A DNA stretch of 59,919 nucleotides, from UHGV virus genome UHGV-0342645; one strand, written 5' to 3'. The notes under the pieces are model-generated. The model searched no databases. It had not been told where the DNA came from and saw only the letters and a program-made list of their open reading frames with translations. The position numbers were made by a program, and so were the translations under genes. Origin of the DNA: a virus. This document shows positions 1 through 59,919 of the stretch, piece after piece. Positions within the stretch are counted from its first letter, which is position 1, and every line of letters starts with the position of its first letter.

Positions 1-29
1 ACACTAATAGCTACAGAACTCTTTTTCAT
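1..29 (-). CDS. 5' end of head scaffolding gene, split by the window boundary (continues at 59919 if circular)
   Basis: ATG at 29-27 preceded by GGAG RBS; reading off the left edge and re-entering at 59919 is in frame, with no stop, with the scaffold ORF at 59876. Confidence 0.4.
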
Positions 30-124
30 TTCTTATCTCCGTTGTCACCCGTGTGACGTTTTTGGGGCTGAGCCGTCCCAGCCCCGTGTTCGTTAATATA
101 AACCAATCAATTTGGAAGTTGCAA

Positions 125-1621
125 CTATTCTTTATCGGAAGCGTCGTCTTCCTTAGGATCTTTGTTTACTTGCTGCTCTGCGTTTAAATCAGCTTTAGCA
201 TCATCGGGCAGAGGCCACTTCTTAAGCTCTTCTTCAAGAATTGCCATTTCTTCTTCAAAGCTTAGTGTGGTCAAGCCCTGATCAACAAGCCAGCCATGAA
301 TAGACTGCAAGCTGATCGGAGCCTTAAGGTTGCGTGCAGTAATAATTTGAACAAAGTCCTGACCGTTAAACATGCTCTTGGTAAATTCAAGATTAGGCTT
401 AACCACAACCTTCTCTGGATCAGCACCCATCCATTTAGCACAAACCTTCAGCAAGTTTTCCAAACCTGCCGCACCAGTATACGCAATTCGAATCAGGCTA
501 GCGGTACGCGCAGCAATACGCGTTTTCATAGCTTCGCCCGATTCCTGCGTGCTCTTGGTGTTGTTTACCATCTGCCCGGCTTTAATCTGAGCTTCTTGCT
601 TATCCGCTGCTAATGCGAGGCGTTGCTCGGACAAACCGTCACCGCTAACGCCTACATATTTAGCGTCACCACCAATAGCAACGTTAATGACCGCTCCAGG
701 ACCGATGCGCTGAGGGGCTTTATCTCCATTCTCCCCAGTACCGCCAACAACAACTAATGTGTCCTGCCCCTGCATATGCAGACTCTGACGGTAATCAGCA
801 TCACTTCGGTACATGCTTAGGCAGATGTTAGCTAGCCCCAATAATGGTGGCGCTTCCGGTGCTGGGGTAATATCTGTCGTATTAACAAACTGGAAAGGTA
901 TTTCGTCCAGCGTGTTACCTTTATAATAAGGAGCAATCATTTGCCCTTCATCATAATTGGTATTGTTGATAAACAAATGCTGGGAGTAGACCGCCCCACC
1001 TGCAACTTCATCTGTGTCCATCGGGCCTAATTGCAGGACGCGATAACGCTTCTCTTCTTTCCAGTCAAACTGATTGACACGTACAGGACCGCTTTCATCC
1101 AGAACAACCATGTTCAAGTTGATATTGCCTAATTCATCTTTACCATCATCCCAGTTGATAATGGATAAAGCATCATAAACGCTAATATAAGGTCTGTTAT
1201 TTACATCCTCACCTTTCGGCAAGTCCAGCAGCAGGCCCAAACGTCCATTTTTTAACTGCATTTCGTTGATGCGACGTAGCAGAGCAATAATGTCTTCACC
1301 GTCCGCAGTACACAGCTCCCGCATGTACTCCATTTCAGGAGGAAGCTGGATTGTAGGAGGCTTCTGGTGCAACAGACCTAAATTGTTTGTGACCGCACTT
1401 GAATAATCGTCAGGGAAGTTAGCACGCAGACGATAAGCAAGCCAACGTTGAAAGCCCAAATCATTAGGATTATTCATCCCATCAATAATCATGGAAGCTA
1501 AAGGTGGTAGATATTTAACACCTTCTTCCTTAATTTTATCTTCACCCTCATAGCAGTCGTTGCACTTAACCCATGCATCCTTCCACTTGTCATATAGCGG
1601 GTGAGTTGCATCAATACCCAT
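125..1621 (-). CDS. portal protein
   Basis: 498-aa ORF immediately downstream of the large terminase in a terS-terL-portal order; size typical of portals; no motif-level confirmation. Confidence 0.6.
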   Translation of the reverse strand: MGIDATHPLYDKWKDAWVKCNDCYEGEDKIKEEGVKYLPPLASMIIDGMNNPNDLGFQRWLAYRLRANFPDDYSSAVTNNLGLLHQKPPTIQLPPEMEYMRELCTADGEDIIALLRRINEMQLKNGRLGLLLDLPKGEDVNNRPYISVYDALSIINWDDGKDELGNINLNMVVLDESGPVRVNQFDWKEEKRYRVLQLGPMDTDEVAGGAVYSQHLFINNTNYDEGQMIAPYYKGNTLDEIPFQFVNTTDITPAPEAPPLLGLANICLSMYRSDADYRQSLHMQGQDTLVVVGGTGENGDKAPQRIGPGAVINVAIGGDAKYVGVSGDGLSEQRLALAADKQEAQIKAGQMVNNTKSTQESGEAMKTRIAARTASLIRIAYTGAAGLENLLKVCAKWMGADPEKVVVKPNLEFTKSMFNGQDFVQIITARNLKAPISLQSIHGWLVDQGLTTLSFEEEMAILEEELKKWPLPDDAKADLNAEQQVNKDPKEDDASDKE

Positions 1622-1632
1622 ATACCCTCCAG

Positions 1633-3192
1633 TTAAATACCGATAGTTTTACCAACACCTGTATAAACAGCTTGATCCAGAACCATATAACGTACTTCAT
1701 CCCCCATATGGTCTTCGCATTCCGTATCAACGTCGTCCTGATCTACTTCATCGCGCGGAAGACTTGGAACCAGCTCAAAGAAATAATTGCAATTATCGAA
1801 AACATACATTGCTGGATTTTCACGTGGTCCCGGCAAAGGTTTACCGTTTGCATCTTCCCGCAACGCGGCTTTAAGAAACTCACGCATTTTCTGCCATCCG
1901 CGTTTACGCGACCCAGCAGATTTATCACTTCTCTTCCAATGGATGCCGTTATACAGCTTGCCGTTGAGACGGATTTTCTTCGCCATTGTTGCAGCGGTGG
2001 AGTTATTGTTCTCCAGATCCCAAATAGAATTATCCGCAGGTCCAGGAACTACACGGTCGTGTATGCCCCAGGCCAATTCCCGCTCCAGTATACCGCTTGC
2101 AATCTCTGAGTCCAGCAAATGTAGACCTTCGTTTGTTTTACCGTTAGTGCCGTACCATTCGTTAATACGGAACAAGTCACCGCGTACAGTAGAGAATGTA
2201 GTACCGTCCTCACGTACAACATCCGAACCGTCACTAATAGCCCACCAGCCAACGGAGAATGGTTTTGAAGAACCCCAGTCGAAAGAACGTGTAATCTTCC
2301 AGCTTGATGGGATTGGGAATGGGCGTATTTTATGAACAGTGCTACGCCACAGATCATCGAACATACCGCCGGAGGTGATATCCCAGCTACCGCCTAACCA
2401 TGCAGCTCGTTTGTTCGGATCTGTGATGGACATAAGCTCTGCAATATATTTCGGGCTCAGGTTTTTGTTCTCGCGGTAAGATCCGAAGATATGGCATTGC
2501 GTCGTAACCACATCTTCCTCTTTCTGCGTCCGCGGGTTAAACACTCGCGTAGTTTTCCTGAGTATCTTACCCATCGGTGCAGCATCAATGAAGCGTTTCT
2601 TAACCCAGTTATGCCCCGCACCAAACGGGTTACTGGTAGCAAATACTTCCAGAGGAATGTCTGGTAAATATGTGACAGTACCGTCCGGATCGATAATTGG
2701 ATTATCTTCGGGTAGGAAGGATGAACGGTTACAGGACATCATTGCTTCAAACAAACGCCCGTCCGGATACTTTGTTAATTCGTTCCATCCGATAAACGGG
2801 TATTCGTGACCATGATAAGACCAATAATCCTTTTCTTTGCAAGCAACACGGAACAGCAATTCTTCCCCAGTGGGCCAAACCCATTTATAATCAGACTTCG
2901 AGCTAAGGAATTTAGCACCATCTTTAAATTCAGGGAACCAACGCTGTGATTTGGTTACAAGGTCATCAAGGTTTTTATATTCACGATCGAATATAATACC
3001 CTTCCAGAATTTACCGTACCCTACGCCAACATTCTTACGGAAACGCATAAGCTGGCAGTCCGTCTTTCCAGGACCGCGAGTACCGTGGTATAAAATGATA
3101 TCAGCAGGACAGGATAGAGCGAGTGTCTGTGAACCTGGATGTGGCTTCCAGACTACTCGCGGCATGTTATCAGGTTGTCGGTTTAGCTCCAT
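1633..3192 (-). CDS. terminase large subunit
   Basis: 519 aa; N-terminal P-loop-like GTRGPGKT; overlaps the small-subunit gene; followed by portal. Confidence 0.75.
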   Translation of the reverse strand: MELNRQPDNMPRVVWKPHPGSQTLALSCPADIILYHGTRGPGKTDCQLMRFRKNVGVGYGKFWKGIIFDREYKNLDDLVTKSQRWFPEFKDGAKFLSSKSDYKWVWPTGEELLFRVACKEKDYWSYHGHEYPFIGWNELTKYPDGRLFEAMMSCNRSSFLPEDNPIIDPDGTVTYLPDIPLEVFATSNPFGAGHNWVKKRFIDAAPMGKILRKTTRVFNPRTQKEEDVVTTQCHIFGSYRENKNLSPKYIAELMSITDPNKRAAWLGGSWDITSGGMFDDLWRSTVHKIRPFPIPSSWKITRSFDWGSSKPFSVGWWAISDGSDVVREDGTTFSTVRGDLFRINEWYGTNGKTNEGLHLLDSEIASGILERELAWGIHDRVVPGPADNSIWDLENNNSTAATMAKKIRLNGKLYNGIHWKRSDKSAGSRKRGWQKMREFLKAALREDANGKPLPGPRENPAMYVFDNCNYFFELVPSLPRDEVDQDDVDTECEDHMGDEVRYMVLDQAVYTGVGKTIGI

Positions 3193-3727
3193 CTTCAGTC
3201 TCTTTAACTAGTCGTTGTTGAGACTCGGATGCAGTTTTTTCCCATTCGTCAATATTTGCTACAGCAGGGACTATCATTACGCCGCCTCTGTTAGTAACAT
3301 CAATTTTAGCCTTCTTGGGAGCATCCAAATCATAAATTTGTGCAAGCTTGCCCAATGCGGCTACTCTAGCAGCTTGAGAAGATCCCGGTCCTGTATAATG
3401 AGCTTCACGTTTTAATGCTTCAATGATATGCTGACGCTCTAGGTCTGCTTCAATGTTAGCTTGCTCAGAAGTACGTTGAACACGGGATCTTTCAATCTCC
3501 TTGAGCTTCCATCGAACGTAACAGTCCGTGGCAAAGCGTTGGCCAAGCTCCTGTGCAAACATAGCATTGAACCCGCATCTCATGCAAGCGTTAGTCCAAT
3601 TGTAGTCGAACATATACTCAGCAACAACTTTGTCACGTATTGCCATCTCGTCAGCGGACAAGCTATTTGCATACTGGATATAGTTCGTCCAGTCACGATC
3701 ATATTGCTCTTGACTTGCCCCGTTCAT
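3170..3727 (-). CDS. terminase small subunit (putative)
   Basis: 185-aa ORF directly upstream of and overlapping terL; positional call. Confidence 0.45.
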   Translation of the reverse strand: MNGASQEQYDRDWTNYIQYANSLSADEMAIRDKVVAEYMFDYNWTNACMRCGFNAMFAQELGQRFATDCYVRWKLKEIERSRVQRTSEQANIEADLERQHIIEALKREAHYTGPGSSQAARVAALGKLAQIYDLDAPKKAKIDVTNRGGVMIVPAVANIDEWEKTASESQQRLVKETEDGAKPTT

Positions 3728-3747
3728 GGAAGCTCCCCTTCTTATTG

Positions 3748-4053
3748 CTATTTAGGCTGAATATAATTGCTTGATCCTACAAAATCAAGCGAAACATTTT
3801 CAGCTTCATAGCGTATGATTTCCTTAACCCTTAGCTTACATTCGGTCAGAGCAGTTTCTGTATCCTGTAAACGTCGGATAATATCTCTTGTGTAAACCAA
3901 AGGAATTTTCTCAACTTCCCGACATTCCACCAGTAGATGCGCGGGTAGTCTTACCTTCACTATCTGTGGAGCTGGGGGAGGTTGAGTCTGCGTCGAGCAA
4001 CCTGCGCAAATCATCAGGAATACGCTCGTTAAGATAAGCTTTGACGTCAGCAT
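3748..4053 (-). CDS. o-spanin (Rz1-like outer-membrane lipoprotein)
   Basis: Internal start MLTSKLILTSVFLMICAGCS gives signal peptide plus lipobox Cys; Pro-rich mature part; starts inside the i-spanin gene in another frame and extends past it. Confidence 0.55.
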   Translation of the reverse strand: MLTSKLILTSVFLMICAGCSTQTQPPPAPQIVKVRLPAHLLVECREVEKIPLVYTRDIIRRLQDTETALTECKLRVKEIIRYEAENVSLDFVGSSNYIQPK

Positions 4054-4387
4054 TGCTTTTCTCCAGTGTCTGCAACTTGTCCTGAAGCAACTTGTGGTTA
4101 TGTTGTTCATCTTGAATTGCAGAAGTTAGTTTCTTGAAAGAGTCCGTGTCCTTCTCCCTTTGTGCAGCAAGAAATACAACAGCCTCGCCCAGCTTTGCAT
4201 TGTCTTTCTCCACAACGGTTAAACGTTCTTCAGCCAAACTTAAATTTGATTTGTTAAGCTCGTTCTGTGACCACAGGTAGGCAGCCACCCCGCATAAAAA
4301 CACCACCGCGCCAATCATCAGGTACTCGATAAATAGACGCGGTTTAGCTTTTATAAAACTGAAGAAGTTATTTAGAATCATTTTCAT
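3911..4387 (-). CDS. i-spanin (Rz-like)
   Basis: 158 aa; N-terminal TM segment (LMIGAVVFLCGVAAYLW) then coiled-coil-like charged region; overlaps the embedded lipoprotein ORF; directly downstream of holin. Confidence 0.55.
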   Translation of the reverse strand: MKMILNNFFSFIKAKPRLFIEYLMIGAVVFLCGVAAYLWSQNELNKSNLSLAEERLTVVEKDNAKLGEAVVFLAAQREKDTDSFKKLTSAIQDEQHNHKLLQDKLQTLEKSNADVKAYLNERIPDDLRRLLDADSTSPSSTDSEGKTTRASTGGMSGS

Positions 4388-4712
4388 GTTTGCAGTCCTC
4401 TGAGTCGAGTTTGATCCCTGTCCGCGATGCTAGAAGCGACTTTAGAGCTTTTAGCGTAGCACGTGAACCCGCCCAAGCGAATAGGCCAGCAAGGCCAAAA
4501 GCGAACCAAAGGCTGATATTAAACTCCCTGTAGATCGCGTACATTATAACGCCGAAGAACGCGGCGGATAAGCCTTCAAGACATGCAATGCTTAACCGTA
4601 CTTTCTTACCAGCGTCAATTGTGCGCATGACGTAACCGAGAGCTCCCCCAATGAGGGAAATCAGAGCAAACCCCGCTAGAACTGCCCAATGTTCGTTTGA
4701 TGAGTTGAACAT
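4368..4712 (-). CDS. holin (putative)
   Basis: Internal start MFNSSNEHWAVLAGFALISLIGGALG with GGAGGG RBS; about 3 TM segments and charged C-terminus; sits between the putative endolysin and spanins. Confidence 0.5.
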   Translation of the reverse strand: MFNSSNEHWAVLAGFALISLIGGALGYVMRTIDAGKKVRLSIACLEGLSAAFFGVIMYAIYREFNISLWFAFGLAGLFAWAGSRATLKALKSLLASRTGIKLDSEDCKHENDSK

Positions 4713-4729
4713 GTTCCCTCCAATAAAAA

Positions 4730-4743
4730 GGGGCTGACGCCCC
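4730..4743 (-). terminator. short GC hairpin plus T-run between endolysin-like gene and holin RBS
   Basis: Minus strand GGGGC-GTCA-GCCCC followed by TTTTTATT, immediately upstream of the holin RBS; 5-bp stem only. Confidence 0.3.
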
Positions 4744-4748
4744 ATCAG

Positions 4749-5186
4749 TTAAATTACCATTGCAATAGCGCGGTCGATCACGTCATCAGTATAAGGCATC
4801 ATGCCATTTTCATGACGAATGATTGCTTTCACCAAACCTGACATTATCGTCTTGTCGAAGACATTAATTGGATCGTTGGGTTGAACACCAATTGCTTTGG
4901 CAACAGAACGAATATACGCTTCCGTATCGTTTTCATTAGGCGGAGCCCAGCGAGCGATAATTTCACGTACAGTGTCGATGTTTCTCTTACCCACATTGGG
5001 CAAGCCTTCACGTTTGGTGTAGTTTGTCAGGACTTTCGCCAGAGCGCGGATGCCGTAGATCGGTTGCGTAAATTGCGCAAAAGATTTGTCGGTCCGCTTA
5101 TCAACAGGGACCAATCCCTGCCAATTATCACCCCAGCGAATATTACCTGGATTGTTATTACGAATACCACGAGGTTGAAGCGCCAT
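4749..5186 (-). CDS. putative endolysin (fold unassigned)
   Basis: 146 aa from internal ATG with GGAGGAA RBS; conserved-looking RGIRNNNPGNIRWGDNWQG motif; positioned directly upstream of holin and spanins. Confidence 0.35.
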   Translation of the reverse strand: MALQPRGIRNNNPGNIRWGDNWQGLVPVDKRTDKSFAQFTQPIYGIRALAKVLTNYTKREGLPNVGKRNIDTVREIIARWAPPNENDTEAYIRSVAKAIGVQPNDPINVFDKTIMSGLVKAIIRHENGMMPYTDDVIDRAIAMVI

Positions 5187-5268
5187 ATCGAGTTCCTCCG
5201 CTTGACATGAACCACTCAAGGGTAACAGAGAAACTTGATACGGCGCAAGGAGAATTGATCTAAGAAGA

Positions 5269-5529
5269 TTACCCGTCAAACCACTCGCCAATGTACCAGC
5301 TAACAAGACCTTTTCCACCTTTATCGACCCCGTAGCTGGAGTAAAAAGTGAAGTTATCGGGTTCGTGTTGCAGGATAACCATAAAGTCATGCTGAGTGTT
5401 GTCAATAATTGCAATAGCGATTTCCTCGTTATCTGTGATAAAGATTTCGCCACCAATTACAACATGCGTCCCGTGGTCAACTACCTTACTATGATAAGCA
5501 GGTGGGATCAGGTGACTGAATGTAGTCAT
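5269..5529 (-). CDS. hypothetical protein
   Basis: 86-aa ORF tightly packed with neighbours on the early strand. Confidence 0.4.
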   Translation of the reverse strand: MTTFSHLIPPAYHSKVVDHGTHVVIGGEIFITDNEEIAIAIIDNTQHDFMVILQHEPDNFTFYSSYGVDKGGKGLVSWYIGEWFDG

Positions 5530-5994
5530 TTAAAAACCCTCAAATGATATTGTATCAACTCCCAGGAATGCGCATGTGGTGTGTTTAATTGCTAACTCAA
5601 TAGCTTCGCTCGCACTTGCACCAGCAGCTAACGCGCCAGCAGCAAACACACAACCGCTACCCTCAGATCCCCATCCATCCAGCATGGGTTTGCTCAAAGT
5701 ACCATCATTATAAATAAAATGGCAAGTACCTTCCGGAGTAACCGCAAGACCGCAAGTTTGCCCGTAATCATCATCTTTGCTGTAAAGTTTAATATCAGGG
5801 AACTTAACAGGTTCCGCGCTATTAAAATAACGCAACACCTGATCGGTAAATGCTGTAAGGCCGCACAATCCCAGTAAAAACCGTCCACGATGTCCATTTA
5901 CGCTATGAACTTTCTTATAAGCAGTCACAGCTTCCCCGCGCATAACTCCACGGTCCGCAGCTAATACTTTTCCATCAAACGCAATTGTGGTCAT
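5530..5994 (-). CDS. Ntn-hydrolase, HslV/proteasome beta-like protein
   Basis: N-terminus MTTIAFDGKVLAADRG (Thr right after Met, as in HslV TTIVSV) and C-terminal GSEGSGCVFAAGALAAGASASEAIELAIK resembling the HslV GSGG...A segment. Confidence 0.45.
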   Translation of the reverse strand: MTTIAFDGKVLAADRGVMRGEAVTAYKKVHSVNGHRGRFLLGLCGLTAFTDQVLRYFNSAEPVKFPDIKLYSKDDDYGQTCGLAVTPEGTCHFIYNDGTLSKPMLDGWGSEGSGCVFAAGALAAGASASEAIELAIKHTTCAFLGVDTISFEGF

Positions 5995-6176
5995 TTAATT
6001 TTCCTTTGGTCTTGGATAATAACAATGCATAAAACAAATAGAATAAGACAGATACAAAGCCCTGTACTTGCAAAGATTCGGATAACCGTGGAAGGTTGTT
6101 CGACTACTGTATAGGTATAAAGCCCAGCGAACATTAACGTCGCAAATAAAAACAATCCGGCGTATAGTTTGGTCAT
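5991..6176 (-). CDS. small membrane protein
   Basis: 61 aa with two hydrophobic segments. Confidence 0.3.
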   Translation of the reverse strand: MTKLYAGLFLFATLMFAGLYTYTVVEQPSTVIRIFASTGLCICLILFVLCIVIIQDQRKIK

Positions 6177-6238
6177 TGTGTACCCCTCTTATTCGATGGG
6201 TACACAATACAATGAAGGGTTATGTGATAGCAAGGTTT

Positions 6239-6661
6239 TTAATTAAGCACAATCTCAACGTCTTTAACCCAAGTATGAATGATAAATGCTCCTGGCTGTT
6301 CAGGATCTTGATCCGGGCCAACGTAGAACTTTTTACCTTCCCAACCTTTAATTGGGTCATGTACAATAAACTTGTGATTAGTTGTATCGATCACAACCTG
6401 ATGCAGTGCTCCAGGAACATTGAGACTTGGGACAGTGCACAAAAACAAACCACCCATGTATATAGTCTCACGCCCACCGCCTACAGAACAGATGTGGTCA
6501 ACATTGTTTTGTACTAAATATTCGGAAATTGTTATTTCCCAGTTGTTGTAATATCGATCATGAAATTCCGCAATTACTTCTTCTACAGGTCTATTAAGGA
6601 TCATTGCTAGACACGCAGAAACGCATGTATTTAAAGAAGGTTGCTTGACGTGTTTAATCAT
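6239..6661 (-). CDS. papain-like cysteine peptidase, C39-like domain protein
   Basis: QPSLNTCVSACLAMIL matches the C39 Q..(D/N)CG.ACL.MI catalytic-Cys motif; downstream His candidate in HQVVID. Confidence 0.45.
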   Translation of the reverse strand: MIKHVKQPSLNTCVSACLAMILNRPVEEVIAEFHDRYYNNWEITISEYLVQNNVDHICSVGGGRETIYMGGLFLCTVPSLNVPGALHQVVIDTTNHKFIVHDPIKGWEGKKFYVGPDQDPEQPGAFIIHTWVKDVEIVLN

Positions 6662-6662
6662 T

Positions 6663-7133
6663 TTACGCCTCGTATATGACTTCTGGCTCGTTATTATAAG
6701 GACGCAGCAGCAAACGCGCTACCAGCGACGTACGCTTGCTCAACCCTTGCGGATGCACAAACCCAACAAACTGGTAGTGACAACCGCGCAGGTGGTGCAA
6801 ACTCTTAGCACAATGACACGCTTCCAAACGAAGTGTCTCGCCCGACTGCCATTTAACCACAATAGTAGAGCCCGCGATCATGTTAATTTCTACGTCACCA
6901 ATATCTATTTGAAGACGTAAAAGATCTTCTACAACATTACGGACATAGACAAGGATCTGTGATGTGGGCATAACAATAAGCCCGTTCCAGTCTTTCCCGC
7001 GCCCCAAGCCGCAACGACGTGCGAATCTTGATATTAACTGAGTCTCTGTAACCTGTTTTACTTCAAACGACTTCTTCAGTTGGCAGTCTTTGGATTCGTC
7101 CATTGCATCAACAATAGTTTTAACGTCAGCCAT
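6663..7133 (-). CDS. hypothetical protein
   Basis: 156-aa ORF, no recognisable motif. Confidence 0.4.
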   Translation of the reverse strand: MADVKTIVDAMDESKDCQLKKSFEVKQVTETQLISRFARRCGLGRGKDWNGLIVMPTSQILVYVRNVVEDLLRLQIDIGDVEINMIAGSTIVVKWQSGETLRLEACHCAKSLHHLRGCHYQFVGFVHPQGLSKRTSLVARLLLRPYNNEPEVIYEA

Positions 7134-7136
7134 TAT

Positions 7137-7529
7137 TTACTCCGCTAATGTGTAAGGAATACCGGATGCTTTAATCTGTCTGTACATGTCCATAGTACCA
7201 GCTCCGCCCGGAAACACAATAGCGTGATCTGGTTTGGGATCAGTATCCAGCATTAATTGATTGCGGTAAGCGCCAGCTTGTGCATTATAAGCACCTCTGG
7301 CGTTATACCGTATCTTAGTATTCGGTAAGGAAAGATTGTCCCACGGCGCAGGAAACGCCTCCGTCTTAATACCGTTCCGCTCCGCCCAATGTGCGCAAAT
7401 GCGGTCAACACCGTCAGCGTCACCGTGGCGAAGTGTGGTTATCCTTCTTTGCATATGCAGCTTATCCAATTGAGCATAGATATACTCCACATTCTTAAAA
7501 TTACGACCTCCGGTAACAACTAATAGCAT
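7137..7529 (-). CDS. SLOG-superfamily protein (DUF2493/YpsA-like)
   Basis: LLVVTGGR N-terminus, HGDADGVD and FPGGAGT motifs typical of DUF2493-type Rossmann-like proteins. Confidence 0.4.
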   Translation of the reverse strand: MLLVVTGGRNFKNVEYIYAQLDKLHMQRRITTLRHGDADGVDRICAHWAERNGIKTEAFPAPWDNLSLPNTKIRYNARGAYNAQAGAYRNQLMLDTDPKPDHAIVFPGGAGTMDMYRQIKASGIPYTLAE

Positions 7530-7592
7530 TATTTCTTCTCCAATGGTTTCAACATTTCGTCAATAAAACCTTTCCAATATTTGATATTTTCT

Positions 7593-8066
7593 TCAATCAA
7601 CAATAATCTCCTTAAAACGGTTATACAAATCACGATAGAACAAAGGACCATTAGCATTGCGACGCAGGAAGTCCTTTGCTACAGCTTCCAGAGCTTCGCA
7701 GCGATCACGCAACTCTTGAGCCTTCTTCTCGGTATGCGCCCACACCTCTTCGCTGGTCACACCCGGCGGATTCATTGCACCAACAATTTGACGCAAACGA
7801 ATATAAGAATCGGATAAAGCGTGTTCAGCAGCACGCATGTCGACAAGGTTAGTTTCAGCATTTTCGGCACGTTCTTCCTGAGCTCGCCATTCTGCTTCTA
7901 GCTGGTCAATGCGCATATCACGATAACCCAGTTCCGCAGCAATATCACCTTTGCTGTGCAAACCTTCGGATGTCATTGCCATAACATGACGGGAGTAATA
8001 ACCTCCAGCTTGATCCAGTTCCCAAGCGTCGCGTTCTAAATCATAGCATTTATTTTTCTGTGACAT
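7593..8066 (-). CDS. hypothetical protein
   Basis: 157-aa ORF with coiled-coil-like charged stretches. Confidence 0.4.
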   Translation of the reverse strand: MSQKNKCYDLERDAWELDQAGGYYSRHVMAMTSEGLHSKGDIAAELGYRDMRIDQLEAEWRAQEERAENAETNLVDMRAAEHALSDSYIRLRQIVGAMNPPGVTSEEVWAHTEKKAQELRDRCEALEAVAKDFLRRNANGPLFYRDLYNRFKEIIVD

Positions 8067-8352
8067 ATGTAGTAATCTCCTTCAGCGTATCGCGCCAGTC
8101 CGCACCTTCAAGGTCAACTTCACCGCAGTAGCGACACTTATCACCATCATACAGCCATTCTTTAAGTTGTTCATATGCTTTAGGCTTACTATTATAACAG
8201 TGGACAACACCGTTAGCATCCACTGCAATGTGAGTAGCCCAAGGTGCCACAGGGATTTCCTGACCAAAAAACAGGACTTTGATTGCAGTTTTAGAATCGA
8301 CCGCAGGGATATCCGGTTTTTCTCGATTTAAATCCATTCCTAAATAAAGCAT
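8050..8352 (-). CDS. hypothetical protein (paralog of 29405..29659)
   Basis: C-terminal ...VDANGVVHCYNS...CGEVDLEGADWRDTLKEI resembles ...ADKDGKVCGYEV...YVDLEGLDWTQTLREV of the ORF at 29405. Confidence 0.45.
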   Translation of the reverse strand: MLYLGMDLNREKPDIPAVDSKTAIKVLFFGQEIPVAPWATHIAVDANGVVHCYNSKPKAYEQLKEWLYDGDKCRYCGEVDLEGADWRDTLKEITTYVTEK

Positions 8353-8403
8353 AACAACCTCCAGATAATTAAGGGCTCCGTAGAGCCCATTATAGATTGA
8401 TAA

Positions 8404-8682
8404 TTACACTTCCTCCAGGAAATTGGCGCCTACAAGACCAGTATAACTGATTTCGTAAGCATCCTCTTCTTCATCGTATTCATCGCTACCCTGGCTAACA
8501 ATTACAGTATGGTTCCACTGCCCGAAAAGGCTATGCAGATCAAACACCACCTTATTAACAGTAACAATAGAACCAGCTTTCAGTTCCCGGAACTCAACAC
8601 CATCGCCCGGAGCATACCCAACACCGCCAATATCAGTCAGTAAACGATACTCTTTACCTTCAACAATCTCTTCTACACGCAT
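8404..8682 (-). CDS. hypothetical acidic protein
   Basis: 92 aa, acidic C-terminal stretch DEYDEEEDAYE. Confidence 0.4.
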   Translation of the reverse strand: MRVEEIVEGKEYRLLTDIGGVGYAPGDGVEFRELKAGSIVTVNKVVFDLHSLFGQWNHTVIVSQGSDEYDEEEDAYEISYTGLVGANFLEEV

Positions 8683-8964
8683 TTAAGCCTCCGAACTAAC
8701 ATTAACTAAAGAATTTACCCAACGACCTTCTTCGAAAGGAAACTCGCCAATAAAGACGGATTTACCCGTATCCTCATACCATCTGTCGTAATCGTCGTAT
8801 CCGTCTATATAAGGCTCATTTTCATAAGCATAGAGCTCTTCACACTTATCAACCGCGAGCCAGTTAGCCCAGACAGGCACTACAACCCGAGTCCCGAAAT
8901 AGTTAACAACCTTTTCATCATATTCTACACGCATTCTTCTTTCCTCTATATATTTTTCTGCCAT
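8683..8964 (-). CDS. hypothetical acidic, aromatic-rich protein
   Basis: 93 aa, about 21 Asp/Glu versus about 9 Lys/Arg, many Tyr/Trp. Confidence 0.4.
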   Translation of the reverse strand: MAEKYIEERRMRVEYDEKVVNYFGTRVVVPVWANWLAVDKCEELYAYENEPYIDGYDDYDRWYEDTGKSVFIGEFPFEEGRWVNSLVNVSSEA

Positions 8965-9302
8965 TGACGAACAGTTTCTAACATAGATTTATAATCGTCA
9001 TCCCAATCATAATTCTCAACATCTTTTTGAAGTTTGGCGATCATTTCTTCAAGGCTGTTAGCTGGTAAGTAGCTTTCACCAAATGCAGCAAGACGTTTGT
9101 GATAATCGGGGCTTTGTTCATCCACCCAGCCAAATTCAGCTTCAAATGAATCACAACCCGAGCACGATCCATAAGAACCTTCACAAACCCCCAATACACC
9201 ATCTTTTCTTATCAGGGCAAGCCATTCACCCTGATAACAACCAAACTCAACAAAATCTAATACTTCGCATCCAGCAGCTTCTAATGCTAATTGATAAGAC
9301 AT
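8946..9302 (-). CDS. hypothetical protein
   Basis: 118 aa, Cys-containing, acidic. Confidence 0.4.
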   Translation of the reverse strand: MSYQLALEAAGCEVLDFVEFGCYQGEWLALIRKDGVLGVCEGSYGSCSGCDSFEAEFGWVDEQSPDYHKRLAAFGESYLPANSLEEMIAKLQKDVENYDWDDDYKSMLETVRQWQKNI

Positions 9303-9670
9303 TCTTCTTGCTCCTCTACATATTTAGTGACACATTTTTGAAAATTAAGAACGATATTTTTCTCTTTTACGGAGTGAAATTTAACACGTTCCGGGCAGAT
9401 AATCCAGCCTTCAAAACGTTGAGTAGCGTCATTCCATGCAGCACGACCATAATAGCCGCGATATGGACCTAATCGCATTGCATTTACCTCTGTAACCACA
9501 TTGCTGGAGGTGCTGGGTGTAGCGCTTACACTGGAGTCGCACATAATACCTCCTTGATGCTCTAAAAACAGGTGTGAATTGATAGAAATTGCTTGCATCC
9601 GCTTAAAGATGGTAGCTATGGAGCAGCTACAAGACGAATTATACGTTGACGACTCAGAATTTACTACCAA
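9287..9670 (-). CDS. hypothetical protein
   Basis: 127-aa ORF overlapping neighbours by a few codons. Confidence 0.35.
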   Translation of the reverse strand: MVVNSESSTYNSSCSCSIATIFKRMQAISINSHLFLEHQGGIMCDSSVSATPSTSSNVVTEVNAMRLGPYRGYYGRAAWNDATQRFEGWIICPERVKFHSVKEKNIVLNFQKCVTKYVEEQEECLIN

Positions 9671-9878
9671 AATCCATATATTTGACGGTTATAGTGAATA
9701 TGCCATGTTTAATATTGTCCGTGAGATACAAATTACTATCCAATTCCTCTTTAGTGTACAGATAAGCATTACTTACTTCATCTGTAAGTCCTTGCATCGG
9801 AGCAAGCAGCCACCAACCCCTCCAGTCAAACATAGGCGATTTATCAGACACTCTTAATATATAACGTTTATTATTCAA
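9654..9878 (-). CDS. hypothetical protein
   Basis: 74-aa ORF; track start is a TTG, true start uncertain. Confidence 0.3.
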   Translation of the reverse strand: MNNKRYILRVSDKSPMFDWRGWWLLAPMQGLTDEVSNAYLYTKEELDSNLYLTDNIKHGIFTITVKYMDFGSKF

Positions 9879-9898
9879 ACCAATACCTTGTCACCAGA

Positions 9899-9994
9899 CT
9901 AATTTCGCATTGCTAGTACAACAATTAGCACCATTAACATTGCTCCAGCTACCATACCGAGCACAAATACACTAGCTAATCCGATTAAACTCAT
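9899..9994 (-). CDS. small hydrophobic peptide (31 aa)
   Basis: GGAGAT RBS 6 nt before ATG; MSLIGLASVFVLGMVAGAMLMVLIVVLAMRN is a single TM helix; below the ORF-track size cutoff. Confidence 0.3.
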   Translation of the reverse strand: MSLIGLASVFVLGMVAGAMLMVLIVVLAMRN

Positions 9995-10199
9995 TTCAAT
10001 ATCTCCGATCAGTTTTATATCATCCATATTTTAACACTAAACCCAGTATATAGAAAGCGTGAAATACTCAAGGGTCCGTTTTTAAGGTAGGTGGGGTCAT
10101 GGATGTAGGTGGATAGTAAAGTGATGGGTGAGATTTAGACAAGGACTTACTATCAGGATGGACAGGGCACGCCCCAGCGCTCCAAGTACCTGGAAAAGG

Positions 10200-10320
10200 A
10201 TGGGTCGGGTTGCGCGGCTGGGCCTGCGTGGGTCGGTGTGCGCTGTGCGAGCTGTGCGCCACGCTGTGCGCCTGTTTCACCCGAGCTAATGCATTACCAT
10301 TGCCTATATGCATTAGCTCG
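10200..10320. repeat. GC-rich GCTGTGCG direct repeats followed by a 13-bp perfect palindrome
   Basis: gtgtgcgctgtgcgagctgtgcgccacgctgtgcg then CGAGCTAATGCAT-N13-ATGCATTAGCTCG (10282..10320) in a non-coding stretch. Confidence 0.6.
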
Positions 10321-10340
10321 CTAGCGTGGCGCTGTGTGTG

Positions 10341-10499
10341 TTATAGCGCCGCTCCTCCTTTGCGGGCTTTACGTGCTGCATAACGCTGTTCCCTTACTTC
10401 GTTGTATTGGCGATCCCATTTAGCATCCATTACTTCGGTTACGATCAGTGCTACCAGTGGACTTACTACTGCGATAACCATCATAATTAAAATTAACAT
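10341..10499 (-). CDS. small membrane protein (52 aa)
   Basis: GGAG RBS; MLILIMMVIAVVSPLVALIVTEV hydrophobic N-terminus and basic C-terminus; not in ORF track (<60 aa). Confidence 0.35.
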   Translation of the reverse strand: MLILIMMVIAVVSPLVALIVTEVMDAKWDRQYNEVREQRYAARKARKGGAAL

Positions 10500-10548
10500 T
10501 TTGTTTACTCCGTTATTTGGTTGATGTATGTAGTATCCACCAGACCGA

Positions 10549-10731
10549 TCACGATGTCCAGATGTTTTGGTCGATTAATTTTGCATAGAAGTCGCGCCCT
10601 GTCTGCATGGCTTGGGACCAGTTGGTTTCTTCCCATTCCATGCGCATAACCTGCAATAATAACGCGTGTTGTGCGCGGGTAAGTTTGTTTTTACTGGACA
10701 TAATATACCTCTGCATAGTTAAGTTAGCCAT
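10549..10731 (-). CDS. hypothetical small protein
   Basis: 60-aa ORF (or 50 aa from internal ATG with GAGG RBS); first gene downstream of the candidate leftward promoter. Confidence 0.35.
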   Translation of the reverse strand: MANLTMQRYIMSSKNKLTRAQHALLLQVMRMEWEETNWSQAMQTGRDFYAKLIDQNIWTS

Positions 10732-10782
10732 TTTGTGTACCCCTTTAAGTTAAGTTTTACTGTATTACCTTGCTATGTGTAT

Positions 10783-10811
10783 ATAGTAATGCTAGACCTA
10801 AAACTTGCCAA
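10783..10811 (-). promoter_or_regulatory. candidate sigma70-type promoter for the leftward early operon
   Basis: Minus strand TTGGCA-17 nt-TACTAT followed by an AT-rich leader to the ORF at 10731. Confidence 0.35.
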
Positions 10812-10948
10812 GTGTTTTTGCACTTTTTATAAAAATATTTTGGCACCTTTTATGCCTGCGTGTGCGTGCCCGCGCGTATAGTGCAATTCGTGTGATGTTA
10901 GTTAGGCCGTTTGTGCTAAACATGCAGGGCAAGCATAATTTTCACTAG

Positions 10949-11206
10949 ATGCAAAACAATATCAAAATAGCACTTTTGGCCTATTCAATATCACGATGCA
11001 AGGCTATTATTACTTCAACAAAGCAATACTGCTTAACCACATTAGGTAGCATCATGGAATTCAAATTAGTGGGACTCGAGTCCGGTAAAATAGCTGGTTA
11101 TGTATCTGCTCCAAGCTGGGAAGAGGCCGAAATCTTCTTAATGGGTCAGTTCGATATGTACATTAGCGAAATTTACAAAGAATACGATTTAGTCCAAATT
11201 AAGTGA
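10949..11206 (+). CDS. hypothetical protein
   Basis: 85-aa ORF; start uncertain (internal MEFKLVGLE possible). Confidence 0.25.
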   Translation: MQNNIKIALLAYSISRCKAIITSTKQYCLTTLGSIMEFKLVGLESGKIAGYVSAPSWEEAEIFLMGQFDMYISEIYKEYDLVQIK

Positions 11207-11274
11207 TTTATATCTTGCCTAGTTGATACGACTGGGCAATAATAAGTCAACTTAAACAAAACGAGGATTACATC

Positions 11275-11523
11275 ATGGCTACTTCTATCGTCACCAAATT
11301 TTTGGCACCAACTAACACCAAAGGCGCACGCATTGCAGTTAAAGGTTTTGGCAAGCGCAAAGTCTATAGCTGGGACTATGCACTCGACGTAACGCTTAAC
11401 CATAAAGCAGCGGTACAGCAGTTCCTCAAAGCGTTTAACGCCGAAAACGACACCGACTATGGCATCGTTGCTTTCGCAAGCATGGATATCGCAACCGCCG
11501 ATTTCGTAGCAATCGTGCAGTAA
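11275..11523 (+). CDS. hypothetical protein
   Basis: 82-aa ORF with GAGGA-like RBS. Confidence 0.4.
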   Translation: MATSIVTKFLAPTNTKGARIAVKGFGKRKVYSWDYALDVTLNHKAAVQQFLKAFNAENDTDYGIVAFASMDIATADFVAIVQ

Positions 11524-11596
11524 GTTTTCTTATACACTGCTCATCATTACGGTGGGCAGTAATAAGCAAACTAACATTAACGAAAGGAGATATACC

Positions 11597-12169
11597 ATGT
11601 CTAAAGTAACTCACCGCGAACAGGACAAAATGCGCTACACCATGAAAACGAATGCACGCCGCGCCCTTAAGACCCGTTGGGGCCAGGTTGCACGCGATGC
11701 ACACGAACAGTTAATCCATCAGGACGATATCGGTTTTTACATCGTCGAAAAGGAAGTCCTTCAGGTTCTGCGCGACCATGAAAAAGCTCAAAAGCCGGAG
11801 CAGAAAGTCCCAGCACCGACCGCCGCGCCAGCTGCCCGCGTCTCGGTACTGCGCCCGATGGTAAATCCGGAAATCGTCAAAAGCTGCCTCGAAGCTCTGG
11901 AGCAGGAGGAAGAGAAAGATATGAAACACGCAAAAGCTGCCGCACCAAAACAGGATGCAAAAGCTGCTCGCTGTGATTTCAAAAATGGCGCTCGCAAGCC
12001 GCTCAAAGGAAAAACTGCCGAAGTGTGGGCAATGGGTGACAAACTTCTGAAGGAACTGGGCCGCACGCCGGAGCTGAAAGAAATGAAAGCTGCAATGCCT
12101 TCTTACAACGGGACAACTGTTGCCATTCAGTTCTACGCCTGGCGCAAATATAACGACCTGGACGCATAA
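11597..12169 (+). CDS. hypothetical protein
   Basis: Internal ATG (MSKVTHREQ) preceded by AAGGAG RBS; 190 aa, basic, Ala/Lys-rich centre. Confidence 0.45.
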   Translation: MSKVTHREQDKMRYTMKTNARRALKTRWGQVARDAHEQLIHQDDIGFYIVEKEVLQVLRDHEKAQKPEQKVPAPTAAPAARVSVLRPMVNPEIVKSCLEALEQEEEKDMKHAKAAAPKQDAKAARCDFKNGARKPLKGKTAEVWAMGDKLLKELGRTPELKEMKAAMPSYNGTTVAIQFYAWRKYNDLDA

Positions 12170-12209
12170 TCTATAACCACACTGTTCACTGACGGCTTCT
12201 GCGGGAGCC

Positions 12210-12545
12210 CTATTTAAGATAAAGATTTTCAATCATATCGTTTTTCGGGTCGTTAATATACTTCCCGAAGACAGCTTTCTTACCCTGCGGCCCGTGGAAC
12301 ATTTCGTACACAATACGGGTCCGTAACACTTTACGGTTTTCCCCGCCACAAATTGGAGCAAGACTAATCCTAGCTTGCAGATGAGCAGCGCATATATCCT
12401 TAGCTTCGTCACCTTTAGTTATGCCATATTTTTTAAAAGACTTCTTCCAGAATAAATCCCCGTCGCGGTATTCAAAATATTTATTCCAATTAGGTTCCTT
12501 CTTCCACCAGTGCTTTTCATAATCCCATTCAAGGCTCATAGTCAC
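12210..12545 (-). CDS. HNH/NUMOD-like homing-endonuclease relic (degenerate)
   Basis: C-terminal RTRIVYEMFHGPQGKKAVFGKYINDPKNDMIENLYL follows the HNH_3 pattern (HRLV..F.GNP...VNHIDGNK.NN..NL) but lacks the catalytic His; opposite strand to flanking genes. Confidence 0.3.
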   Translation of the reverse strand: MTMSLEWDYEKHWWKKEPNWNKYFEYRDGDLFWKKSFKKYGITKGDEAKDICAAHLQARISLAPICGGENRKVLRTRIVYEMFHGPQGKKAVFGKYINDPKNDMIENLYLK

Positions 12546-12754
12546 TCCTCTTGATGATTTAATTTGCGCGCGCTACGTAAGACAGCCTCCTTAGACTTGT
12601 TATCGCGGCTGCGGCTACCCGTGTTACCGGACCGCTGCAATAACTCCTCTCTGCCTTAACGCAGATTATAGCTTGATATACCTTCCGATCACAATAGTTC
12701 AATAAATTTGCCTCAAAAGCACTTGACTTCTCGTTTTTGATCTGCATCCGTTCA

Positions 12755-13230
12755 GGTTTATGAAAGTTTATAGAGTTTATATTGTGAAGTATAAACAATC
12801 ACATAATACCAATAGGTACTATATACATTAATAATAAATCCTTATTTTATATATATTTATAGTTATTATTAATATTAGTTTAATTTGGTTTATTTTAGTT
12901 AGTTGACTGAAAGTTTATAAGTTTATAGGGGTATACTCCCAACTTTTTTCAGATAATTAATAGTATAGTAGTGATAGTGGTTTTTGCACGTTTTCACTAC
13001 TACTACTAATTATTTGTTTGAAAAGGGGGTAATAAGGGGAAACCGTAAACTTATAAACTTTGCTCTGTGTAAAAATAAAAAATTAGTGAATAGTGAGATA
13101 GTGGTTCATAGTGGCAAACTTTTACAAAGCGAGTAACGACGCACTATACACATTTTGCCCACTATGTACGCCACTAAGCACTATATTAAAACAATCCTTG
13201 CAAATAGCTAATGTCTGTTTTATAGTGGCT
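12755..13230. repeat. AT-rich iteron-like repeat region (GTTTATA and ATAGTG/CACTAT motifs)
   Basis: GTTTATA copies at ~12756, 12766, 12775, tandem AGTTTATAAGTTTATA at 12912-12927, inverted copy at 13047-13059; at least 8 ATAGTGG/CACTAT-type motifs between 12960 and 13230; no credible ORF. Confidence 0.6.
13198..13226 (+). promoter_or_regulatory. sigma70-type promoter for the rightward operon
   Basis: TTGCAA-17 nt-TATAGT, about 28 nt upstream of AGGAGG RBS and the ATG at 13254. Confidence 0.55.
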
Positions 13231-13253
13231 TCACCAGTTGACTAGGAGGATTT

Positions 13254-13982
13254 ATGAGCGAAGAAACTATTACGTCTAAAACTGTGGTTAAAGATTTGTG
13301 CTATGTTGCATGGGTTGCTCAAGCTTGCTCGCAGTTGCGCGGTGCACCAACCAAATCACAGGCGCTTGCTATGGTGGAGAATTACTTCAACGATGATTTG
13401 GAACAGCCAGTTAAAAAATCTGTAAGACCGAAAGCGGGAAAGCTGGATGCAGAACGGGCGACTTTTCTTGCATGGGTTAGCGATAAGCTGGGCCATGAAC
13501 TGGATGCCAAAGAGCTTCGCAGCTATACGGGCAAATTCAATTACCACACGGGCAAGGGTAACGACCCATATGAAGAAGCATTTAAGGTGAAAGAAGATAA
13601 GGGTAAGGTAGGGCGCAAGGAAAACGTCGAGCTTAAAGCATGGATAGAGCGCCAAGCTTTGCTCAAAGGGGATTCTCTGACAGATAAGGAAGCGGATAAA
13701 TTGACACATCGTTGGTACAGGATGCGCCGGAGCGGCGATATCCAGGACTGGGATAATCGCGGTCGCTGGCCTACCTGTTCCCTGCACCATTACGAAACCG
13801 CTACCGCTATCCGTGTCAAGCTTGGCGCTCATTGGGTAGACCTTGCAATATACAAGGATGCTGAGCAGGCTAAAAATATTCTTCCGAACATTGATAATTG
13901 GCTTATTAGCTTAAGACAGGGAAGGGAACCACAGGACGTTATGTTAGAAGTTGGTAACCATATTATCACAACTCCGCACTAA
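13254..13982 (+). CDS. hypothetical protein
   Basis: 242-aa ORF with AGGAGG RBS; first gene of the rightward arm. Confidence 0.55.
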   Translation: MSEETITSKTVVKDLCYVAWVAQACSQLRGAPTKSQALAMVENYFNDDLEQPVKKSVRPKAGKLDAERATFLAWVSDKLGHELDAKELRSYTGKFNYHTGKGNDPYEEAFKVKEDKGKVGRKENVELKAWIERQALLKGDSLTDKEADKLTHRWYRMRRSGDIQDWDNRGRWPTCSLHHYETATAIRVKLGAHWVDLAIYKDAEQAKNILPNIDNWLISLRQGREPQDVMLEVGNHIITTPH

Positions 13983-14047
13983 TGCAAAAATAGTTGCAAA
14001 GTAAGGCGTTACTGTGTATTGTGTGGACGGTTGTAACGGAGGGTATT

Positions 14048-14251
14048 ATGGATCACGAATCGGAATTTGATTTGAACTACATAACGGCGGCGGAAATCGA
14101 AGACCGTTATGGCATATCTAAGTTTAAGATGTCGCGCATACGTGATAGCATCCCGGGCGCTATCAGAATTGCTAACCAGTACATCTACAAACGTTCCTTA
14201 GCGGTGCCCGCCCTGGAAAAGATGCAAGGCGATAAGCGTCGGAGGTCATGA
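14048..14251 (+). CDS. small putative DNA-binding protein
   Basis: Internal ATG with GGAGGG RBS; ITAAEIEDRYGISKFKMSRIR is only loosely helix-turn-helix-like, so the DNA-binding call is tentative. Confidence 0.35.
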   Translation: MDHESEFDLNYITAAEIEDRYGISKFKMSRIRDSIPGAIRIANQYIYKRSLAVPALEKMQGDKRRRS

Positions 14252-14463
14252 TGGTACTTAGTGAAGTTGGACAAAATAAGCTTCGGGAGCAGGGTTGGTT
14301 TATTGGGCATTACATGCATTACCGCACAGCTTATATTATGGTTGCTGGGACTATTGTTTACCTTGGACATTATGAGAGCTATCTGGATGCAGAGAAAGTC
14401 ATCAACAAGACTAAGGAGCACTTATTAGTCGCCATCGGTTGCGCAATGGTTAGTTCTCAGTAA
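14248..14463 (+). CDS. hypothetical protein
   Basis: 71-aa ORF overlapping upstream stop (ATGA). Confidence 0.35.
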   Translation: MMVLSEVGQNKLREQGWFIGHYMHYRTAYIMVAGTIVYLGHYESYLDAEKVINKTKEHLLVAIGCAMVSSQ

Positions 14464-14474
14464 AAGGATAAATC

Positions 14475-16817
14475 ATGGAACTGTTTCCCGCTGAAATTAA
14501 AGCTTTCCCACAATGGGCGGTCGCTGATGCGGATAAAAAGCCGCTTGTATGGGACAACGATATCGGACGTTTGATGGCGGCGGACGTTACCGATCCGGAT
14601 ATGCTAATGACGTTTGAAGCTGCCAAAGGTTGCGCTGCTCATTTCAATAAACCTTATATTGGCTTCGTGCTTACTGCGCAAGACCCGTTCACCTGCATCG
14701 ACCTGGATGTAAAGAACGCAACCAATGAACCTGATCCCAAGAAGCACACGACGCCGGAACAGTTGCGCCGCTTCGAACAGATTATGACCGCGTTCGATAC
14801 TTACACCGAAGTAAGTCGCTCAGGATTGGGCGTCCACCTGTGGTTAAGAGGTAACATCGGTAAAGGTCGTCGGCGTGATGGTGTCGAGGTTTATAGTCAG
14901 GAGCGTTTTATTATCTGCACGGGTAATCCTGTCTATAACAAACCAGTTGCAGAACGTGATCATTATCTTACTATGCTTGTGAATGAAATTGATCTTCAGC
15001 GCAAGACATATGAAATTGAACTGGTAGAAAAAGATCCGGTAGAAGACGACGCAACTATTCACCAGCGTGCGCTTGAAGCAGACAACGGCGATAAGTATGC
15101 ACGCCTCTTCAATGGTGAATGGGTTGAAATGGGATTCCCTTCCCAGTCTGAAGCAGATCTTGCCCTTATTTCCATGTATGCATTCTACACAGAAAGTAAT
15201 GAGCAATGTCGTCGTCTCTTCCGTTACAGTGCACTGGGCAAACGTGAGAAGGCTAATAAGAACAATGTTCATATTGACCGTTGTTTACGCATGTGTCGTG
15301 GTCGCATGGAACGTGAGCGCATTGCTCAGGAAAACGTAGCGGCGCTGGCGCGGGATTACGCTGCCCGTATGCAAGCCGCACACAGTGCAATGCAGCAGGT
15401 AACAGAAATGCCTGTAACCGTCGAAACAACACAGGGGCAGACAGTAGTTGCAGAAAGCACATCCGTTGATGCAACAGCTATTGAATGGCCGCCGGGGCTT
15501 GCTGGTGAGCTTGCTAAATATATATACAAAGCATCCGTCAGACCAGTGAAAGAAATCTCTATTGTTACCTCGCTCGGATTTATGGCTGGGGTATGCGGGA
15601 AAGTATGGCAGATCCCGCAATCCGGTCTTAATGGATATTTTGTCTTAATTGCTCGTTCTGGTGTTGGTAAAGAGACGTTGAACAGTGGGCTGTCTAATAT
15701 AGTTAGCCAGATTCAGGACCAGTTTCCGCAGATTCATAGCTTTGTATCTTTTGATAGATGCGCTTCTGGATCTGCACTGCGTAAATCTTTTGCAGACAAA
15801 CAATCTTTTATCAACCTGAATGGTGAGTTCGGTAAGATTATCAAAGCAATGGCAACGGCTCCAGCAGGCTCGCCGATGCAAAGTTTCAAGAATGACCTTA
15901 CCGATGTTTATCAAAAGTCCGGTCAGATGTCTATCGTTGGTGGTATGTCTTATTCTGATAAGGCTAATAATACTGAAGCTCAACAAGGTGTGGCATATAG
16001 CATCATGGGCGAAACGACACCGGATACGTTCTTTGAAGCATTAACCCGTGAAATGATGGAGGATGGATTCTTATCCCGTTTCCATGTTGTACGCTATGAA
16101 GGTGATCGACCGCCTTTAAACAAAAATCAGCAGACTACAATGGATCAGCATTTGAAGGACATGGTGTGCCATCTTGTTAACCACACTTTAGTAACAATGG
16201 CAAAGCATCAGAGTATTGAAGTACAGTTTAGCCCGGATGCGGAAGCATTATGCGATCAGTTTAACGATGAATGTGATCGCAATATTAACGCAACCAAAGA
16301 CGAAGCAATCCGTCAGCCGTGGAACCGTGCTCACCTGAAGGTCTTGCGACTTTCTGCCTTGTTAGCCGTGGGTGAGAACTGGATCAATCCGGTGGTACAA
16401 ACCTATCATGTGCAATGGGCTTTGGACTTCGTGCGTCATGGGCAGGATATTATTATGAAGGAATGGCATAGCGGAGGCATTGGGACTAATGATGAAGCTC
16501 GTATCCGTACTATGTGTCAGGTCTGTGTGAATTATCTAACTAAAGACTGGGTGAAAGTTAAACGTGTAGATTTGCGCAAAGAAGGTATTATCACGCGAGG
16601 GGATATTACTACGCGTCTTGCAAGTAAGTCCGCGTTTAAAAACTATCATCACGGATTATCCGCTGCAATCGAGTCTACAATCAAGGAGATGGTTGCTATG
16701 GGTGCACTTGTTCCGGTAACACGGGAGGAGACTATTAAACTGGGATTTACTGGGGTAGCTTGGCGCATTACGCAAGATGTTGAAGGAATTATGGCAAACT
16801 TAGGTGAAGAGGAATAA
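14475..16817 (+). CDS. bifunctional primase-polymerase (AEP/Prim-Pol) with C-terminal NTPase-like domain
   Basis: Prim-Pol motifs CIDLDV (DxD), SRSGLGVHLW (sGxGxH) and VEVYSQERFIICTGN; C-terminal P-loop-like ARSGVGKET is non-canonical. Confidence 0.55.
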   Translation: MELFPAEIKAFPQWAVADADKKPLVWDNDIGRLMAADVTDPDMLMTFEAAKGCAAHFNKPYIGFVLTAQDPFTCIDLDVKNATNEPDPKKHTTPEQLRRFEQIMTAFDTYTEVSRSGLGVHLWLRGNIGKGRRRDGVEVYSQERFIICTGNPVYNKPVAERDHYLTMLVNEIDLQRKTYEIELVEKDPVEDDATIHQRALEADNGDKYARLFNGEWVEMGFPSQSEADLALISMYAFYTESNEQCRRLFRYSALGKREKANKNNVHIDRCLRMCRGRMERERIAQENVAALARDYAARMQAAHSAMQQVTEMPVTVETTQGQTVVAESTSVDATAIEWPPGLAGELAKYIYKASVRPVKEISIVTSLGFMAGVCGKVWQIPQSGLNGYFVLIARSGVGKETLNSGLSNIVSQIQDQFPQIHSFVSFDRCASGSALRKSFADKQSFINLNGEFGKIIKAMATAPAGSPMQSFKNDLTDVYQKSGQMSIVGGMSYSDKANNTEAQQGVAYSIMGETTPDTFFEALTREMMEDGFLSRFHVVRYEGDRPPLNKNQQTTMDQHLKDMVCHLVNHTLVTMAKHQSIEVQFSPDAEALCDQFNDECDRNINATKDEAIRQPWNRAHLKVLRLSALLAVGENWINPVVQTYHVQWALDFVRHGQDIIMKEWHSGGIGTNDEARIRTMCQVCVNYLTKDWVKVKRVDLRKEGIITRGDITTRLASKSAFKNYHHGLSAAIESTIKEMVAMGALVPVTREETIKLGFTGVAWRITQDVEGIMANLGEEE

Positions 16818-16818
16818 A

Positions 16819-16841
16819 TAAAGGGCCTTCCGGCCCTTTAT
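16819..16841. terminator. bidirectional rho-independent terminator
   Basis: AAGGGCC-TTCC-GGCCCTT flanked by A-run and T-run, between convergent genes ending at 16817 (+) and 16838 (-). Confidence 0.6.
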
Positions 16842-17068
16842 TGGTAGTTAAGATAGTAATCATGGATGTCGTACCTTGCCATAATTTCGGATGCTTCCGC
16901 CGCACTTTCCGCTTCTTCATAAGCTTGCTCAGCGTCGTCATAAGTACCGTAATACATCCAACCTTCACCCATTGGACGGATATATGCTTCAAATTTGCCA
17001 GTACGCGGGTGACGTACAACTTTATAATCTGCGCCCATTGTGCTATATACTTTATTCAGCATGACCAT
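16838..17068 (-). CDS. hypothetical acidic protein
   Basis: 76-aa ORF with GGAGGA RBS; lone minus-strand gene inside the plus arm. Confidence 0.45.
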   Translation of the reverse strand: MVMLNKVYSTMGADYKVVRHPRTGKFEAYIRPMGEGWMYYGTYDDAEQAYEEAESAAEASEIMARYDIHDYYLNYQ

Positions 17069-17171
17069 TTTGTAATCCTCCGTTTTGCTTATGAGTTAAT
17101 AGTACAGTTAGACTGATCAGATGTAAAGGCAAATCGTGCTATTTTATAGATGCATTTCAAGTCTAAAGTTG

Positions 17172-17199
17172 TTGCATACATCTCAAGTCCTGCTATACT
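17172..17199 (+). promoter_or_regulatory. sigma70-type promoter
   Basis: TTGCAT-16 nt-TATACT upstream of a GGAGGG RBS. Confidence 0.5.
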
Positions 17200-17226
17200 T
17201 ACAGCATAAAGTTAACGGAGGGAACA

Positions 17227-17301
17227 ATGTTCGAGCTTTTAAAATTATTTGCGGGTGCTATTTTCGTAGCTGGTTATTTCTGGTTTATGTATATATTATG
17301 A
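17227..17301 (+). CDS. small hydrophobic peptide (24 aa)
   Basis: GGAGGG RBS 5 nt before ATG; MFELLKLFAGAIFVAGYFWFMYIL; stop overlaps the RBS of the next gene. Confidence 0.3.
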   Translation: MFELLKLFAGAIFVAGYFWFMYIL

Positions 17302-17309
17302 GGTGTGAA

Positions 17310-17618
17310 ATGAAAAAGTTAACAACCGTATTAATGTTTACGACTGCTTTTATGTTTTCTGCTAGCTGCATTAGCGCAACTAAGGATTGCCAAAAAGCGG
17401 TCACTGAGTTTCAGTCAAAGTTGCAACTTAAACGAACTGAATTGCAGACTAGCAACGACATTGCATTTTGTACAACTATTCAGCGTAAAGCTCAGCACGC
17501 AACAGTTGATGAAATTATGGAACCATTGAAAAACTTTAAAAACCCGGAACGTAAGTACTATGTGTCTATTGCCACTTATGCTTTCGTAACACGGTCTTTA
17601 GCGGAGGATTTAAAATGA
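17310..17618 (+). CDS. secreted or periplasmic small protein
   Basis: MKKLTTVLMFTTAFMFSASCISA looks like a signal peptide; GAGGTG RBS; 102 aa. Confidence 0.45.
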   Translation: MKKLTTVLMFTTAFMFSASCISATKDCQKAVTEFQSKLQLKRTELQTSNDIAFCTTIQRKAQHATVDEIMEPLKNFKNPERKYYVSIATYAFVTRSLAEDLK

Positions 17619-17920
17619 GCATTGTAAATACTATCTGCGAAGCAATCTATGCAGAGCTTATCCGTGAAAACGTAAATAATGAGGACAATAACCAAATCCA
17701 AAAGATTTTGGTTGATCATAAAACTTATGCAGAGATTCGTCACGACAATGCTTTTCCTCATTGGTGTCATATTTATTATCCGCGTCGTGAGGATGAATCT
17801 ATTGTACTTACAATCATGGGCTATGCTATTGTTCCAACTTATGAAGTACAAGGTTTTGAAATACTTCTAAGAGGTGGTACTTTAGCACCAAAAGCGGCAA
17901 AGGGAACCGCGCAAAATTGA
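17615..17920 (+). CDS. hypothetical protein
   Basis: 101-aa ORF overlapping upstream stop (ATGA). Confidence 0.4.
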   Translation: MSIVNTICEAIYAELIRENVNNEDNNQIQKILVDHKTYAEIRHDNAFPHWCHIYYPRREDESIVLTIMGYAIVPTYEVQGFEILLRGGTLAPKAAKGTAQN

Positions 17921-18232
17921 AGCTTGCCATTCAAGACTGCATCCTTTAAGATAACCACAGTTAACGAGGTTTAACAATTTAACAACATTAACTTAGTGAA
18001 CGATGCTTAACTCAAGCCCTTGAAAGTGGTAGCTGTACCTCCTTACAGCAACTACTTTCGCTGGGCTTCCTGGAGCGGACAGGGTAAACCCGCAACTTAC
18101 TGAACGATGTGAACGATGTTTAACGCGACGGCGCCAGATGTACCAAACCGTCACCAGCCTTTGGCGAGGCTGTACAAGTAGGCCAGGATAGACGAAGACG
18201 GCAGTCAAAGTAAGCTATCCGACAATCAAGAG

Positions 18233-18264
18233 AGCCCAGGAATCCTTATGCCTGGGCTTTTTTG
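18233..18264 (+). terminator. rho-independent terminator
   Basis: GCCCAGG-loop-CCTGGGC followed by TTTTTTG. Confidence 0.6.
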
Positions 18265-18337
18265 TTCCTTGAGATCAACAGAACTTCAATATAAAATTCT
18301 TTATGAAGTGTTTTACATTAAAGTTATGGAGACAAAC

Positions 18338-18805
18338 ATGGCAGTAAATATTCGCGCTAAAGGTCAACGCGGTGAGCGGGAAGTATGCGATTTCTTTAAT
18401 GCAATTTATGCCGAAATCTACGCAGAGCTGGGGATGCAGTTACCGGAAAAACCTATTGCTCAGCGTAACCAGAATCAAAGTGCGGTCGGTGGTTGCGACA
18501 TTAGCAATACGTGTCACCATGCGGTTGAAGTAAAAAACCATGCTACGCCACAAGTAAACACATGGTGGAAGCAGACTGTTCAATCTGCTAAAGAACTTGG
18601 CAGATATCCAGTTCTCATGTATAAAATAGAACGGAAAGGATGGAAGGTTGTTCTACCGCTCAATCCAGTTGTCTTTAGCAATGGTGAGTGGCAGTGGTAC
18701 GAAGTTAAAGATTCCATCCGCGCGGAGATTAGTCTTGATGACTATCGCATTATTTTTAAAGCTCACGCGAAACAATGGTTAATTGATCGCGGTTCAATTC
18801 AATAA
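18338..18805 (+). CDS. PD-(D/E)xK-type nuclease (possible junction resolvase)
   Basis: GGAG RBS before MAVNIRAKGQRGEREV; GGCDIS...HAVEVKN fits a D...E.K nuclease core. Confidence 0.35.
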   Translation: MAVNIRAKGQRGEREVCDFFNAIYAEIYAELGMQLPEKPIAQRNQNQSAVGGCDISNTCHHAVEVKNHATPQVNTWWKQTVQSAKELGRYPVLMYKIERKGWKVVLPLNPVVFSNGEWQWYEVKDSIRAEISLDDYRIIFKAHAKQWLIDRGSIQ

Positions 18806-18814
18806 GGTGAAATT

Positions 18815-19417
18815 ATGACTGACGTATTAAATAACATGCACACTATTTCTATAACTGATTCTAGCGTAACTGATTCTAGCGTAACTGTTACACCCTTTGC
18901 GCCAACTCTTCTCGGGGTGAAGCGGTTAACTGATACGGCAATTCTACCAGCGTTCGCTACTGCTGGGGCAGCTTGCTTTGACCTGCACGCGGATCTCAAA
19001 AGTGAAGACGGTTGTGAACAAATCATTTTCTCTTACGAGCACATATTCCGCACAGGGTTGGCGTTTGATATCCCTAAAGGGTATGCGCTTATGGTCTATT
19101 CCCGTAGTGGACACGGATTCAAAAATGACGTGCGTTTGGCAAACTGCGTGGGCGTTATTGATAGCGATTACACTGGCGAAGTTAAAGTTAAGCTTACTAT
19201 TGATCATGATGGTAGTTTTACCGTTAGTCATGGTGATCGTATTGCGCAAGCTATGCTTATTAAGGTGCCTTGCGTGCAACTGGTAGAAGTAGACGAGCTT
19301 AAGACTACTGAGCGCGGTGCTAATGGCTTCGGGTCCACTGGTACGTCTGCCAATGTGGTTACAGCAGAGGAAGAAGCTGCTACGCATCCAATTATAACTT
19401 CCCGCTATTTGAAATAG
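18815..19417 (+). CDS. dut: dUTP diphosphatase
   Basis: dUTPase motifs RSGHGFK, VIDSDYTGEV and GDRIAQ; N-terminal tandem SSVTDSSVT from a 15-nt direct repeat. Confidence 0.8.
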   Translation: MTDVLNNMHTISITDSSVTDSSVTVTPFAPTLLGVKRLTDTAILPAFATAGAACFDLHADLKSEDGCEQIIFSYEHIFRTGLAFDIPKGYALMVYSRSGHGFKNDVRLANCVGVIDSDYTGEVKVKLTIDHDGSFTVSHGDRIAQAMLIKVPCVQLVEVDELKTTERGANGFGSTGTSANVVTAEEEAATHPIITSRYLK

Positions 19418-19658
19418 GTTATTTATGGGTAAACGGAAGAAAAAGTTATCAAAGCAAGTAATATCTGACATGGAACCCTATACACCTTGTCAGATACCTG
19501 AAGCGTATAAGCCTTCACCATTAATGGAGGATGCTGAATGGAGGAAGGTTGCTAGATTACTAATCCGTTTAAAAAGATTAATTGATACGAATTGAGTCTT
19601 GCCCTGCCACATGGATGTGCTATTATACATACATCGAAACACAACAGAGGACAGAAAA

Positions 19659-20069
19659 ATGTTCGACGCAGATAAAGCAGTACAAGCAACAGAAGCAGAT
19701 GTAATTGAGTGGTATAAAACTAAAGCGGAATTGCAGAAGCTGCAAGCTCGTGAGCGAGCACTCCGTGATAAGATTATTAAGTCCTATTTTCCAGCGCCGT
19801 CTGAGGGGACTAATAAAGTTGAAATTACTGGCGGGGTTATGAAGATGACCCACAAGATTGATCGTAAGATTGATCTTCCAAGCCTTAACGGAATCCTGGG
19901 CGATCTGATTAAAGTTGGTGTTAACGTTGATCAGCTTGTGGAAAATAAACCTGTATTGAAAGTTGCAGCTTGGCGTAAACTTACAGCGGAGCAAGCCGCA
20001 GTCTTCAACCAGTGTGTTGAATCTAAAGTTGGATCTGCGTCACTGGAAATTGTTCCAAATAAAGCTTAA
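19659..20069 (+). CDS. hypothetical protein
   Basis: Internal ATG MFDADKAVQ; 136 aa. Confidence 0.4.
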   Translation: MFDADKAVQATEADVIEWYKTKAELQKLQARERALRDKIIKSYFPAPSEGTNKVEITGGVMKMTHKIDRKIDLPSLNGILGDLIKVGVNVDQLVENKPVLKVAAWRKLTAEQAAVFNQCVESKVGSASLEIVPNKA

Positions 20070-20110
20070 CCACATTAACGGGCGGTTGATCCGCCCGAGA
20101 GGAAACTAAA

Positions 20111-20902
20111 ATGCGTAAAGAATCTCAGAAAGCTTATCATGCCCTGTTAAAAGGTGTTGTAACTGTCAAAGTTAAGTTTGAAGCAGGTGGTCGTCTTTAT
20201 ACCTACCGTGCTTTGGAAAGCGACGAATTACAGCCGGGCGATACTGTTGTAATTCAATATAACGGCAAGTTCTTTACTACGGAAGTAGTAGAAGTGGATC
20301 AGTATCCGGACTTCAGCAAGGATGTTGAATATAAATGGATTGTGTGCAAAGTGGACGAAGAACGCTATGCCCACTTCCTGGAACAGGAACACATGTTCGA
20401 ACAACAGATGTTGGCTTTGTCCGCAAACAAAGAAGCAGAAGCGACCAAGAAAGAACTGATCGAGTTGTACGGTGAAGAAAATGTCGGTTATTTAGCAGGT
20501 ATTGCTCAGGGTAAAGTAATGGTCCCGACATTGAATGACGTTATTGAAACTATGCTACACAACTTTGCGGATGGTACAGATCTTAACGGTAGTGTTGTTG
20601 AGTTTAAAACCGGACCTTATAATGACGAAGCTGTACAACGTCAGAAAGATTTATATGTACAGGTGCTTGGTCGCGGCTTACGCACAATGGAAGGTCCGCG
20701 TGTAGACTGGGAAAGCCGTTACAATAAACACATTGCAAACATGTATACTCTGAACGGTTTCACATGGCATGACTTTATGGCACCGGGCGCAAATAAGGAG
20801 AATAAAGAGGAGGTGAAAGCTGCTAAGATTTTGTTTGATCGTTTCAAACGCAAACAGTACCCGATTGAGAAATATATCGAAGAGTTCAAAGACAAATTAT
20901 AA
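20111..20902 (+). CDS. hypothetical protein
   Basis: 263-aa ORF followed by a strong terminator. Confidence 0.5.
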   Translation: MRKESQKAYHALLKGVVTVKVKFEAGGRLYTYRALESDELQPGDTVVIQYNGKFFTTEVVEVDQYPDFSKDVEYKWIVCKVDEERYAHFLEQEHMFEQQMLALSANKEAEATKKELIELYGEENVGYLAGIAQGKVMVPTLNDVIETMLHNFADGTDLNGSVVEFKTGPYNDEAVQRQKDLYVQVLGRGLRTMEGPRVDWESRYNKHIANMYTLNGFTWHDFMAPGANKENKEEVKAAKILFDRFKRKQYPIEKYIEEFKDKL

Positions 20903-20908
20903 TAAACT

Positions 20909-20932
20909 AAAGGGGGAGCAAGCCCCCTTTTT
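20909..20932 (+). terminator. rho-independent terminator
   Basis: AAAGGGGG-AGCAAG-CCCCCTTTTT. Confidence 0.65.
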
Positions 20933-20942
20933 AACAGGAGTT

Positions 20943-21590
20943 ATTATGAGAGTAACAATTATTTCTGATGCAAGTTTTTGTCCAAATACAAAAGCCGCAG
21001 GCTATGGTGGATGGGTAGTTTGCAACCGCGGAAGTAATGCTAATGGTGGTCCATTACGCGGCGCTCCGGATAACAATGCAGCCGAAACAATGGCAATTTG
21101 CAATGTTATTTGGGAAGGATTCAAAGCTAACTTAATTCATTCTGGTGATCATTTAGTTGTCCAGACAGATTGTTCAACTGCTATTAAAGTGTACAAGGAA
21201 GCAAGTTGGAAAAGCGAGCAAGAAGGTGTCGCTTTCAAGTGGTTGAACGATCAACTTCGTAAATATAACCTTACTATTGAGTTTCGTCATGTTAAAGGTC
21301 ATACGAGTAATCAGGACCAACGTAGCAAAGCTCAAAGATTCTGCGATGAACGTGCGCGTTCTGCTATGCGGCTGGAAAGAAGCAAAATTCGTTTGCAGGA
21401 ATGCAAAGAGCTTATTTCCGAAGCAAAGAAAAAGGAAAATAGACCTAAAAAGGGCAGCGGGCATTTACGTCGCAATACTCGCCTAAACCAGAAAGCAGAA
21501 ACCGTTTGGCGGCGTTCTATGGGTAAAGGTATGGGTGTAAATTCAATTACAACTCGCTCGGACTGGTCAGACTTTGACTATGAAATGTAA
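20943..21590 (+). CDS. ribonuclease H
   Basis: AGGAG RBS; IISDASF...AAGYGGWV, AETMAI, VQTDC and HVKGHT match the RNase H-like D-E-D-H/D arrangement. Confidence 0.6.
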   Translation: MMRVTIISDASFCPNTKAAGYGGWVVCNRGSNANGGPLRGAPDNNAAETMAICNVIWEGFKANLIHSGDHLVVQTDCSTAIKVYKEASWKSEQEGVAFKWLNDQLRKYNLTIEFRHVKGHTSNQDQRSKAQRFCDERARSAMRLERSKIRLQECKELISEAKKKENRPKKGSGHLRRNTRLNQKAETVWRRSMGKGMGVNSITTRSDWSDFDYEM

Positions 21591-21599
21591 GGAGGGGAT

Positions 21600-22514
21600 A
21601 TGGCATTCAAGCCACATTTAGCAACTGACGCGGTTGAAGAAAAGATTAAGTTTCCGTGCTGCATACTGCCTAAAATCGACGGTGTGCGCGGTTTAAATCC
21701 GGATGGGCAAATAGTAGGGCGCAGCTTAAAGCTGTTTAAAAACCGCCATACAAGCGCAATTTTCAGCGGTCCTCAATACATGGGCTATGACGGTGAGCTT
21801 GCAGCAGGAGTTGAAACGGACCCGGATCTGTGCCGTAAAACAACCAGTGCGGTAAATACAATTGAAGGTGAGCCATTCCTGAAATGGCACATCTTTGATC
21901 TGTGCGCGGAAAGTGTTGCAGAGCTGGGCTATGAAGCACGCTACAACATGATGAAAGACTTTATAACCACACAGCACGCGAAAGGTGAACTGCTCGATCT
22001 GCAAGTTGTGCCGATGTATGTGGTTAAGTCTTTGCAAGAGCTGCTCTACTGGGAAAACATCTGGCTTGATATGGGCTATGAAGGTATTATTATCCGCGAT
22101 CCTGAAAAGCCTTATAAGCATGGGCGCGGTACAGTTCGTGAAGGCGGATATCTTCGTATTAAACGCTTTATTCAGGAAGACGCTATTGTCCTCGATATTA
22201 TTGAGGGTGAAACTAATCTTAATGAAGTTACTGTTAACGAGCTGGGAAGGACTACACGATCTTCACATCAGGAAAATAAAGTTCCTAACGGTATGATCGG
22301 GACGCTTGTTTGTAAAGACGTCAAGACTGGCAATACAATCAACGTTAGTCCTGGTAAACTAACGCAAGAGGATAAGATTTATTATTGGAATAACCCTGAC
22401 AAGATTAAAGGTCGGACTATTTCATATAAACACTTTCCTCATGGCGTTAAAGATAAACCGCGTTTTGCTAACTTTATGCATTTCCGCGATGAAACTGATC
22501 AGGCTTTAGATTAA
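21600..22514 (+). CDS. ATP-dependent DNA ligase
   Basis: Adenylation motif I KIDGVRG (KxDG), EGIIIR motif and overall size of small phage ligases. Confidence 0.8.
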   Translation: MAFKPHLATDAVEEKIKFPCCILPKIDGVRGLNPDGQIVGRSLKLFKNRHTSAIFSGPQYMGYDGELAAGVETDPDLCRKTTSAVNTIEGEPFLKWHIFDLCAESVAELGYEARYNMMKDFITTQHAKGELLDLQVVPMYVVKSLQELLYWENIWLDMGYEGIIIRDPEKPYKHGRGTVREGGYLRIKRFIQEDAIVLDIIEGETNLNEVTVNELGRTTRSSHQENKVPNGMIGTLVCKDVKTGNTINVSPGKLTQEDKIYYWNNPDKIKGRTISYKHFPHGVKDKPRFANFMHFRDETDQALD

Positions 22515-22579
22515 AAAGTAATTGAGGGTTCAAAGTATATTACGTTACAATGAGCACGAACTTAAAAGAGAGGCGTTAA

Positions 22580-23308
22580 ATGGCCATTGAAATTAAAATG
22601 TCTTCACAAGTAGTGCAAGACACAGGCGTTAAAATTCTGGTTTACGGTGAAGCGGGTATGGGTAAAACCAGCCTTGTAGCGACGCTACCTAAACCAATTT
22701 TGATCAGCGCAGAGTCCGGTCTGTTATCTATTGCAGCGGAAAACCTTAATCGCGTTTATGGTAACATGGGATTGCCGATCGTTTATGATATCCCAGTTAT
22801 TGAAGTTAAATGTCTGGAGAACGTTGAAGCTGCTTATCAGTGGTGTGTAACTCCAGCTAACCAGCAGTATTTCGATTCTATTGCGCTTGACAGCTTGAGC
22901 GAAATTGCTGAACAATGTTTAAATAATGCGAAAAAAGGAACAAAAGATCCTCGTCAAGCTTATGGTACTTTGCTTGAAAAGATGCAAGATCTGATCCGTA
23001 AATTTCGCGATATTCCTGGCAAACATGTTTATATGTCTGCTAAAATGGGCAAAGACAAAGATGAAGTCTCCGGTGTTACCGCGTATGCTCCATCTATGCC
23101 TGGGTCCAAATTGGGGCAAATGCTCCCTTATTTCTTCGACGAAGTGTTTCGTCTGAATGTAAATAAGGATCAGCAAGGTAACTCGTATCGTTACTTGCAA
23201 ACTCAACCGGACTTTAATACAATCGCTAAGGATCGTTCGGGACGTTTAGATGCGGTTGAAGTCCCACACTTAGGTTCTGTTATCAACAAAATGAAAGGTA
23301 TCAACTAA
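22580..23308 (+). CDS. RecA-like ATPase (Sak4-like recombination protein)
   Basis: Walker A VYGEAGMGKTSL in a roughly 240-aa protein directly upstream of an SSB-like gene. Confidence 0.5.
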   Translation: MAIEIKMSSQVVQDTGVKILVYGEAGMGKTSLVATLPKPILISAESGLLSIAAENLNRVYGNMGLPIVYDIPVIEVKCLENVEAAYQWCVTPANQQYFDSIALDSLSEIAEQCLNNAKKGTKDPRQAYGTLLEKMQDLIRKFRDIPGKHVYMSAKMGKDKDEVSGVTAYAPSMPGSKLGQMLPYFFDEVFRLNVNKDQQGNSYRYLQTQPDFNTIAKDRSGRLDAVEVPHLGSVINKMKGIN

Positions 23309-24192
23309 TGACTATGCCAACTAATTTCCACTTTGACGCGAGCAGCTATCAAGCACCTTCTTACGGCGCATTGCCGAAAGGTTGGTATAAAGCAGTAATT
23401 GAAGCATCTGAATTTAAACCGACCAAAAATGGCGGTATGGCAATCCAGGTAACGTTTAGCATCATTGACGGTTTTGCTAAAGGTCGTAAAATCTTTGCTC
23501 GTTATAACGTCATTAACGACAACGAAGATACTGTACGCATCGCTTACGAGCAGTTGGGCGCTCTTTCCCACGCTGTAGGCGTAATTCGCTGGGATACTCC
23601 TGCTCAATTGCATAACATTCCGCTGAACCTGCGTCTGAAAGTTCGTTCTCAGGAAGGTTATGAAGACAGCAACGAGCCTAACGGTTACGCTAACATTAAC
23701 GATCCGGTTAAATATGCGGAAAAAGCAGCAGAGGCTCCATCAATGGGTGCTCCAGCAGTAGCTAACCCGTTTGGTGCAGGTGCGCCAGCACAGCAGCCAA
23801 CTTTCCCGGGCGCAGCGCCACAGCAGCCAGCAGCTAACCCGTTTGCTCAGCAACAGCAAGCACCTGTACAACAGCAAGCTCCGGTGCAGCAACAGCAGCC
23901 AGTTCAGCAGCCTGTGCAGCAGCAACCAGCACCGCAGCAGGGCACAGCAGCTCAACCGTGGCAGAATGCCGCACCGCAGCCGTGGGATAACCCTGCTCAA
24001 AACGCAGCGCTACAGCAGCCAGTTCAGCAAGCTCCGGTACAACAGCCAGTAGCGCCGGAAGCAGCTCAGCAACCGTGGGCGCAGCAGGTAGCGCAGCCGG
24101 GTCAGGCAGCGGCACCGCAGCAGCAAGCGCAGCCACAGCAGCAAGCTGAACCGCATCCGGCACAAGCCGCAGTCCCGCCGTGGCAGCAGTAA
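23308..24192 (+). CDS. ssDNA-binding-like protein with Gln/Pro/Ala-rich C-terminal tail
   Basis: About 130-aa globular N-domain followed by about 150 aa of PVQQQ/AAPQQ low-complexity repeats; start overlaps upstream stop. Confidence 0.4.
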   Translation: MTMPTNFHFDASSYQAPSYGALPKGWYKAVIEASEFKPTKNGGMAIQVTFSIIDGFAKGRKIFARYNVINDNEDTVRIAYEQLGALSHAVGVIRWDTPAQLHNIPLNLRLKVRSQEGYEDSNEPNGYANINDPVKYAEKAAEAPSMGAPAVANPFGAGAPAQQPTFPGAAPQQPAANPFAQQQQAPVQQQAPVQQQQPVQQPVQQQPAPQQGTAAQPWQNAAPQPWDNPAQNAALQQPVQQAPVQQPVAPEAAQQPWAQQVAQPGQAAAPQQQAQPQQQAEPHPAQAAVPPWQQ

Positions 24193-24218
24193 GTTAACCC
24201 TCCCTCTGTAGTGTCCCT

Positions 24219-24246
24219 AAGCCGTCGAAAGACGGCTTATTTTTCT
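24219..24246 (+). terminator. rho-independent terminator
   Basis: GCCGTC-GAAA-GACGGC followed by TTATTTTTCT. Confidence 0.6.
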
Positions 24247-24257
24247 AAGGTACTCCA

Positions 24258-25166
24258 ATGGCTATTTATATTGCAGAAAAAACACTTCAAGCAATCAATG
24301 ACGGTGTGCAAAAAGATCAGGGCGGGACTTACCGTAAATATCTCGGCGTAGTTATTCCTACAATTGAAGACGCATATCGTCCTGAAAGCGGAAACCGCAG
24401 CCACTTAGGCGCTTCCCTTATTGGACAACAATGTGCTCGCAAGCTGTTCTACGGATATCGCTGGGCTACGCGTAAAGAGTTTGATGGACGCCAGCTTCGA
24501 TTGTTTAACCGCGGACATCTGGAAGAAGCGCGCTTTATTGCTATGCTTCTTGCGGCAGGTATGCAGGTCTACCAGCAGGATGAAAACGGACACCAGTTCC
24601 GTATTAGCGAAGCTGGCGGACACTTTGGTGGTTCCTGTGATGGTGTGGTTATAGGTTGTCCGGATGTTCAGCCTGGGATGCCTGTGCTTACTGAAATGAA
24701 GACCCACAACGATAAGTCTTTCAAGAAACTGAAAGCTAAAGGTGTCAAAGAAGCTAAACCTGAGCACTATGTGCAGATGAACGTGTATATGCGAAAGCTT
24801 GGACTTGGTGCAGCGTTATATCTTGCTGTAAACAAGAACGATGATGAAGTTTACGCAGAAATTATTCCATTTGATCCGGTCACTGCGGACATGTATATTG
24901 ATCGTGGTGTGCAGATTGCTATTGCTACGGATATTCCTGACCGTGCATTCAAAGACTCTACCTTCTTCGAATGCAAATGGTGCGACCACTCCTCATTGTG
25001 CTGGCGTAAAACTATGCCGGAAGTAAACTGTCGTACATGTCAATTTCTTGAGCCAAAAGATGATGGAACATGGTATTGCAATTTCCATTCCGTTGCAGTA
25101 GATACGCAGGGTCAAAAAGTTGGTTGTCAAAACTATCAAGTAGCTAACTATTACGGGAAAGATTGA
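24258..25166 (+). CDS. Cas4/RecB-like PD-(D/E)xK exonuclease with C-terminal Cys cluster
   Basis: N-terminal GASLIGQQCARKLFYGYR, central D/E/K residues, C-terminal CKWCDHSSLC...CRTC...C cluster. Confidence 0.45.
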   Translation: MAIYIAEKTLQAINDGVQKDQGGTYRKYLGVVIPTIEDAYRPESGNRSHLGASLIGQQCARKLFYGYRWATRKEFDGRQLRLFNRGHLEEARFIAMLLAAGMQVYQQDENGHQFRISEAGGHFGGSCDGVVIGCPDVQPGMPVLTEMKTHNDKSFKKLKAKGVKEAKPEHYVQMNVYMRKLGLGAALYLAVNKNDDEVYAEIIPFDPVTADMYIDRGVQIAIATDIPDRAFKDSTFFECKWCDHSSLCWRKTMPEVNCRTCQFLEPKDDGTWYCNFHSVAVDTQGQKVGCQNYQVANYYGKD

Positions 25167-27145
25167 TTATGCATCTCCGCGATTATCAACAGGAAGCAGT
25201 TTATAGCGTATTCCGCTATTTTGATGCCGAAAAGGGTAACGCGGGGAACCCTTTGATCCTGTTACCAACAGGGACAGGAAAATCGCTCGTTATCGCGGGG
25301 TTCCTCGATCTGCTTTATAAATGGTATCCAAACCAGCGCGTAATGATGTTAACTCACGTCAAAGAGTTGATCGCGCAAAACTATGATAAATTAATGAAAG
25401 TCTGGCCTGAAGCGCCAGCAGGTATTTACAGCGCTGGTTTGAAGCGTAAAGAAGTTTATAATCTTATCACATTTGCGGGGGTTGCATCTGTTGCTAAGCA
25501 TCCTAAAAAGTTTGGCAAGGTTGATCTAATCTTTGTGGATGAAGCGCACCTTATTAGTCCTCGTGATGCAACAATGTATAAGAAGTTCTTTGCAGCATTG
25601 CGTGAAGTTAACCCGTATTTAAAAATTATCGGTCTTACCGCTACACCTTATCGACTGGGTTACGGCTCAATTGTTAAGGAAAACGAAGACGATGATGCTT
25701 TATTTGATAAAGTAACGTTTGATGCAACTACCCCTGAAGCCTTTAACTGGTTCCTGGAGCAAGGCTATTTGCTTCCGGTTGTGCCAAAGCGTACAAAGAT
25801 GGAACTGGACCTCAATGGTGTAGGGAAACGCGGCGGTGAGTTTATTCAGAGTGAGCTGCAAAGTGCGGTAAACCGCAACGACGCAACACTCCGCGCACTT
25901 GAGGAAGCCATTGAATGCGGTGAAGACCGTCAAAGCTGGCTTATATTTTGTTCTGGCATTGAACACGCTAAAGATGCGTGTGACATGCTGAACGATATGG
26001 GTATTAGTTGCGGATGTATTCACTCAAAGCTTGATGCAAAAGAGCGTGATGAAATTATTGAAAAGTTCAAGCGCGGGGAGTTTCGAGCATTAACGAACAA
26101 CAACGTCTTAACCACAGGTTTCGACCATCCGATGCTCGATCTAATTATTATGCTCCGCCCAACTGCCTCGGCGGTGCTATGGGTTCAGATGTTGGGTCGC
26201 GGTACGCGTCCGGTATACGCGGAAGGCTTTGATCTTTCCACGCAGGAAGGCCGCTTGCAAGCTATTGCAGCAAGCCCTAAGCAAAACTGTCTTGTACTGG
26301 ATTTCAGCGGTAATACGCGTCGTTTGGGCCCTATTAACGACCCTGTTAAACCCAAGCGCCCGGGCGAAAAAGGTGCTGGCACTGCTCCGGTTAAAGAATG
26401 CGATGTGTGCGGGTCGTATAATCATGCATCTGCTCGCTATTGCGGTGGCTTTGCACCAATTCCTATGGACAGCGTTACACAGGAACAAGTTCAACAATTA
26501 TATTTGAAGGGATTCAGACTACGTGGAACGGATTATGTTAAAGAAGGATTTTGCGGTCATGAGTTTAAGTTCCAGACCAAACTTAAAAAGGCAGCAAGTA
26601 CCGAAGCATTGATCAAGCAGGACATTCCTGTAGTTGAAGACTTTAAAGTTACGCATGTTACTTATGCGAAGCACACTAAACGCAATGACAGCTCTAAACC
26701 TCCAACAATGAAGGTGACTTATTATTGCGGTAGTAAAATATTCAGCGAATGGGTAGCTCTGCTTCATGGTGACTGGGCAGGTCGTAAAGCGGTTGCATGG
26801 TGGAAGAAAAGGACGCATCTACCTTTACCACAAACTATTGAAGAAGCTCTTGATGTTGCTGCAATGCTCAAAACGCCGAAATACATCAAAGTTCATACCA
26901 ATAAGAAATGGCCTGAGATATTGAACTATGATTATGATGGTACGTGTTTCGGTAAGTTTGAAGCACCACAGGAAGACGAAGCTATTCAAGTTAAAGTATA
27001 CGGGCAAGATGGAACAACCGAAGGTCCAAGCTATAACGATGATGTGAGCTGGGATGATATTGTTTCGCAGAATACGCAAGGTATAACAGTGAACAATGTG
27101 GTTAACCCTGTACAAGTAGATGATCCGGATTACGTTCCGTTCTAA
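25163..27145 (+). CDS. SF2 DEAD/DEAH-box DNA helicase
   Basis: Motif I LLPTGTGKS, motif II FVDEAHLIS, later GRGTR-type motif; C-terminal Cys/His-rich region. Confidence 0.7.
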   Translation: MIMHLRDYQQEAVYSVFRYFDAEKGNAGNPLILLPTGTGKSLVIAGFLDLLYKWYPNQRVMMLTHVKELIAQNYDKLMKVWPEAPAGIYSAGLKRKEVYNLITFAGVASVAKHPKKFGKVDLIFVDEAHLISPRDATMYKKFFAALREVNPYLKIIGLTATPYRLGYGSIVKENEDDDALFDKVTFDATTPEAFNWFLEQGYLLPVVPKRTKMELDLNGVGKRGGEFIQSELQSAVNRNDATLRALEEAIECGEDRQSWLIFCSGIEHAKDACDMLNDMGISCGCIHSKLDAKERDEIIEKFKRGEFRALTNNNVLTTGFDHPMLDLIIMLRPTASAVLWVQMLGRGTRPVYAEGFDLSTQEGRLQAIAASPKQNCLVLDFSGNTRRLGPINDPVKPKRPGEKGAGTAPVKECDVCGSYNHASARYCGGFAPIPMDSVTQEQVQQLYLKGFRLRGTDYVKEGFCGHEFKFQTKLKKAASTEALIKQDIPVVEDFKVTHVTYAKHTKRNDSSKPPTMKVTYYCGSKIFSEWVALLHGDWAGRKAVAWWKKRTHLPLPQTIEEALDVAAMLKTPKYIKVHTNKKWPEILNYDYDGTCFGKFEAPQEDEAIQVKVYGQDGTTEGPSYNDDVSWDDIVSQNTQGITVNNVVNPVQVDDPDYVPF

Positions 27146-27160
27146 TTGACTTCAACATCT

Positions 27161-27192
27161 AATGCCCCTACTATTGGGGCATTACTTATTTA
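27161..27192 (+). terminator. rho-independent terminator
   Basis: AATGCCCC-TACTATT-GGGGCATT followed by a T-rich tract. Confidence 0.5.
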
Positions 27193-27204
27193 TAGGGGAT
27201 TGCA

Positions 27205-27699
27205 ATGTACGTCCTGATTGATACAGATAAATTTGAACTCTTGGCAAAGCATCCCAATTGGCTGACACTACACCAACTTGGAATTATTTGTTGCCCTGAG
27301 TCAACACTGGTAACACCAGTAGACGATTTACACGATCTTGAAGATGTTGATCTTCAAATGCTTTATATTAACTTGACAGAAAACTTAGGAGCTGCACCTT
27401 ATGAACGGGAAATCGTTGAGCGCATTTTGTTTGATTACTTTACGCAACTTCCAGAAACAATCCTGGATCACGCCCAAATCAGCGCACAAGCCGAATTCTG
27501 TGTGGAATACGATATCCAAGGCTTTTGCTCACCTCAAATTGGGCAATACGTTCCGTCAATGGATGAAGGACTTTGGAAACCTGCCCGTGTCAAATACGAT
27601 GCTGAACGGGAGGGTGGTATTATTTCCGGTGCCAGGGTCGTTTGTGAGCAACCCGCATTGCAAGCTGCATGGACGCCGGGCAGAGGGGCAAAGAGCTAG
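27205..27699 (+). CDS. hypothetical protein
   Basis: 164-aa acidic ORF. Confidence 0.45.
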   Translation: MYVLIDTDKFELLAKHPNWLTLHQLGIICCPESTLVTPVDDLHDLEDVDLQMLYINLTENLGAAPYEREIVERILFDYFTQLPETILDHAQISAQAEFCVEYDIQGFCSPQIGQYVPSMDEGLWKPARVKYDAEREGGIISGARVVCEQPALQAAWTPGRGAKS

Positions 27700-27827
27700 T
27701 AAGTTCTAAGCTTGATCAAAAAATATTTTTAAAAATGTTCAGATAAGGGGTTGCGTGTCACAAAATCCTTTGGTACATTTAACCCCGTTGGTAACAAACG
27801 AACCCATAACAATTCGGAGTGAAGAGA

Positions 27828-28628
27828 ATGAGCAACATTGAAGACAAAAAAGCTGCCGCCGCAGCCGCCGCTGCCGCTGCAAAATCTGCTAAACCTGCAA
27901 AGAAAGAAGCTACTGTGAATGATGCAGAAGCTAAGAAAGCCGCTGCCGCTGAAGCTGCACGCGTAGCAAAAGAGAAAAAAGAAGCAGAGAAAAAAGCTGC
28001 CGCTGAAAAGAAACAAGCTGAAATCCGCACTGAAGCGGAAAACAAATTTACCGCTCTTTCCCAGGCAGTTGAAACCGTGAAGTTTGCTTTATCTGGTATT
28101 ACCGATGAAAGCACTGTTGAACAGATTACGGAAGCAGAATCTAAGGGTTCTGAACAGCTGAAGCATTTAAAGAATGCTCTGAAAGAGCTGAAAGCAGTTG
28201 TTAAAAAATCCAAAGGTGAAGATCTGTCCGGTGCAGTGACTGCTGCTCAGAGCATGGTAGACGAACTGGATTCGTCTATTAAAGGCTTCAAAGACAAGAT
28301 CCGTGCTGCAAAACAGGCAGAAAAAGAAGCGGAAAAAGCACGCGCTAAAGAGCTCCGCGAGAAAGAAAAAGAAGCTAATCGTATGCCGGAACAGAACGGT
28401 GTTCGTCGTCCGCAACCGGAAACTTCCTGCGGTCGTGCCTGGGCTCTGATGGACCAGATTAGCGCTACGCTGGGTCAGCCTGCTCCGATCTCTTATGTTC
28501 TGAATCTGGCTGGTCGCCAGGGGCTGAACGAAGATACCGTTAAAACCCAGTATGCACGCTGGAAGAAATTTAATGGTGTAACTGGTCGCGTACCTGTACC
28601 AGTACCGGAAGCCCTGAACGGCTTGTAA
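27828..28628 (+). CDS. Ala/Lys-rich histone-H1-like protein
   Basis: GGAG RBS; N-terminal KKAAAAAAAAAAKSAKPAKK and KEKKEAEKKAAAEKK tracts; globular C-terminal region. Confidence 0.5.
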   Translation: MSNIEDKKAAAAAAAAAAKSAKPAKKEATVNDAEAKKAAAAEAARVAKEKKEAEKKAAAEKKQAEIRTEAENKFTALSQAVETVKFALSGITDESTVEQITEAESKGSEQLKHLKNALKELKAVVKKSKGEDLSGAVTAAQSMVDELDSSIKGFKDKIRAAKQAEKEAEKARAKELREKEKEANRMPEQNGVRRPQPETSCGRAWALMDQISATLGQPAPISYVLNLAGRQGLNEDTVKTQYARWKKFNGVTGRVPVPVPEALNGL

Positions 28629-28655
28629 TATCAAAACATATCACGTTATAATGAA

Positions 28656-28682
28656 GGCGCCCAATGAGGCGCTTTCTTTTTC
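28656..28682 (+). terminator. rho-independent terminator
   Basis: GGCGCC-CAATGA-GGCGC followed by TTTCTTTTT. Confidence 0.55.
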
Positions 28683-28697
28683 ACTAGAGGATTTAAG

Positions 28698-29405
28698 ATG
28701 AATATTAATCAACAAGCTCCCGAGTCTCGTTCTAAAGAAAACGATATGTATTTAGACGTGCATTCGGTATTCTCTACCATTCAGGGTGAAGGTCCGTTCT
28801 GCGGCCAGCCTGCTGTATTTGTGCGCCTTGCTGGATGTAACCTGCAATGCCCAGGCTGCGACACGGATTATACTGTTGGTCGTTCTCTTTACCACATTGT
28901 TGATATCATGCGTTTAATCGAAAGCCGTAAGCTGGAATCAGGCAATAGCACCTCACTTGTGGTTATTACTGGGGGTGAACCGTTCCGTCAGCAAATTAAC
29001 CCGCTTATTGAACAACTGTTATCGCGGGGCTATTTGGTGCAAATCGAAACTAATGGGTCTATGCCTTTACCTAAGAACTTTTCCCAGTTGCCTGTGATTG
29101 TATGTAGCCCCAAGACCTCAAAGATTCATCCTTCTGTGCTTTACCGCGCTAATGCATTTAAATATGTACTTAAAGCGTGCTGTGTAAACGTGGAAGATGG
29201 TTTACCCCTTCAAGCATTAGATCATCAAGCTACGCCATTTATCGCTAGACCTCCGAAGGGGTTCAAGGGTAAGATATATTTACAGCCAATGGACGAGCAG
29301 GATGAAGACCTTAACCACAGTAACATCCAAGCGGTTGTCCAAAGCTGTATGAAACACGGATACACGTTGCAGCTTCAGGTTCACAAATATATCGGGGTGG
29401 AATAA
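28698..29405 (+). CDS. queE: 7-carboxy-7-deazaguanine synthase (radical SAM)
   Basis: GEGPFCGQPAVFVRLAGCNLQCPGCDTDY matches the QueE Cx14CxxC radical-SAM region; GAGGA RBS. Confidence 0.8.
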   Translation: MNINQQAPESRSKENDMYLDVHSVFSTIQGEGPFCGQPAVFVRLAGCNLQCPGCDTDYTVGRSLYHIVDIMRLIESRKLESGNSTSLVVITGGEPFRQQINPLIEQLLSRGYLVQIETNGSMPLPKNFSQLPVIVCSPKTSKIHPSVLYRANAFKYVLKACCVNVEDGLPLQALDHQATPFIARPPKGFKGKIYLQPMDEQDEDLNHSNIQAVVQSCMKHGYTLQLQVHKYIGVE

Positions 29406-29659
29406 TGCGTGTGTTAAGTCGGGTTGTGCATACTAAAGATGTTAATTTTTATGGTGTCACTTTAACCGTTCCAAGTCGAGTTGATTATCTGGCAGCTGAC
29501 AAGGATGGAAAGGTTTGTGGGTATGAAGTAGCTCCTCCAGAACTCAGTCATCGATTTGATAGATGGCTGCCAGCAGATCCGGGAGCTTACGAGTACGATG
29601 AAATAGCTTATGTAGACCTTGAAGGCTTAGACTGGACTCAAACATTAAGGGAGGTTTAA
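29405..29659 (+). CDS. hypothetical protein (paralog of 8050..8352)
   Basis: 84 aa; shares a DxDGxVxGY...VDLEGxDWxxTLxE signature with the early-arm ORF. Confidence 0.45.
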   Translation: MRVLSRVVHTKDVNFYGVTLTVPSRVDYLAADKDGKVCGYEVAPPELSHRFDRWLPADPGAYEYDEIAYVDLEGLDWTQTLREV

Positions 29660-29872
29660 ATGATCACTTTAGAAGAAGCGAAACAGCATCAGGAAATGAT
29701 CACTGAGATTGTAGAAAAACTTAATTCTGCAATTGCTCACGCTACTATGCAGGGTGTACATGTTGAATTAGATATTAACCACGTTAGCACAATCGGAGCA
29801 CGCAATCATCCGATTGTGCTGTCAAATGTAACAATTAATCCTTGTGATATTAAAGGTGTAGAAGATGAATGA
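29660..29872 (+). CDS. hypothetical small protein (tandem paralog A)
   Basis: 70 aa; AIAHATMQGVHVELDINHV resembles AICRAASKNIHSELEIHQR of the next ORF. Confidence 0.4.
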   Translation: MITLEEAKQHQEMITEIVEKLNSAIAHATMQGVHVELDINHVSTIGARNHPIVLSNVTINPCDIKGVEDE

Positions 29873-30053
29873 AGAAACTGTAATTCTTATGCAGAAAATT
29901 CAACGTTTACAGGACGAGTTGAATGACGCTATTTGCCGCGCTGCATCCAAGAACATACATTCGGAGCTTGAAATACACCAGCGTAAGGTAACATCTGAAG
30001 CGGTGGTGGAACAAGTAGTCATTAACCTCAATATTAGTCTTAAAGGTTTCTAA
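29865..30053 (+). CDS. hypothetical small protein (tandem paralog B)
   Basis: 62 aa; similar to the preceding ORF; overlaps it by 8 nt. Confidence 0.4.
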   Translation: MNEETVILMQKIQRLQDELNDAICRAASKNIHSELEIHQRKVTSEAVVEQVVINLNISLKGF

Positions 30054-30054
30054 A

Positions 30055-30762
30055 ATGAATAAATTAGATAAACTGGTATTCCCTGTAAAAAATCATAACT
30101 CCGCCGTTGTAGTCCTGTCTGGCGGCCAGGACAGTGTGACCTGTTTAGGTCTTGCACTTAATAACTATGATAAGGTTTACGCTATTGGTTTTGCATACGG
30201 TCAACGTCATAACATTGAGCTGGCTTGTGCTAATCAAATTTGTAAAGAGCACGATGTCCCATTTGTTGTCTTTGAATTACCTGCTTTGAAACAGATTGGG
30301 AATAGCGCTTTAATCGGGGATGAAGGTGATGTTAACGAACATCACGAACAGCACAACAACCTTCCGGCAAGCTTTGTGCCAAACCGTAATGCTCTTTTCC
30401 TCACTACCGCGCACGCTTACGCACAGAAAGTTGGCGCTCGATATGTGGTTACGGGCGTTTGTGAAACAGACTATAGCGGTTATCCGGATTGCCGCCAGCA
30501 GTTTGTAAACTTGCTTGAAGCTACATTAAACGTTGGATATGAAACTGATATCCATTTTGTTACACCGCTTATGCGTTTAAATAAAGCGGAAACGTTTGAA
30601 CTGGCGGATAAGGTTGGTTTCTTAACCACAGTAATTGAACAGTCCCATACTTGCTATAACGGTGTCCGTCGCACTCTGCATGACTGGGGCTATGGTTGCG
30701 GTGAATGCCCTGCGTGCAAACTGCGTGCTAAAGGGTACAGCGAATTTATTAGCAAAGCTTAA
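30055..30762 (+). CDS. queC: 7-cyano-7-deazaguanine synthase
   Basis: PP-loop VVLSGGQDSVTC, GVCETDYSGYPDCR and C-terminal CYNG...GCGECPAC zinc-binding motif; 235 aa with no fused amidotransferase domain. Confidence 0.85.
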   Translation: MNKLDKLVFPVKNHNSAVVVLSGGQDSVTCLGLALNNYDKVYAIGFAYGQRHNIELACANQICKEHDVPFVVFELPALKQIGNSALIGDEGDVNEHHEQHNNLPASFVPNRNALFLTTAHAYAQKVGARYVVTGVCETDYSGYPDCRQQFVNLLEATLNVGYETDIHFVTPLMRLNKAETFELADKVGFLTTVIEQSHTCYNGVRRTLHDWGYGCGECPACKLRAKGYSEFISKA

Positions 30763-30882
30763 TCTTACCGCGAAAACCGCACCGCTAGCGCATTGTTTAG
30801 GGTGCGGGAACCCAACTATACTACTAAAGCTTTTAAACCCAACAACCAGCGAATACCGCTGTTAAAACTGGAGAACAAAAGT

Positions 30883-31362
30883 ATGAAATTTATCGTCGCT
30901 TATTTGGCTGCAATTACATTCGTAAATCTGGGCTTTTCCTACCTCCCAATGCTTAACACGCCTCTTGGCGTAGTCCCCATGATGGCTTTCTTTGTAGGTA
31001 TTATCTTTGTGTTGCGTGACTACGCACAGCGTAACGCTGGCAAAGGCGTTATCCCTGCAATGATTGTGGGTTGCATCCTTAGCTGGGTATTTGGGGACCC
31101 TGCTGTTGTAGTTGCATCCGTTGCATCCTTTGCTCTTAGCGAGTTTGCGGACTATGCGGTATACACGATTACTAAGAAGCCGTTTCATCAACGTGTATTT
31201 ATCAGCTCTTTGGTAGCTGTACCAATTGACTCCATTGTGTTCTTAAGTATTATAGGTATTGTTAATCCGGGATCAATGGTAGCAATGAGCTTAAGTAAGT
31301 TCACAGCATCTGCCATCCTTTGGGTTGTTTACGAAGTTCATTCACGTACAGCGAGAGCGTAA
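30883..31362 (+). CDS. yhhQ: queuosine-precursor transporter-like membrane protein (YhhQ family, putative)
   Basis: 159-aa polytopic membrane protein with VLRDYAQRN and SEFADYAVY motifs reminiscent of YhhQ; located between queC and queD. Confidence 0.45.
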   Translation: MKFIVAYLAAITFVNLGFSYLPMLNTPLGVVPMMAFFVGIIFVLRDYAQRNAGKGVIPAMIVGCILSWVFGDPAVVVASVASFALSEFADYAVYTITKKPFHQRVFISSLVAVPIDSIVFLSIIGIVNPGSMVAMSLSKFTASAILWVVYEVHSRTARA

Positions 31363-31363
31363 A

Positions 31364-31954
31364 ATGAAAGATAATTTGAATAAAATTTGGCATCAACACG
31401 ACGGTAAAGGAATGCCTATTTTTCTTCGTAATGAGAAGTTTGAAGTTCGTTTGCGCAACGGCACACACGTTAAGAATCTATTACATGGATGGGATTGGGC
31501 TATGGAAGGGCGTTCAGCTATGGATGAGAATAGCCCTTATAAAGTTCAAGATATTATAGCCTGGCGATATATTGTTGCGGATGATTACGTCAAACAAGCC
31601 GGCGAAAACACTCGCTCCGGAGTGTGCCATCAATCTTCTTCTGGAATAAGCATAAGTAATACATTTAATGGTGCAGTTTTTACGAAATATGAACCATCTA
31701 AAATTCCCATGAATAAATATCAGAAAATTATTTATGGTAAAGATCAAAACGGCAATGTTGTAAAATGCATCGTGGACGTGTATGATGTCTTGGAAGCTTG
31801 GAAAACGACTAACCCAGCTTTACAACATTTGATTAAAAAGGCGTTGCAGCCTGGCGAACGCGGTCATAAAAGTCTGGTAGAAGACTTGAAAGATATTATT
31901 GCATCTGCACAGCGTGCGTTAGAAATTGAACAGTCTAAAGAGGTGTTAAAATGA
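31364..31954 (+). CDS. uncharacterised protein inside the 7-deazaguanine cluster
   Basis: 196-aa soluble ORF between the yhhQ-like gene and queD; start 1 nt after upstream stop, stop overlaps the queD start; no motif recognised. Confidence 0.5.
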   Translation: MKDNLNKIWHQHDGKGMPIFLRNEKFEVRLRNGTHVKNLLHGWDWAMEGRSAMDENSPYKVQDIIAWRYIVADDYVKQAGENTRSGVCHQSSSGISISNTFNGAVFTKYEPSKIPMNKYQKIIYGKDQNGNVVKCIVDVYDVLEAWKTTNPALQHLIKKALQPGERGHKSLVEDLKDIIASAQRALEIEQSKEVLK

Positions 31955-32484
31955 GCTATACAGTAATTCGTTCACATGAAATTTGTGCTGGACATCGTGT
32001 TGTAGGACATGAAAGCAAGTGTCGTCATCTTCACGGTCACAACTATAAGTTTCACTTTAAGGTTGCACCGAAGCGCGTAGAAAGCGAAAACTACATCCCG
32101 GGCGCGAAAGGTTTCTCCGTTGAAGGTAAACTGGACGATGTCGGGCGCGTTATTGATTTTAGTGTGGTTAAGACTACGCTCTGTCAGTGGCTGGAAGACA
32201 ACTGGGATCACAAGTTCCTGCACTGGGAAAATGATCCTCTCATTAAAGGCCTCGATGCTCTTTTACGTCACGACGCTGCTATAGGGTATGACGTGGTAGA
32301 GCAAGAGGACGGATCCCATTTCTTTGACTCACTGGTAGCGCTACCGTTCAACCCAACTGCGGAGAACTTAGCTGCATATATGGTTAACGTAATTGGACCG
32401 CAACTACTTGACGGACATGGTGTTCAACTTGTAGAATGCACCATCGAAGAAACTTCGAAATGCCACGTAAATTATAGCCTGTAA
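31951..32484 (+). CDS. queD: 6-carboxy-5,6,7,8-tetrahydropterin synthase
   Basis: EICAGHRVVGHESKCRHLHGHNYKFHF matches the QueD/PTPS Cys and HGH zinc-binding motif. Confidence 0.75.
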   Translation: MSYTVIRSHEICAGHRVVGHESKCRHLHGHNYKFHFKVAPKRVESENYIPGAKGFSVEGKLDDVGRVIDFSVVKTTLCQWLEDNWDHKFLHWENDPLIKGLDALLRHDAAIGYDVVEQEDGSHFFDSLVALPFNPTAENLAAYMVNVIGPQLLDGHGVQLVECTIEETSKCHVNYSL

Positions 32485-32519
32485 TATGACCACATTAACA
32501 AACAAGGAAACTGCAAACC

Positions 32520-33101
32520 ATGCGTAAAGATACTGTAAAAATTGCTATTAGTTCATTACTTTTAAATATTGAAGGTTCAACAGAACTCCGTCCTGGGTTG
32601 GAAGAGACTCCTGAACGTGTCGCTAAAGCATACCAGACGTGGTTCGGCGGTTACGATGTAGATATCGCTGGATTGTTTAAAACCTTTGAGGATGGGGCTG
32701 AAAACACCAATGAAATGGTCATTGCCCGTGATATTCCTGTATACAGTCATTGTGAGCATCACATGGCTCCTATTATCGGTCATGCTGTTGTGGGTTATGT
32801 TCCCAATGGGAAGATCGTTGGGCTCAGTAAACTGTCTCGCGTAGTTGATGCTTTTAGCCGTCGCTTGCAAGTCCAAGAGCGTCTAACTAACCAGATTGCA
32901 GACGCTATCCAGGAGCATTTAAACCCGAAAGCTGTATGCGTTTATATTGACGCCAAACATATGTGCATGGAGTCGCGCGGTGTTAAGCAGGTATGCGGCA
33001 GCTCTACCATTACCAAAGCGTTCCGGGGCGCTACAGAACTGGAGCATGGTAGCGATATTGGTAAAGAATGGCGCCGGGAGTTCCTTGAAGCTTGTAAATA
33101 A
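32520..33101 (+). CDS. folE: GTP cyclohydrolase I
   Basis: CEHHMAPIIGHAVVGYVPNGKIVGLSKLSRVVDAFSRRLQVQERLTNQIA is nearly collinear with the FolE active-site region. Confidence 0.85.
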   Translation: MRKDTVKIAISSLLLNIEGSTELRPGLEETPERVAKAYQTWFGGYDVDIAGLFKTFEDGAENTNEMVIARDIPVYSHCEHHMAPIIGHAVVGYVPNGKIVGLSKLSRVVDAFSRRLQVQERLTNQIADAIQEHLNPKAVCVYIDAKHMCMESRGVKQVCGSSTITKAFRGATELEHGSDIGKEWRREFLEACK

Positions 33102-33171
33102 TAGATAGCTTTACAGATCAAGCCCATATCGGTCATAATACTGGTATGGGCTTTTTAGTTGGTATAAGACA

Positions 33172-33729
33172 ATGGAAATTATCACAAGAGCTGAAGCAAA
33201 AGAAAGAGGTTTGAAATATTATTTTACTGGTAAGCCTTGTGCGAAAGGTCATCTTTCTGAAAGAAAGACTGTAGATGGCTATTGCATTACTTGTGACAGA
33301 GAAGCACGAAAGAAAAGAATGCGTATTTACAATAAAACAGAAGCTGCAAGGAATGCTATTAAGAGATATCATAAGTCACAGAAAGGAAAAGAAGCCCTTC
33401 AACGTTCAAAAGCTGCTTATAATTCTACTGAGAAAGGTAAAGAACAAAATAAAGAAAGGCTGAAACGCTGGGCTAAGACAGATTACGGTAAAGCTAGATC
33501 AAGATTACATTCCCTTGAAGTGCATAAGAAAAGGTCTTTAAGAATCCCTGCGTGGTCTGAAAAAGAACAAATTGAATTGTTCTACGCTAACTGCCCGGAT
33601 GGGATGGAGGTTGATCATATTATACCTCTTTGCGGTAAAAGAGTTAGTGGACTTCACGTCCTTAGTAACCTACAATACTTATCTATTGAAGAAAACAGAT
33701 CTAAGCGTAATAAATTTGAGGTGGAATAA
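33172..33729 (+). CDS. HNH homing endonuclease
   Basis: C-terminal MEVDHIIPLCGKRVSGLHVLSNLQYLSIEENRSKRNK HNH motif; N-terminal Cys/His cluster; AT-rich with AGA/AGG Arg codons unlike the flanking genes. Confidence 0.7.
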   Translation: MEIITRAEAKERGLKYYFTGKPCAKGHLSERKTVDGYCITCDREARKKRMRIYNKTEAARNAIKRYHKSQKGKEALQRSKAAYNSTEKGKEQNKERLKRWAKTDYGKARSRLHSLEVHKKRSLRIPAWSEKEQIELFYANCPDGMEVDHIIPLCGKRVSGLHVLSNLQYLSIEENRSKRNKFEVE

Positions 33730-34649
33730 TGCATCTGTTTGTTGCTGCGGTATATACCAACGGCTATAAAGCTGGTCAACAACGATATGAAAAGTTAAAC
33801 GATCGGGAAAAGGACATCGTTAATAGCCTACCAAATATTTTGGAATCATACCACTACGTTGGACGTCAGAAGTATGTTGATCAAATGCGTGCGGACGGGG
33901 CTAAAGTGTTTCTCGACTCCGGAGCATTCTCCGCGCACTCGTTAGGTGCTCACATTGATATTGTCGAATATTGCGAATACATCAAACGCAATAAAGATAT
34001 CCTGCGCGTAGAAGATGGTGCTGTAATGGCGTCAGTGCTTGATGGTATCGGTGATCCACTGCAAACCTACCGTAACCAGCTTGAAATGGAAGCACGCGGT
34101 GCTAAACCGTTACCTTGCTTTCACTTTGGGGAGGACTTCCGCTATCTCGAATATTACATGAAGAACTACGAATATATCACCATCGGGGGCATGGTAGGGC
34201 GTTCCACGGACACGCTTAAAACTTGGCTTGACCGCATGTGGGATAAATATATTTGCGATGGTAGCGGTCGCCCTAAGATTAAGCTTCATGCATTTGGTAT
34301 TACGTCCACTACCATTATGGAACGTTACCCGTGGTATAGCTGTGACTCATCCTCCTGGATTCAAGCGGCAGCGTTTGGAAGTGTGGTTACTCCTCCGTGG
34401 GGCCCGATGCGCGTATCTGACAAGTCACCGGACCGACACCATTTCGGTAAGCACGTTTCAACGCTAACTGAAATTGAACAAGACGCTGTCCTTAAATACC
34501 TTGAGCAAAACGGTTTCACTTACGAACGTTTATCAACAATCTATGAATCACGTGCTGCCTTCAACTTATGGGCGTATGGTGTAATTGCTGCAAACATTAA
34601 CGCTACCCATGACGGCACATTCCGTGATCGTGTAATGGAGTTGTTCTGA
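33729..34649 (+). CDS. dpdA: DpdA-like DNA-guanine transglycosylase (TGT family)
   Basis: KVFLDSGAFS and ITIGGMVGRS segments typical of DpdA/TGT TIM-barrel proteins; 306 aa; embedded in the que cluster. Confidence 0.65.
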   Translation: MHLFVAAVYTNGYKAGQQRYEKLNDREKDIVNSLPNILESYHYVGRQKYVDQMRADGAKVFLDSGAFSAHSLGAHIDIVEYCEYIKRNKDILRVEDGAVMASVLDGIGDPLQTYRNQLEMEARGAKPLPCFHFGEDFRYLEYYMKNYEYITIGGMVGRSTDTLKTWLDRMWDKYICDGSGRPKIKLHAFGITSTTIMERYPWYSCDSSSWIQAAAFGSVVTPPWGPMRVSDKSPDRHHFGKHVSTLTEIEQDAVLKYLEQNGFTYERLSTIYESRAAFNLWAYGVIAANINATHDGTFRDRVMELF

Positions 34650-34876
34650 TGGCTAACTTAAGAAGACCAAAAGGTAAACGTAAATATACTCACACAGGCG
34701 TAAGAATTAATTACTACGGTGAAAACAGAGTAGTATTCCTCCACAAGACACCTAAGCAGTGGCAGGATCCGTCAGGCACATGGTTTAATGCACAAGGGAA
34801 ACAAATGGGACTTTATGGATACCCTCCAACCTGTGAATTAGATTTAACCACAATTAGAGCAATCGAGGATCGCTAA
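34649..34876 (+). CDS. hypothetical basic protein
   Basis: 75-aa ORF translationally coupled to dpdA (ATGA overlap). Confidence 0.4.
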   Translation: MANLRRPKGKRKYTHTGVRINYYGENRVVFLHKTPKQWQDPSGTWFNAQGKQMGLYGYPPTCELDLTTIRAIEDR

Positions 34877-35829
34877 TGTTAGACGCTCTTAAATTTGTTC
34901 AAGGCTCCGTTGCTAAAAAGGAACTGGTAGAAGGGCTTACCAGTTTTCTTATTCGTGACGGCCAAGTACAGGGCTTTAACGGTGTTATCGCACTGGGTAG
35001 CCCTATTGAGTTGGATATTGATTGCAAGCCCGAAGCTGGACCTATGATCAAAGCTATTTCAAACTGTGATGAAACAGTGCAGTTAACAATGATGGCTAAC
35101 GGTAAGCTGAATATCAAGTCAGGTCCGTTTCGTGTTGCTATACGCTGCATTGATAAAGAAACGCCGCACGTATTCCCTGAAGGCGATTTGTACGAAATAG
35201 ACGGTGCTCGCTTTGTTCATGGTGTGAAGTCCGTTGCTCCATTTGTAGGCTCCGATGCTTCCCGTCCGTGGGCTTGCGGTATCCTGATTAATAACGGTAG
35301 CCTGTTTGCTACAAATAACGTCACTATTGCGGAATACTGGTTTGGTAATCAATTCCCTATCGATTGCATAATACCTTCCGTTGCAATTAAAGAAATACTG
35401 CGTATTAAAGCTAACCCGACGCATATTCAGGTCAGTAAAAATAACGTAACGTTTCATTATTCGGAAGGTCGCTGGTTGCGCACACAGCTTATTGATGCAG
35501 AGTGGCCCGATATACGTCGTATTTTAAATGTTCAATGCAATGCACATCCTGTTGATCCAGGTCTTTTTGAAGGCTTGCATAAAATTAAACCGTTCGCAGA
35601 AGACCGACCGCGTGTATATATTGAAAACGGTCTAGCCCGTACTCACTATGATGATGCGGAAGGTGCAAGCTTTGTATTACAGGACCGCACAATAACGGGA
35701 GTGTACAATATTGACATCCTGCTATTGCTTGAAAATGTGGTTAAGACTGCGGACTTTAGTTTATATCCGCAACCTTGCGCATTCTTTGGGGAAAATCTTC
35801 GCGGTGTATTAATTGGAGAACGTGTCTAA
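34876..35829 (+). CDS. DNA polymerase sliding clamp, beta-clamp-like (putative)
   Basis: N-terminus MLDALKFVQGS and LNIKSGPFRVAIRCIDKETPHVFPE resemble the DnaN segment around SGRSRF...DFP; directly upstream of the polymerase. Confidence 0.4.
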   Translation: MLDALKFVQGSVAKKELVEGLTSFLIRDGQVQGFNGVIALGSPIELDIDCKPEAGPMIKAISNCDETVQLTMMANGKLNIKSGPFRVAIRCIDKETPHVFPEGDLYEIDGARFVHGVKSVAPFVGSDASRPWACGILINNGSLFATNNVTIAEYWFGNQFPIDCIIPSVAIKEILRIKANPTHIQVSKNNVTFHYSEGRWLRTQLIDAEWPDIRRILNVQCNAHPVDPGLFEGLHKIKPFAEDRPRVYIENGLARTHYDDAEGASFVLQDRTITGVYNIDILLLLENVVKTADFSLYPQPCAFFGENLRGVLIGERV

Positions 35830-37814
35830 TGCGGACAGATGCTATTGGTTTCTTTTGGCAGGACTTACCGCCTGAGCCAAAAGCAAAGAAAGAAAAAGTT
35901 AAACGTTTACCGCCGGAGCGCACTTGGGAGCGCCCGGATTATTTGCCCAATCTTGAGGAAGCGCGGAACTTCCAATACAACCTGTATACGCAGGACGAAC
36001 TTATTCAAGCATGGATTAACCGCGAACCGCTTGTATACGATATTGAATGTTATCCAAATTATTTCTTAATCGCGTTTCGCGGAGTACGGACTAAGAAAGT
36101 CGTCTACTTCGAAATGTATCACGGTTGTAGTTTGAATTGCTTGTTACTTAACTGGGTAATGACAAACTTCCTTATCGTAAGCTTTAACGGTAACGGGTAC
36201 GATATGCCCATTGCTACGCTTGCGCTTAACGGCTGCTCTAATGCTCAGCTTAAAGATGCAACCGATAAAATAATCGTGGAAGACTGGCGACCTTCCGATG
36301 TGTTGAAGAGTTACCGGCTTAAGCGTATGCAGAATGTTAACCACATTGATATTATGGAAGTTCTGCCTGGGTCCGGTGGTTTGAAACAATATGGCGGACG
36401 TGTACATACTCGCCGTATGCAGGATTTACCATTTAAGCCAAATACAATGTTGACGCAGGACCAGATGTTGATTGTACGCTGGTACTGTATTAACGACCTT
36501 GTACAGACAGAAGAATGTTTTATCGCATTACAAGAACCTTTGCACCTTCGTGAAATTATGTCGCAAGAATACGGTGTGGATCTGCGTTCACGTTCCGATG
36601 CACAGATCGCAGAAGACGTAATTAAGCACGAAATCCAAGCGTTAACTGGTGTGCGTCCGCAGCGCCCCCAAGTTTATCCTGGAACAAAGTATGCATACAA
36701 CATACCGGACTTCATTCGTTTTCAAACACCTCTAATGAATAGTGTTTTGGATATTGTTCGGGACTGTCGTTTTATTGTTAGCGATAACGGTGGTGTTAGC
36801 CTACCCCCAGCGTTAACAGGGCTTGAGATTAAGATCGCGGACGGTGTCTACCGTATGGGTATTGGCGGTTTGCACAGCTCTGAAGAATGTGCTGGTCACG
36901 GTAAAGAGCCAGGTATTAAGAAGCGGGACATTGACGTAACGTCCTATTACCCTTCTATTATTCTTAATCAGGGCTTGTATCCTGAGCAGTTGGGGCCAGC
37001 GTTTCTTCGTGTTTATAAAAGCATTGTAGACCGACGTATTGCAGCTAAGCACTCAGGGGACAAGAACACAGCCAATACGCTGAAGATCGTAATCAACGGA
37101 TCGTTCGGTAAATTGGGCTCAATGTGGTCCGTACTGTACGCTCCGCAATTATTGATACAAGTTACATTAACTGGACAGTTATCACTGTTGATGCTTATTG
37201 AAGCGTTTGAACTGAACGGCGTTAAAGTAATTTCAGCTAACACGGATGGTATTGTGGTTAAGTACCCTGACCACATGCAGGACTTCGTTGATAACATGAT
37301 CAAGTGGTGGGAGTCCGTGACAGGCTTTGAAATGGAATCCAACTACTATGACAAGCTGTACAGTGCTAACGTCAATAACTATGTTGCAGTAAAAGAACCT
37401 GATGAGGAAGGAAATGTTGAAATCAAACGTAAAGGCTGGTTCGCAAAAACAGGGCTTCAAAAGAACTGTACTGGTGAAATTATTATGGAAGCTGTATGTG
37501 AATGTTTGGCCCACGGTACGCCTGTTTCTCGTACTATACGCAATTGCAACGATATTAGAAAATTCATTATCCTACGTGCGGTGAAAGGCGGCGCAGTATG
37601 GAATGGCGAATTTTTGGGTAAGGTTGTACGCTGGTACTTAAGCACTAATGAAGAAACACCTGAAATAATCTATGCTAACTCGGGCAACCGTGTAGCTGGT
37701 AGTGCTGGAGGCGTACCGATCATGACGTTACCGGATAAAGTGCCGGACGATATAGATTATGACGCTTACATAGCTAAGGCTGAAAAGTATCTCGAAGACA
37801 TGGGATACGCCTAA
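35829..37814 (+). CDS. family B DNA polymerase
   Basis: Exonuclease motifs YDIECYP, NGYDMPIA, YCINDL; polymerase motifs DVTSYYPSIIL (motif A), KIVINGSFGKLG (motif B), ISANTDGIVV (motif C). Confidence 0.75.
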   Translation: MRTDAIGFFWQDLPPEPKAKKEKVKRLPPERTWERPDYLPNLEEARNFQYNLYTQDELIQAWINREPLVYDIECYPNYFLIAFRGVRTKKVVYFEMYHGCSLNCLLLNWVMTNFLIVSFNGNGYDMPIATLALNGCSNAQLKDATDKIIVEDWRPSDVLKSYRLKRMQNVNHIDIMEVLPGSGGLKQYGGRVHTRRMQDLPFKPNTMLTQDQMLIVRWYCINDLVQTEECFIALQEPLHLREIMSQEYGVDLRSRSDAQIAEDVIKHEIQALTGVRPQRPQVYPGTKYAYNIPDFIRFQTPLMNSVLDIVRDCRFIVSDNGGVSLPPALTGLEIKIADGVYRMGIGGLHSSEECAGHGKEPGIKKRDIDVTSYYPSIILNQGLYPEQLGPAFLRVYKSIVDRRIAAKHSGDKNTANTLKIVINGSFGKLGSMWSVLYAPQLLIQVTLTGQLSLLMLIEAFELNGVKVISANTDGIVVKYPDHMQDFVDNMIKWWESVTGFEMESNYYDKLYSANVNNYVAVKEPDEEGNVEIKRKGWFAKTGLQKNCTGEIIMEAVCECLAHGTPVSRTIRNCNDIRKFIILRAVKGGAVWNGEFLGKVVRWYLSTNEETPEIIYANSGNRVAGSAGGVPIMTLPDKVPDDIDYDAYIAKAEKYLEDMGYA

Positions 37815-37824
37815 ATTCTACTTG

Positions 37825-37850
37825 CAGACCCTTCGCGGGTCTGTTTTAAT
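37825..37850 (+). terminator. rho-independent terminator
   Basis: CAGACCC-TTCGC-GGGTCTG followed by TTTTAAT. Confidence 0.6.
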
Positions 37851-37878
37851 ATATGCATACAACAAGAGGAGATACAAA

Positions 37879-38163
37879 ATGAGCTTAGTAGACGATTACA
37901 ATAAAGGTAAAATTGATGCTGTGGAACTTAACCGTCAGCTTAATAAACAAAATGAAGAACGCAAACAAGGTAAATACCTTACAATGATTGTTGCGCTTAT
38001 CTTCACTGTTATTGGTGGATGTGTTTACGGCTACATTAACCACACTGTTGAAGTCGGCAACGAATGTCGCGCTAAATATCCAATTCACGTTGGTGTAACT
38101 CCACAGGAAGACATTGATGCGCTTCTTGAACTTCAAGCCTTATGTCGTAAAGGAAAAGCATAA
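37879..38163 (+). CDS. small membrane protein
   Basis: GGAG RBS; internal ATG MSLVDDY; one TM segment LTMIVALIFTVIGGCVYGYI. Confidence 0.4.
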   Translation: MSLVDDYNKGKIDAVELNRQLNKQNEERKQGKYLTMIVALIFTVIGGCVYGYINHTVEVGNECRAKYPIHVGVTPQEDIDALLELQALCRKGKA

Positions 38164-38456
38164 TGAAACGTTTATTACTCGTAACTTTGATGATAGCGCC
38201 TACGGTCCAAGCTGTAGACTTAAAGGAAGCAACAAAGAAATTATGCCAAGACCATCCTATTAGGGTACAATGTGAACAACTTGTATCCAGTATGTTGACG
38301 CATTCTTACGTGATGGGTCAAACTCAAATTGGATGTGAGTTAGGTATTATTGATGCGTGCAAAGCGGCGCGTACCAATAAACATTTTGAAAAGAACGCAC
38401 GTTGGCTGGAGCAGCGCATTAGAGCCCTTGATCATAGGGGTACTTTTGGGGGTTAG
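38163..38456 (+). CDS. secreted protein
   Basis: N-terminal signal peptide MKRLLLVTLMIAPTVQA; four Cys in the mature part. Confidence 0.45.
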   Translation: MKRLLLVTLMIAPTVQAVDLKEATKKLCQDHPIRVQCEQLVSSMLTHSYVMGQTQIGCELGIIDACKAARTNKHFEKNARWLEQRIRALDHRGTFGG

Positions 38457-38488
38457 CCGCGTGTAAAACCTTAAAGGGGTACATTAGC

Positions 38489-38695
38489 ATGGCTGGTAAA
38501 GAAAAGAGCGTAGCAAGCGATTTAGGTGCGGATGTAGTAGGTCGCGAACCGTGGCAACATGGTGACAAACCAGTAGTTTACATTCACGTCTATTACTGGA
38601 ATAATATGACCGCGGAGCAACAAGAAGCGTTAAAGGTTTTAGCCGACGTTATTGTTGTTCCAGATGAGGTATCACCGGAAACACCGGAAGCGTAA
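38489..38695 (+). CDS. hypothetical protein
   Basis: 68-aa acidic ORF. Confidence 0.35.
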   Translation: MAGKEKSVASDLGADVVGREPWQHGDKPVVYIHVYYWNNMTAEQQEALKVLADVIVVPDEVSPETPEA

Positions 38696-38702
38696 TAAAA
38701 TA

Positions 38703-38724
38703 ATACCCGCGTTCGCGCGGGTAT
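38703..38724 (+). terminator. weak rho-independent terminator
   Basis: ACCCGCG-TTCG-CGCGGGT followed by a short ATTT tract. Confidence 0.35.
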
Positions 38725-38737
38725 TTAAGGAGTGAAT

Positions 38738-38926
38738 ATGGCTAGAGCAGCAAAAGGTTACAGACAGACTTTTAAGCTAATTGGTGGACCGTGGGACGGG
38801 CAAAAGGTGCAACTATATAGCGCCGGAACGCTGGAGTTCTCAGTGAAAAGCTTCGATCCACGTCCAGGGCGCTATGTATCCGCGGGTAATGCTTATAATC
38901 TAATTTGGGAGTTTACCGATGAGTGA
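38738..38926 (+). CDS. hypothetical protein
   Basis: AAGGAG RBS 8 nt before ATG (MARAAKGY); 62 aa. Confidence 0.4.
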   Translation: MARAAKGYRQTFKLIGGPWDGQKVQLYSAGTLEFSVKSFDPRPGRYVSAGNAYNLIWEFTDE

Positions 38927-39125
38927 GTATGTGGTTATGTATTTTGTAATTGGCGCAATTGTTGCAGCAATGACTTATTGCTTCTGTTGGGATAACTATG
39001 ATTATGCAATAGCTCATAAGAAACGTTGGGAGAAGATTGTAAGTCTTCTATGTATACTCGCTTGCTGGCCGGTCACTATTATTGCGACTGCTTATGATCA
39101 ATACATGTACAGGAGACGCAAATGA
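38919..39125 (+). CDS. small membrane protein (2 TM)
   Basis: MSEYVVMYFVIGAIVAAMTYCF and LLCILACWPVTIIATAY hydrophobic segments. Confidence 0.4.
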   Translation: MSEYVVMYFVIGAIVAAMTYCFCWDNYDYAIAHKKRWEKIVSLLCILACWPVTIIATAYDQYMYRRRK

Positions 39126-39403
39126 TGGAATATCTATTAGTTGTCGTTGCGCTATTTCTAATCATTGTTGTTATAATGACCGGAGATAGTAATGAGAAGG
39201 GCTTTACAGCAATGAGCAGGGCGTTATTACGCGCCCTTGCTGTTGCACTGCTTGGGACAAGTTTTGCTATGGCGTTTGGGGTTGTGGAGATCCCTAGCAC
39301 CTATTACGGTTTTGTTAAAGTTCAACATCAACTCACTTATGCTACCGTCGTCGGATTGGGTGCTGTAACACTTGCAATCCTGTCAGCTTTTCATAAGCGT
39401 TAA
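39122..39403 (+). CDS. membrane protein
   Basis: 93 aa with three hydrophobic segments; last gene of the plus arm. Confidence 0.4.
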   Translation: MMEYLLVVVALFLIIVVIMTGDSNEKGFTAMSRALLRALAVALLGTSFAMAFGVVEIPSTYYGFVKVQHQLTYATVVGLGAVTLAILSAFHKR

Positions 39404-39404
39404 A

Positions 39405-39428
39405 GAAAGGGCGTTTGCCCCTTTTCTC
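39405..39428. terminator. weak bidirectional terminator at the convergence point of both arms
   Basis: GGGC-GTTT-GCCC flanked by A-rich and T-rich tracts, between the last plus gene (39403) and the last minus gene (39432). Confidence 0.35.
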
Positions 39429-39431
39429 TTC

Positions 39432-39635
39432 TTAGAATATACGAAAGAAAGAACCGTATGGGTATACGCCAAAAGTATTGAAAACAGGCGGTGCAAAAGC
39501 ATTCACAAACACAGGAGTTGGCGCTACTGGTTGAAAAGTTTTGCAATTACACGCCGCTTGAGCCAATTGTCCCTGAAGTATACCTGCTTGTGTTGCAGGA
39601 CTGCCTAGACAGCAACGGTTAGTATTACCACACAT
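39432..39635 (-). CDS. small Cys-rich protein
   Basis: AGGAGG RBS 7 nt upstream overlapping the upstream stop; MCGNTNRCCLGSP...CNC; Pro/Phe-rich C-terminus. Confidence 0.35.
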   Translation of the reverse strand: MCGNTNRCCLGSPATQAGILQGQLAQAACNCKTFQPVAPTPVFVNAFAPPVFNTFGVYPYGSFFRIF

Positions 39636-39646
39636 AGTAGACCTCC

Positions 39647-39931
39647 TTAAAGGTCGCTTTCGTTATCCTGCTTGGAACTGGGCTTTTCAGATTCAATCAT
39701 TCCAAGTACCGCAATAACTTTAACAGCAATACGCTGAGCCAGACTGATTTGCTGCTGGGTTAATTTTCCGGTCGACACCACAGTCATTAACCCGCTCAAG
39801 TTTCCAAGAGACTTGAAATCGCTGAATGCTGATTTCATAATACTAAGTTGATCATGACCTTCATCAGCTATAACATGAGCACGAATAGAAAGTCCTTCAA
39901 CAACTTTATCAATACCTTCATTCTTCGTCAT
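39647..39931 (-). CDS. hypothetical protein
   Basis: 94-aa ORF. Confidence 0.4.
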   Translation of the reverse strand: MTKNEGIDKVVEGLSIRAHVIADEGHDQLSIMKSAFSDFKSLGNLSGLMTVVSTGKLTQQQISLAQRIAVKVIAVLGMIESEKPSSKQDNESDL

Positions 39932-40448
39932 TTGGTTTTACCTTCTGCTCCGGTTTCTGAGGGACCGTTTGAGCGGTCTTTGGCTGCAACACTTCCTGAT
40001 CAATCATTGGTGGCCACGGACTAATATGTTCCCGGGCTTCTACAGGTTGCTCCGGTTGCACGCCAAGAAACTTATTAATAAAATCACCTGCAAAGTCTGT
40101 ACCATCGCTGACATAAACGTGCATACGATCAAGATCAGACTGACTAATGGAGTTTGGAGCGATCGTGATTTTAAACTGGTGGAAGCCGACATACATCACA
40201 TTCACGGGTCGTTCGATAGTGCCCGGCGTAGGCGGTATCACTCCCATAATCCAACAGTAATGAACCCTTCCATCACCCATAGGTTCACAGCCAGCATTAA
40301 GCCAGCTAACCTTCTGGTGTGGGAACATGGTAGTTGAATCGGTAGCGTCCCGACGTAACGTCCAATCAACACCGCCCATGTTGATGGAGTTTTTCGGTTT
40401 CATCCCGTTGAACTGGGTTACGCCCATTCCTGCGTTTACGTTTTGCAT
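39918..40448 (-). CDS. hypothetical protein
   Basis: 176-aa ORF. Confidence 0.4.
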   Translation of the reverse strand: MQNVNAGMGVTQFNGMKPKNSINMGGVDWTLRRDATDSTTMFPHQKVSWLNAGCEPMGDGRVHYCWIMGVIPPTPGTIERPVNVMYVGFHQFKITIAPNSISQSDLDRMHVYVSDGTDFAGDFINKFLGVQPEQPVEAREHISPWPPMIDQEVLQPKTAQTVPQKPEQKVKPNDEE

Positions 40449-40463
40449 GTCGGCTTCCTATTA

Positions 40464-40832
40464 TTACATATCTTTCATTTTTTGAAGAGCGCAAGTACAA
40501 GCTGCGGCAAGATCAGTCAACTCTTTCATGATCCCTGCGCGGTCGCCTTCTTTCTTACACTCCATTAATTCGCGGTATTCCATTTCAACAATGGACATCA
40601 TACCGCCGGGCTTGTCGTGGTACGCCGCCCACGTATGCGGAGGTTCTTCCATCCGGTCAAGAACATTTGACATAGCTGCCATATGTTCATGATCTCGAGC
40701 ATAAGAGTGAGCATGTTTATATTCCTCTTTCTCATGTTCATGGTGGTGCTCACCTACGCTAATTCGAGGTAAAGCAACCTTAGGCAATTTGACCCGTGGC
40801 ATTCCCATCGTTGCAATTTTAATGTGGCTCAT
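40464..40832 (-). CDS. His-rich protein, possible MazG-like nucleotide pyrophosphohydrolase
   Basis: N-terminal HHHEHEKEEYKHAHSYARDHEH; C-terminal EMEYRELMECKKEGDRAGIMKELTDLAAA loosely resembles the all-alpha NTP-PPase EExxE...DL pattern. Confidence 0.25.
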   Translation of the reverse strand: MSHIKIATMGMPRVKLPKVALPRISVGEHHHEHEKEEYKHAHSYARDHEHMAAMSNVLDRMEEPPHTWAAYHDKPGGMMSIVEMEYRELMECKKEGDRAGIMKELTDLAAACTCALQKMKDM

Positions 40833-40903
40833 GATAGTACCTCTGTTAAAAGCGCCCCAAGCGGAGGAGCGAAAGGCGCTTTAGTTTAACCACACTTCAA
40901 CGA

Positions 40904-41611
40904 TTAGCAGCAGCCAGTCGGAGGAGTCGGAGGGGTTGGCAGCTTAAAATTGACCAGATCATAAACCTGATCAATTTCGCAGCGAAGCTTAGCGGTCTGT
41001 GCCAGCTGGGAGTTCTGGAAGCGCGATTCCTGCAACTGAGACTTCAGGTCGCAGATAAGAACTGCTTGCGCCTGTGCGTGCTGGTCACGGATCAGCGCAC
41101 GGGTAGCTTCAGCTTGACGCTCGATGTTCAGGTTGGTTTCGCAGCAACACTTCTGAGCTTCTAACTGTGCTTGGAAAGAACGGGTGATGTTAGCCGCTTC
41201 GTTGCTACACAGAGCCGCGAGCACTTGGCTGGTGCCACCCTGAATCTGAGTGTTCAGACCGGCAAAGCCCTGAACGGAAGCCAGCAGGTTCTGAGTGTTC
41301 TGCTGAGTGATGCCATTATAGGTAGAAGCAGCGGAGCGCTCAACAGTCAGGTTAGTACCGTTCTGCCCCTGAATGGTCTGAAGAATGCCGTTGTTGATAG
41401 CTTGCAGAATTGCGTTGGTGTCAACAGAAGCTTGCACTTCTACCGGACCAGCGAAGTTACCGCGACCACCCCAACCACCATTGCCACCCCAACCATTACC
41501 GATCCAGGAACCAATTAAGCCACCGATGGCGCCACCGATACCAGCCGCACCAGCTTCACCGCCGAAGCCATCGCCACCGAGATTAGTAGGTAAAAGAGTC
41601 ATGTCAGACAT
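40904..41611 (-). CDS. glycine-rich protein with Cys-rich C-terminus
   Basis: GGAGAT RBS before MSDMTLLP; GGDGFGGEAGAAGIGGAIGGLIGSWIGNGWGGNGGWGGRGNF then Gln/Asn-rich region with CCC and terminal GCC. Confidence 0.45.
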   Translation of the reverse strand: MSDMTLLPTNLGGDGFGGEAGAAGIGGAIGGLIGSWIGNGWGGNGGWGGRGNFAGPVEVQASVDTNAILQAINNGILQTIQGQNGTNLTVERSAASTYNGITQQNTQNLLASVQGFAGLNTQIQGGTSQVLAALCSNEAANITRSFQAQLEAQKCCCETNLNIERQAEATRALIRDQHAQAQAVLICDLKSQLQESRFQNSQLAQTAKLRCEIDQVYDLVNFKLPTPPTPPTGCC

Positions 41612-41746
41612 AGGAAAATCTCCATATATGGATTTGTTAAGCGGATGTAACCAACTGGTTACGAAGTAAAGCATACCCCTTAACATGCTTTTTACAATGA
41701 TCCATATGTAAAGATTTTGTAAATTAGGATTGACAGCCAATAAAAA

Positions 41747-41775
41747 GCGCGCCCGAAGACGCGCTGTTGAAGTCA
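41747..41775 (-). terminator. rho-independent terminator
   Basis: Minus strand AGCGCG-TCTTCGGG-CGCGCT followed by TTTTTATT, just downstream of the fibre gene stop at 41783. Confidence 0.55.
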
Positions 41776-41782
41776 GATGTGG

Positions 41783-42763
41783 TTATGGGAGAAGTTGCTC
41801 CGGTTGCTTGTTAATGAGCGTTGCTACTAGTTTTTTAAGATCTTCAACTTCTGTCTCAAGCTTAGTAATGCGATCGTCAGTTTCACGACATACCTGAACA
41901 AGCAGACCAACAATACCAGAATAGTTAACGGTAAGATAACGCGTCCCTATTTCCTTATCTTCTTCAGTGTAAACTGTCATCCCACCAACTGCTTCCGGCA
42001 ATGCTTCCATAACCTCTTGTGCGATCACACCAGAATAAGGCATTCTATCAGATTTAAGGGTATATGTGTATCCGTACATCTTGCGCAGCTTTTCGGTGGC
42101 ATTAGCGATGATTTCAATATCGGTTTTCAAGTCTCGGTCAGATCCCGCACTTACGTTATTTGCTATAATATTTCCATTTACATGAAACTCTCTTGAATTA
42201 TCACTATTACGCTGCATATAGAAGCCATAACCATTACTCCAGCTGTATTCAAATACGTCCGCACGTGTCCCGGAACCCCACATATTCAAACGACCATCCA
42301 TTGACGCTGTGCCATCATTTGCAATACGAAAACGTCTTGTGCTAAGATTTTGTTTCGGCGGAATTACAATTTCGCCATTATCATTAAAATCGTAATATAT
42401 TGAGTCACCGGCAGCGTTAACAACATTAATACGCGCGTTTATAACTCCGTCAGATCTAACCCGCACCATTTCCAGTGACGAAGCATATGTTTTTCCATCA
42501 ATATCTATACCTTGAGAGATTAATTTATAACCTGTCCCGAAGTTGCTAGATGAATCGGTCTGCTGATTCTGCGGTCGCTGTGCTGTCCAATCAGTATTCA
42601 CAATCTCCCGTGTTTCCAAGTTACCAACTTCGGACTTTAGAGTTGACACATCGGACTTCAACGTGGAGGTATCTTGCGTTAATGTTGATACTTCTCCGTT
42701 TATTGCTTCAACGTCAGTTTTAAGTTTGGTTATATCTGTTGGTATAACGGTCTTAGTCACCAT
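41783..42763 (-). CDS. tail fibre/spike protein with C-terminal intramolecular chaperone (peptidase S74-like) domain
   Basis: C-terminal SDRDLKTDIEII...YGYTY...GVIAQEVMEALPEAV...coiled-coil end matches the self-cleaving chaperone domain pattern. Confidence 0.55.
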   Translation of the reverse strand: MVTKTVIPTDITKLKTDVEAINGEVSTLTQDTSTLKSDVSTLKSEVGNLETREIVNTDWTAQRPQNQQTDSSSNFGTGYKLISQGIDIDGKTYASSLEMVRVRSDGVINARINVVNAAGDSIYYDFNDNGEIVIPPKQNLSTRRFRIANDGTASMDGRLNMWGSGTRADVFEYSWSNGYGFYMQRNSDNSREFHVNGNIIANNVSAGSDRDLKTDIEIIANATEKLRKMYGYTYTLKSDRMPYSGVIAQEVMEALPEAVGGMTVYTEEDKEIGTRYLTVNYSGIVGLLVQVCRETDDRITKLETEVEDLKKLVATLINKQPEQLLP

Positions 42764-42772
42764 AACTACTCC

Positions 42773-43048
42773 TTAAGCCCATTCTCTTAGAGGTTGATCA
42801 AGAATAACACTGTGGTTACTGTACTGGGTAAAATCAAATGAGTCATCAATAACTCTTACGTTTACATAATATCCTTCATTTTGAATATATGTTGGTTCGT
42901 CTGATAGACTTTCAACTTCTGTATAGGTGTAGCCTATTACGTCAAGTAAAATCTGGTTTTGCAAAGTTTCATTGTATTCCCAATCAATAACCACAAGGAA
43001 ATCTTCAAATGCTTTCTTATCCTTAAATTTCATCGTTAAGTCTTTCAT
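42773..43048 (-). CDS. hypothetical protein
   Basis: 91-aa acidic ORF between the two fibre genes. Confidence 0.4.
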   Translation of the reverse strand: MKDLTMKFKDKKAFEDFLVVIDWEYNETLQNQILLDVIGYTYTEVESLSDEPTYIQNEGYYVNVRVIDDSFDFTQYSNHSVILDQPLREWA

Positions 43049-45183
43049 ACAGACTCCTTCATTTGACGATCTGTTAATTCTTTATGCCAGATTCTAAAGT
43101 TACGAATGTGACCGAAAAGATGACGTAGGCCGCTATTATTCTGCCCGCCAATCCTGAAGAAATAACCAGATTTAACACCGACATGATCCGTGGTTTTAGG
43201 AGTCCCATGCTGGGCATTGCTAACGAAATGCACATTACCAGATTCATTTAAAACAAATCCAAGAACAGATTTTTGTTCAAATAATACTGGCGATACGGCA
43301 ACTACTGTACTACCGTCTTTATTGTACATCGTAACACTAGGAAATAATGTTGAACTAATAGCAACACTTATATATTGACCCGGAGTTGTGCTCCCACCAC
43401 TGGTATCAAAAATTCGTGGTGCTGCATTTGGCGTTTCGTTCCAGTTTGTATGAACTTCAGCTAGAAATGTTAAAGGTGGTGTACCGATATTGTTATTTGT
43501 TGGTATATTCACCATATCACTGGCTCTTGTGACTGGCGTTTCCTCAGTAATAATAAACGAAGAAGCGCACGAACCGCCTTCGAGCTGAGGAGTTGCAACA
43601 TAAATATAATCATCTGCGCCAGTGCTTCCCCCTTTTGGTGGTGCATATTGCACCATCGCACCGATCATATTTTCTGTATCAAGTGCCTTAATTGTTGCCT
43701 CAAAGAAAATCCATTTGCTTGCTTCATTTTTAACAGCCCTTGCAGTAATACGACTTGCATCGCCGCCAGTTTTATCAATCGATAAATCTGTCATATTTAA
43801 GAAAGCATCACCCACGAATTTGTGGGTAGATCCATCATATTCTTCAAATCGTAATCGACATCTTAAATTTGGAGTCCCACTTTGTACCCTGCATGAGATA
43901 GTTACATACTTTTCATCGCCGGTAACATCATATCCTTTGCTTCCAGATACTGTGACAATAGAAAGGGATGAGGTTTGCCCCACCATTTCTGGTTTTAATG
44001 TGAATTTTGCGTACTGGAAACCAAAATCATCTACACCTGATGTATTTAAAATCATATTTGATGACTTGTTCCACTTTGATGGATTTGTGCTATTTATTAA
44101 CAGGTTTGTACGCTGCCCTTCAATCAGCAATCCATACTTTTCAAAGCGAGGTTCATCGATTGCAGCCTCTGTCAGCACACCAGATTTATTAATGTAAGTT
44201 GCTTTTGATGCACGTTTAAACTTAACAATCTTGTCACCAGGCATTGTAATTTCATCGTCATCAATTACAATCTTTTTATATGAAGGCGAAAAGCCCGTAA
44301 TCATATCTAGAGAATCGTTAAACGGTATCCACACATCAGGTAACGGCTGAATTTCTGGTGCATTGTTGGCAGCAGATTCCGCACGGTCAGCTTCCGTCTT
44401 TGCACGGTCCGCGTCGTTTTTAGCTGCGGTTGCGCTTGTGCTTGCGTTACCTGCTTGTTTTCCGGCTTCGGTAGCACTATTACCCGCTTCCGTAGCAGAA
44501 GCAGCGGCAGCGTCTTTTAAAGCGGTAGTTTCGGACACAGCGGCATCTTTAATTGCTTGCGTCTCACTTACTGCATTGTTCTTAATAGTCTGTGTATTGG
44601 ACTTTAACTTTTCAACATCCTTTTTGAGATTTGTTATTGTGGTTACAGCTTGTGTTGCAGTGTTGGCGGAACCAGCAGCACCTGCTTGTGCTTGTTTAGC
44701 TGCATCCGCGTTGGCCTTAGAATCATTCTTGTAAGTTAATGCTTGACTTGCTGAGGTTGCAGCCGCCGCTTTACTGTTACGTGCGTCCGTAGCGTCTGCG
44801 TTTGCTGCCGCAGCAGAACGTCCAGCTTGTAACGCATATTCCTCAGAGTTAGCCACAAGTCGCTGGACTTGCTTAATAACGTCCGGTGTCAACTGTTCCG
44901 GAGCCCAGTTAATCAAATAGCCGTTGAGCGAACCTTCAGGACTATCGCCATAAATAACAATTTCACCCGCTTTATAAGGCTCAATACCCTGCGGACCAAT
45001 GATCACCTTATAATGGCCTGTTTGTACGGTTACATTGTACGCACCTTCCCCGTCTGTGCGGAATATTGCTTCACTTCCGTTCAATACCGTAATTGTATTT
45101 CCTTTTGCAATAAGCGCAACCGTAGCGTTGATAATTGGCTTATTCAAACCATCCAGCAAGATACCGTGCAAGCGCGTAGCCAT
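43045..45183 (-). CDS. tail fibre protein
   Basis: ATG with GGGAGA RBS (track start is GTG at 45195); about 712 aa; Ala-rich coiled-coil region (AKQAQAGAAGSANTATQ...) and beta-rich C-terminal domain. Confidence 0.55.
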   Translation of the reverse strand: MATRLHGILLDGLNKPIINATVALIAKGNTITVLNGSEAIFRTDGEGAYNVTVQTGHYKVIIGPQGIEPYKAGEIVIYGDSPEGSLNGYLINWAPEQLTPDVIKQVQRLVANSEEYALQAGRSAAAANADATDARNSKAAAATSASQALTYKNDSKANADAAKQAQAGAAGSANTATQAVTTITNLKKDVEKLKSNTQTIKNNAVSETQAIKDAAVSETTALKDAAAASATEAGNSATEAGKQAGNASTSATAAKNDADRAKTEADRAESAANNAPEIQPLPDVWIPFNDSLDMITGFSPSYKKIVIDDDEITMPGDKIVKFKRASKATYINKSGVLTEAAIDEPRFEKYGLLIEGQRTNLLINSTNPSKWNKSSNMILNTSGVDDFGFQYAKFTLKPEMVGQTSSLSIVTVSGSKGYDVTGDEKYVTISCRVQSGTPNLRCRLRFEEYDGSTHKFVGDAFLNMTDLSIDKTGGDASRITARAVKNEASKWIFFEATIKALDTENMIGAMVQYAPPKGGSTGADDYIYVATPQLEGGSCASSFIITEETPVTRASDMVNIPTNNNIGTPPLTFLAEVHTNWNETPNAAPRIFDTSGGSTTPGQYISVAISSTLFPSVTMYNKDGSTVVAVSPVLFEQKSVLGFVLNESGNVHFVSNAQHGTPKTTDHVGVKSGYFFRIGGQNNSGLRHLFGHIRNFRIWHKELTDRQMKESV

Positions 45184-45201
45184 AATTTCTCCCACATTTA
45201 A

Positions 45202-45229
45202 TTGACTTACTCAACCTAACAAGTATATT
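45202..45229 (+). promoter_or_regulatory. sigma70-type promoter of the lipoprotein moron
   Basis: TTGACT-16 nt-TATATT about 38 nt upstream of the lipoprotein ATG. Confidence 0.5.
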
Positions 45230-45266
45230 AAACTTGAACCTTGACAACAACCTAAAAGGAGTCCCG

Positions 45267-45500
45267 ATGAAACGTTCTATTGTAATTTTAGCATTAACAT
45301 TTCTGTTAGCTGCTTGCGGTACTGGTCTGGACACAGGAAAGCCTAATTCCGGTGTTATTCCAAAACCTTTAGACCGTGACGGTAACGGTTCTTTAATCTA
45401 TGATACCGAAAAACTTCCAATGACTGGGCAATGGTGTCATGAGATTGATCACGAGTACCGACGAATTGGTAGTCCTTCCAACTGTGTTATAGATTACTAA
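45267..45500 (+). CDS. cor/llp-like lipoprotein (candidate superinfection-exclusion protein)
   Basis: AAGGAG RBS; MKRSIVILALTFLLAACGTG is a signal peptide with lipobox LAAC; 77 aa; plus strand between minus-strand fibre and tail-tip genes. Confidence 0.55.
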   Translation: MKRSIVILALTFLLAACGTGLDTGKPNSGVIPKPLDRDGNGSLIYDTEKLPMTGQWCHEIDHEYRRIGSPSNCVIDY

Positions 45501-45506
45501 AAATTA

Positions 45507-45530
45507 CCCCGCATTAGCGGGGTTTTGTTT
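45507..45530 (+). terminator. rho-independent terminator of the lipoprotein moron
   Basis: CCCCGC-ATTA-GCGGGG followed by TTTTGTTT. Confidence 0.6.
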
Positions 45531-48492
45531 AACCAGTGAATGAACCGGATCCGTGCGAAACAATAATAGTAGGCGAGGCTATATACGCCCCTCTATTGTT
45601 CTGAGCGGAAATTGTAATTCTTACCGTAACGTTTGGACCAGTTACAACAGCAGAATGCATAATAAGTCGTTCTATATCCTGTACTCTGGAAGAGCCCTCA
45701 GATCCGTTAATATTTATCGTACCTGCACCATTCCCACTCACGTTTGCTATAACACAGACGTGTCTTGCGTGACCTGAGGAGGATGAATCTGTGTATGTCA
45801 TTACCTTTTCCAGTACACCGTTATTCGTTCGACTTACATTCGTCCCAGTATGCATGTTTGCAATATCGCCAATAAAGCTTTGAGCTTCAACAGTTCCGGT
45901 AAACTTACCATTAGTTGCATACACGGTCCCTCTAAACTCACCGTTGGTTGCGTAAATAGTCCCTCTTGCAATTATGTTGTTAACGTGGAAATAACCGTCT
46001 TTAGTAATTGCCCAACCTTGATCGTCACCGTTCCAGTTATAGGATTGAATAATATTACCAATTTTTGCGTTATTGATAGAACCGTCTTCAATGAAGCCTT
46101 CACGAATAAAGGTTTGACCGTTCTTAATAACAAACGCTAAGCTTGCAGCCCCCGCTACCGGATTATAAACAGCAAAGTTGTCCGCACTTACCATCCAGTA
46201 TGATTGATATTGCCCACCCTGCCCTTCCACGCCCATCTGCATACCAGCAACGTATTTATTTCCGTTGTTGTCAATCTGAACCTTCTGCCCCCATTGTGCG
46301 GATAATTTACCGTTTAAATCAGCAAACGCGGAAGCTTGTTGTTGTACAGTAGCGCTAACATTGCCCACACTGCTCTGGACTGAGTTGATCTGCTCCGTAT
46401 ATTTAGTGTCATTTTCCTCTATAGTTGTTTGAAGGGATGTCACACCATCTTCAACTTCTTTAACCGTTGCAACAAGATTTTTATATGATTCAGTTTGCGA
46501 TAACGTGTCTTCTACAAAGTCAATCAGCTGTCCAGTTTCTGCATGAACTACAGCCGCAACTTCCACGAATGCGGACGAACCAAATGCGTTTATCGAACGG
46601 ACGTACCAGTAATAAGTGTGGTCATTCTTAAGGTTTTGGTCGGTCCATGTTGTACCCATCCCTTTTCTTGTTGCTTGCGCTTCAACAATTTCGGTTGCAT
46701 AAGATGGTAATTTTGTTTCACCGGATGTCCAGAAATCAAATTGCGTACTAACGCTAGTCAAATCTTTAATACGCGGAATTAACGTTATAGCAAAATACCC
46801 ATTTTGGACTTCTACATTGGACGGAGGTGGCGGTGCCTGAATGTTAAATTCCAAATAGGCTTCAGGCGACACAGCACCATTATAGCCAACAGCTTGCACA
46901 TGAGCGGTATAACCGCCGCGCAATAGCCCAGTTACACGCACGTTCTGCCCAGGAACCTGTGCGGTCCATATCGTTTGCCCGTTCTGCTTAATTGCAACAC
47001 GGTTATATGAAAAAGATCCTATATTGCTCCACGTTAATACACCTTGTACAACGTCGCTAATCTGCAACACCTGATACTGCAAATTCTGAGGTTGGGGGAT
47101 TCCACCAGTAGGAAGATCGACAAGATCCGGACGCTCTATTGGTTTACCGATAGCATCATCCCACATCTCAAGGAAGTCCTGACGTAATGTAAGGTTAACA
47201 CCTCCTTTAGGATCAAAAGACCATTTAGTTACACGCATTTCAACATCGCGCATACCAATCTGTGGGATTGATACTTTTAAGTACATGCCTGGGCGGAATT
47301 TATACCCCTTCATATTACAAGGAATTTCAAGCGTTCTGCCTACACGTTTACGACGTAAAATAATATTTGCAAGACGCTGGGCTTGGTATGGACTTACAAC
47401 GAAGCGGTATTCCATATCCTGCGTGATTTCCCCTCCATCTTTCTCCACCCATTCCTTAACCACAACTGAGGGGAAGTCTGCTTCTGTATAGTTTTGTTCC
47501 GGATCGATGAATGTACCTGTGATGGTGTTAGTACGGTCTTTATATGATGTCTCCGGTACTATTTTAATATCACCAGCAATACAACTTTCGTCCAACGTCA
47601 TTGTTGCAGGGCCGTAATAAGCGCCAACAAGCAAGCCGTGTTTACCCCCAATATATGTTAGTTCACCGCCGCAAGCTTCCAGCATTGCATCGAGTATTTT
47701 GGACGGGGCCTCTTCAACCTCAAACTCGCCATTAATGCGATAGCGGCGTTCAGATGTACCATCTGCGTTATTTATGATTTCATCACAAATATTGGCAGCT
47801 TCAATAAACTGATCCCAGTTTATGCTGGAGTCTTTACGATTTAAGTACACACGAAAATAATCCAATATCACTAACGCAGCGTTATCGCTAAAGACTTCTG
47901 TCCCTGAACGCGGGTCGTACACCCTTCTACCTTTCTTTAAAACTTTAACGTTAGGTAAACCAGAAGGGAACTTTTCAGCATCAAACTTATAGGTCAGTCT
48001 TAGCCATGCTAAACCTTTACCAATCATGTCCTCCTTCCACGAAGGACAATTATTCAACATATAGGGGTCAACTGTTTGACGGTCGTTATGAAACTCCCAC
48101 GATACCAAATCCCCAAAAGTTTCAATAGCATCGTCGCCAAGCCATATTGGTCCTATCCCTTCTAGCCTATGGGATGCAAGGACAAGCACCATATTTAGAA
48201 TTTCTTTATCATCCTGATCACCAGCTTGTTCCTCTGCAAAGGATAATAGACCGGATGAAACAGTTGTACCGTAGACAACAACTCTTGAAGAGGCAGCGGA
48301 CCGCAAAACTTGTTTACGTTCTTGCTGACCTTTAAAGGCGTTGAAATCAAATTTAGGCGTTTTGGTAAGCAAAGCACCCGCTGCGGTTGCAGCCATGCCT
48401 ATCACTAAAGCGGTTGTAACGGAAATAATACTAGCAGCCGCGGCAGCGGACGCGCCTAGTGCAATTGCTGCTCCAATTATTGCTGGTGGCAT
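45529..48492 (-). CDS. tail tip / host-specificity protein (J-like central fibre)
   Basis: 987-aa ORF directly after the K/L-like minor tail genes; size and order as in the lambda tail module. Confidence 0.6.
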   Translation of the reverse strand: MPPAIIGAAIALGASAAAAASIISVTTALVIGMAATAAGALLTKTPKFDFNAFKGQQERKQVLRSAASSRVVVYGTTVSSGLLSFAEEQAGDQDDKEILNMVLVLASHRLEGIGPIWLGDDAIETFGDLVSWEFHNDRQTVDPYMLNNCPSWKEDMIGKGLAWLRLTYKFDAEKFPSGLPNVKVLKKGRRVYDPRSGTEVFSDNAALVILDYFRVYLNRKDSSINWDQFIEAANICDEIINNADGTSERRYRINGEFEVEEAPSKILDAMLEACGGELTYIGGKHGLLVGAYYGPATMTLDESCIAGDIKIVPETSYKDRTNTITGTFIDPEQNYTEADFPSVVVKEWVEKDGGEITQDMEYRFVVSPYQAQRLANIILRRKRVGRTLEIPCNMKGYKFRPGMYLKVSIPQIGMRDVEMRVTKWSFDPKGGVNLTLRQDFLEMWDDAIGKPIERPDLVDLPTGGIPQPQNLQYQVLQISDVVQGVLTWSNIGSFSYNRVAIKQNGQTIWTAQVPGQNVRVTGLLRGGYTAHVQAVGYNGAVSPEAYLEFNIQAPPPPSNVEVQNGYFAITLIPRIKDLTSVSTQFDFWTSGETKLPSYATEIVEAQATRKGMGTTWTDQNLKNDHTYYWYVRSINAFGSSAFVEVAAVVHAETGQLIDFVEDTLSQTESYKNLVATVKEVEDGVTSLQTTIEENDTKYTEQINSVQSSVGNVSATVQQQASAFADLNGKLSAQWGQKVQIDNNGNKYVAGMQMGVEGQGGQYQSYWMVSADNFAVYNPVAGAASLAFVIKNGQTFIREGFIEDGSINNAKIGNIIQSYNWNGDDQGWAITKDGYFHVNNIIARGTIYATNGEFRGTVYATNGKFTGTVEAQSFIGDIANMHTGTNVSRTNNGVLEKVMTYTDSSSSGHARHVCVIANVSGNGAGTININGSEGSSRVQDIERLIMHSAVVTGPNVTVRITISAQNNRGAYIASPTIIVSHGSGSFTG

Positions 48493-48909
48493 TTACATCC
48501 TCCAAATGTCGGTAATTTCAATCTTACTTAATGGAAAAGTTTCAACACCGTTTGGACCCATAGCCCAAACAACACCCGACCATAATACGCCAGCGGTTAA
48601 ACCTAAGTCACCATTAAATGTAACCACATCTCCGCGCTGCGCATATTTCTTATCGACACGCTGCGTGATGTATACATCCAACATTGTAGGCAAATACGTG
48701 CTCTTGGCTTTTTCCAGCATAAATCTCTTGCTTCCAAGCTCTGTGCTGTACTGACCAATTATCCCGTCTGCAATACTAGTCCCGTATTGTGCGTCTAAAC
48801 ATTTAGCGACAAATATACAGCAATCATTTTGCCCCCAAACAAAAGGGACTTCCTTTAGCTCGTTTACTGTGGTTAATAGGCGTGTCTGCCACCCTGCGGT
48901 TTTATTCAT
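48493..48909 (-). CDS. minor tail protein (K-like, NlpC/P60-like Cys)
   Basis: Internal start MNKTAGW overlapping the upstream stop; WGQNDCCIF...motif; position before the J-like gene. Confidence 0.4.
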   Translation of the reverse strand: MNKTAGWQTRLLTTVNELKEVPFVWGQNDCCIFVAKCLDAQYGTSIADGIIGQYSTELGSKRFMLEKAKSTYLPTMLDVYITQRVDKKYAQRGDVVTFNGDLGLTAGVLWSGVVWAMGPNGVETFPLSKIEITDIWRM

Positions 48910-49486
48910 AGTAGAATCCCGGCGCATCTTTCTTACTTCCCCAAAAGATTGAACGTTCTGCCATTTGTGCAACATATCTAAAAAAGCGGTCCCCTGGATG
49001 TAACCGCTGTTGACTTTCATCCGTGTAGCGGTCAGGCAATCCCTGCGACCATCTTTCAAATACGTTAGCAACAACATAACTTAATGCGTTCTGTTGACCC
49101 GCTTGCATTGCAGTATCTGTAATAAAACCTTCAAAGAGAACGTTAGCACCAGTTACAACACCTTGACTATTTAATACCGCAATGTAGCATATAACTGTAC
49201 ATCCGATTACTTCTTCGTTCAACGTCTCACCAACAAGACTCATATCAAGTCCGTTAAGTGTCATAGACATGGTACTTGAACTTGTGCTGTTTTCTTCAGT
49301 AACCGAGCCAACGTCCCCTAACGTTCCAACTCCAAGAAACGTTTGACCGTCAATAACAACAACTCCGGTCCCTGTATGGACTCTAGTTATACCAGAAGGG
49401 AAATGTATTTCCGCAGCAAGGACAAGCTTAACATCCGGTTGATCCATGGCAGTTAAAACACTATTGCTAAAAGGGCTGAACAGCAT
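48902..49486 (-). CDS. minor tail protein (L-like)
   Basis: 194-aa ORF in the TMP to J interval; TAATG overlap with the upstream gene. Confidence 0.45.
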   Translation of the reverse strand: MLFSPFSNSVLTAMDQPDVKLVLAAEIHFPSGITRVHTGTGVVVIDGQTFLGVGTLGDVGSVTEENSTSSSTMSMTLNGLDMSLVGETLNEEVIGCTVICYIAVLNSQGVVTGANVLFEGFITDTAMQAGQQNALSYVVANVFERWSQGLPDRYTDESQQRLHPGDRFFRYVAQMAERSIFWGSKKDAPGFYYE

Positions 49487-50070
49487 TAGAAAGCCTCCGA
49501 AAACTTTAAAGTAAATGAGTTGTTGAAAGCTGGTTGACGTTTGACGCCGTTGGTATTGTCGGATAAGCGAAAGGCGCCTTGTGGTTTCTGCGTTTCAACT
49601 TTAGCACCATTGGGGGGAATAGTTCTCAGCATTGGCGCAATATTTAAGATAACGTTACCAGCACCATCGCTCCATGCGTCCTCAGTGACCATCTTTAACT
49701 CACCGTTCACGGTAATATAGTCCCCTTCCCATAAGACTTTTCTGTTAGGTGTCCAACCTTTAGTCGCCAATGTAGTTCCTGTGTTGCTTGCACCATTAAC
49801 CACAGGTGTTCCCATAGGAGGTCTGCCCCAACGTCCAAAATCTTGAAGCATAATACGACCAGATTTACCATCCAGCTTAACTAGAGTGGATTCTAATTTT
49901 CTAGATTGCCAATCGTTTAAATTGTTAAAAGATAAAGTTGCCTCCCATCTAGACCCAGGATAGGAGACAGTTTGTGTAGCCCCATTGAAGGGGCTAGTGA
50001 ATTCCACGGAGTTAGATACCAGATACCACTCCATCGAAGATGGTCTAAGTTCCTCAGGCCAGTCAAGCAT
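49486..50070 (-). CDS. minor tail protein (M-like)
   Basis: 194-aa ORF immediately downstream of the tape measure gene. Confidence 0.45.
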   Translation of the reverse strand: MLDWPEELRPSSMEWYLVSNSVEFTSPFNGATQTVSYPGSRWEATLSFNNLNDWQSRKLESTLVKLDGKSGRIMLQDFGRWGRPPMGTPVVNGASNTGTTLATKGWTPNRKVLWEGDYITVNGELKMVTEDAWSDGAGNVILNIAPMLRTIPPNGAKVETQKPQGAFRLSDNTNGVKRQPAFNNSFTLKFSEAF

Positions 50071-50073
50071 ATG

Positions 50074-53000
50074 TTACCCCATTGCAGTTCTACGAATTGT
50101 TCCTCGGGAAGCAAAGTCTGCAAGAACCTTGTTATATCCCTGCTCTGCACCATCACGAGCGGCTTGCTGCATTGCTTGCTTGAGCGCTGCATCGCCGTTC
50201 CCTTGTACAGTAATATTCTGAATAATGGTAACACCGCCTGACATATTCACGCCACCTTGTTGCGAAGCTTGGCTATCCAGGAAGCGATTTAACTTGTCAT
50301 TAGACGGAGCATTAAGCACACGTTCACCTTTATCCAATAACCATGTACCTTCGCGCGGAACATTATCAATACCGTCATGTGCCATACCAGCGATTGCTAA
50401 GCCACCCACGGTAGCGGCTGACGCATAACCCATAGCTTTCACTATACCCGCCATAGCTGCGCCCATTGTAGCACCGCCTTGCTGTGTACCCCACGCAAGC
50501 GCTGCTGATGCCGCTGTCTCCGTGTTAGCAAGGATTGATGGGATCTGCATTGCTTTCTGTGCTGCAAACATTGCCTTATAAATAAAGTTCTGTTTACTAA
50601 CACCTTCTTCCAGCCCTGACAAGATAATACCCAATGATTCCTGAGAAAAGGATATCATTCGGTTCATAAGAACTTTATCCAGGTTTTCCCTTTCCATGCT
50701 TGCTTTCTTCAGAACTTGAGTTTTGGCATCCTCATAAAGTTGATAATAAGCTAGGTCATCCGCTCGCTGTTTTGCATTAAGCTCTGTAATCTTTGTATTT
50801 TGCTCGTACGCGATTTTTTCATAGTCTGTCATACCTTCATCTAACAGACCCTCAGCAAACTTACGATTCTTCTTACGCTCGTCCAGTTTCTTTTGAGCTT
50901 CTTCTGCATCGTAAATTGCAGCAGCAAGACTAACGACTTCTGCTTTTTCCGCAGCAGTTGCAGACGCATTGAGCTTATTGAGGGCGGCAGCTTGGGCTTT
51001 CGCTTTGGCGTTTTCCTTAACCCCTGTGGTTACTTCGTTAAGCTTGTTTCGTAAATTGTCAATAACCTTAGCGTTTTGTTGATCCGCCCTAATAGCGTCT
51101 TTTGTAGCTTTGGTTCGGTTTCTCTCCGCTTCCTCAAGATCGTAGTTCTTGCCAAGAGCTTGGGCTAAATCTTGAGCATATTTAACAAGCTCTTTAGCGG
51201 ATTCGCTTGTTGCCTCTGAGCTAACGTCCTGACCCATAGCTACTTTGCGAATTAGACTTCCGTAGGTGTCCGCATCCTTACCTAAAGTTTGATACAACCC
51301 TTTAAGTATTTCAGCTTGACGCGCATTACCCGCACCTTTAACAGTATTAACATCAATTTCACGGTTAACGTCACCTAACTGGCCTTTAAAACGATCAAGG
51401 ACATTTTTGTCAATAATTGGTCCGGTGTTAACGTTAAGCACAGCCTTCATATCGGCAGCAAGCTGACGAGCTAACGGAATTATCTTCTCGATAGCGGGGC
51501 TTGTCATTTCCAATACGTTATTGTAACGACGTTGCGCTTCTTCCGCACGCTCAGCAGCAAGCTTGACATTATCCGTAGCAATTTGTAAGTTCTTCTCAGC
51601 ACTAGCAGTATCTCGACCGGATGCAGCTCGACGCTTCAATTGTGCTTCATAGAACTTCTGCGTTTCCGTTGCAGATTTAAGAGCGGTTTGCTCGCGCTTC
51701 ATTTGCTCTTCAAGTTCCGGAAGTATTGCTCTAGCTTTAACAGCATTAGCCGCAAGCTGAGCTTCCGTCATTTGCATCAATTTATCGCGTACTGTGTCAA
51801 CGCTATCTGCAAATTGATTATTTTCAGCACGACCCGCTTCCAGCGACGCTTTATAAGAGTAAATTGCACCCGCTGCCAGCATTGCTACACCAACAGGACC
51901 GCCAATTAACCCCATAGCACCGCGCAGCACGCTCATTGCTGTAGCTGCTCGGCTTGCGGCTGGTACAGTTGCGTTAAGCGCAGCATTGAGCGCTTGCCGC
52001 GCTTGCACGTCCGCCACAATTGCCGCAGAATGCGCACGGGTAGCATTGATAAGCGCAAGACGAGCACCTGCTTCCGCTGCCGTACCCTTAGCAACCGCTA
52101 AGGACCCTCGAGCAACCTGTAACGCTGCAAGCGAAGCCGCACGATCCGCAGCCGCTTTCTGTGCGGTAACGCCAATAGAGCTTCGCATCACCGCCGTAGT
52201 TGCCGCAGTTTGTGCAGCCTCCATCTGAGATGCTTTTGCAGCAGCTATAGACGCTTTAGTCTTAGCAAGCATTGCCGTAATGATACGGGCGGTGATTACT
52301 GTGGCTAAAGCTGAACTAACCGTTACAACCGTTCCTAAGTTTTCGGATAATGCAACAAACGTCTGCCCCAATGCAGCGACCGCACCTTGAGTCTTTTGGG
52401 ATTCGCCCATAAACTTAGTCAGGTTGTTTGTTGCGATCGTCCATTGCTGTTTGAACGTTGGCATAGTGCGGCTAAATTCTTTATCAATTGTATCCGCAGC
52501 AGCAGACAACGATTTGATAACCACATCGGCTGTTAACTTGCCGCTGTACGCCAGCTCACGCAATTGTCCAATGGTAACGCCTAAAGAATCGGACATGATT
52601 TGAGTTAAGCGCGGAGCTTGTTCTGCAACAGAGCGGAATTCATCCCCGCGCAAAACACCGGATGCCATCGCTTGCGAAAACTGAATAAGAGCAGCACTTG
52701 CTTCGTTGGACGTTGCACCAGAAACGATCATTGCTTTGTTAATTGTTTCCGTGATGCGCCCGAGCTCCATAGCTGTCATACCAGTATTCTTCATTACACG
52801 CTGGAGGCGGGAGTACAGAGTTGCAGTCGCTTCTAAGCTTGTACGTGACCGCTGGGCAATATCAAACACGCGTTGCTGCGCATCCGCAACGGTTTCATTA
52901 CCCGTACGAGCCAGTTCAAGTTTGTTGGTGAGGATAGTCCAGGAGTCCGATAGCGAAATAACACGGTTAATGGTGTCGACGCTAATCATTCCTACAATTG

Positions 53001-53190
53001 CAGCATCTAAACGACTTGTGACAGTTGCAAGTTCGTTAGATGTGTTAGACAATGTTTTATAGCTGGAGGTAACACGTTGAGCAGACCGCTCCGCTGTGTC
53101 ACCTGTACGCGCTAAGTTCCGCAACATAGAGTCCGCGGTACTAATCCCTCTCGCGTCAACTCTGATTACTAGCGAAGCGGTTTCGGCCAT
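50074..53190 (-). CDS. tail tape measure protein
   Basis: 1038 aa, Ala-rich coiled-coil, preceded by a frameshifted chaperone pair; AAGGAG RBS. Confidence 0.8.
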   Translation of the reverse strand: MAETASLVIRVDARGISTADSMLRNLARTGDTAERSAQRVTSSYKTLSNTSNELATVTSRLDAAIVGMISVDTINRVISLSDSWTILTNKLELARTGNETVADAQQRVFDIAQRSRTSLEATATLYSRLQRVMKNTGMTAMELGRITETINKAMIVSGATSNEASAALIQFSQAMASGVLRGDEFRSVAEQAPRLTQIMSDSLGVTIGQLRELAYSGKLTADVVIKSLSAAADTIDKEFSRTMPTFKQQWTIATNNLTKFMGESQKTQGAVAALGQTFVALSENLGTVVTVSSALATVITARIITAMLAKTKASIAAAKASQMEAAQTAATTAVMRSSIGVTAQKAAADRAASLAALQVARGSLAVAKGTAAEAGARLALINATRAHSAAIVADVQARQALNAALNATVPAASRAATAMSVLRGAMGLIGGPVGVAMLAAGAIYSYKASLEAGRAENNQFADSVDTVRDKLMQMTEAQLAANAVKARAILPELEEQMKREQTALKSATETQKFYEAQLKRRAASGRDTASAEKNLQIATDNVKLAAERAEEAQRRYNNVLEMTSPAIEKIIPLARQLAADMKAVLNVNTGPIIDKNVLDRFKGQLGDVNREIDVNTVKGAGNARQAEILKGLYQTLGKDADTYGSLIRKVAMGQDVSSEATSESAKELVKYAQDLAQALGKNYDLEEAERNRTKATKDAIRADQQNAKVIDNLRNKLNEVTTGVKENAKAKAQAAALNKLNASATAAEKAEVVSLAAAIYDAEEAQKKLDERKKNRKFAEGLLDEGMTDYEKIAYEQNTKITELNAKQRADDLAYYQLYEDAKTQVLKKASMERENLDKVLMNRMISFSQESLGIILSGLEEGVSKQNFIYKAMFAAQKAMQIPSILANTETAASAALAWGTQQGGATMGAAMAGIVKAMGYASAATVGGLAIAGMAHDGIDNVPREGTWLLDKGERVLNAPSNDKLNRFLDSQASQQGGVNMSGGVTIIQNITVQGNGDAALKQAMQQAARDGAEQGYNKVLADFASRGTIRRTAMG

Positions 53191-53597
53191 TATCTTCTCC
53201 TTTTTCTTCTACCTTTATTTTGATTTTGCATTTGACTTTCCATGAGTTTAGCATTTTGTTCAGCTTCTGACACGCGCTTTTCAAGCCATAGCTGCCGCAG
53301 TATTTCGCATTCGTACGGTTGAAGATGTAAGCCCATTGTCACTTGATAGCTGTGCAATTCTGTATAACTAAAATCTCCTCCAGTGTAGATATCATCAAAT
53401 AAAGTAGATAGATATTCGAAGCAAAGCGGTATTTCCTTTTCCCGATATTCTTTAAGCTTAGGTGGCGTCTTACCAGACTGTTCCTCAACCTTTTGCAGTT
53501 GCGATAATAAAGAAGATCCCCCGCCGGGGACTTTACTATTTAGTTCCCATTGGAGGATCTTCTTATCAATTAACTGTCTGCGCGCTTTTAGAAAAAA
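53190..53597 (-). CDS. -1 frame extension (T-like part) of the tail assembly chaperone
   Basis: Slippery T_TTT_TTC heptamer at 53597..53591 just before the chaperone stop; the -1 frame stays open for about 133 codons and ends at TAA overlapping the tape-measure ATG (TAATG). Confidence 0.6.
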   Translation of the reverse strand, partial: FFLKARRQLIDKKILQWELNSKVPGGGSSLLSQLQKVEEQSGKTPPKLKEYREKEIPLCFEYLSTLFDDIYTGGDFSYTELHSYQVTMGLHLQPYECEILRQLWLEKRVSEAEQNAKLMESQMQNQNKGRRKRRR

Positions 53598-53995
53598 TTA
53601 CTATCTTTAGCGGCAAATACGTTAAGGTCTTCTCGGACAGTTGGGTTCTCCGTTAAGAACTCAAACACGTTGTCAACGGTTGGAGGCTCGTCAAACGTCC
53701 AACCTGCTACAAGATTACACAGTGAACGGGTAAGGATGTCTTCCTTCATAGCATCCGTTACTTCCCCGTCTTTACCCTGCATAAGTGCCAACAGTTGACG
53801 TTGTGCTTTCAATTCTGCGTCACGATACTCTGTGCAGTAACGGCTACGAATGTAGAGTTTTTCGCCAGTGTCGCCTACACCAGGAATAACCACATTCATA
53901 GGCTTAGTGTTTGCCGGATCATTTGCCCGGCTCACAGTTTTAAAATCACGGAAGCTTTTAGCTACTGCAACTTTGGCTTTTTTGGTGTCGGTCAT
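53588..53995 (-). CDS. tail assembly chaperone (G-like)
   Basis: 135-aa acidic ORF between the major tail protein and tape measure, ending in the slippery site. Confidence 0.6.
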   Translation of the reverse strand: MTDTKKAKVAVAKSFRDFKTVSRANDPANTKPMNVVIPGVGDTGEKLYIRSRYCTEYRDAELKAQRQLLALMQGKDGEVTDAMKEDILTRSLCNLVAGWTFDEPPTVDNVFEFLTENPTVREDLNVFAAKDSNFF

Positions 53996-54004
53996 TTCTT
54001 ATCC

Positions 54005-54928
54005 TTATGCTCCCGCTAAAACGCGGGTAATTTTGATAGAACTTGCGCTTGTTGGGTCCAGCAATCCGCGGTAGCCCATATTAAGCATGATATCGCCTTC
54101 ACCGTCAATAGGACGCGGAGCCTCAGTGAATTTCACGCGAGGGATTTCCACAGTGTATTTTTGTTGCGGATTGCTTGGGTCAATCAGATCAAACTTGATT
54201 GAAGTTTCCACTTCATCCAGATACTTCTTACGCAGTTTGTTATCCAGGAAGTAAACGTTAGCTGTACCAGTTACAGCACGGCGACCAGCAGACGGTTCAA
54301 TGGAGAACTTCGAGCCAACAACGAAGCGCGGAGTGATATCGTTTTCAACGGTAAGACCGATTTCCGTAATAACGCTAATTTCCTGACCGCCTTCCAGCAA
54401 GCGACCGGAGAAGCCGTCCATCGGTGAAGAAGTTGTACGAGCTTTGATGGAAGCACCAGCAGGAAGTGATTCAGCAATTTCCATCGAGCGACCAACAATG
54501 CCGAACTCTACTGTGGTCATGTTTTCAGCAGACAATGAGAAAGTCATGCTGTTAACTTCACAACCGCGATAGATTGTGTATTTACCTGATGGCAGATCTG
54601 CGTTATAGTCTACAAAAGTAAATGACTGGCGAACAATACCACCTTTAAGGACGTTGTCCTGCCATTCACCGCGCAGTGCTGCCGCAATGAGGTCGTCAAA
54701 CGTACCGAAGGACATTTCGCCTGTTACCGTACCTTCAACGCTTCGAGCGCCAAGACGGAAGTCTGCGGTTTCTGCGTCATCACGCAGTTCTTCAGACTCC
54801 AGCGTCGCAATGTTAATATCCAGACCGGAACTCGTTACACGAAACGGGGTAAACTTCGCGCTTGCTGGAGTTGTGTTGCTCACATCTTCTTTGACGTAAT
54901 AACACGAATAACGTGAACCTGTAGCCAT
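54005..54928 (-). CDS. major tail protein
   Basis: 307-aa ORF directly upstream of chaperone and tape measure; Thr/Ser-rich. Confidence 0.55.
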   Translation of the reverse strand: MATGSRYSCYYVKEDVSNTTPASAKFTPFRVTSSGLDINIATLESEELRDDAETADFRLGARSVEGTVTGEMSFGTFDDLIAAALRGEWQDNVLKGGIVRQSFTFVDYNADLPSGKYTIYRGCEVNSMTFSLSAENMTTVEFGIVGRSMEIAESLPAGASIKARTTSSPMDGFSGRLLEGGQEISVITEIGLTVENDITPRFVVGSKFSIEPSAGRRAVTGTANVYFLDNKLRKKYLDEVETSIKFDLIDPSNPQQKYTVEIPRVKFTEAPRPIDGEGDIMLNMGYRGLLDPTSASSIKITRVLAGA

Positions 54929-54942
54929 ATTTAGATCCTCTC

Positions 54943-55392
54943 TTACCTCGGCTCACGAGCCGACCAATAGATTGTAATAAAGTTAACGTCCCAGTTGTCT
55001 TCAACCCCGCCTCTGGTAAAATCATTCAGCGAAGTTTGTCCACCCTGCGAAAAGTCTAAGCTGACAATTCGTATCGTGTGGTCATCCGGGCACGGGATAC
55101 GCAAGCCCAGTTTAAACTTTTTCCGAATGGAATCCAAGATTTGATTCTGTTTAGACGTTCCAGTGTTTAACGGACTGTACACTGTAACTTGATAGAATCC
55201 TGGAATTTCATTCAGACCGTTGTCACCTAACGTTGCCGCGTATGTAGATGCAGGTGCATTGATTGCCTTTAACCACATCTGATTCGCTTTAGGTGTAAAC
55301 TTCTTGTTCTTCCACGCTATACCTATATCCGGTCCAACGGCTTCGCGTAGCATCTTATTAAATGCGTCATTGATAAAATCGTATCCCAGCAT
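54943..55392 (-). CDS. tail terminator / tail completion protein (putative)
   Basis: 149-aa ORF directly upstream of the major tail gene; positional call. Confidence 0.4.
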   Translation of the reverse strand: MLGYDFINDAFNKMLREAVGPDIGIAWKNKKFTPKANQMWLKAINAPASTYAATLGDNGLNEIPGFYQVTVYSPLNTGTSKQNQILDSIRKKFKLGLRIPCPDDHTIRIVSLDFSQGGQTSLNDFTRGGVEDNWDVNFITIYWSAREPR

Positions 55393-55799
55393 TATAGTTT
55401 TCCTTCTACAATAGCTTGGCGTATCAACATTGGAAGCTTCGCTACGTTAATACGCACCATGCCATTTGGCGCTTGCTGCGACCAACCAAGATATTCAAGT
55501 TTCGGAGCATACGGGGTTAAATTGCTAAAGTAGAAAGTCCAGTCTTTATCATCTGGCAACTGTCTTATAATAACCCTAGCTTCCGCTTTAGCTAACTCCC
55601 CAGTAGGATCGAGGCGGATAGTTTCCGTCGCATATGGTGTACCAATGGATGAACGCCAACCGCCTTTTGTACGTCCGGTCTTAACAGGAGTATCCTGAAT
55701 TACATTCTCCGTGAACTTGACAACAACCTTTTTGGCTTGCTCCCCAGTCTGGACAAGCACCTTTTGACTTGCACGCCGTATATCCGCCCCGAATCCCAT
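55392..55799 (-). CDS. head-tail joining protein (putative)
   Basis: 135-aa ORF with ATGA overlap to neighbours. Confidence 0.4.
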   Translation of the reverse strand: MGFGADIRRASQKVLVQTGEQAKKVVVKFTENVIQDTPVKTGRTKGGWRSSIGTPYATETIRLDPTGELAKAEARVIIRQLPDDKDWTFYFSNLTPYAPKLEYLGWSQQAPNGMVRINVAKLPMLIRQAIVEGKL

Positions 55800-56179
55800 T
55801 ATCGCGTCACCTTGAAAGTATAAAGAACAGAAACATTAGCAGGTCTTGTATCAACAAACTCATTTATGGTCCACACTTCCAACTCACCATCAGGAGACAT
55901 ACGCTCAATGCGTGCAGTCATTGCTTTATCTCGTGTCAATGGTGGAGTCATTGGATAGGTTAAGACTTTCAATTCGCCAGTAGCAACAAGGCTCCCACCG
56001 ATCATTTTTTCCTTCGGGGAAAGAAAAGCTCCGATAAATGGGTAGCGTTTTTCAACACTAGGATCGTCCCACTCATCTTGACCTTCTCCTTTTTCCATGA
56101 CCACAAGGGTACAGTTCACGCCAGCGTCGTTGATCATTTGCTTTGCAGCTTCAACTAACTGCTCATAAGGAAAGCTCAT
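55799..56179 (-). CDS. head closure / head-tail adaptor protein (putative)
   Basis: 126-aa ORF in the connector gene block. Confidence 0.4.
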   Translation of the reverse strand: MSFPYEQLVEAAKQMINDAGVNCTLVVMEKGEGQDEWDDPSVEKRYPFIGAFLSPKEKMIGGSLVATGELKVLTYPMTPPLTRDKAMTARIERMSPDGELEVWTINEFVDTRPANVSVLYTFKVTR

Positions 56180-56182
56180 AAC

Positions 56183-56689
56183 TCACCGTATTAATCTGTT
56201 ACCCATTTGATAACCCAGCAAAGGTGATAAAAACGTCATAGCTTTATCATATGTTTTTGCTGGACCTGACTGTGCTGTGCTACCAGTTGCATATTCAATC
56301 TCAAGACCTTCTACTTTAGTTCTTTTGACTGCATATGCAGTAGTTTTCCCATTAAGAGGACCGCCAGTAGCTGAGTCCGCTGTAAGCTGGCAAACAGCGT
56401 TTATAAGCGCCTTTGGCAAAGGGCTTTGGGGTAGCTCGAACCCATCCACAAACACCCCGTAGCGTGGCCAATTTAGGGGTTGCTGTGGGTCCATTTTATA
56501 ACCCTTAAACCGTTGGCCGTATCCTTCCACAAAATCCATAGCGTCGAAGATCTTTGTCTTTAGATCTTCATCTTCACTTGGAAGTACAATACCTCGCATT
56601 GCGGCATACATCCGGACTTGTTCAATGGTCACATAACTGTTGGCGTCCGGTACACCAGTACCATCTTCAACTATCAGTGGAATCTCCAT
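56183..56689 (-). CDS. head-tail connector protein (putative)
   Basis: 168-aa ORF, first of the small connector genes after the head genes. Confidence 0.4.
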   Translation of the reverse strand: MEIPLIVEDGTGVPDANSYVTIEQVRMYAAMRGIVLPSEDEDLKTKIFDAMDFVEGYGQRFKGYKMDPQQPLNWPRYGVFVDGFELPQSPLPKALINAVCQLTADSATGGPLNGKTTAYAVKRTKVEGLEIEYATGSTAQSGPAKTYDKAMTFLSPLLGYQMGNRLIR

Positions 56690-56827
56690 CTTTCTTCCTC
56701 ATTGCGATGGTTGTAGGGATAAGTGGCGGGAGCTCTTCTTCAGGAACAGAAACGGCGTCTTCTTGACGCCGTTTTCTATTACGTCGGAGGAGCCACAACA
56801 CATATTGTCTATGGCTCATTTCCATGA

Positions 56828-57481
56828 TTAACCTCGACGCATCATATTACGTGCAACCATACGGGCAACCGGATCGTCAATAGGGTTCTGGAAGCGATGG
56901 TCAGAAAGCATGTCTTCCGGTTTACGTTTTTTCTGCGCTTCAAGATACATCTGAGTTGCAGTAAGACCGGACTTAGGACGACGACTTTCCTGCTCAACAA
57001 TAATCTTATCCAGATCCGCTTGAACGTCTGCAATAGCAAGCTCCAGCGCGTGCTTAGTGTCAGCAATCTCTTTAACCACATTGCTAAGCTTTTCACGCTT
57101 CGCTTTCAGTTCTTCATCGGTTAAGCTGGAAGTGTCACCGATTTTTTCCGGCTCCAGAAGAGCACGCAGTGCTTCGCTAATCTTAACTTCGATTTGCATC
57201 GTTGCAACCGCGACTTTCTTTTGTTCTTCATGAGCTTTCTCCTGTTTGACAGCTTCATGTAAAACTGGATCAGCAGATTTAACAGGTTCCACTGGCTCTG
57301 GCTCTTCCAGCACGCGGTTATCGCGGGTAAACAGCGGAGCAGCAGTTGTAATATCGTCGCGGGTTAAAGACGGGTTAGCGGTAGCGAAACGCAGAGCGTC
57401 AACTTTAGGTAAGCCATCGCTGGTCCAATGATTCGGGTTATCCGGATCAAGTTCTAACAATGCTTCAATTAATGTCTTCAT
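56828..57481 (-). CDS. hypothetical structural-module protein
   Basis: 217-aa acidic, coiled-coil-like ORF between the Ig-like and connector genes. Confidence 0.4.
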   Translation of the reverse strand: MKTLIEALLELDPDNPNHWTSDGLPKVDALRFATANPSLTRDDITTAAPLFTRDNRVLEEPEPVEPVKSADPVLHEAVKQEKAHEEQKKVAVATMQIEVKISEALRALLEPEKIGDTSSLTDEELKAKREKLSNVVKEIADTKHALELAIADVQADLDKIIVEQESRRPKSGLTATQMYLEAQKKRKPEDMLSDHRFQNPIDDPVARMVARNMMRRG

Positions 57482-57498
57482 TGTTTAATCCTTATTTT

Positions 57499-57822
57499 TT
57501 AGGTCACATTAATAACACATGTACCAGTAACACTATCCTTTGCCTTGGACGTTACTGTCAAGTTTGAAGTACCACTGCTTGCGGTTGTGGTCACGGTAAT
57601 TGTACCGTCCCCGTTGTCTTTAATTGTAGCAGAGGAACCGTCAACTGACGCGCTATACGCTTTGTTTGTAGTTCCGCCTGGGACAAAGTTTATTTTAACA
57701 GTAACCGTCTTTACTTCTGAAGTTGTGGTGTCAATCTTAGCAGGATCGAGAGTAATCGAAATTGGCTCCACCTGCAACGATTTTTCCATCAAGTCATGTC
57801 GTTCATAACGTTGATAACGCAT
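57499..57822 (-). CDS. Ig-like (Big_2-type) domain protein, probable capsid decoration
   Basis: 107 aa; TVKINFVPGGTTNKAYSASVDGSSATIKDNGDGTITVTTTASSGTSNLTVTSKAKDSVTGTCVINVT beta-strand Ig-like pattern; AGGAGA RBS; follows the capsid gene. Confidence 0.5.
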   Translation of the reverse strand: MRYQRYERHDLMEKSLQVEPISITLDPAKIDTTTSEVKTVTVKINFVPGGTTNKAYSASVDGSSATIKDNGDGTITVTTTASSGTSNLTVTSKAKDSVTGTCVINVT

Positions 57823-57834
57823 GGTTGTTCTCCT

Positions 57835-57860
57835 AAAAAAGAGGGGACATAAATGTCCCC
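57835..57860 (-). terminator. rho-independent terminator after the major capsid gene
   Basis: Minus strand GGGGACA-TTTA-TGTCCCC followed by TCTTTTTT, then the RBS of the Ig-like gene. Confidence 0.65.
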
Positions 57861-57891
57861 AAAATACTACAGCGCGGCGTTGAGTGAAGCC

Positions 57892-58953
57892 TTAGGAACC
57901 CTGATACTCACGAGTGATCAGGCGTGCGACTTTAAGCTGCTTGCGCTCAAGGAACGCACGACGCCAGGAATCTTCATGGGCCAGGTTGTTAGTGGTAGCA
58001 GCGTTAGACGGACCACCTTTAGCAGTTTGGGCAGCAGCCCAAGCATGACCGACCGGATGCAGAATCCATTCAACACGGTTGTGAAGAACTTCTTCACCAG
58101 CACCATTGTTAGCAGCTTCGTCACGAACCACAGCGGTCGGAACTTTTGGTGAACCAGCACCCATTGCAGTCGCGCCCGGGCCGAACAGCCAGCTTTCAAA
58201 GATACCAGTAGACGGATCGTGCGGCATGGAGTCGTCTTCAATAATACGCAAACCCTGATAATACTCGAACTGAGTTTCACCGCGAGCATCCGGAATGAAG
58301 TCGATCAGGTTCAGCTGACGCATACGATTACGAACGGTAGAGTGTACCATAATCATGGTCAGACCACGAGCAGCATCACCCATCGTTGCAGTTGCGTTGA
58401 TGAAGTTAGACGCGGTAAAGTTGGTCTGGTTGTTTACAAATGAAGAACCGGAAATATCGAACGTCAGATCGTCCGAATGGGATTTCTTGGCATTAGCAAA
58501 TACACCTTTCCAGGTTGCAATGTATGCAGCTTGCAGACGGCGAACCCACCACGCAGACACGCGATTACCGATAGCGGTCATTGGGTCGTTACCAATCAAA
58601 GCAGATACCAGATCCGCAGAACCCCAGGATTTTGAGCGACTCATACGAACCTGAACTTCAGATCCGGTAGTGATGTTTGACGGTTTGGACGGAGCACCTT
58701 TATCGATCGCAATATCTTCGTCTTCGTCTTTCAGGTCATTATAGAACGGCTCGTTAAAAGTCAAACCTGCACCAGCAAGGTTAGCAGATAAACGCTCGTC
58801 CATTACAACTGCACCGGATTGAATCAGAGCAGAAAGTTCAGCGGTCTGCGTCTGCACATAACCAGTGAAGATTTCAGGGACGATCACGTCAGCCAAACGA
58901 GTCAGGTCACTGTCACCACGACCAAATGGCAGAATAATTTTAGATTTAGACAT
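57892..58953 (-). CDS. major capsid protein
   Basis: 353-aa ORF between scaffold and the capsid-proximal terminator; followed by decoration and connector genes. Confidence 0.65.
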   Translation of the reverse strand: MSKSKIILPFGRGDSDLTRLADVIVPEIFTGYVQTQTAELSALIQSGAVVMDERLSANLAGAGLTFNEPFYNDLKDEDEDIAIDKGAPSKPSNITTGSEVQVRMSRSKSWGSADLVSALIGNDPMTAIGNRVSAWWVRRLQAAYIATWKGVFANAKKSHSDDLTFDISGSSFVNNQTNFTASNFINATATMGDAARGLTMIMVHSTVRNRMRQLNLIDFIPDARGETQFEYYQGLRIIEDDSMPHDPSTGIFESWLFGPGATAMGAGSPKVPTAVVRDEAANNGAGEEVLHNRVEWILHPVGHAWAAAQTAKGGPSNAATTNNLAHEDSWRRAFLERKQLKVARLITREYQGS

Positions 58954-59075
58954 ACTTGTCTCCAGGAAAAGGATTGATTTGTTTACTGTTGGTAGCCTTT
59001 CCCCGTGGAAGGCTGTTTAGGAACCCGTGTCCCTGATGTGTTGAAACTTAACATCAGGGACGTCGGGATGTCAAC

Positions 59076-59876
59076 TTATTTCTTAGCAGGACGTACAGGC
59101 TTCAGTGGGTCTACGCCATTCTTTTCAGCTAAACGTTTAGCTAAAGATTGGTTAGTTTTCCAGAGATTCATCTGCTTAGAGATGTTCCAACCGTCGTGAC
59201 TGTATGGATCTTCACCGTGATGGCCACCCGCGCCCGGACCAGATGCACCACCACCAGCAGATCCTTCAACCCAGTGCGGACGTTTCGGAAGGATTTCGTT
59301 CAGCCAGTCCGCCGGAGTTAGGTAAGGAGTTACACCAGCCCCATCTTTCGTAACCACATTACCGTTCTCGTCGACAGTCATTTGCAACTGCGCATAAGTT
59401 ACAGCGTCTTCGATAGCAGATGGACGCAATTTAGCACCAGAAGCAGCGGCAATAACTGCATCTTTAATCTTCGCTTTAGTTTCGCGAGTGCGGTAGCCTT
59501 CAATTTCCTGCTTAACCGTGTCACGCTCGGCGATAACAGTTTGCAATTGACGCTCGAGCGGCGCAAGACGGGCTTTGACCATCTTCTCAATGTCTTCCGG
59601 ATTGCCTTTACCGTTAGCAGCAGCTTCCAGCTCAGGGATACGATCCAAATCCGCCAGGACTTCTTCAACTGGACGCCCCAGTGCGCTAATTTGTTGTTTC
59701 ACCTGACGATGATCGTTACGCTCTTTTGCTAACGCACTTTCCAGACGACGAACGCTATCAGCAGGTGCTACACCTTTGACTTTTGCAAGAACGTATTTAC
59801 CGCCCTGCTCTGCGTAAAGAGTTGCAAATTCCGCTGGGATTTCTTCCGCAGATGCGTACTCGTATTGTAATTCCAC
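59076..59876 (-). CDS. head scaffolding protein (5' end lies across the window junction at 29..1)
   Basis: Acidic coiled-coil-rich ORF directly upstream of the capsid gene; track start is a GTG, in frame with ATG at 29. Confidence 0.5.
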   Translation of the reverse strand: MELQYEYASAEEIPAEFATLYAEQGGKYVLAKVKGVAPADSVRRLESALAKERNDHRQVKQQISALGRPVEEVLADLDRIPELEAAANGKGNPEDIEKMVKARLAPLERQLQTVIAERDTVKQEIEGYRTRETKAKIKDAVIAAASGAKLRPSAIEDAVTYAQLQMTVDENGNVVTKDGAGVTPYLTPADWLNEILPKRPHWVEGSAGGGASGPGAGGHHGEDPYSHDGWNISKQMNLWKTNQSLAKRLAEKNGVDPLKPVRPAKK

Positions 59877-59919
59877 ATCACCTTCACCGCGAGCGCGTGG
59901 ATTAATTAAAGCAAAACCA

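What the first reader, a model, noticed from the sequence alone, without database searches (positions are those of the whole stretch)
45202..45530. Self-contained lipoprotein moron (cor/llp-like) on the opposite strand within the tail-fibre region
A 77-aa lipoprotein (signal peptide plus LAAC lipobox) has its own near-consensus promoter (TTGACT-16-TATATT), an AAGGAG RBS and its own terminator (CCCCGC-ATTA-GCGGGG-TTTT). It is transcribed against the surrounding late genes, between the side fibre and tail-tip genes. This placement mirrors receptor-blocking superinfection-exclusion lipoproteins of T1/T5-like phages.
Basis: partly seen in the sequence, partly recalled or inferred. Interest (0 to 1): 0.65.

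Follow-up and report, generated by a model that had tools for sequence, protein, structure and literature searches.

The report
Phage lipoprotein that likely blocks LamB
This is a real, self-contained small lipoprotein gene next to the phage's tail-tip gene; a relative has been shown by others to make E. coli resistant to phages that use the LamB maltose pore, so it is an expected, already anticipated kind of gene whose mechanism is still unknown.

Summary
Window 45267-45500 (+) encodes a 77-aa lipoprotein (lipobox L-A-A-C, Cys17) with a conserved promoter, an AAGGAG ribosome-binding site and a strong hairpin terminator. It is the only opposite-strand gene in the structural block of a Seuratvirus about 98% identical here to BASEL phage Bas22.

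- The protein is not a homologue of Cor, Llp or Rtp45. It belongs to a compact orphan family (PHROG 12984).
- One member, Lpp010 of phage mEp010 (55% identical), was shown in 2025 to exclude LamB-dependent phages, including lambda.
- In 42 of 44 phage records the gene sits next to one family of J tail-tip domains. All 8 carriers with a tested receptor use LamB; 10 tested non-carrier relatives use LptD, FhuA or OmpA.
- J tip and lipoprotein are swapped together as a cassette of about 700 bp.
- The mature protein is under strong purifying selection and does not co-vary with the tip, so a host target (LamB) is likely.
- The terminator is bidirectional and shared with J.

This is a new member of a known kind. 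How a lipoprotein disables plug-less LamB remains open. A homologue sits untested in an E. coli Nissle 1917 prophage.

The parts
45202..45229 (+). sigma-70-type promoter, TTGACT (45202-45207), 16 nt, TATATT (45224-45229)
   Evidence: 10/12, joint best score in 10 kb. (0.013 expected by chance in this position; the upstream 72 nt are more conserved than 4-fold sites). (both hexamers unchanged in Bas22, Bas23 and STP-SP5; the Nissle prophage keeps the -10 but has a weaker -35). Promoter activity itself is inferred.
45256..45261 (+). ribosome-binding site AAGGAG, 5 nt before the start codon
   Evidence: AGGAG-like sites in the same position in all lineages.
45267..45500 (+). lipoprotein gene, 77 codons plus stop (PHROG 12984; family of mEp010 Lpp010)
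   Evidence: dN/dS 0.02-0.09.
45267..45314 (+). signal peptide, residues 1-16, ending in the lipobox L-A-A before Cys17
   Evidence: Sequence. Weak matches to lipoprotein signal models. Highly variable among homologues while the mature part is conserved.
45315..45497 (+). mature lipoprotein, 61 residues. Cys1 is the predicted lipid anchor and Gly at +2 predicts outer-membrane sorting. Invariant PNSGV, TE, GQWC and NC motifs; conserved Cys41/Cys57 pair, a likely disulfide.
   Evidence: Alignments A1 and A2. Acylation, sorting and the disulfide are inferred from established rules.
45506..45523 (.). bidirectional intrinsic-terminator hairpin between the convergent lipoprotein and J genes
   Evidence: reported on both strands. 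(-14.9 kcal/mol on either strand). (stems differ in sequence but stay paired across lineages). mEp010 has a predicted terminator in the same place.
45532..45936 (-). 3' end of J, encoding the C-terminal ~135-residue tip domain (HK97-type, presumed LamB-binding), the partner of the lipoprotein in the swappable cassette
   Evidence: 88% identical to the HK97 tip, 95% to Bas22. (cassette boundaries at about 45300-45900).
45529..48492 (-). J-like central tail-tip gene, 987 aa
43045..45183 (-). lateral (side) tail-fibre gene. It lies downstream of J on the late strand, so its transcript must cross the hairpin and run antisense through the lipoprotein gene.
   Evidence: No minus-strand promoter-like site between 45184 and 45530. 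Read-through is inferred.

Best explanation
The gene encodes a small outer-membrane lipoprotein that the phage makes in the infected cell to inactivate its own terminal receptor, the maltoporin LamB. This is superinfection exclusion, or lytic conversion.

Proposed sequence of events:
1. Host RNA polymerase transcribes the gene from its own sigma-70 promoter, independently of and against the late tail operon (inferred).
2. The precursor is exported, lipid-modified at Cys17 and cleaved. [quoted passage not shown] Cys57 and Cys73 form a disulfide (inferred from the lipobox, the Lol sorting rule and the invariant cysteines).
3. The 61-residue mature protein binds LamB, so that J tail tips can no longer bind productively. 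This protects the infected cell from secondary infection and keeps progeny from being wasted on cell debris. The step is inferred from the Lpp010 experiment, from co-occurrence with LamB use, and by analogy with Llp-FhuA and Rtp45-LptDE.

The gene travels with the J-tip domain as one exchangeable cassette, found in virulent (Seuratvirus, Nonagvirus, Dhillonvirus, one Drexlerviridae) and temperate (mEpimmI, lambdoid prophage) phages.
For: Homology to a tested protein:
- 55% identity to mEp010 gp116 (Lpp010), E 9e-32, with the same convergent position after J.
- Lpp010 expressed from a plasmid excludes LamB-dependent mEp010, mEp044, mEp554 and lambda (PMC11893012).

Receptor correlation:
- All carriers with a tested receptor use LamB: Bas21-24 and mEp010/013/044/554.
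- Tested non-carrier relatives use LptD (Bas14, 18, 19, 20, 25), FhuA (Bas15-17) or OmpA (mEp021, mEp515). The Bas14-18 part was predicted before it was looked up.

Genomic linkage:
- 42 of 44 phage records with the gene have one of two related J-tip subtypes, and 42 of 44 records with such tips have the gene.
- The LptD-using Bas25 lacks exactly the tip-plus-lipoprotein stretch. Dru_SM1 shares that stretch at 94-99% while the rest of its J is 70-80% identical.

The target is the host, not the phage tip:
- Lambda's tip is unrelated to these tips, yet lambda is excluded by Lpp010.
- Window and Bas23 have identical C-terminal 52 residues at dS 0.8 although their tips are about 24% identical.

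Gene and signals are real: dN/dS 0.02-0.09, conserved promoter and hairpin.

Sorting: no family member has Asp at +2.

Literature expectation: van den Berg 2022.
Against: - No experiment exists on this protein or on any Queuovirinae member. The only functional data are spot assays for a 55%-identical homologue. No adsorption assay, binding assay or localisation came up in the parts of that paper I read.
- LamB has no plug and no known allostery, so the Llp-type mechanism cannot simply be transferred.
- mEp013 is LamB-dependent but escapes Lpp010.
- HK97 and lambda use LamB without carrying the gene.
- STP-SP5 carries the gene beside an unrelated J tip.
- AlphaFold gave no confident fold (pLDDT 58 and 51), so there is no structural support.
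- Early timing of expression is untested.
Confidence: 0.78

Rival explanations
1. The lipoprotein blocks infection after adsorption. Instead of disabling LamB, it interferes with tail-tube or tape-measure penetration or with DNA passage through the periplasm or inner membrane.
For: The mEp study used only plating assays and itself lists interference with DNA ejection as a possible mode. mEp013 still infects Lpp010-expressing cells through LamB, so LamB remains present and usable for some tips.
Against: Lambda and HK97-type phages share LamB but need different inner-membrane components. HK97 needs PtsG and FkpA. Lambda needs ManYZ (established knowledge, not checked here). The gene is linked to the receptor-binding tip, not to the tape-measure gene. 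The predicted sorting is to the outer membrane.
Confidence: 0.1
2. It does act on LamB, but from outside. The lipoprotein is flipped to the cell surface and masks the LamB loops sterically, with no periplasmic binding.
For: van den Berg et al. raised this possibility for non-TonB-dependent receptors, because LamB and LptD lack known allostery.
Against: For LptD the question has since been answered: Rtp45 binds on the periplasmic side (PMC12685063). Nothing in this sequence suggests surface export. A mask would have to block two unrelated tip folds, lambda's and the HK97 type, yet spare mEp013.
Confidence: 0.08
3. It is an unrelated moron, for example a host-fitness or serum-resistance lipoprotein like lambda Bor. 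It occupies the same hot spot after J as lom does in lambda, and has no role in exclusion in this phage.
For: The slot after J collects unrelated accessory genes, such as lom in lambda. The gene also occurs in prophages of about 48 complete E. coli genomes.
Against: No match to Bor, Lom or any other Pfam family. There is strict linkage to LamB-type tips, a direct exclusion phenotype of a homologue, and retention in strictly virulent phages, where host fitness factors make little sense.
Confidence: 0.03
4. It is the outer-membrane spanin (lysis lipoprotein) of the phage.
For: It is a small outer-membrane lipoprotein, and it is the only ORF in the window that fits a strict lipobox pattern.
Against: The lysis cassette lies 40 kb away at about 3.7-5.5 kb. 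It already has an i-spanin (3911-4387, minus strand) with an overlapping, proline-rich o-spanin ORF reading MLTSKLILTSVFLMICAGC|STQTQPPPAPQ. No i-spanin partner lies near this gene. The mature part is not proline-rich.
Confidence: 0.01

Closest known systems
Lpp010 (gp116) of temperate phage mEp010, the 'type-C' lipoprotein of mEpimmI phages (Negrete-Mendez et al. 2025, PMC11893012)
   Same: A true homologue: 55% identity over the whole protein, with the same lipobox, the same PNSGV / GQWC / NC motifs and the same cysteine pair. It has the same convergent position right after J, with a hairpin in between, and a related J-tip domain. The phage is LamB-dependent.
   Different: The host phage is temperate and unrelated outside the tip. 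A small extra ORF lies upstream and the promoter region differs. Only Lpp010 has been tested experimentally.
T5 Llp (lytic conversion lipoprotein; structures 8A60 and 7QJF)
   Same: Same size class (77-aa precursor, about 61-aa mature). Both are outer-membrane lipoproteins with one disulfide, encoded next to the receptor-binding gene. Presumed same purpose: switching off the phage's own receptor.
   Different: No sequence similarity in the mature part, and no PDB hit. Cysteines at mature positions 11 and 58, against 41 and 57 here. Llp targets FhuA, a TonB-dependent transporter, and works through the plug by reverse allostery. LamB has no such feature.
Cor of T1, phi80, N15 and HK022
   Same: A small lipoprotein on the opposite strand downstream of J and the fibre genes, with an exclusion function directed at the receptor.
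   Different: Similarity is limited to the signal peptide. Cor is associated with FhuA. Cysteines at mature positions 9 and 57.
Rtp45 of phage Rtp, the LptD-directed exclusion lipoprotein (structure 9RPS)
   Same: It is convergent with J in the same slot. It shows that a small periplasmic lipoprotein can disable a receptor that is not TonB-dependent, which makes it the best mechanistic precedent.
   Different: No similarity in the mature part; the score is within the range of shuffled sequences. Cysteines at mature positions 11 and 19. It is encoded together with a separate receptor-binding protein (rtp44), whereas here the receptor-binding domain is part of J.

Membership tests
Lpp010 / PHROG 12984 family (LamB-associated exclusion lipoproteins) | Full-length sequence homology to family members | tested here: met
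   PHROG 12984, E 2.5e-49 over 77/77 positions. 55% identity to Lpp010, E 9e-32. 28 homologues.
Lpp010 / PHROG 12984 family (LamB-associated exclusion lipoproteins) | Lipoprotein signal peptide with lipobox, no Asp at +2, and conserved PNSGV, GQWC and NC motifs with a cysteine pair | tested here: met
   Alignment A1: invariant C17, P26-V30, G54-C57, N72-C73.
Lpp010 / PHROG 12984 family (LamB-associated exclusion lipoproteins) | Encoded immediately after, and convergent with, a J gene carrying the HK97/Bas23-type tip; host phage uses LamB | tested here: met
   28 nt between the two stop codons. The tip is 88% identical to HK97 and 95% to Bas22. Bas22 is LamB-dependent, shown with complementation. 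The receptor of the window phage itself is inferred.
Lpp010 / PHROG 12984 family (LamB-associated exclusion lipoproteins) | Expression excludes LamB-dependent phages | not testable with these tools
   Shown only for Lpp010.
Cor family (T1, phi80, N15) | Sequence similarity of the mature protein | tested here: not met
   The profile comparison aligns residues 1-24 only. With mature parts only, score 7.8 against a shuffled mean of 8.6.
Cor family (T1, phi80, N15) | Association with FhuA-dependent phages | tested here: not met
   All carriers with a known receptor use LamB.
Llp family (T5-like phages) | Sequence similarity to Llp (8A60 chain B, 7QJF) | tested here: not met
   No PDB hit with the single sequence or the profile. 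With mature parts only, score 8.0 against a shuffled mean of 9.7.
Llp family (T5-like phages) | Similarity of fold | tested here: inconclusive
   The AlphaFold models are too poor to compare (pLDDT 58 and 51). No fold search was run.
Rtp45 family (LptD-directed) | Sequence similarity of the mature protein | tested here: not met
   The full-length comparison (84.7% probability) is not backed once signal peptides are removed. With mature parts only, score 15.2 against a shuffled maximum of 15.9.
Two-component spanin, outer-membrane subunit | Located in the lysis cassette, with an adjacent or overlapping i-spanin gene | tested here: not met
   The lysis cassette is at 3.7-5.5 kb and has its own i-spanin/o-spanin pair.
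Lambda Bor / Lom accessory outer-membrane proteins | Match to the family's Pfam profile | tested here: not met
   The only Pfam matches are weak lipobox-region hits.

The most novel reading that the evidence does not exclude
The family disables LamB, a plug-less trimeric porin with no known allostery, by a structural mechanism different from Llp-FhuA. One possibility is that this small, intrinsically unfolded, disulfide-stapled peptide docks onto the periplasmic rim of the barrel or threads into it. That would also shut maltodextrin uptake. It blocks two unrelated tip folds, lambda's and the HK97 type, yet some tip variants such as mEp013 evade it. In prophages it would be an unrecognised cause of resistance to lambda-like phages, for example in the probiotic E. 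coli Nissle 1917, where an unidentified entry-blocking factor was postulated.
Probability: 0.3. Interest if true: 0.6.

Novelty: new member of a known kind. Interest (0 to 1): 0.33.

Why it matters
Exclusion lipoproteins decide whether a phage-infected or lysogenic cell can be attacked again, so they matter for phage cocktails and for the phage resistance of probiotic and production strains. Structures exist for the FhuA and LptD cases, but I found none for LamB, the classic lambda receptor. This family is the natural candidate for that missing case.

The analysis adds three things:
- It ties the Queuovirinae and Dhillonvirus 'hypothetical lipoproteins' to the one tested protein, Lpp010.
- It shows that carrying the gene predicted LamB use in all 18 phages with a tested receptor.
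- It shows that tip and lipoprotein move as one cassette between virulent and temperate phages.

None of this would surprise a specialist.

Tried and rejected
- Pfam and NCBIfam gave only weak matches to the lipobox region.
- PDB sequence searches with the single protein and with the family profile found nothing meaningful.
- Full-length profile comparisons with Rtp45 and Cor looked positive (85% and 92% probability). They did not survive removal of the signal peptides, so I rejected them.
- Two AlphaFold runs, full-length and mature-only, gave pLDDT 58 and 51. I therefore ran no fold search, since it would have produced meaningless matches.
- An exhaustive profile search of 1.84 billion representative proteins found only three real clusters, so a deeper alignment was not possible.
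- The spanin reading was considered and rejected.
- The Bor/Lom reading was rejected.
- I looked for a lipoprotein remnant downstream of HK97 J and found none.
- I searched for relatives of the odd STP-SP5 J tip and found none.
- A LamB-lipoprotein complex prediction could not be attempted, because LamB is not an admissible input to the structure tool.

Full report
**1. What is there**

The window is essentially a whole Seuratvirus genome (Queuovirinae). The region of the finding is 97.6% identical to BASEL phage KurtStettler (Bas22) and 99.3% identical to phage Dru_SM1. The gene is annotated there as 'hypothetical protein' and 'lipoprotein' respectively.

The ORF runs from 45267 to 45500 on the + strand and encodes 77 residues, MKRSIVILALTFLLAAC|GTG.... 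It has a positively charged N-terminus, a hydrophobic core and the lipobox L-A-A-C, with Cys17 as the predicted acylated residue. The mature protein has 61 residues, Gly at +2 and two further cysteines.

The flanking genes on the minus strand are as follows:
- The 987-aa J-like tail-tip gene (45529-48492), which is convergent with the ORF. The two stop codons are 28 nt apart.
- The 716-aa lateral fibre gene. Its true start is probably the ATG at 45183, because the Pfam N-terminal fibre domain begins at residue 5 of the longer GTG-started ORF.

In the well-annotated Dru_SM1 genome this lipoprotein is the only opposite-strand gene in about 24 kb of head and tail genes. It points the same way as the replication genes.

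**2. Are the signals more than chance?**

- *Promoter.* TTGACT-16-TATATT (45202-45229) scores 10 of 12 and ties for the best score in the 10-kb scan. The total count of promoter-like sites there is no higher than in shuffles, so the scan alone proves nothing. Over the whole window, sites of this quality occur 18 times in 119.8 kb of both strands. Only 0.013 are expected in the 84 nt upstream of a given gene.
- *Promoter conservation.* Both hexamers are unchanged in Bas22, Bas23 and the distant STP-SP5. The Nissle 1917 prophage keeps the -10 hexamer but has a weaker -35, and phage 9g also has a weakened -35. The upstream 72 nt are 74-86% identical between lineages, while 4-fold degenerate sites of the adjacent coding sequence are only 36-69% identical.
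- *Other lineages.* Dhillonviruses and the Drexlerviridae phage AS5 have different but plausible promoters in the same place, for example TTGCAC-17-TATCAT.
- *Hairpin.* The hairpin at 45506-45523 folds at -14.9 kcal/mol on either strand, against about -4 for shuffles. It has T-runs on both sides. Across lineages the stem sequence changes but pairing is kept: CCCCGC/GCGGGG, CCCCTC/GAGGGG, GGCTCCC/GGGAGCC. It is a bidirectional terminator shared with J.
- *Coding sequence.* It is under strong purifying selection, with dN/dS of 0.02-0.09.

**3. What family is it?**

Pfam and NCBIfam give only lipobox-region noise. PHROGs places the protein squarely in phrog_12984, 'lipoprotein' (E 2.5e-49). A search of 5.8 billion proteins finds 28 close relatives. 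An exhaustive profile search of 1.84 billion cluster representatives finds only three real clusters. The family is therefore a compact orphan.

Signal peptides vary freely, but the mature part is highly conserved. Invariant residues are C17, PNSGV (26-30), TE (47-48), GQWC (54-57), R66, G68 and N72-C73.

In the phage collection the gene occurs in 44 records. These cover Seuratvirus, Nonagvirus (9g), Dhillonvirus (EP23, HH3, PNS1, Maverick), one Drexlerviridae (AS5) and the temperate mEpimmI phages. About 48 of 5426 complete E. coli genomes carry it in prophages.

**4. The decisive link**

The mEpimmI members are the 'type-C' lipoproteins of Negrete-Mendez et al. 2025. My hit in mEp010 is exactly gp116, the gene they cloned as Lpp010. 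It is 55% identical to the window protein.

Expressed from a plasmid, Lpp010 prevented plating of the LamB-dependent phages mEp010, mEp044 and mEp554. The authors did not expect it to exclude lambda, but it did. It did not exclude LamB-dependent mEp013. In the same study, sister phages that use OmpA carried a different lipoprotein, which excluded only them.

**5. Independent tests made here**

*(a) Receptor correlation.* In the Maffei et al. S5 table, the four BASEL Queuovirinae that carry the gene (Bas21-24) all use LamB. Bas19, Bas20 and Bas25, which lack it, use LptD. I then predicted that the BASEL Dhillonviruses, none of which appeared in the hit list, would not use LamB. They use LptD (Bas14, Bas18) or FhuA (Bas15-17). 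Together with the mEp phages, 8 of 8 tested carriers use LamB and 0 of 10 tested non-carrier relatives do. The phages are related to one another, so this is not a clean statistic.

*(b) Linkage to the J tip.* The last ~135 residues of J form one divergent domain family.
- The HK97-like subtype includes the window, Bas22, 9g, mEp010 and the Nissle prophage.
- The Bas23-like subtype includes EP23, Maverick and MagusPhagus.
- AS5 bridges the two subtypes.

Of 44 records with the gene, 42 have such a tip by tblastn. Of 44 records with such a tip, 42 have the gene. The exception is HK97, deposited twice, which has no ORF of this family after J.

*(c) Cassette behaviour.* The LptD-using Bas25 loses similarity to the window exactly across about 45300-45900 and holds a 321-aa ORF in that slot. 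Dru_SM1 is 94-99% identical there but only 70-80% identical in the rest of J.

*(d) The target is not the tip.* Lambda's receptor-binding domain is unrelated to these tips, yet lambda is excluded by Lpp010. Window and Bas23 have identical C-terminal 52 residues at dS of about 0.8, although their tips are only about 24% identical. The component common to all excluded phages is LamB.

**6. Mechanism: what is shown and what is inferred**

- Shown by others: a homologue excludes LamB users.
- Shown here: homology, linkage, selection and conserved signals.
- Inferred from established rules: Sec export, lipidation at Cys17, outer-membrane sorting (no Asp at +2 anywhere in the family) and a Cys57-Cys73 disulfide.
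- Inferred by analogy with Llp-FhuA (8A60) and Rtp45-LptDE (9RPS): binding to LamB, probably from the periplasmic side, so that tips can no longer bind or trigger.

The escape of mEp013 argues that LamB stays in the membrane and is altered, not removed.

A block after adsorption is less likely. HK97 needs PtsG and FkpA, and lambda needs ManYZ (from my own knowledge, not checked here), so the two share LamB but not their inner-membrane requirements.

Late transcripts for the side fibre have no promoter of their own in the scan. They presumably read through the hairpin, antisense to this gene. That could shut the gene down late in infection, but this is speculation.

**7. Comparison with known systems**

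The gene works like Cor, Llp and Rtp45, and it sits where they sit. It is not a member of those families. With signal peptides removed, profile scores against all three fall within the range of shuffled sequences. The cysteine spacing also differs: mature positions 41/57 here, 11/58 in Llp, 9/57 in Cor and 11/19 in Rtp45. The apparent full-length matches do not survive removal of the signal peptides.

Fold comparison was not possible. AlphaFold gave pLDDT 58 for the full length and 51 for the mature part. Either the protein has no stable fold on its own, or the alignment is too shallow.

The spanin rival is excluded, because the lysis cassette at 3.7-5.5 kb has its own overlapping i-spanin/o-spanin pair.

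**8. Novelty and verdict**

The functional idea is already in print for close relatives (van den Berg 2022; Maffei 2021). It has been demonstrated for one homologue. The window gene is therefore a new member of a known kind.

Three things remain open:
- Direct proof for a Queuovirinae member.
- Whether adsorption is the step that is blocked.
- How a 61-residue lipoprotein disables a porin that has neither a plug nor known allostery.

Interest is modest, at about 0.33.

Noticed in passing
L016 6958-7191 (E. coli Nissle 1917, NZ_CP007799 2039441-2039674, ECOLIN_RS28545): The probiotic strain Nissle 1917 carries a 77-aa homologue with a nearly identical mature part. It is convergent with a lambdoid prophage J whose tip is 92% identical to HK97's, and it has a homologous promoter region. 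Bury et al. 2018 postulated an unidentified factor that blocks entry of lambdoid phages, and they never mention a lipoprotein. By their Table S1 coordinates the gene would lie in 'prophage 4', not the prophage 3 they tested, if the same assembly was used.
   Followed up: partly
L012/L013 (Salmonella phage STP-SP5, OR498732; J spans the record ends): This Seuratvirus keeps an intact lipoprotein and the same promoter. Its J tip, however, has no detectable similarity to the two LamB-associated subtypes or to lambda's, and it is unique in the phage collection. There is also no hairpin after the gene. Its receptor is unknown. It is the one real exception to the tip-lipoprotein linkage.
   Followed up: partly
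window 40800-49800: The window phage is a mosaic. J upstream of the tip is 96-99% Bas22-like and only 70-80% Dru_SM1-like. The J tip and lipoprotein are shared with both. Parts of the lateral-fibre region (about 42600-44700) match Dru_SM1 or Bas25 better than Bas22, and other parts (42000-42600, 43500-44100) match only Bas22.
   Followed up: partly
window 3748-4745 (minus strand): The lysis cassette holds a holin (4368-4745), an i-spanin (3911-4387) and an overlapping o-spanin ORF inside 3748-4110. The o-spanin has an unusual lipobox-like I-C-A-G-C and a proline-rich mature part. In Dru_SM1 the corresponding ORFs are annotated only as hypothetical proteins.
   Followed up: partly
L017 5737-6234 (E. 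coli O68:H12 strain 97.3 prophage at dusA): The lipoprotein homologue here reads ...PIKRSIV..., with Ile where the start Met should be. It is annotated as a 165-aa ORF that overlaps the fibre gene start. It may be an inactivated copy or use another start codon.
   Followed up: no
L005 3831-4796 (VogelGryff/Bas25): In the LptD-using Seuratvirus, the slot between J and the side fibre holds a 321-aa opposite-strand ORF, similar in size and position to rtp44 of phage Rtp. No small lipoprotein is annotated beside it. An unannotated Rtp45-like gene may be present.
   Followed up: no
P0030 (protein from the representative library): A 4467-residue protein matches profile positions 34-63 of the lipoprotein family in nine separate stretches, at E 2e-6. 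This is probably a repeat-driven chance match. I did not examine it.
   Followed up: no
window 42773-43048 (minus strand): A conserved 91-aa ORF of unknown function (phrog_1361, E 1e-31) lies between the lateral fibre gene and a 326-aa fibre protein that carries an S74 intramolecular-chaperone domain. The same small ORF follows the fibre gene in Bas22, Bas25 and Dru_SM1.
   Followed up: no

Follow-up and report, generated by a model that had tools for sequence, protein, structure and literature searches.

The G/GT arrangement is said to have been defined by Xu, Hendrix and Duda in 2004. In phage lambda GT and G are made at a low, fixed ratio of about 1:30, and tail assembly depends on both. 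Between its tube gene and its tape measure gene lambda has two overlapping open reading frames, the second of which, T, lacks an independent start; besides the short product, a fusion with a C-terminal extension is made by a -1 shift on an X_XXY_YYZ heptamer close to the 3' end of G (Levin, Hendrix and Casjens, 1993; Xu, Hendrix and Duda, 2004; 2013; 2014; as cited in PMC5009743). The locus described here, on the minus strand of a 59,919-nucleotide phage sequence (UHGV-0342645, referred to as the window), shares the gene order, the heptamer near the 3' end of G and the startless T frame, and would yield the same two kinds of product. It differs from lambda in its heptamer, which is U_UUU_UUC rather than G_GGA_AAG, and in that the heptamer directly adjoins the stop codon of G. 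No similarity to the Pfam families of lambda G and T was found, a Pfam scan at E <= 0.1 yielding only PF23812, on T. The element would work in the manner of lambda G/GT, yet judged from its sequence it is not a member of the lambda families.

A closer comparison is provided by PHROG 569 and PF23812, which represent the chaperone family of Queuovirinae-like siphophages (9g, JenK1, Vid5, EC151 and PSTCR4). The whole PHROG 569 profile is covered by the fusion from the window, and the same -1 arrangement with a T-rich slip motif is present throughout the family; in contrast, most records of the family list T as an independent ORF that begins at an arbitrarily chosen TTG or ATG. PHROG 569, a chaperone family, is mislabelled 'tail length tape measure protein'. 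The frameshift signals of E. coli dnaX and of IS3/IS911 also resemble the locus, a slippery heptamer being followed in each case by a stable hairpin. Stimulators of this heptamer-stem-loop type are known to act at a spacing of 5-9 nt, whereas the spacer in the window is 22 nt and one within this range is present only in a distant clade of relatives (6 nt).

The window originates from a Seuratvirus siphophage, a Seurat-like E. coli phage. It is 99.6% identical to phage CSP1 and shares 97.5% DNA identity over 1 kb with phage Seurat (KM236243), the T protein of which is 100% identical to that of the window over 127 residues. In KM236243 the joined CDS of 806 nt has already been annotated, with a ribosomal slippage note at record position 10236, which corresponds to position 53594 of the window; the two sequences share the heptamer, the extent of the joined CDS and the nucleotide at which the slip is placed. 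The two Seurat records, CPT_Seurat13/14 (AIW03877.1 and AIW03876.1), carry the product name 'tape measure chaperone', which is the only entry for the locus in the Seurat genome paper. G/GT frameshifting belongs to the textbook features of long-tailed phages, and the exact site in the window is already known from the annotation of Seurat.

The slippage annotation in Seurat is itself a prediction, and the literature yielded neither a frameshift rate nor an experiment in which GT had been detected in Seuratvirus or Nonagvirus. In CSP1 and CSP1C, the nearest relatives, the two parts are entered as separate genes or hypothetical proteins. The practical value of the locus is one of annotation: most GenBank records of the genus and its relatives split the chaperone into G and a truncated small ORF with an arbitrary start, and the correct product would be the 268-aa joined CDS.

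The gene order on the minus strand, as assigned by Pfam, is tube protein (Phage_tube_2), G, T and tape measure (TMP_3). The tail tube (major tail) gene (54005..54928; Phage_tube_2, E = 2.7e-43) adjoins G on the upstream side, and the tape measure gene (50074..53190, 1038 aa; TMP_3, E = 6.2e-59; PHROG 339, E = 2.1e-173) starts with an ATG at 53190, preceded 8 nt upstream by AGGAG within the 3' end of T. Gene G (53588..53995), a tail assembly (tape-measure) chaperone of 135 aa, is named 'tape measure chaperone' in the records of Seurat, CSP1C and GottfriedDienst. The G part alone matched PHROG 569 (E = 2.8e-26) and PHROG 313, 'Tail assembly chaperone' (E = 3.2e-11). The G domain gave no Pfam match at E <= 0.1, and a sequence search of the PDB returned no related solved structure, the best match (E = 0.42) being unrelated.

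The 3' end of G reads GAT AGT AAT TTT TTC TAA, with the stop codon at 53590..53588. The slippery heptamer T_TTT_TTC (53591..53597, minus strand) abuts this stop codon in X_XXY_YYZ phase with G, its 0-frame codons being TTT (53596..53594) and TTC (53593..53591). The -1 frame has TAG TAA directly 5' of the heptamer, therefore the overlap open to a shift is 10 nt, and a scripted scan found this overlap filled by T_TTT_TTC. The background of in-frame X_XXY_YYZ motifs in the window is 0.0031 per codon (67 in 21,519 codons), and the combination of an open -1 frame and a heptamer exceeds chance expectation. T_TTT_TTC was the sole heptamer in the window with a long -1 extension lacking a nearby start of its own; AAAGGGT (19076..19082), which lies 201 nt before its 0-frame stop and has a 42-codon -1 extension, was listed only. 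TTTAAAA at 17609 and TTTAAAG at 49510 were rejected as frameshift sites, because the gene that follows each of them is an ordinary one, started by an ATG and preceded by a GGAGG. No SD-like upstream stimulator was visible in the 17 nt 5' of the heptamer, in the window or in relatives. U_UU.U_UU.C is one of the heptamers on which -1 frameshifting in E. coli exceeds 0.1% even when no stimulator is present, and it is employed by IS elements (PMC4066793).

Past the slip the -1 frame reads CTA AAA GCG ... AGA AGA TAA, giving a T extension of 133 sense codons (53190..53590, minus strand; LKARRQLID...GRRKRRR), the stop codon of which (TAA, 53192..53190) shares one base with the tape-measure ATG (TAATG). 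No ATG, GTG or TTG occurs in the T frame for 77 codons past the G stop, the first start-like codons being TTG 53357 (77 codons past the G stop) and ATG 53336 (84 codons). With TAG TAA 5' of the heptamer and no start over this distance, only a shift on the heptamer can express T. T matched Pfam PF23812, Phage_TAC_18, over residues 170-239 of the fusion (E = 4e-9), where its 36.9 bits exceed the gathering cut-off of 27, and aligned with positions 130-256 of PHROG 569 (E = 4.8e-47). Joined in silico, the G-T region (53190..53995, minus strand; 806 nt) encodes a 268-aa GT (...KDSNFF/LKARRQ..., the stroke marking the junction), residues 1-268 of which fall on positions 11-256 of the 256-position PHROG 569 profile in a single stretch (E = 1.2e-77). 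The first-pass annotation had described a chaperone ORF ending AGT AAT TTT TTC TAA, a canonical slippery site at 53597..53591, a -1 frame open for about 133 codons and a TAA sharing one base with the tape-measure start. Re-reading of the minus-strand ORF (53995..53588), verification of the heptamer phase and a re-translation free of internal stops bore out this description, and the span that had been assigned to the element is exactly that of the joined CDS.

Conservation was assessed in 10 phage genomes (nine with separate annotation) and 53 IMG/VR loci. T lies -1 to G behind a T-rich slip motif in 62 of these 63 related loci, with T identity falling as low as 24%; the relation was kept in 10/10 of the phage genomes and 52/53 of the IMG/VR loci. 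The heptamer is T_TTT_TTC or T_TTT_TTA in all relatives belonging to the clade of the window, while its distance from the G stop ranges from 0 to 42 nt, and it is thus the heptamer, not the stop, that constitutes the conserved element. Distant relatives have A_AAT_TTT as their slip motif, in the same phase, a point in favour of ribosomal (tandem tRNA) slippage. Differences in the T frame at codon positions 1/2/3 numbered 7/5/29 against Skure and 20/7/47 against STP-SP5, and synonymous codon differences outnumbered non-synonymous ones (23 vs 9 and 34 vs 21 respectively). The other two frames of the same region gave 1-7 synonymous against 32-56 non-synonymous differences. Purifying selection acts on T all the way from the slip site, and only in the -1 frame. 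The sequence features of a G/GT locus were found in the gene position, the in-phase slippery overlap, the startless and conserved T and the conservation despite divergence; the G/GT arrangement that had been proposed for this locus is upheld at the sequence level by synteny, by the 62 related loci, by the colinear match to PHROG 569 and by the join in Seurat KM236243.

The locus is very probably a tail-assembly-chaperone recoding site, at which a -1 ribosomal frameshift yields G and GT. In the mechanism proposed, for which we infer the ribosomal nature of the shift, its rate and the binding partners, the majority of ribosomes would terminate at TAA and produce G (135 aa), and a minority would move one nucleotide back on U_UUU_UUC. 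The tRNA-Phe on UUU in the P site and that on UUC in the A site could both re-pair with UUU in the -1 frame. Shifted ribosomes would continue on CUA AAA GCG... and add 133 residues, giving the 268-aa GT, and would stop one base into the tape-measure start codon. If G and GT function as they do in the lambda model (PMC5009743), the tape measure protein, as presumed client of the G domain, may be coated by G and by the corresponding part of GT, while the T domain may recruit the tube protein, its presumed partner, so that the tail polymerizes to the measured length; neither G nor GT would remain in the virion.

The slip site is a homopolymer, with T6 in the window and T7 in 9g, K4PH164 and others, and RNA polymerase may itself add one U in the T6 run, in which case the edited mRNAs would encode GT in a single frame. 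The product of such slippage (...NFFLK...) would be identical to that of ribosomal frameshifting, and since the protein sequence would be the same, insertion of a U by the polymerase is not separable by sequence analysis alone. Transcriptional slippage is, however, very unlikely. Efficient slippage by bacterial RNA polymerase normally needs runs of ~9 or more A/T, and the A_AAT_TTT motif or the 4-5 T of distant relatives are too short for this and suit tRNA re-pairing. The motif is also always held in X_XXY_YYZ phase with the G frame, and the covarying stem of the distant clade, 6 nt past the motif, has the classical layout of a ribosomal stimulator.

T might alternatively be a small gene in its own right, with translation starting internally at TTG 53357 or ATG 53336. 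Several GenBank records treat it in this way; those of CSP1C and GottfriedDienst have a 'tape measure chaperone' of 48 aa, that of Skure has a TTG start, and the mechanical ORF listing of the window places ORFs at 53190..53357. The 77 codons ahead of the first start-like codon are nevertheless conserved as protein (down to 33-40% identity), and they include a GKTP motif, invariant at T residues 42-45, and show third-position bias. Homology of T, both to PHROG 569 and by tblastn, begins at the slip site with T residues 1-6; no SD-like sequence is present 5' of 53357 or 53336, and among relatives the first start-like codon varies in position from 4 to 78 codons past the G stop. We consider expression of T from an internal start extremely improbable. 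That the open -1 frame and the heptamer have arisen by chance, with G and the tape measure gene separated by non-coding sequence, has a negligible probability in our assessment, given the Pfam and PHROG matches of T, the tblastn matches to T in 87 phage records, the codon-position bias and a 10-nt overlap filled by a heptamer of such low background frequency. This chance reading may be regarded as already refuted by homology and by the substitution pattern. Programmed -1 ribosomal frameshifting is the explanation that we prefer.

A stimulatory structure downstream of the slip site had been envisaged, and a strong RNA hairpin was located inside the T frame (53568..53505, minus strand), but not at the classical distance; the window has no stable structure at 5-9 nt, and the nearest strong hairpin is this one, starting 22 nt past the heptamer. 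Its stem pairs 53568..53552 with 53522..53505 (~17 bp, GAUAAGAAGAUCCUCC / GGGGGAUCUUCUUUAUUAUC), and a small hairpin is nested within it. The hairpin is the most stable 70-nt window within 1200 nt, coincides with an inverted repeat (53510-53532 / 53542-53564) and gave an MFE of -36.6 kcal/mol (z = -3.94) in a 121-nt fold. Against a synonymous-codon null the z of the hairpin was -3.3 to -3.5 in the window, and the corresponding structure z was negative in 15/15 representative relatives. The hairpin of close relatives lies 18-35 nt past the slip motif, with arm sequences that differ by lineage. The equivalent stem in the distant clade, which includes the stop codon of G, begins 6 nt past the slip motif and exhibits compensatory changes; the slip site in the clade of the window is situated 7 codons further upstream than in the distant clade. 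RNAalifold gave no consensus structure for an ungapped 12-lineage alignment of the window's clade, because the stems sit in different registers. What can be claimed for this clade is therefore a per-sequence excess of structure and not pair-by-pair covariation.

A search of Rfam with 53100..54100 (E <= 1) produced only two matches, both hairpin-like, below threshold and on the opposite strand. These, to mir-1002 (24.8 bits, threshold 85) and RAGATH-25 (20.4 bits, threshold 49), were judged to be due to chance. It is possible, although we lean somewhat against it, that the hairpin is a selected cis-element of the whole chaperone family and not a by-product of the protein sequence. If so, the linker codons of T would be forced to co-evolve with the hairpin, which would either stimulate -1 frameshifting at unusually long range or have a second role. 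Candidates for the latter are protecting or ending the transcript within a sparsely translated stretch, or blocking the loading of Rho there. The conserved hairpin offers a modest lead on the maximum distance between stimulator and slip site in bacteria. A pattern scan also flagged part of the hairpin (53531..53516) followed by CTTCTTTATT as an intrinsic terminator. This is unlikely to be a conserved function, since the U-tract is interrupted and relatives such as 9g keep the hairpin without any U-tract.

The short tail assembly chaperone gene, G, was located at 53995..53588 (-), encoding 135 aa with the C-terminus ...AAKDSNFF, and its final codons (GAT AGT AAT TTT TTC TAA) agreed with the ending AGT AAT TTT TTC TAA read in the first-pass annotation. 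The slippery heptamer T_TTT_TTC proposed there was also correct in both coordinates (53597..53591, minus strand) and phase, with TTT and TTC forming 0-frame codons in the canonical X_XXY_YYZ arrangement. Re-translation of the -1 frame extension, T, gave 133 sense codons (LKARRQLIDKK...GRRKRRR), the approximate length claimed, up to a TAA at 53192..53190 (-), and the last A of this stop is, as had been stated, the first base of the tape measure ATG at 53190. The tape measure ORF (53190..50074, minus strand, 1038 aa) matched TMP_3 (E = 6.2e-59), and the gene upstream of G (54928..54005, minus strand) is a tail tube gene by its match to Pfam Phage_tube_2 (E = 2.7e-43). TAG TAA closes the -1 frame directly 5' of the heptamer, therefore the G and -1 frames are jointly open over only 10 nt, and the heptamer occupies this overlap. 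Beyond the G stop, the -1 frame meets its first start-like codon, a TTG at 53357, after 77 codons and its first ATG, at 53336, after 84.

For G, the matching profiles were PHROG 569 (E = 2.8e-26) and the 'Tail assembly chaperone' family PHROG 313 (E = 3.2e-11). Translated T aligned with positions 130-256 of the 256-position PHROG 569 profile (E = 4.8e-47) and, above the gathering score, with Pfam PF23812 (Phage_TAC_18). The 268 aa in-silico -1 fusion aligned to PHROG 569 in a single stretch (1-268 on 11-256, E = 1.2e-77), therefore a -1 slip on the heptamer yields a junction that matches the family's colinear architecture. PHROG 569 is a chaperone family, despite its label 'tail length tape measure protein'. 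Neither lambda G nor lambda T has a Pfam family that the chaperone of the window matched, and the element is thus analogous to lambda G/GT rather than a sequence-level member of those families.

Substitutions were counted over the first 108 T codons between the window and phages Skure and STP-SP5. Differences at -1-frame codon positions 1/2/3 numbered 7/5/29 for Skure and 20/7/47 for STP-SP5, and synonymous versus non-synonymous codon changes in this frame were 23 versus 9 and 34 versus 21 respectively, while the other two frames gave 1-7 synonymous versus 32-56 non-synonymous changes. This substitution pattern indicates that the stretch of T ahead of any start codon, which contains an invariant GKTP motif, is translated and constrained.

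Over the 1-kb region, identity was 99.6% to both Cronobacter phage CSP1 and Escherichia phage CSP1C and 94-99% to about 30 further Seuratvirus genomes (Queuovirinae). The record of phage Seurat (KM236243) presents the matching 806 nt as a two-piece joined CDS, 'tape measure chaperone', beside the short CDS, and carries a 'ribosomal slippage (10236)' note; this position corresponds to 53594 in the window, within the heptamer. The Seurat genome paper says only that a tape measure chaperone gene was identified (PMC4342423). In most other records T forms a small ORF of its own whose start is arbitrary, 48 aa long in CSP1C (the closest relative of the window) and GottfriedDienst, and beginning at a TTG or ATG in Skure, STP-SP5, yong3, 9g and others. 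It stands as an independent small gene in many GenBank records, BASEL phages included; such ORFs span 53190..53357 in the window and, in the compared loci of relatives, 2265-2411 (L002 and L003), 1305-1517 (L004), 1205-1519 (L005) and 1811-2155 (L006). These independent-gene annotations lose up to 84 conserved codons.

A tblastn search with the T translation recovered 87 phage records, with identity down to 25-35%. Ten phage loci were examined (Seurat, Skure, STP-SP5, yong3, K4PH164, EC151, Vid5, 9g, PSTCR4 and K9PH25C2), and in every one T lay -1 to G and stopped where the tape measure gene begins. T homology began at T_TTT_TTC (FFLKAR, FFLRSR, FFQIAR...) in all except K4PH164 and EC151, where overlapping T_TTT_TTA and T_TTA_AAG took its place, and the heptamer stood 0, 3, 18 or 39 nt from the G stop. 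T was in the -1 frame in 52 of 53 IMG/VR loci; the motif was T_TTT_TTC or T_TTT_TTA in the close clade, and in-phase A_AAT_TTT or a T_TTT tetramer in the distant clade (24-33% identity).

Synteny, the colinear PHROG 569 match, selection on the -1 frame and conservation in relatives support the G/GT arrangement put forward in the first-pass annotation, and a -1 frameshift on T_TTT_TTC very probably yields the GT fusion. In the best-supported reading two tRNA-Phe would slip -1 in tandem (UUU-UUC to UUU-UUU), after which CUA would be decoded to give ...NFF-LKARRQ.... In E. coli, U_UU.U_UU.C directs >0.1% -1 frameshifting without any stimulator, and IS elements use it among their more efficient motifs (Sharma et al. 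2014, PMC4066793). The TAA adjoining the heptamer could prolong the pause; this adjacency is not conserved among relatives, and so is not essential. In the lambda model the tape measure is bound by G and GT, made in a ratio of about 30:1, the tube protein is brought in by T, and neither G nor GT is present in virions (PMC5009743); by analogy, the chaperone of the window may function likewise.

Polymerase slippage, an independent T start and chance, taken together, are improbable. The in-phase, non-homopolymeric A_AAT_TTT of the distant clade favours slippage of tRNAs over stuttering of the polymerase, and an independent start, the form in which T is commonly annotated, is opposed by the coding constraint on the codons preceding it. 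As regards chance, in-frame X_XXY_YYZ heptamers occurred at 0.0031 per codon (67 in 21,519 codons) over every window ORF of at least 100 aa, and four had a -1 frame reaching at least 30 codons past the 0-frame stop. Those at 17609 (+) and 49510 (-) precede ordinary next genes with GGAGG, ATG and a stop/start overlap, and AAAGGGT at 19076..19082 lies 201 nt ahead of its stop with a 42-codon extension; the 53597 site alone adjoins its stop and has a long extension without a start codon near the junction.

The first-pass annotation had also raised a downstream stimulatory structure. No hairpin was found in the window at the classical 5-9 nt spacing after the heptamer, but a strong one, for which a stimulatory role is a candidate only, starts 22 nt downstream, inside the T frame (53505..53568, minus strand). 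The two arms of its stem, 53568..53552 and 53522..53505, form about 17 bp around a small inner hairpin; folding of 121 nt gave an MFE of -36.6 kcal/mol (z = -3.94 versus dinucleotide shuffles), and the inverted repeat was confirmed independently. In 9g and in each of the four Seuratvirus lineages examined, no other 70-nt window within 1200 nt was as stable, and a prominent hairpin was centred at about the same place in 11 of 12 lineages of the window's clade. Arm sequences and registers differ between lineages (9g, CUUACUGCUCG/CGGGCAGUAAG; Vid5, CAGAGUGGAAA/UUUCCACUCUUG; K4PH164, GUUGCUCCAUUGG/CCCAUUGGGGCGAC), hence RNAalifold returned no common base pairs for this clade. Against a null in which the protein was kept and synonymous codons were resampled sequence by sequence, the first 35 T codons were more structured in 15/15 representatives (<90% nt identity), with z from -1.0 to -3.7 and averaging about -2.2 in two runs, and from -0.8 to -3.7 in another. 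Mean z was only about -0.1 to -1.1 (per-locus values averaged) for control windows placed in G, in the remainder of T and in the tape measure gene, and the excess was specific to the hairpin window of the gene. The hairpin may stimulate frameshifting from 22 nt, or alternatively may have some different function where translating ribosomes are few. Termination is unlikely as its conserved role, relatives having no U-tract.

In the distant clade (L036-L065 from IMG/VR, e.g. L036:1436-1552) the layout is classical: an 8-bp stem begins 6 nt after the A_AAT_TTT or T_TTT motif, with the G stop codon inside it. This stem was paired in 98% of cells, versus 24-56% with the partner slid, and 20 cells were changed on both sides versus 7.0 ± 3.2 in shuffles (0/500 reached 20); compensatory changes include UGA/UCA to UAA/UUA and GC to AU. 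The slip site of the window's clade sits 7 codons further upstream relative to a shared LID motif, which accounts for its longer spacer. The G/GT frameshift is itself a textbook feature, and a genome with 97.5% identity already has this exact site annotated; only the hairpin downstream of the slip site, conserved but shifting in register, adds to the existing record.

A second local excess of RNA structure was seen at about 53056..53160 (-), where the tape measure gene begins (its 5' ~135 nt), with synonymous-null z of -2.1 to -2.7 in the three Seuratvirus representatives; this region (+410 to +470 from the slip site) was among the most stable 70-nt windows in several relatives. The tube protein gene has a GC-rich hairpin (54012..54027, CCCGCGTTTTAGCGGG on the coding strand) at its extreme 3' end, directly ahead of the stop codon, which the scan called terminator-like solely for the opposite (+) strand. 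Three ORFs of exactly 194 aa follow the tape measure gene (48493..50070, minus strand). At 49504..49510 (-), 15 nt before the stop of the first (50070..49486, 194 aa), stands an in-phase T_TTA_AAG, a heptamer highly prone to shifting in E. coli; the second ORF, in the -1 frame, brings its own GGAGG and, within a TAATG overlap, its own ATG, and Seurat lists it as a separate gene, therefore the heptamer is probably a coincidence. The second and third (49077..48493) share 176 nt, and since Seurat annotates a shorter gene of 417 nt, the long version probably reflects an upstream in-frame start and no real overlap.
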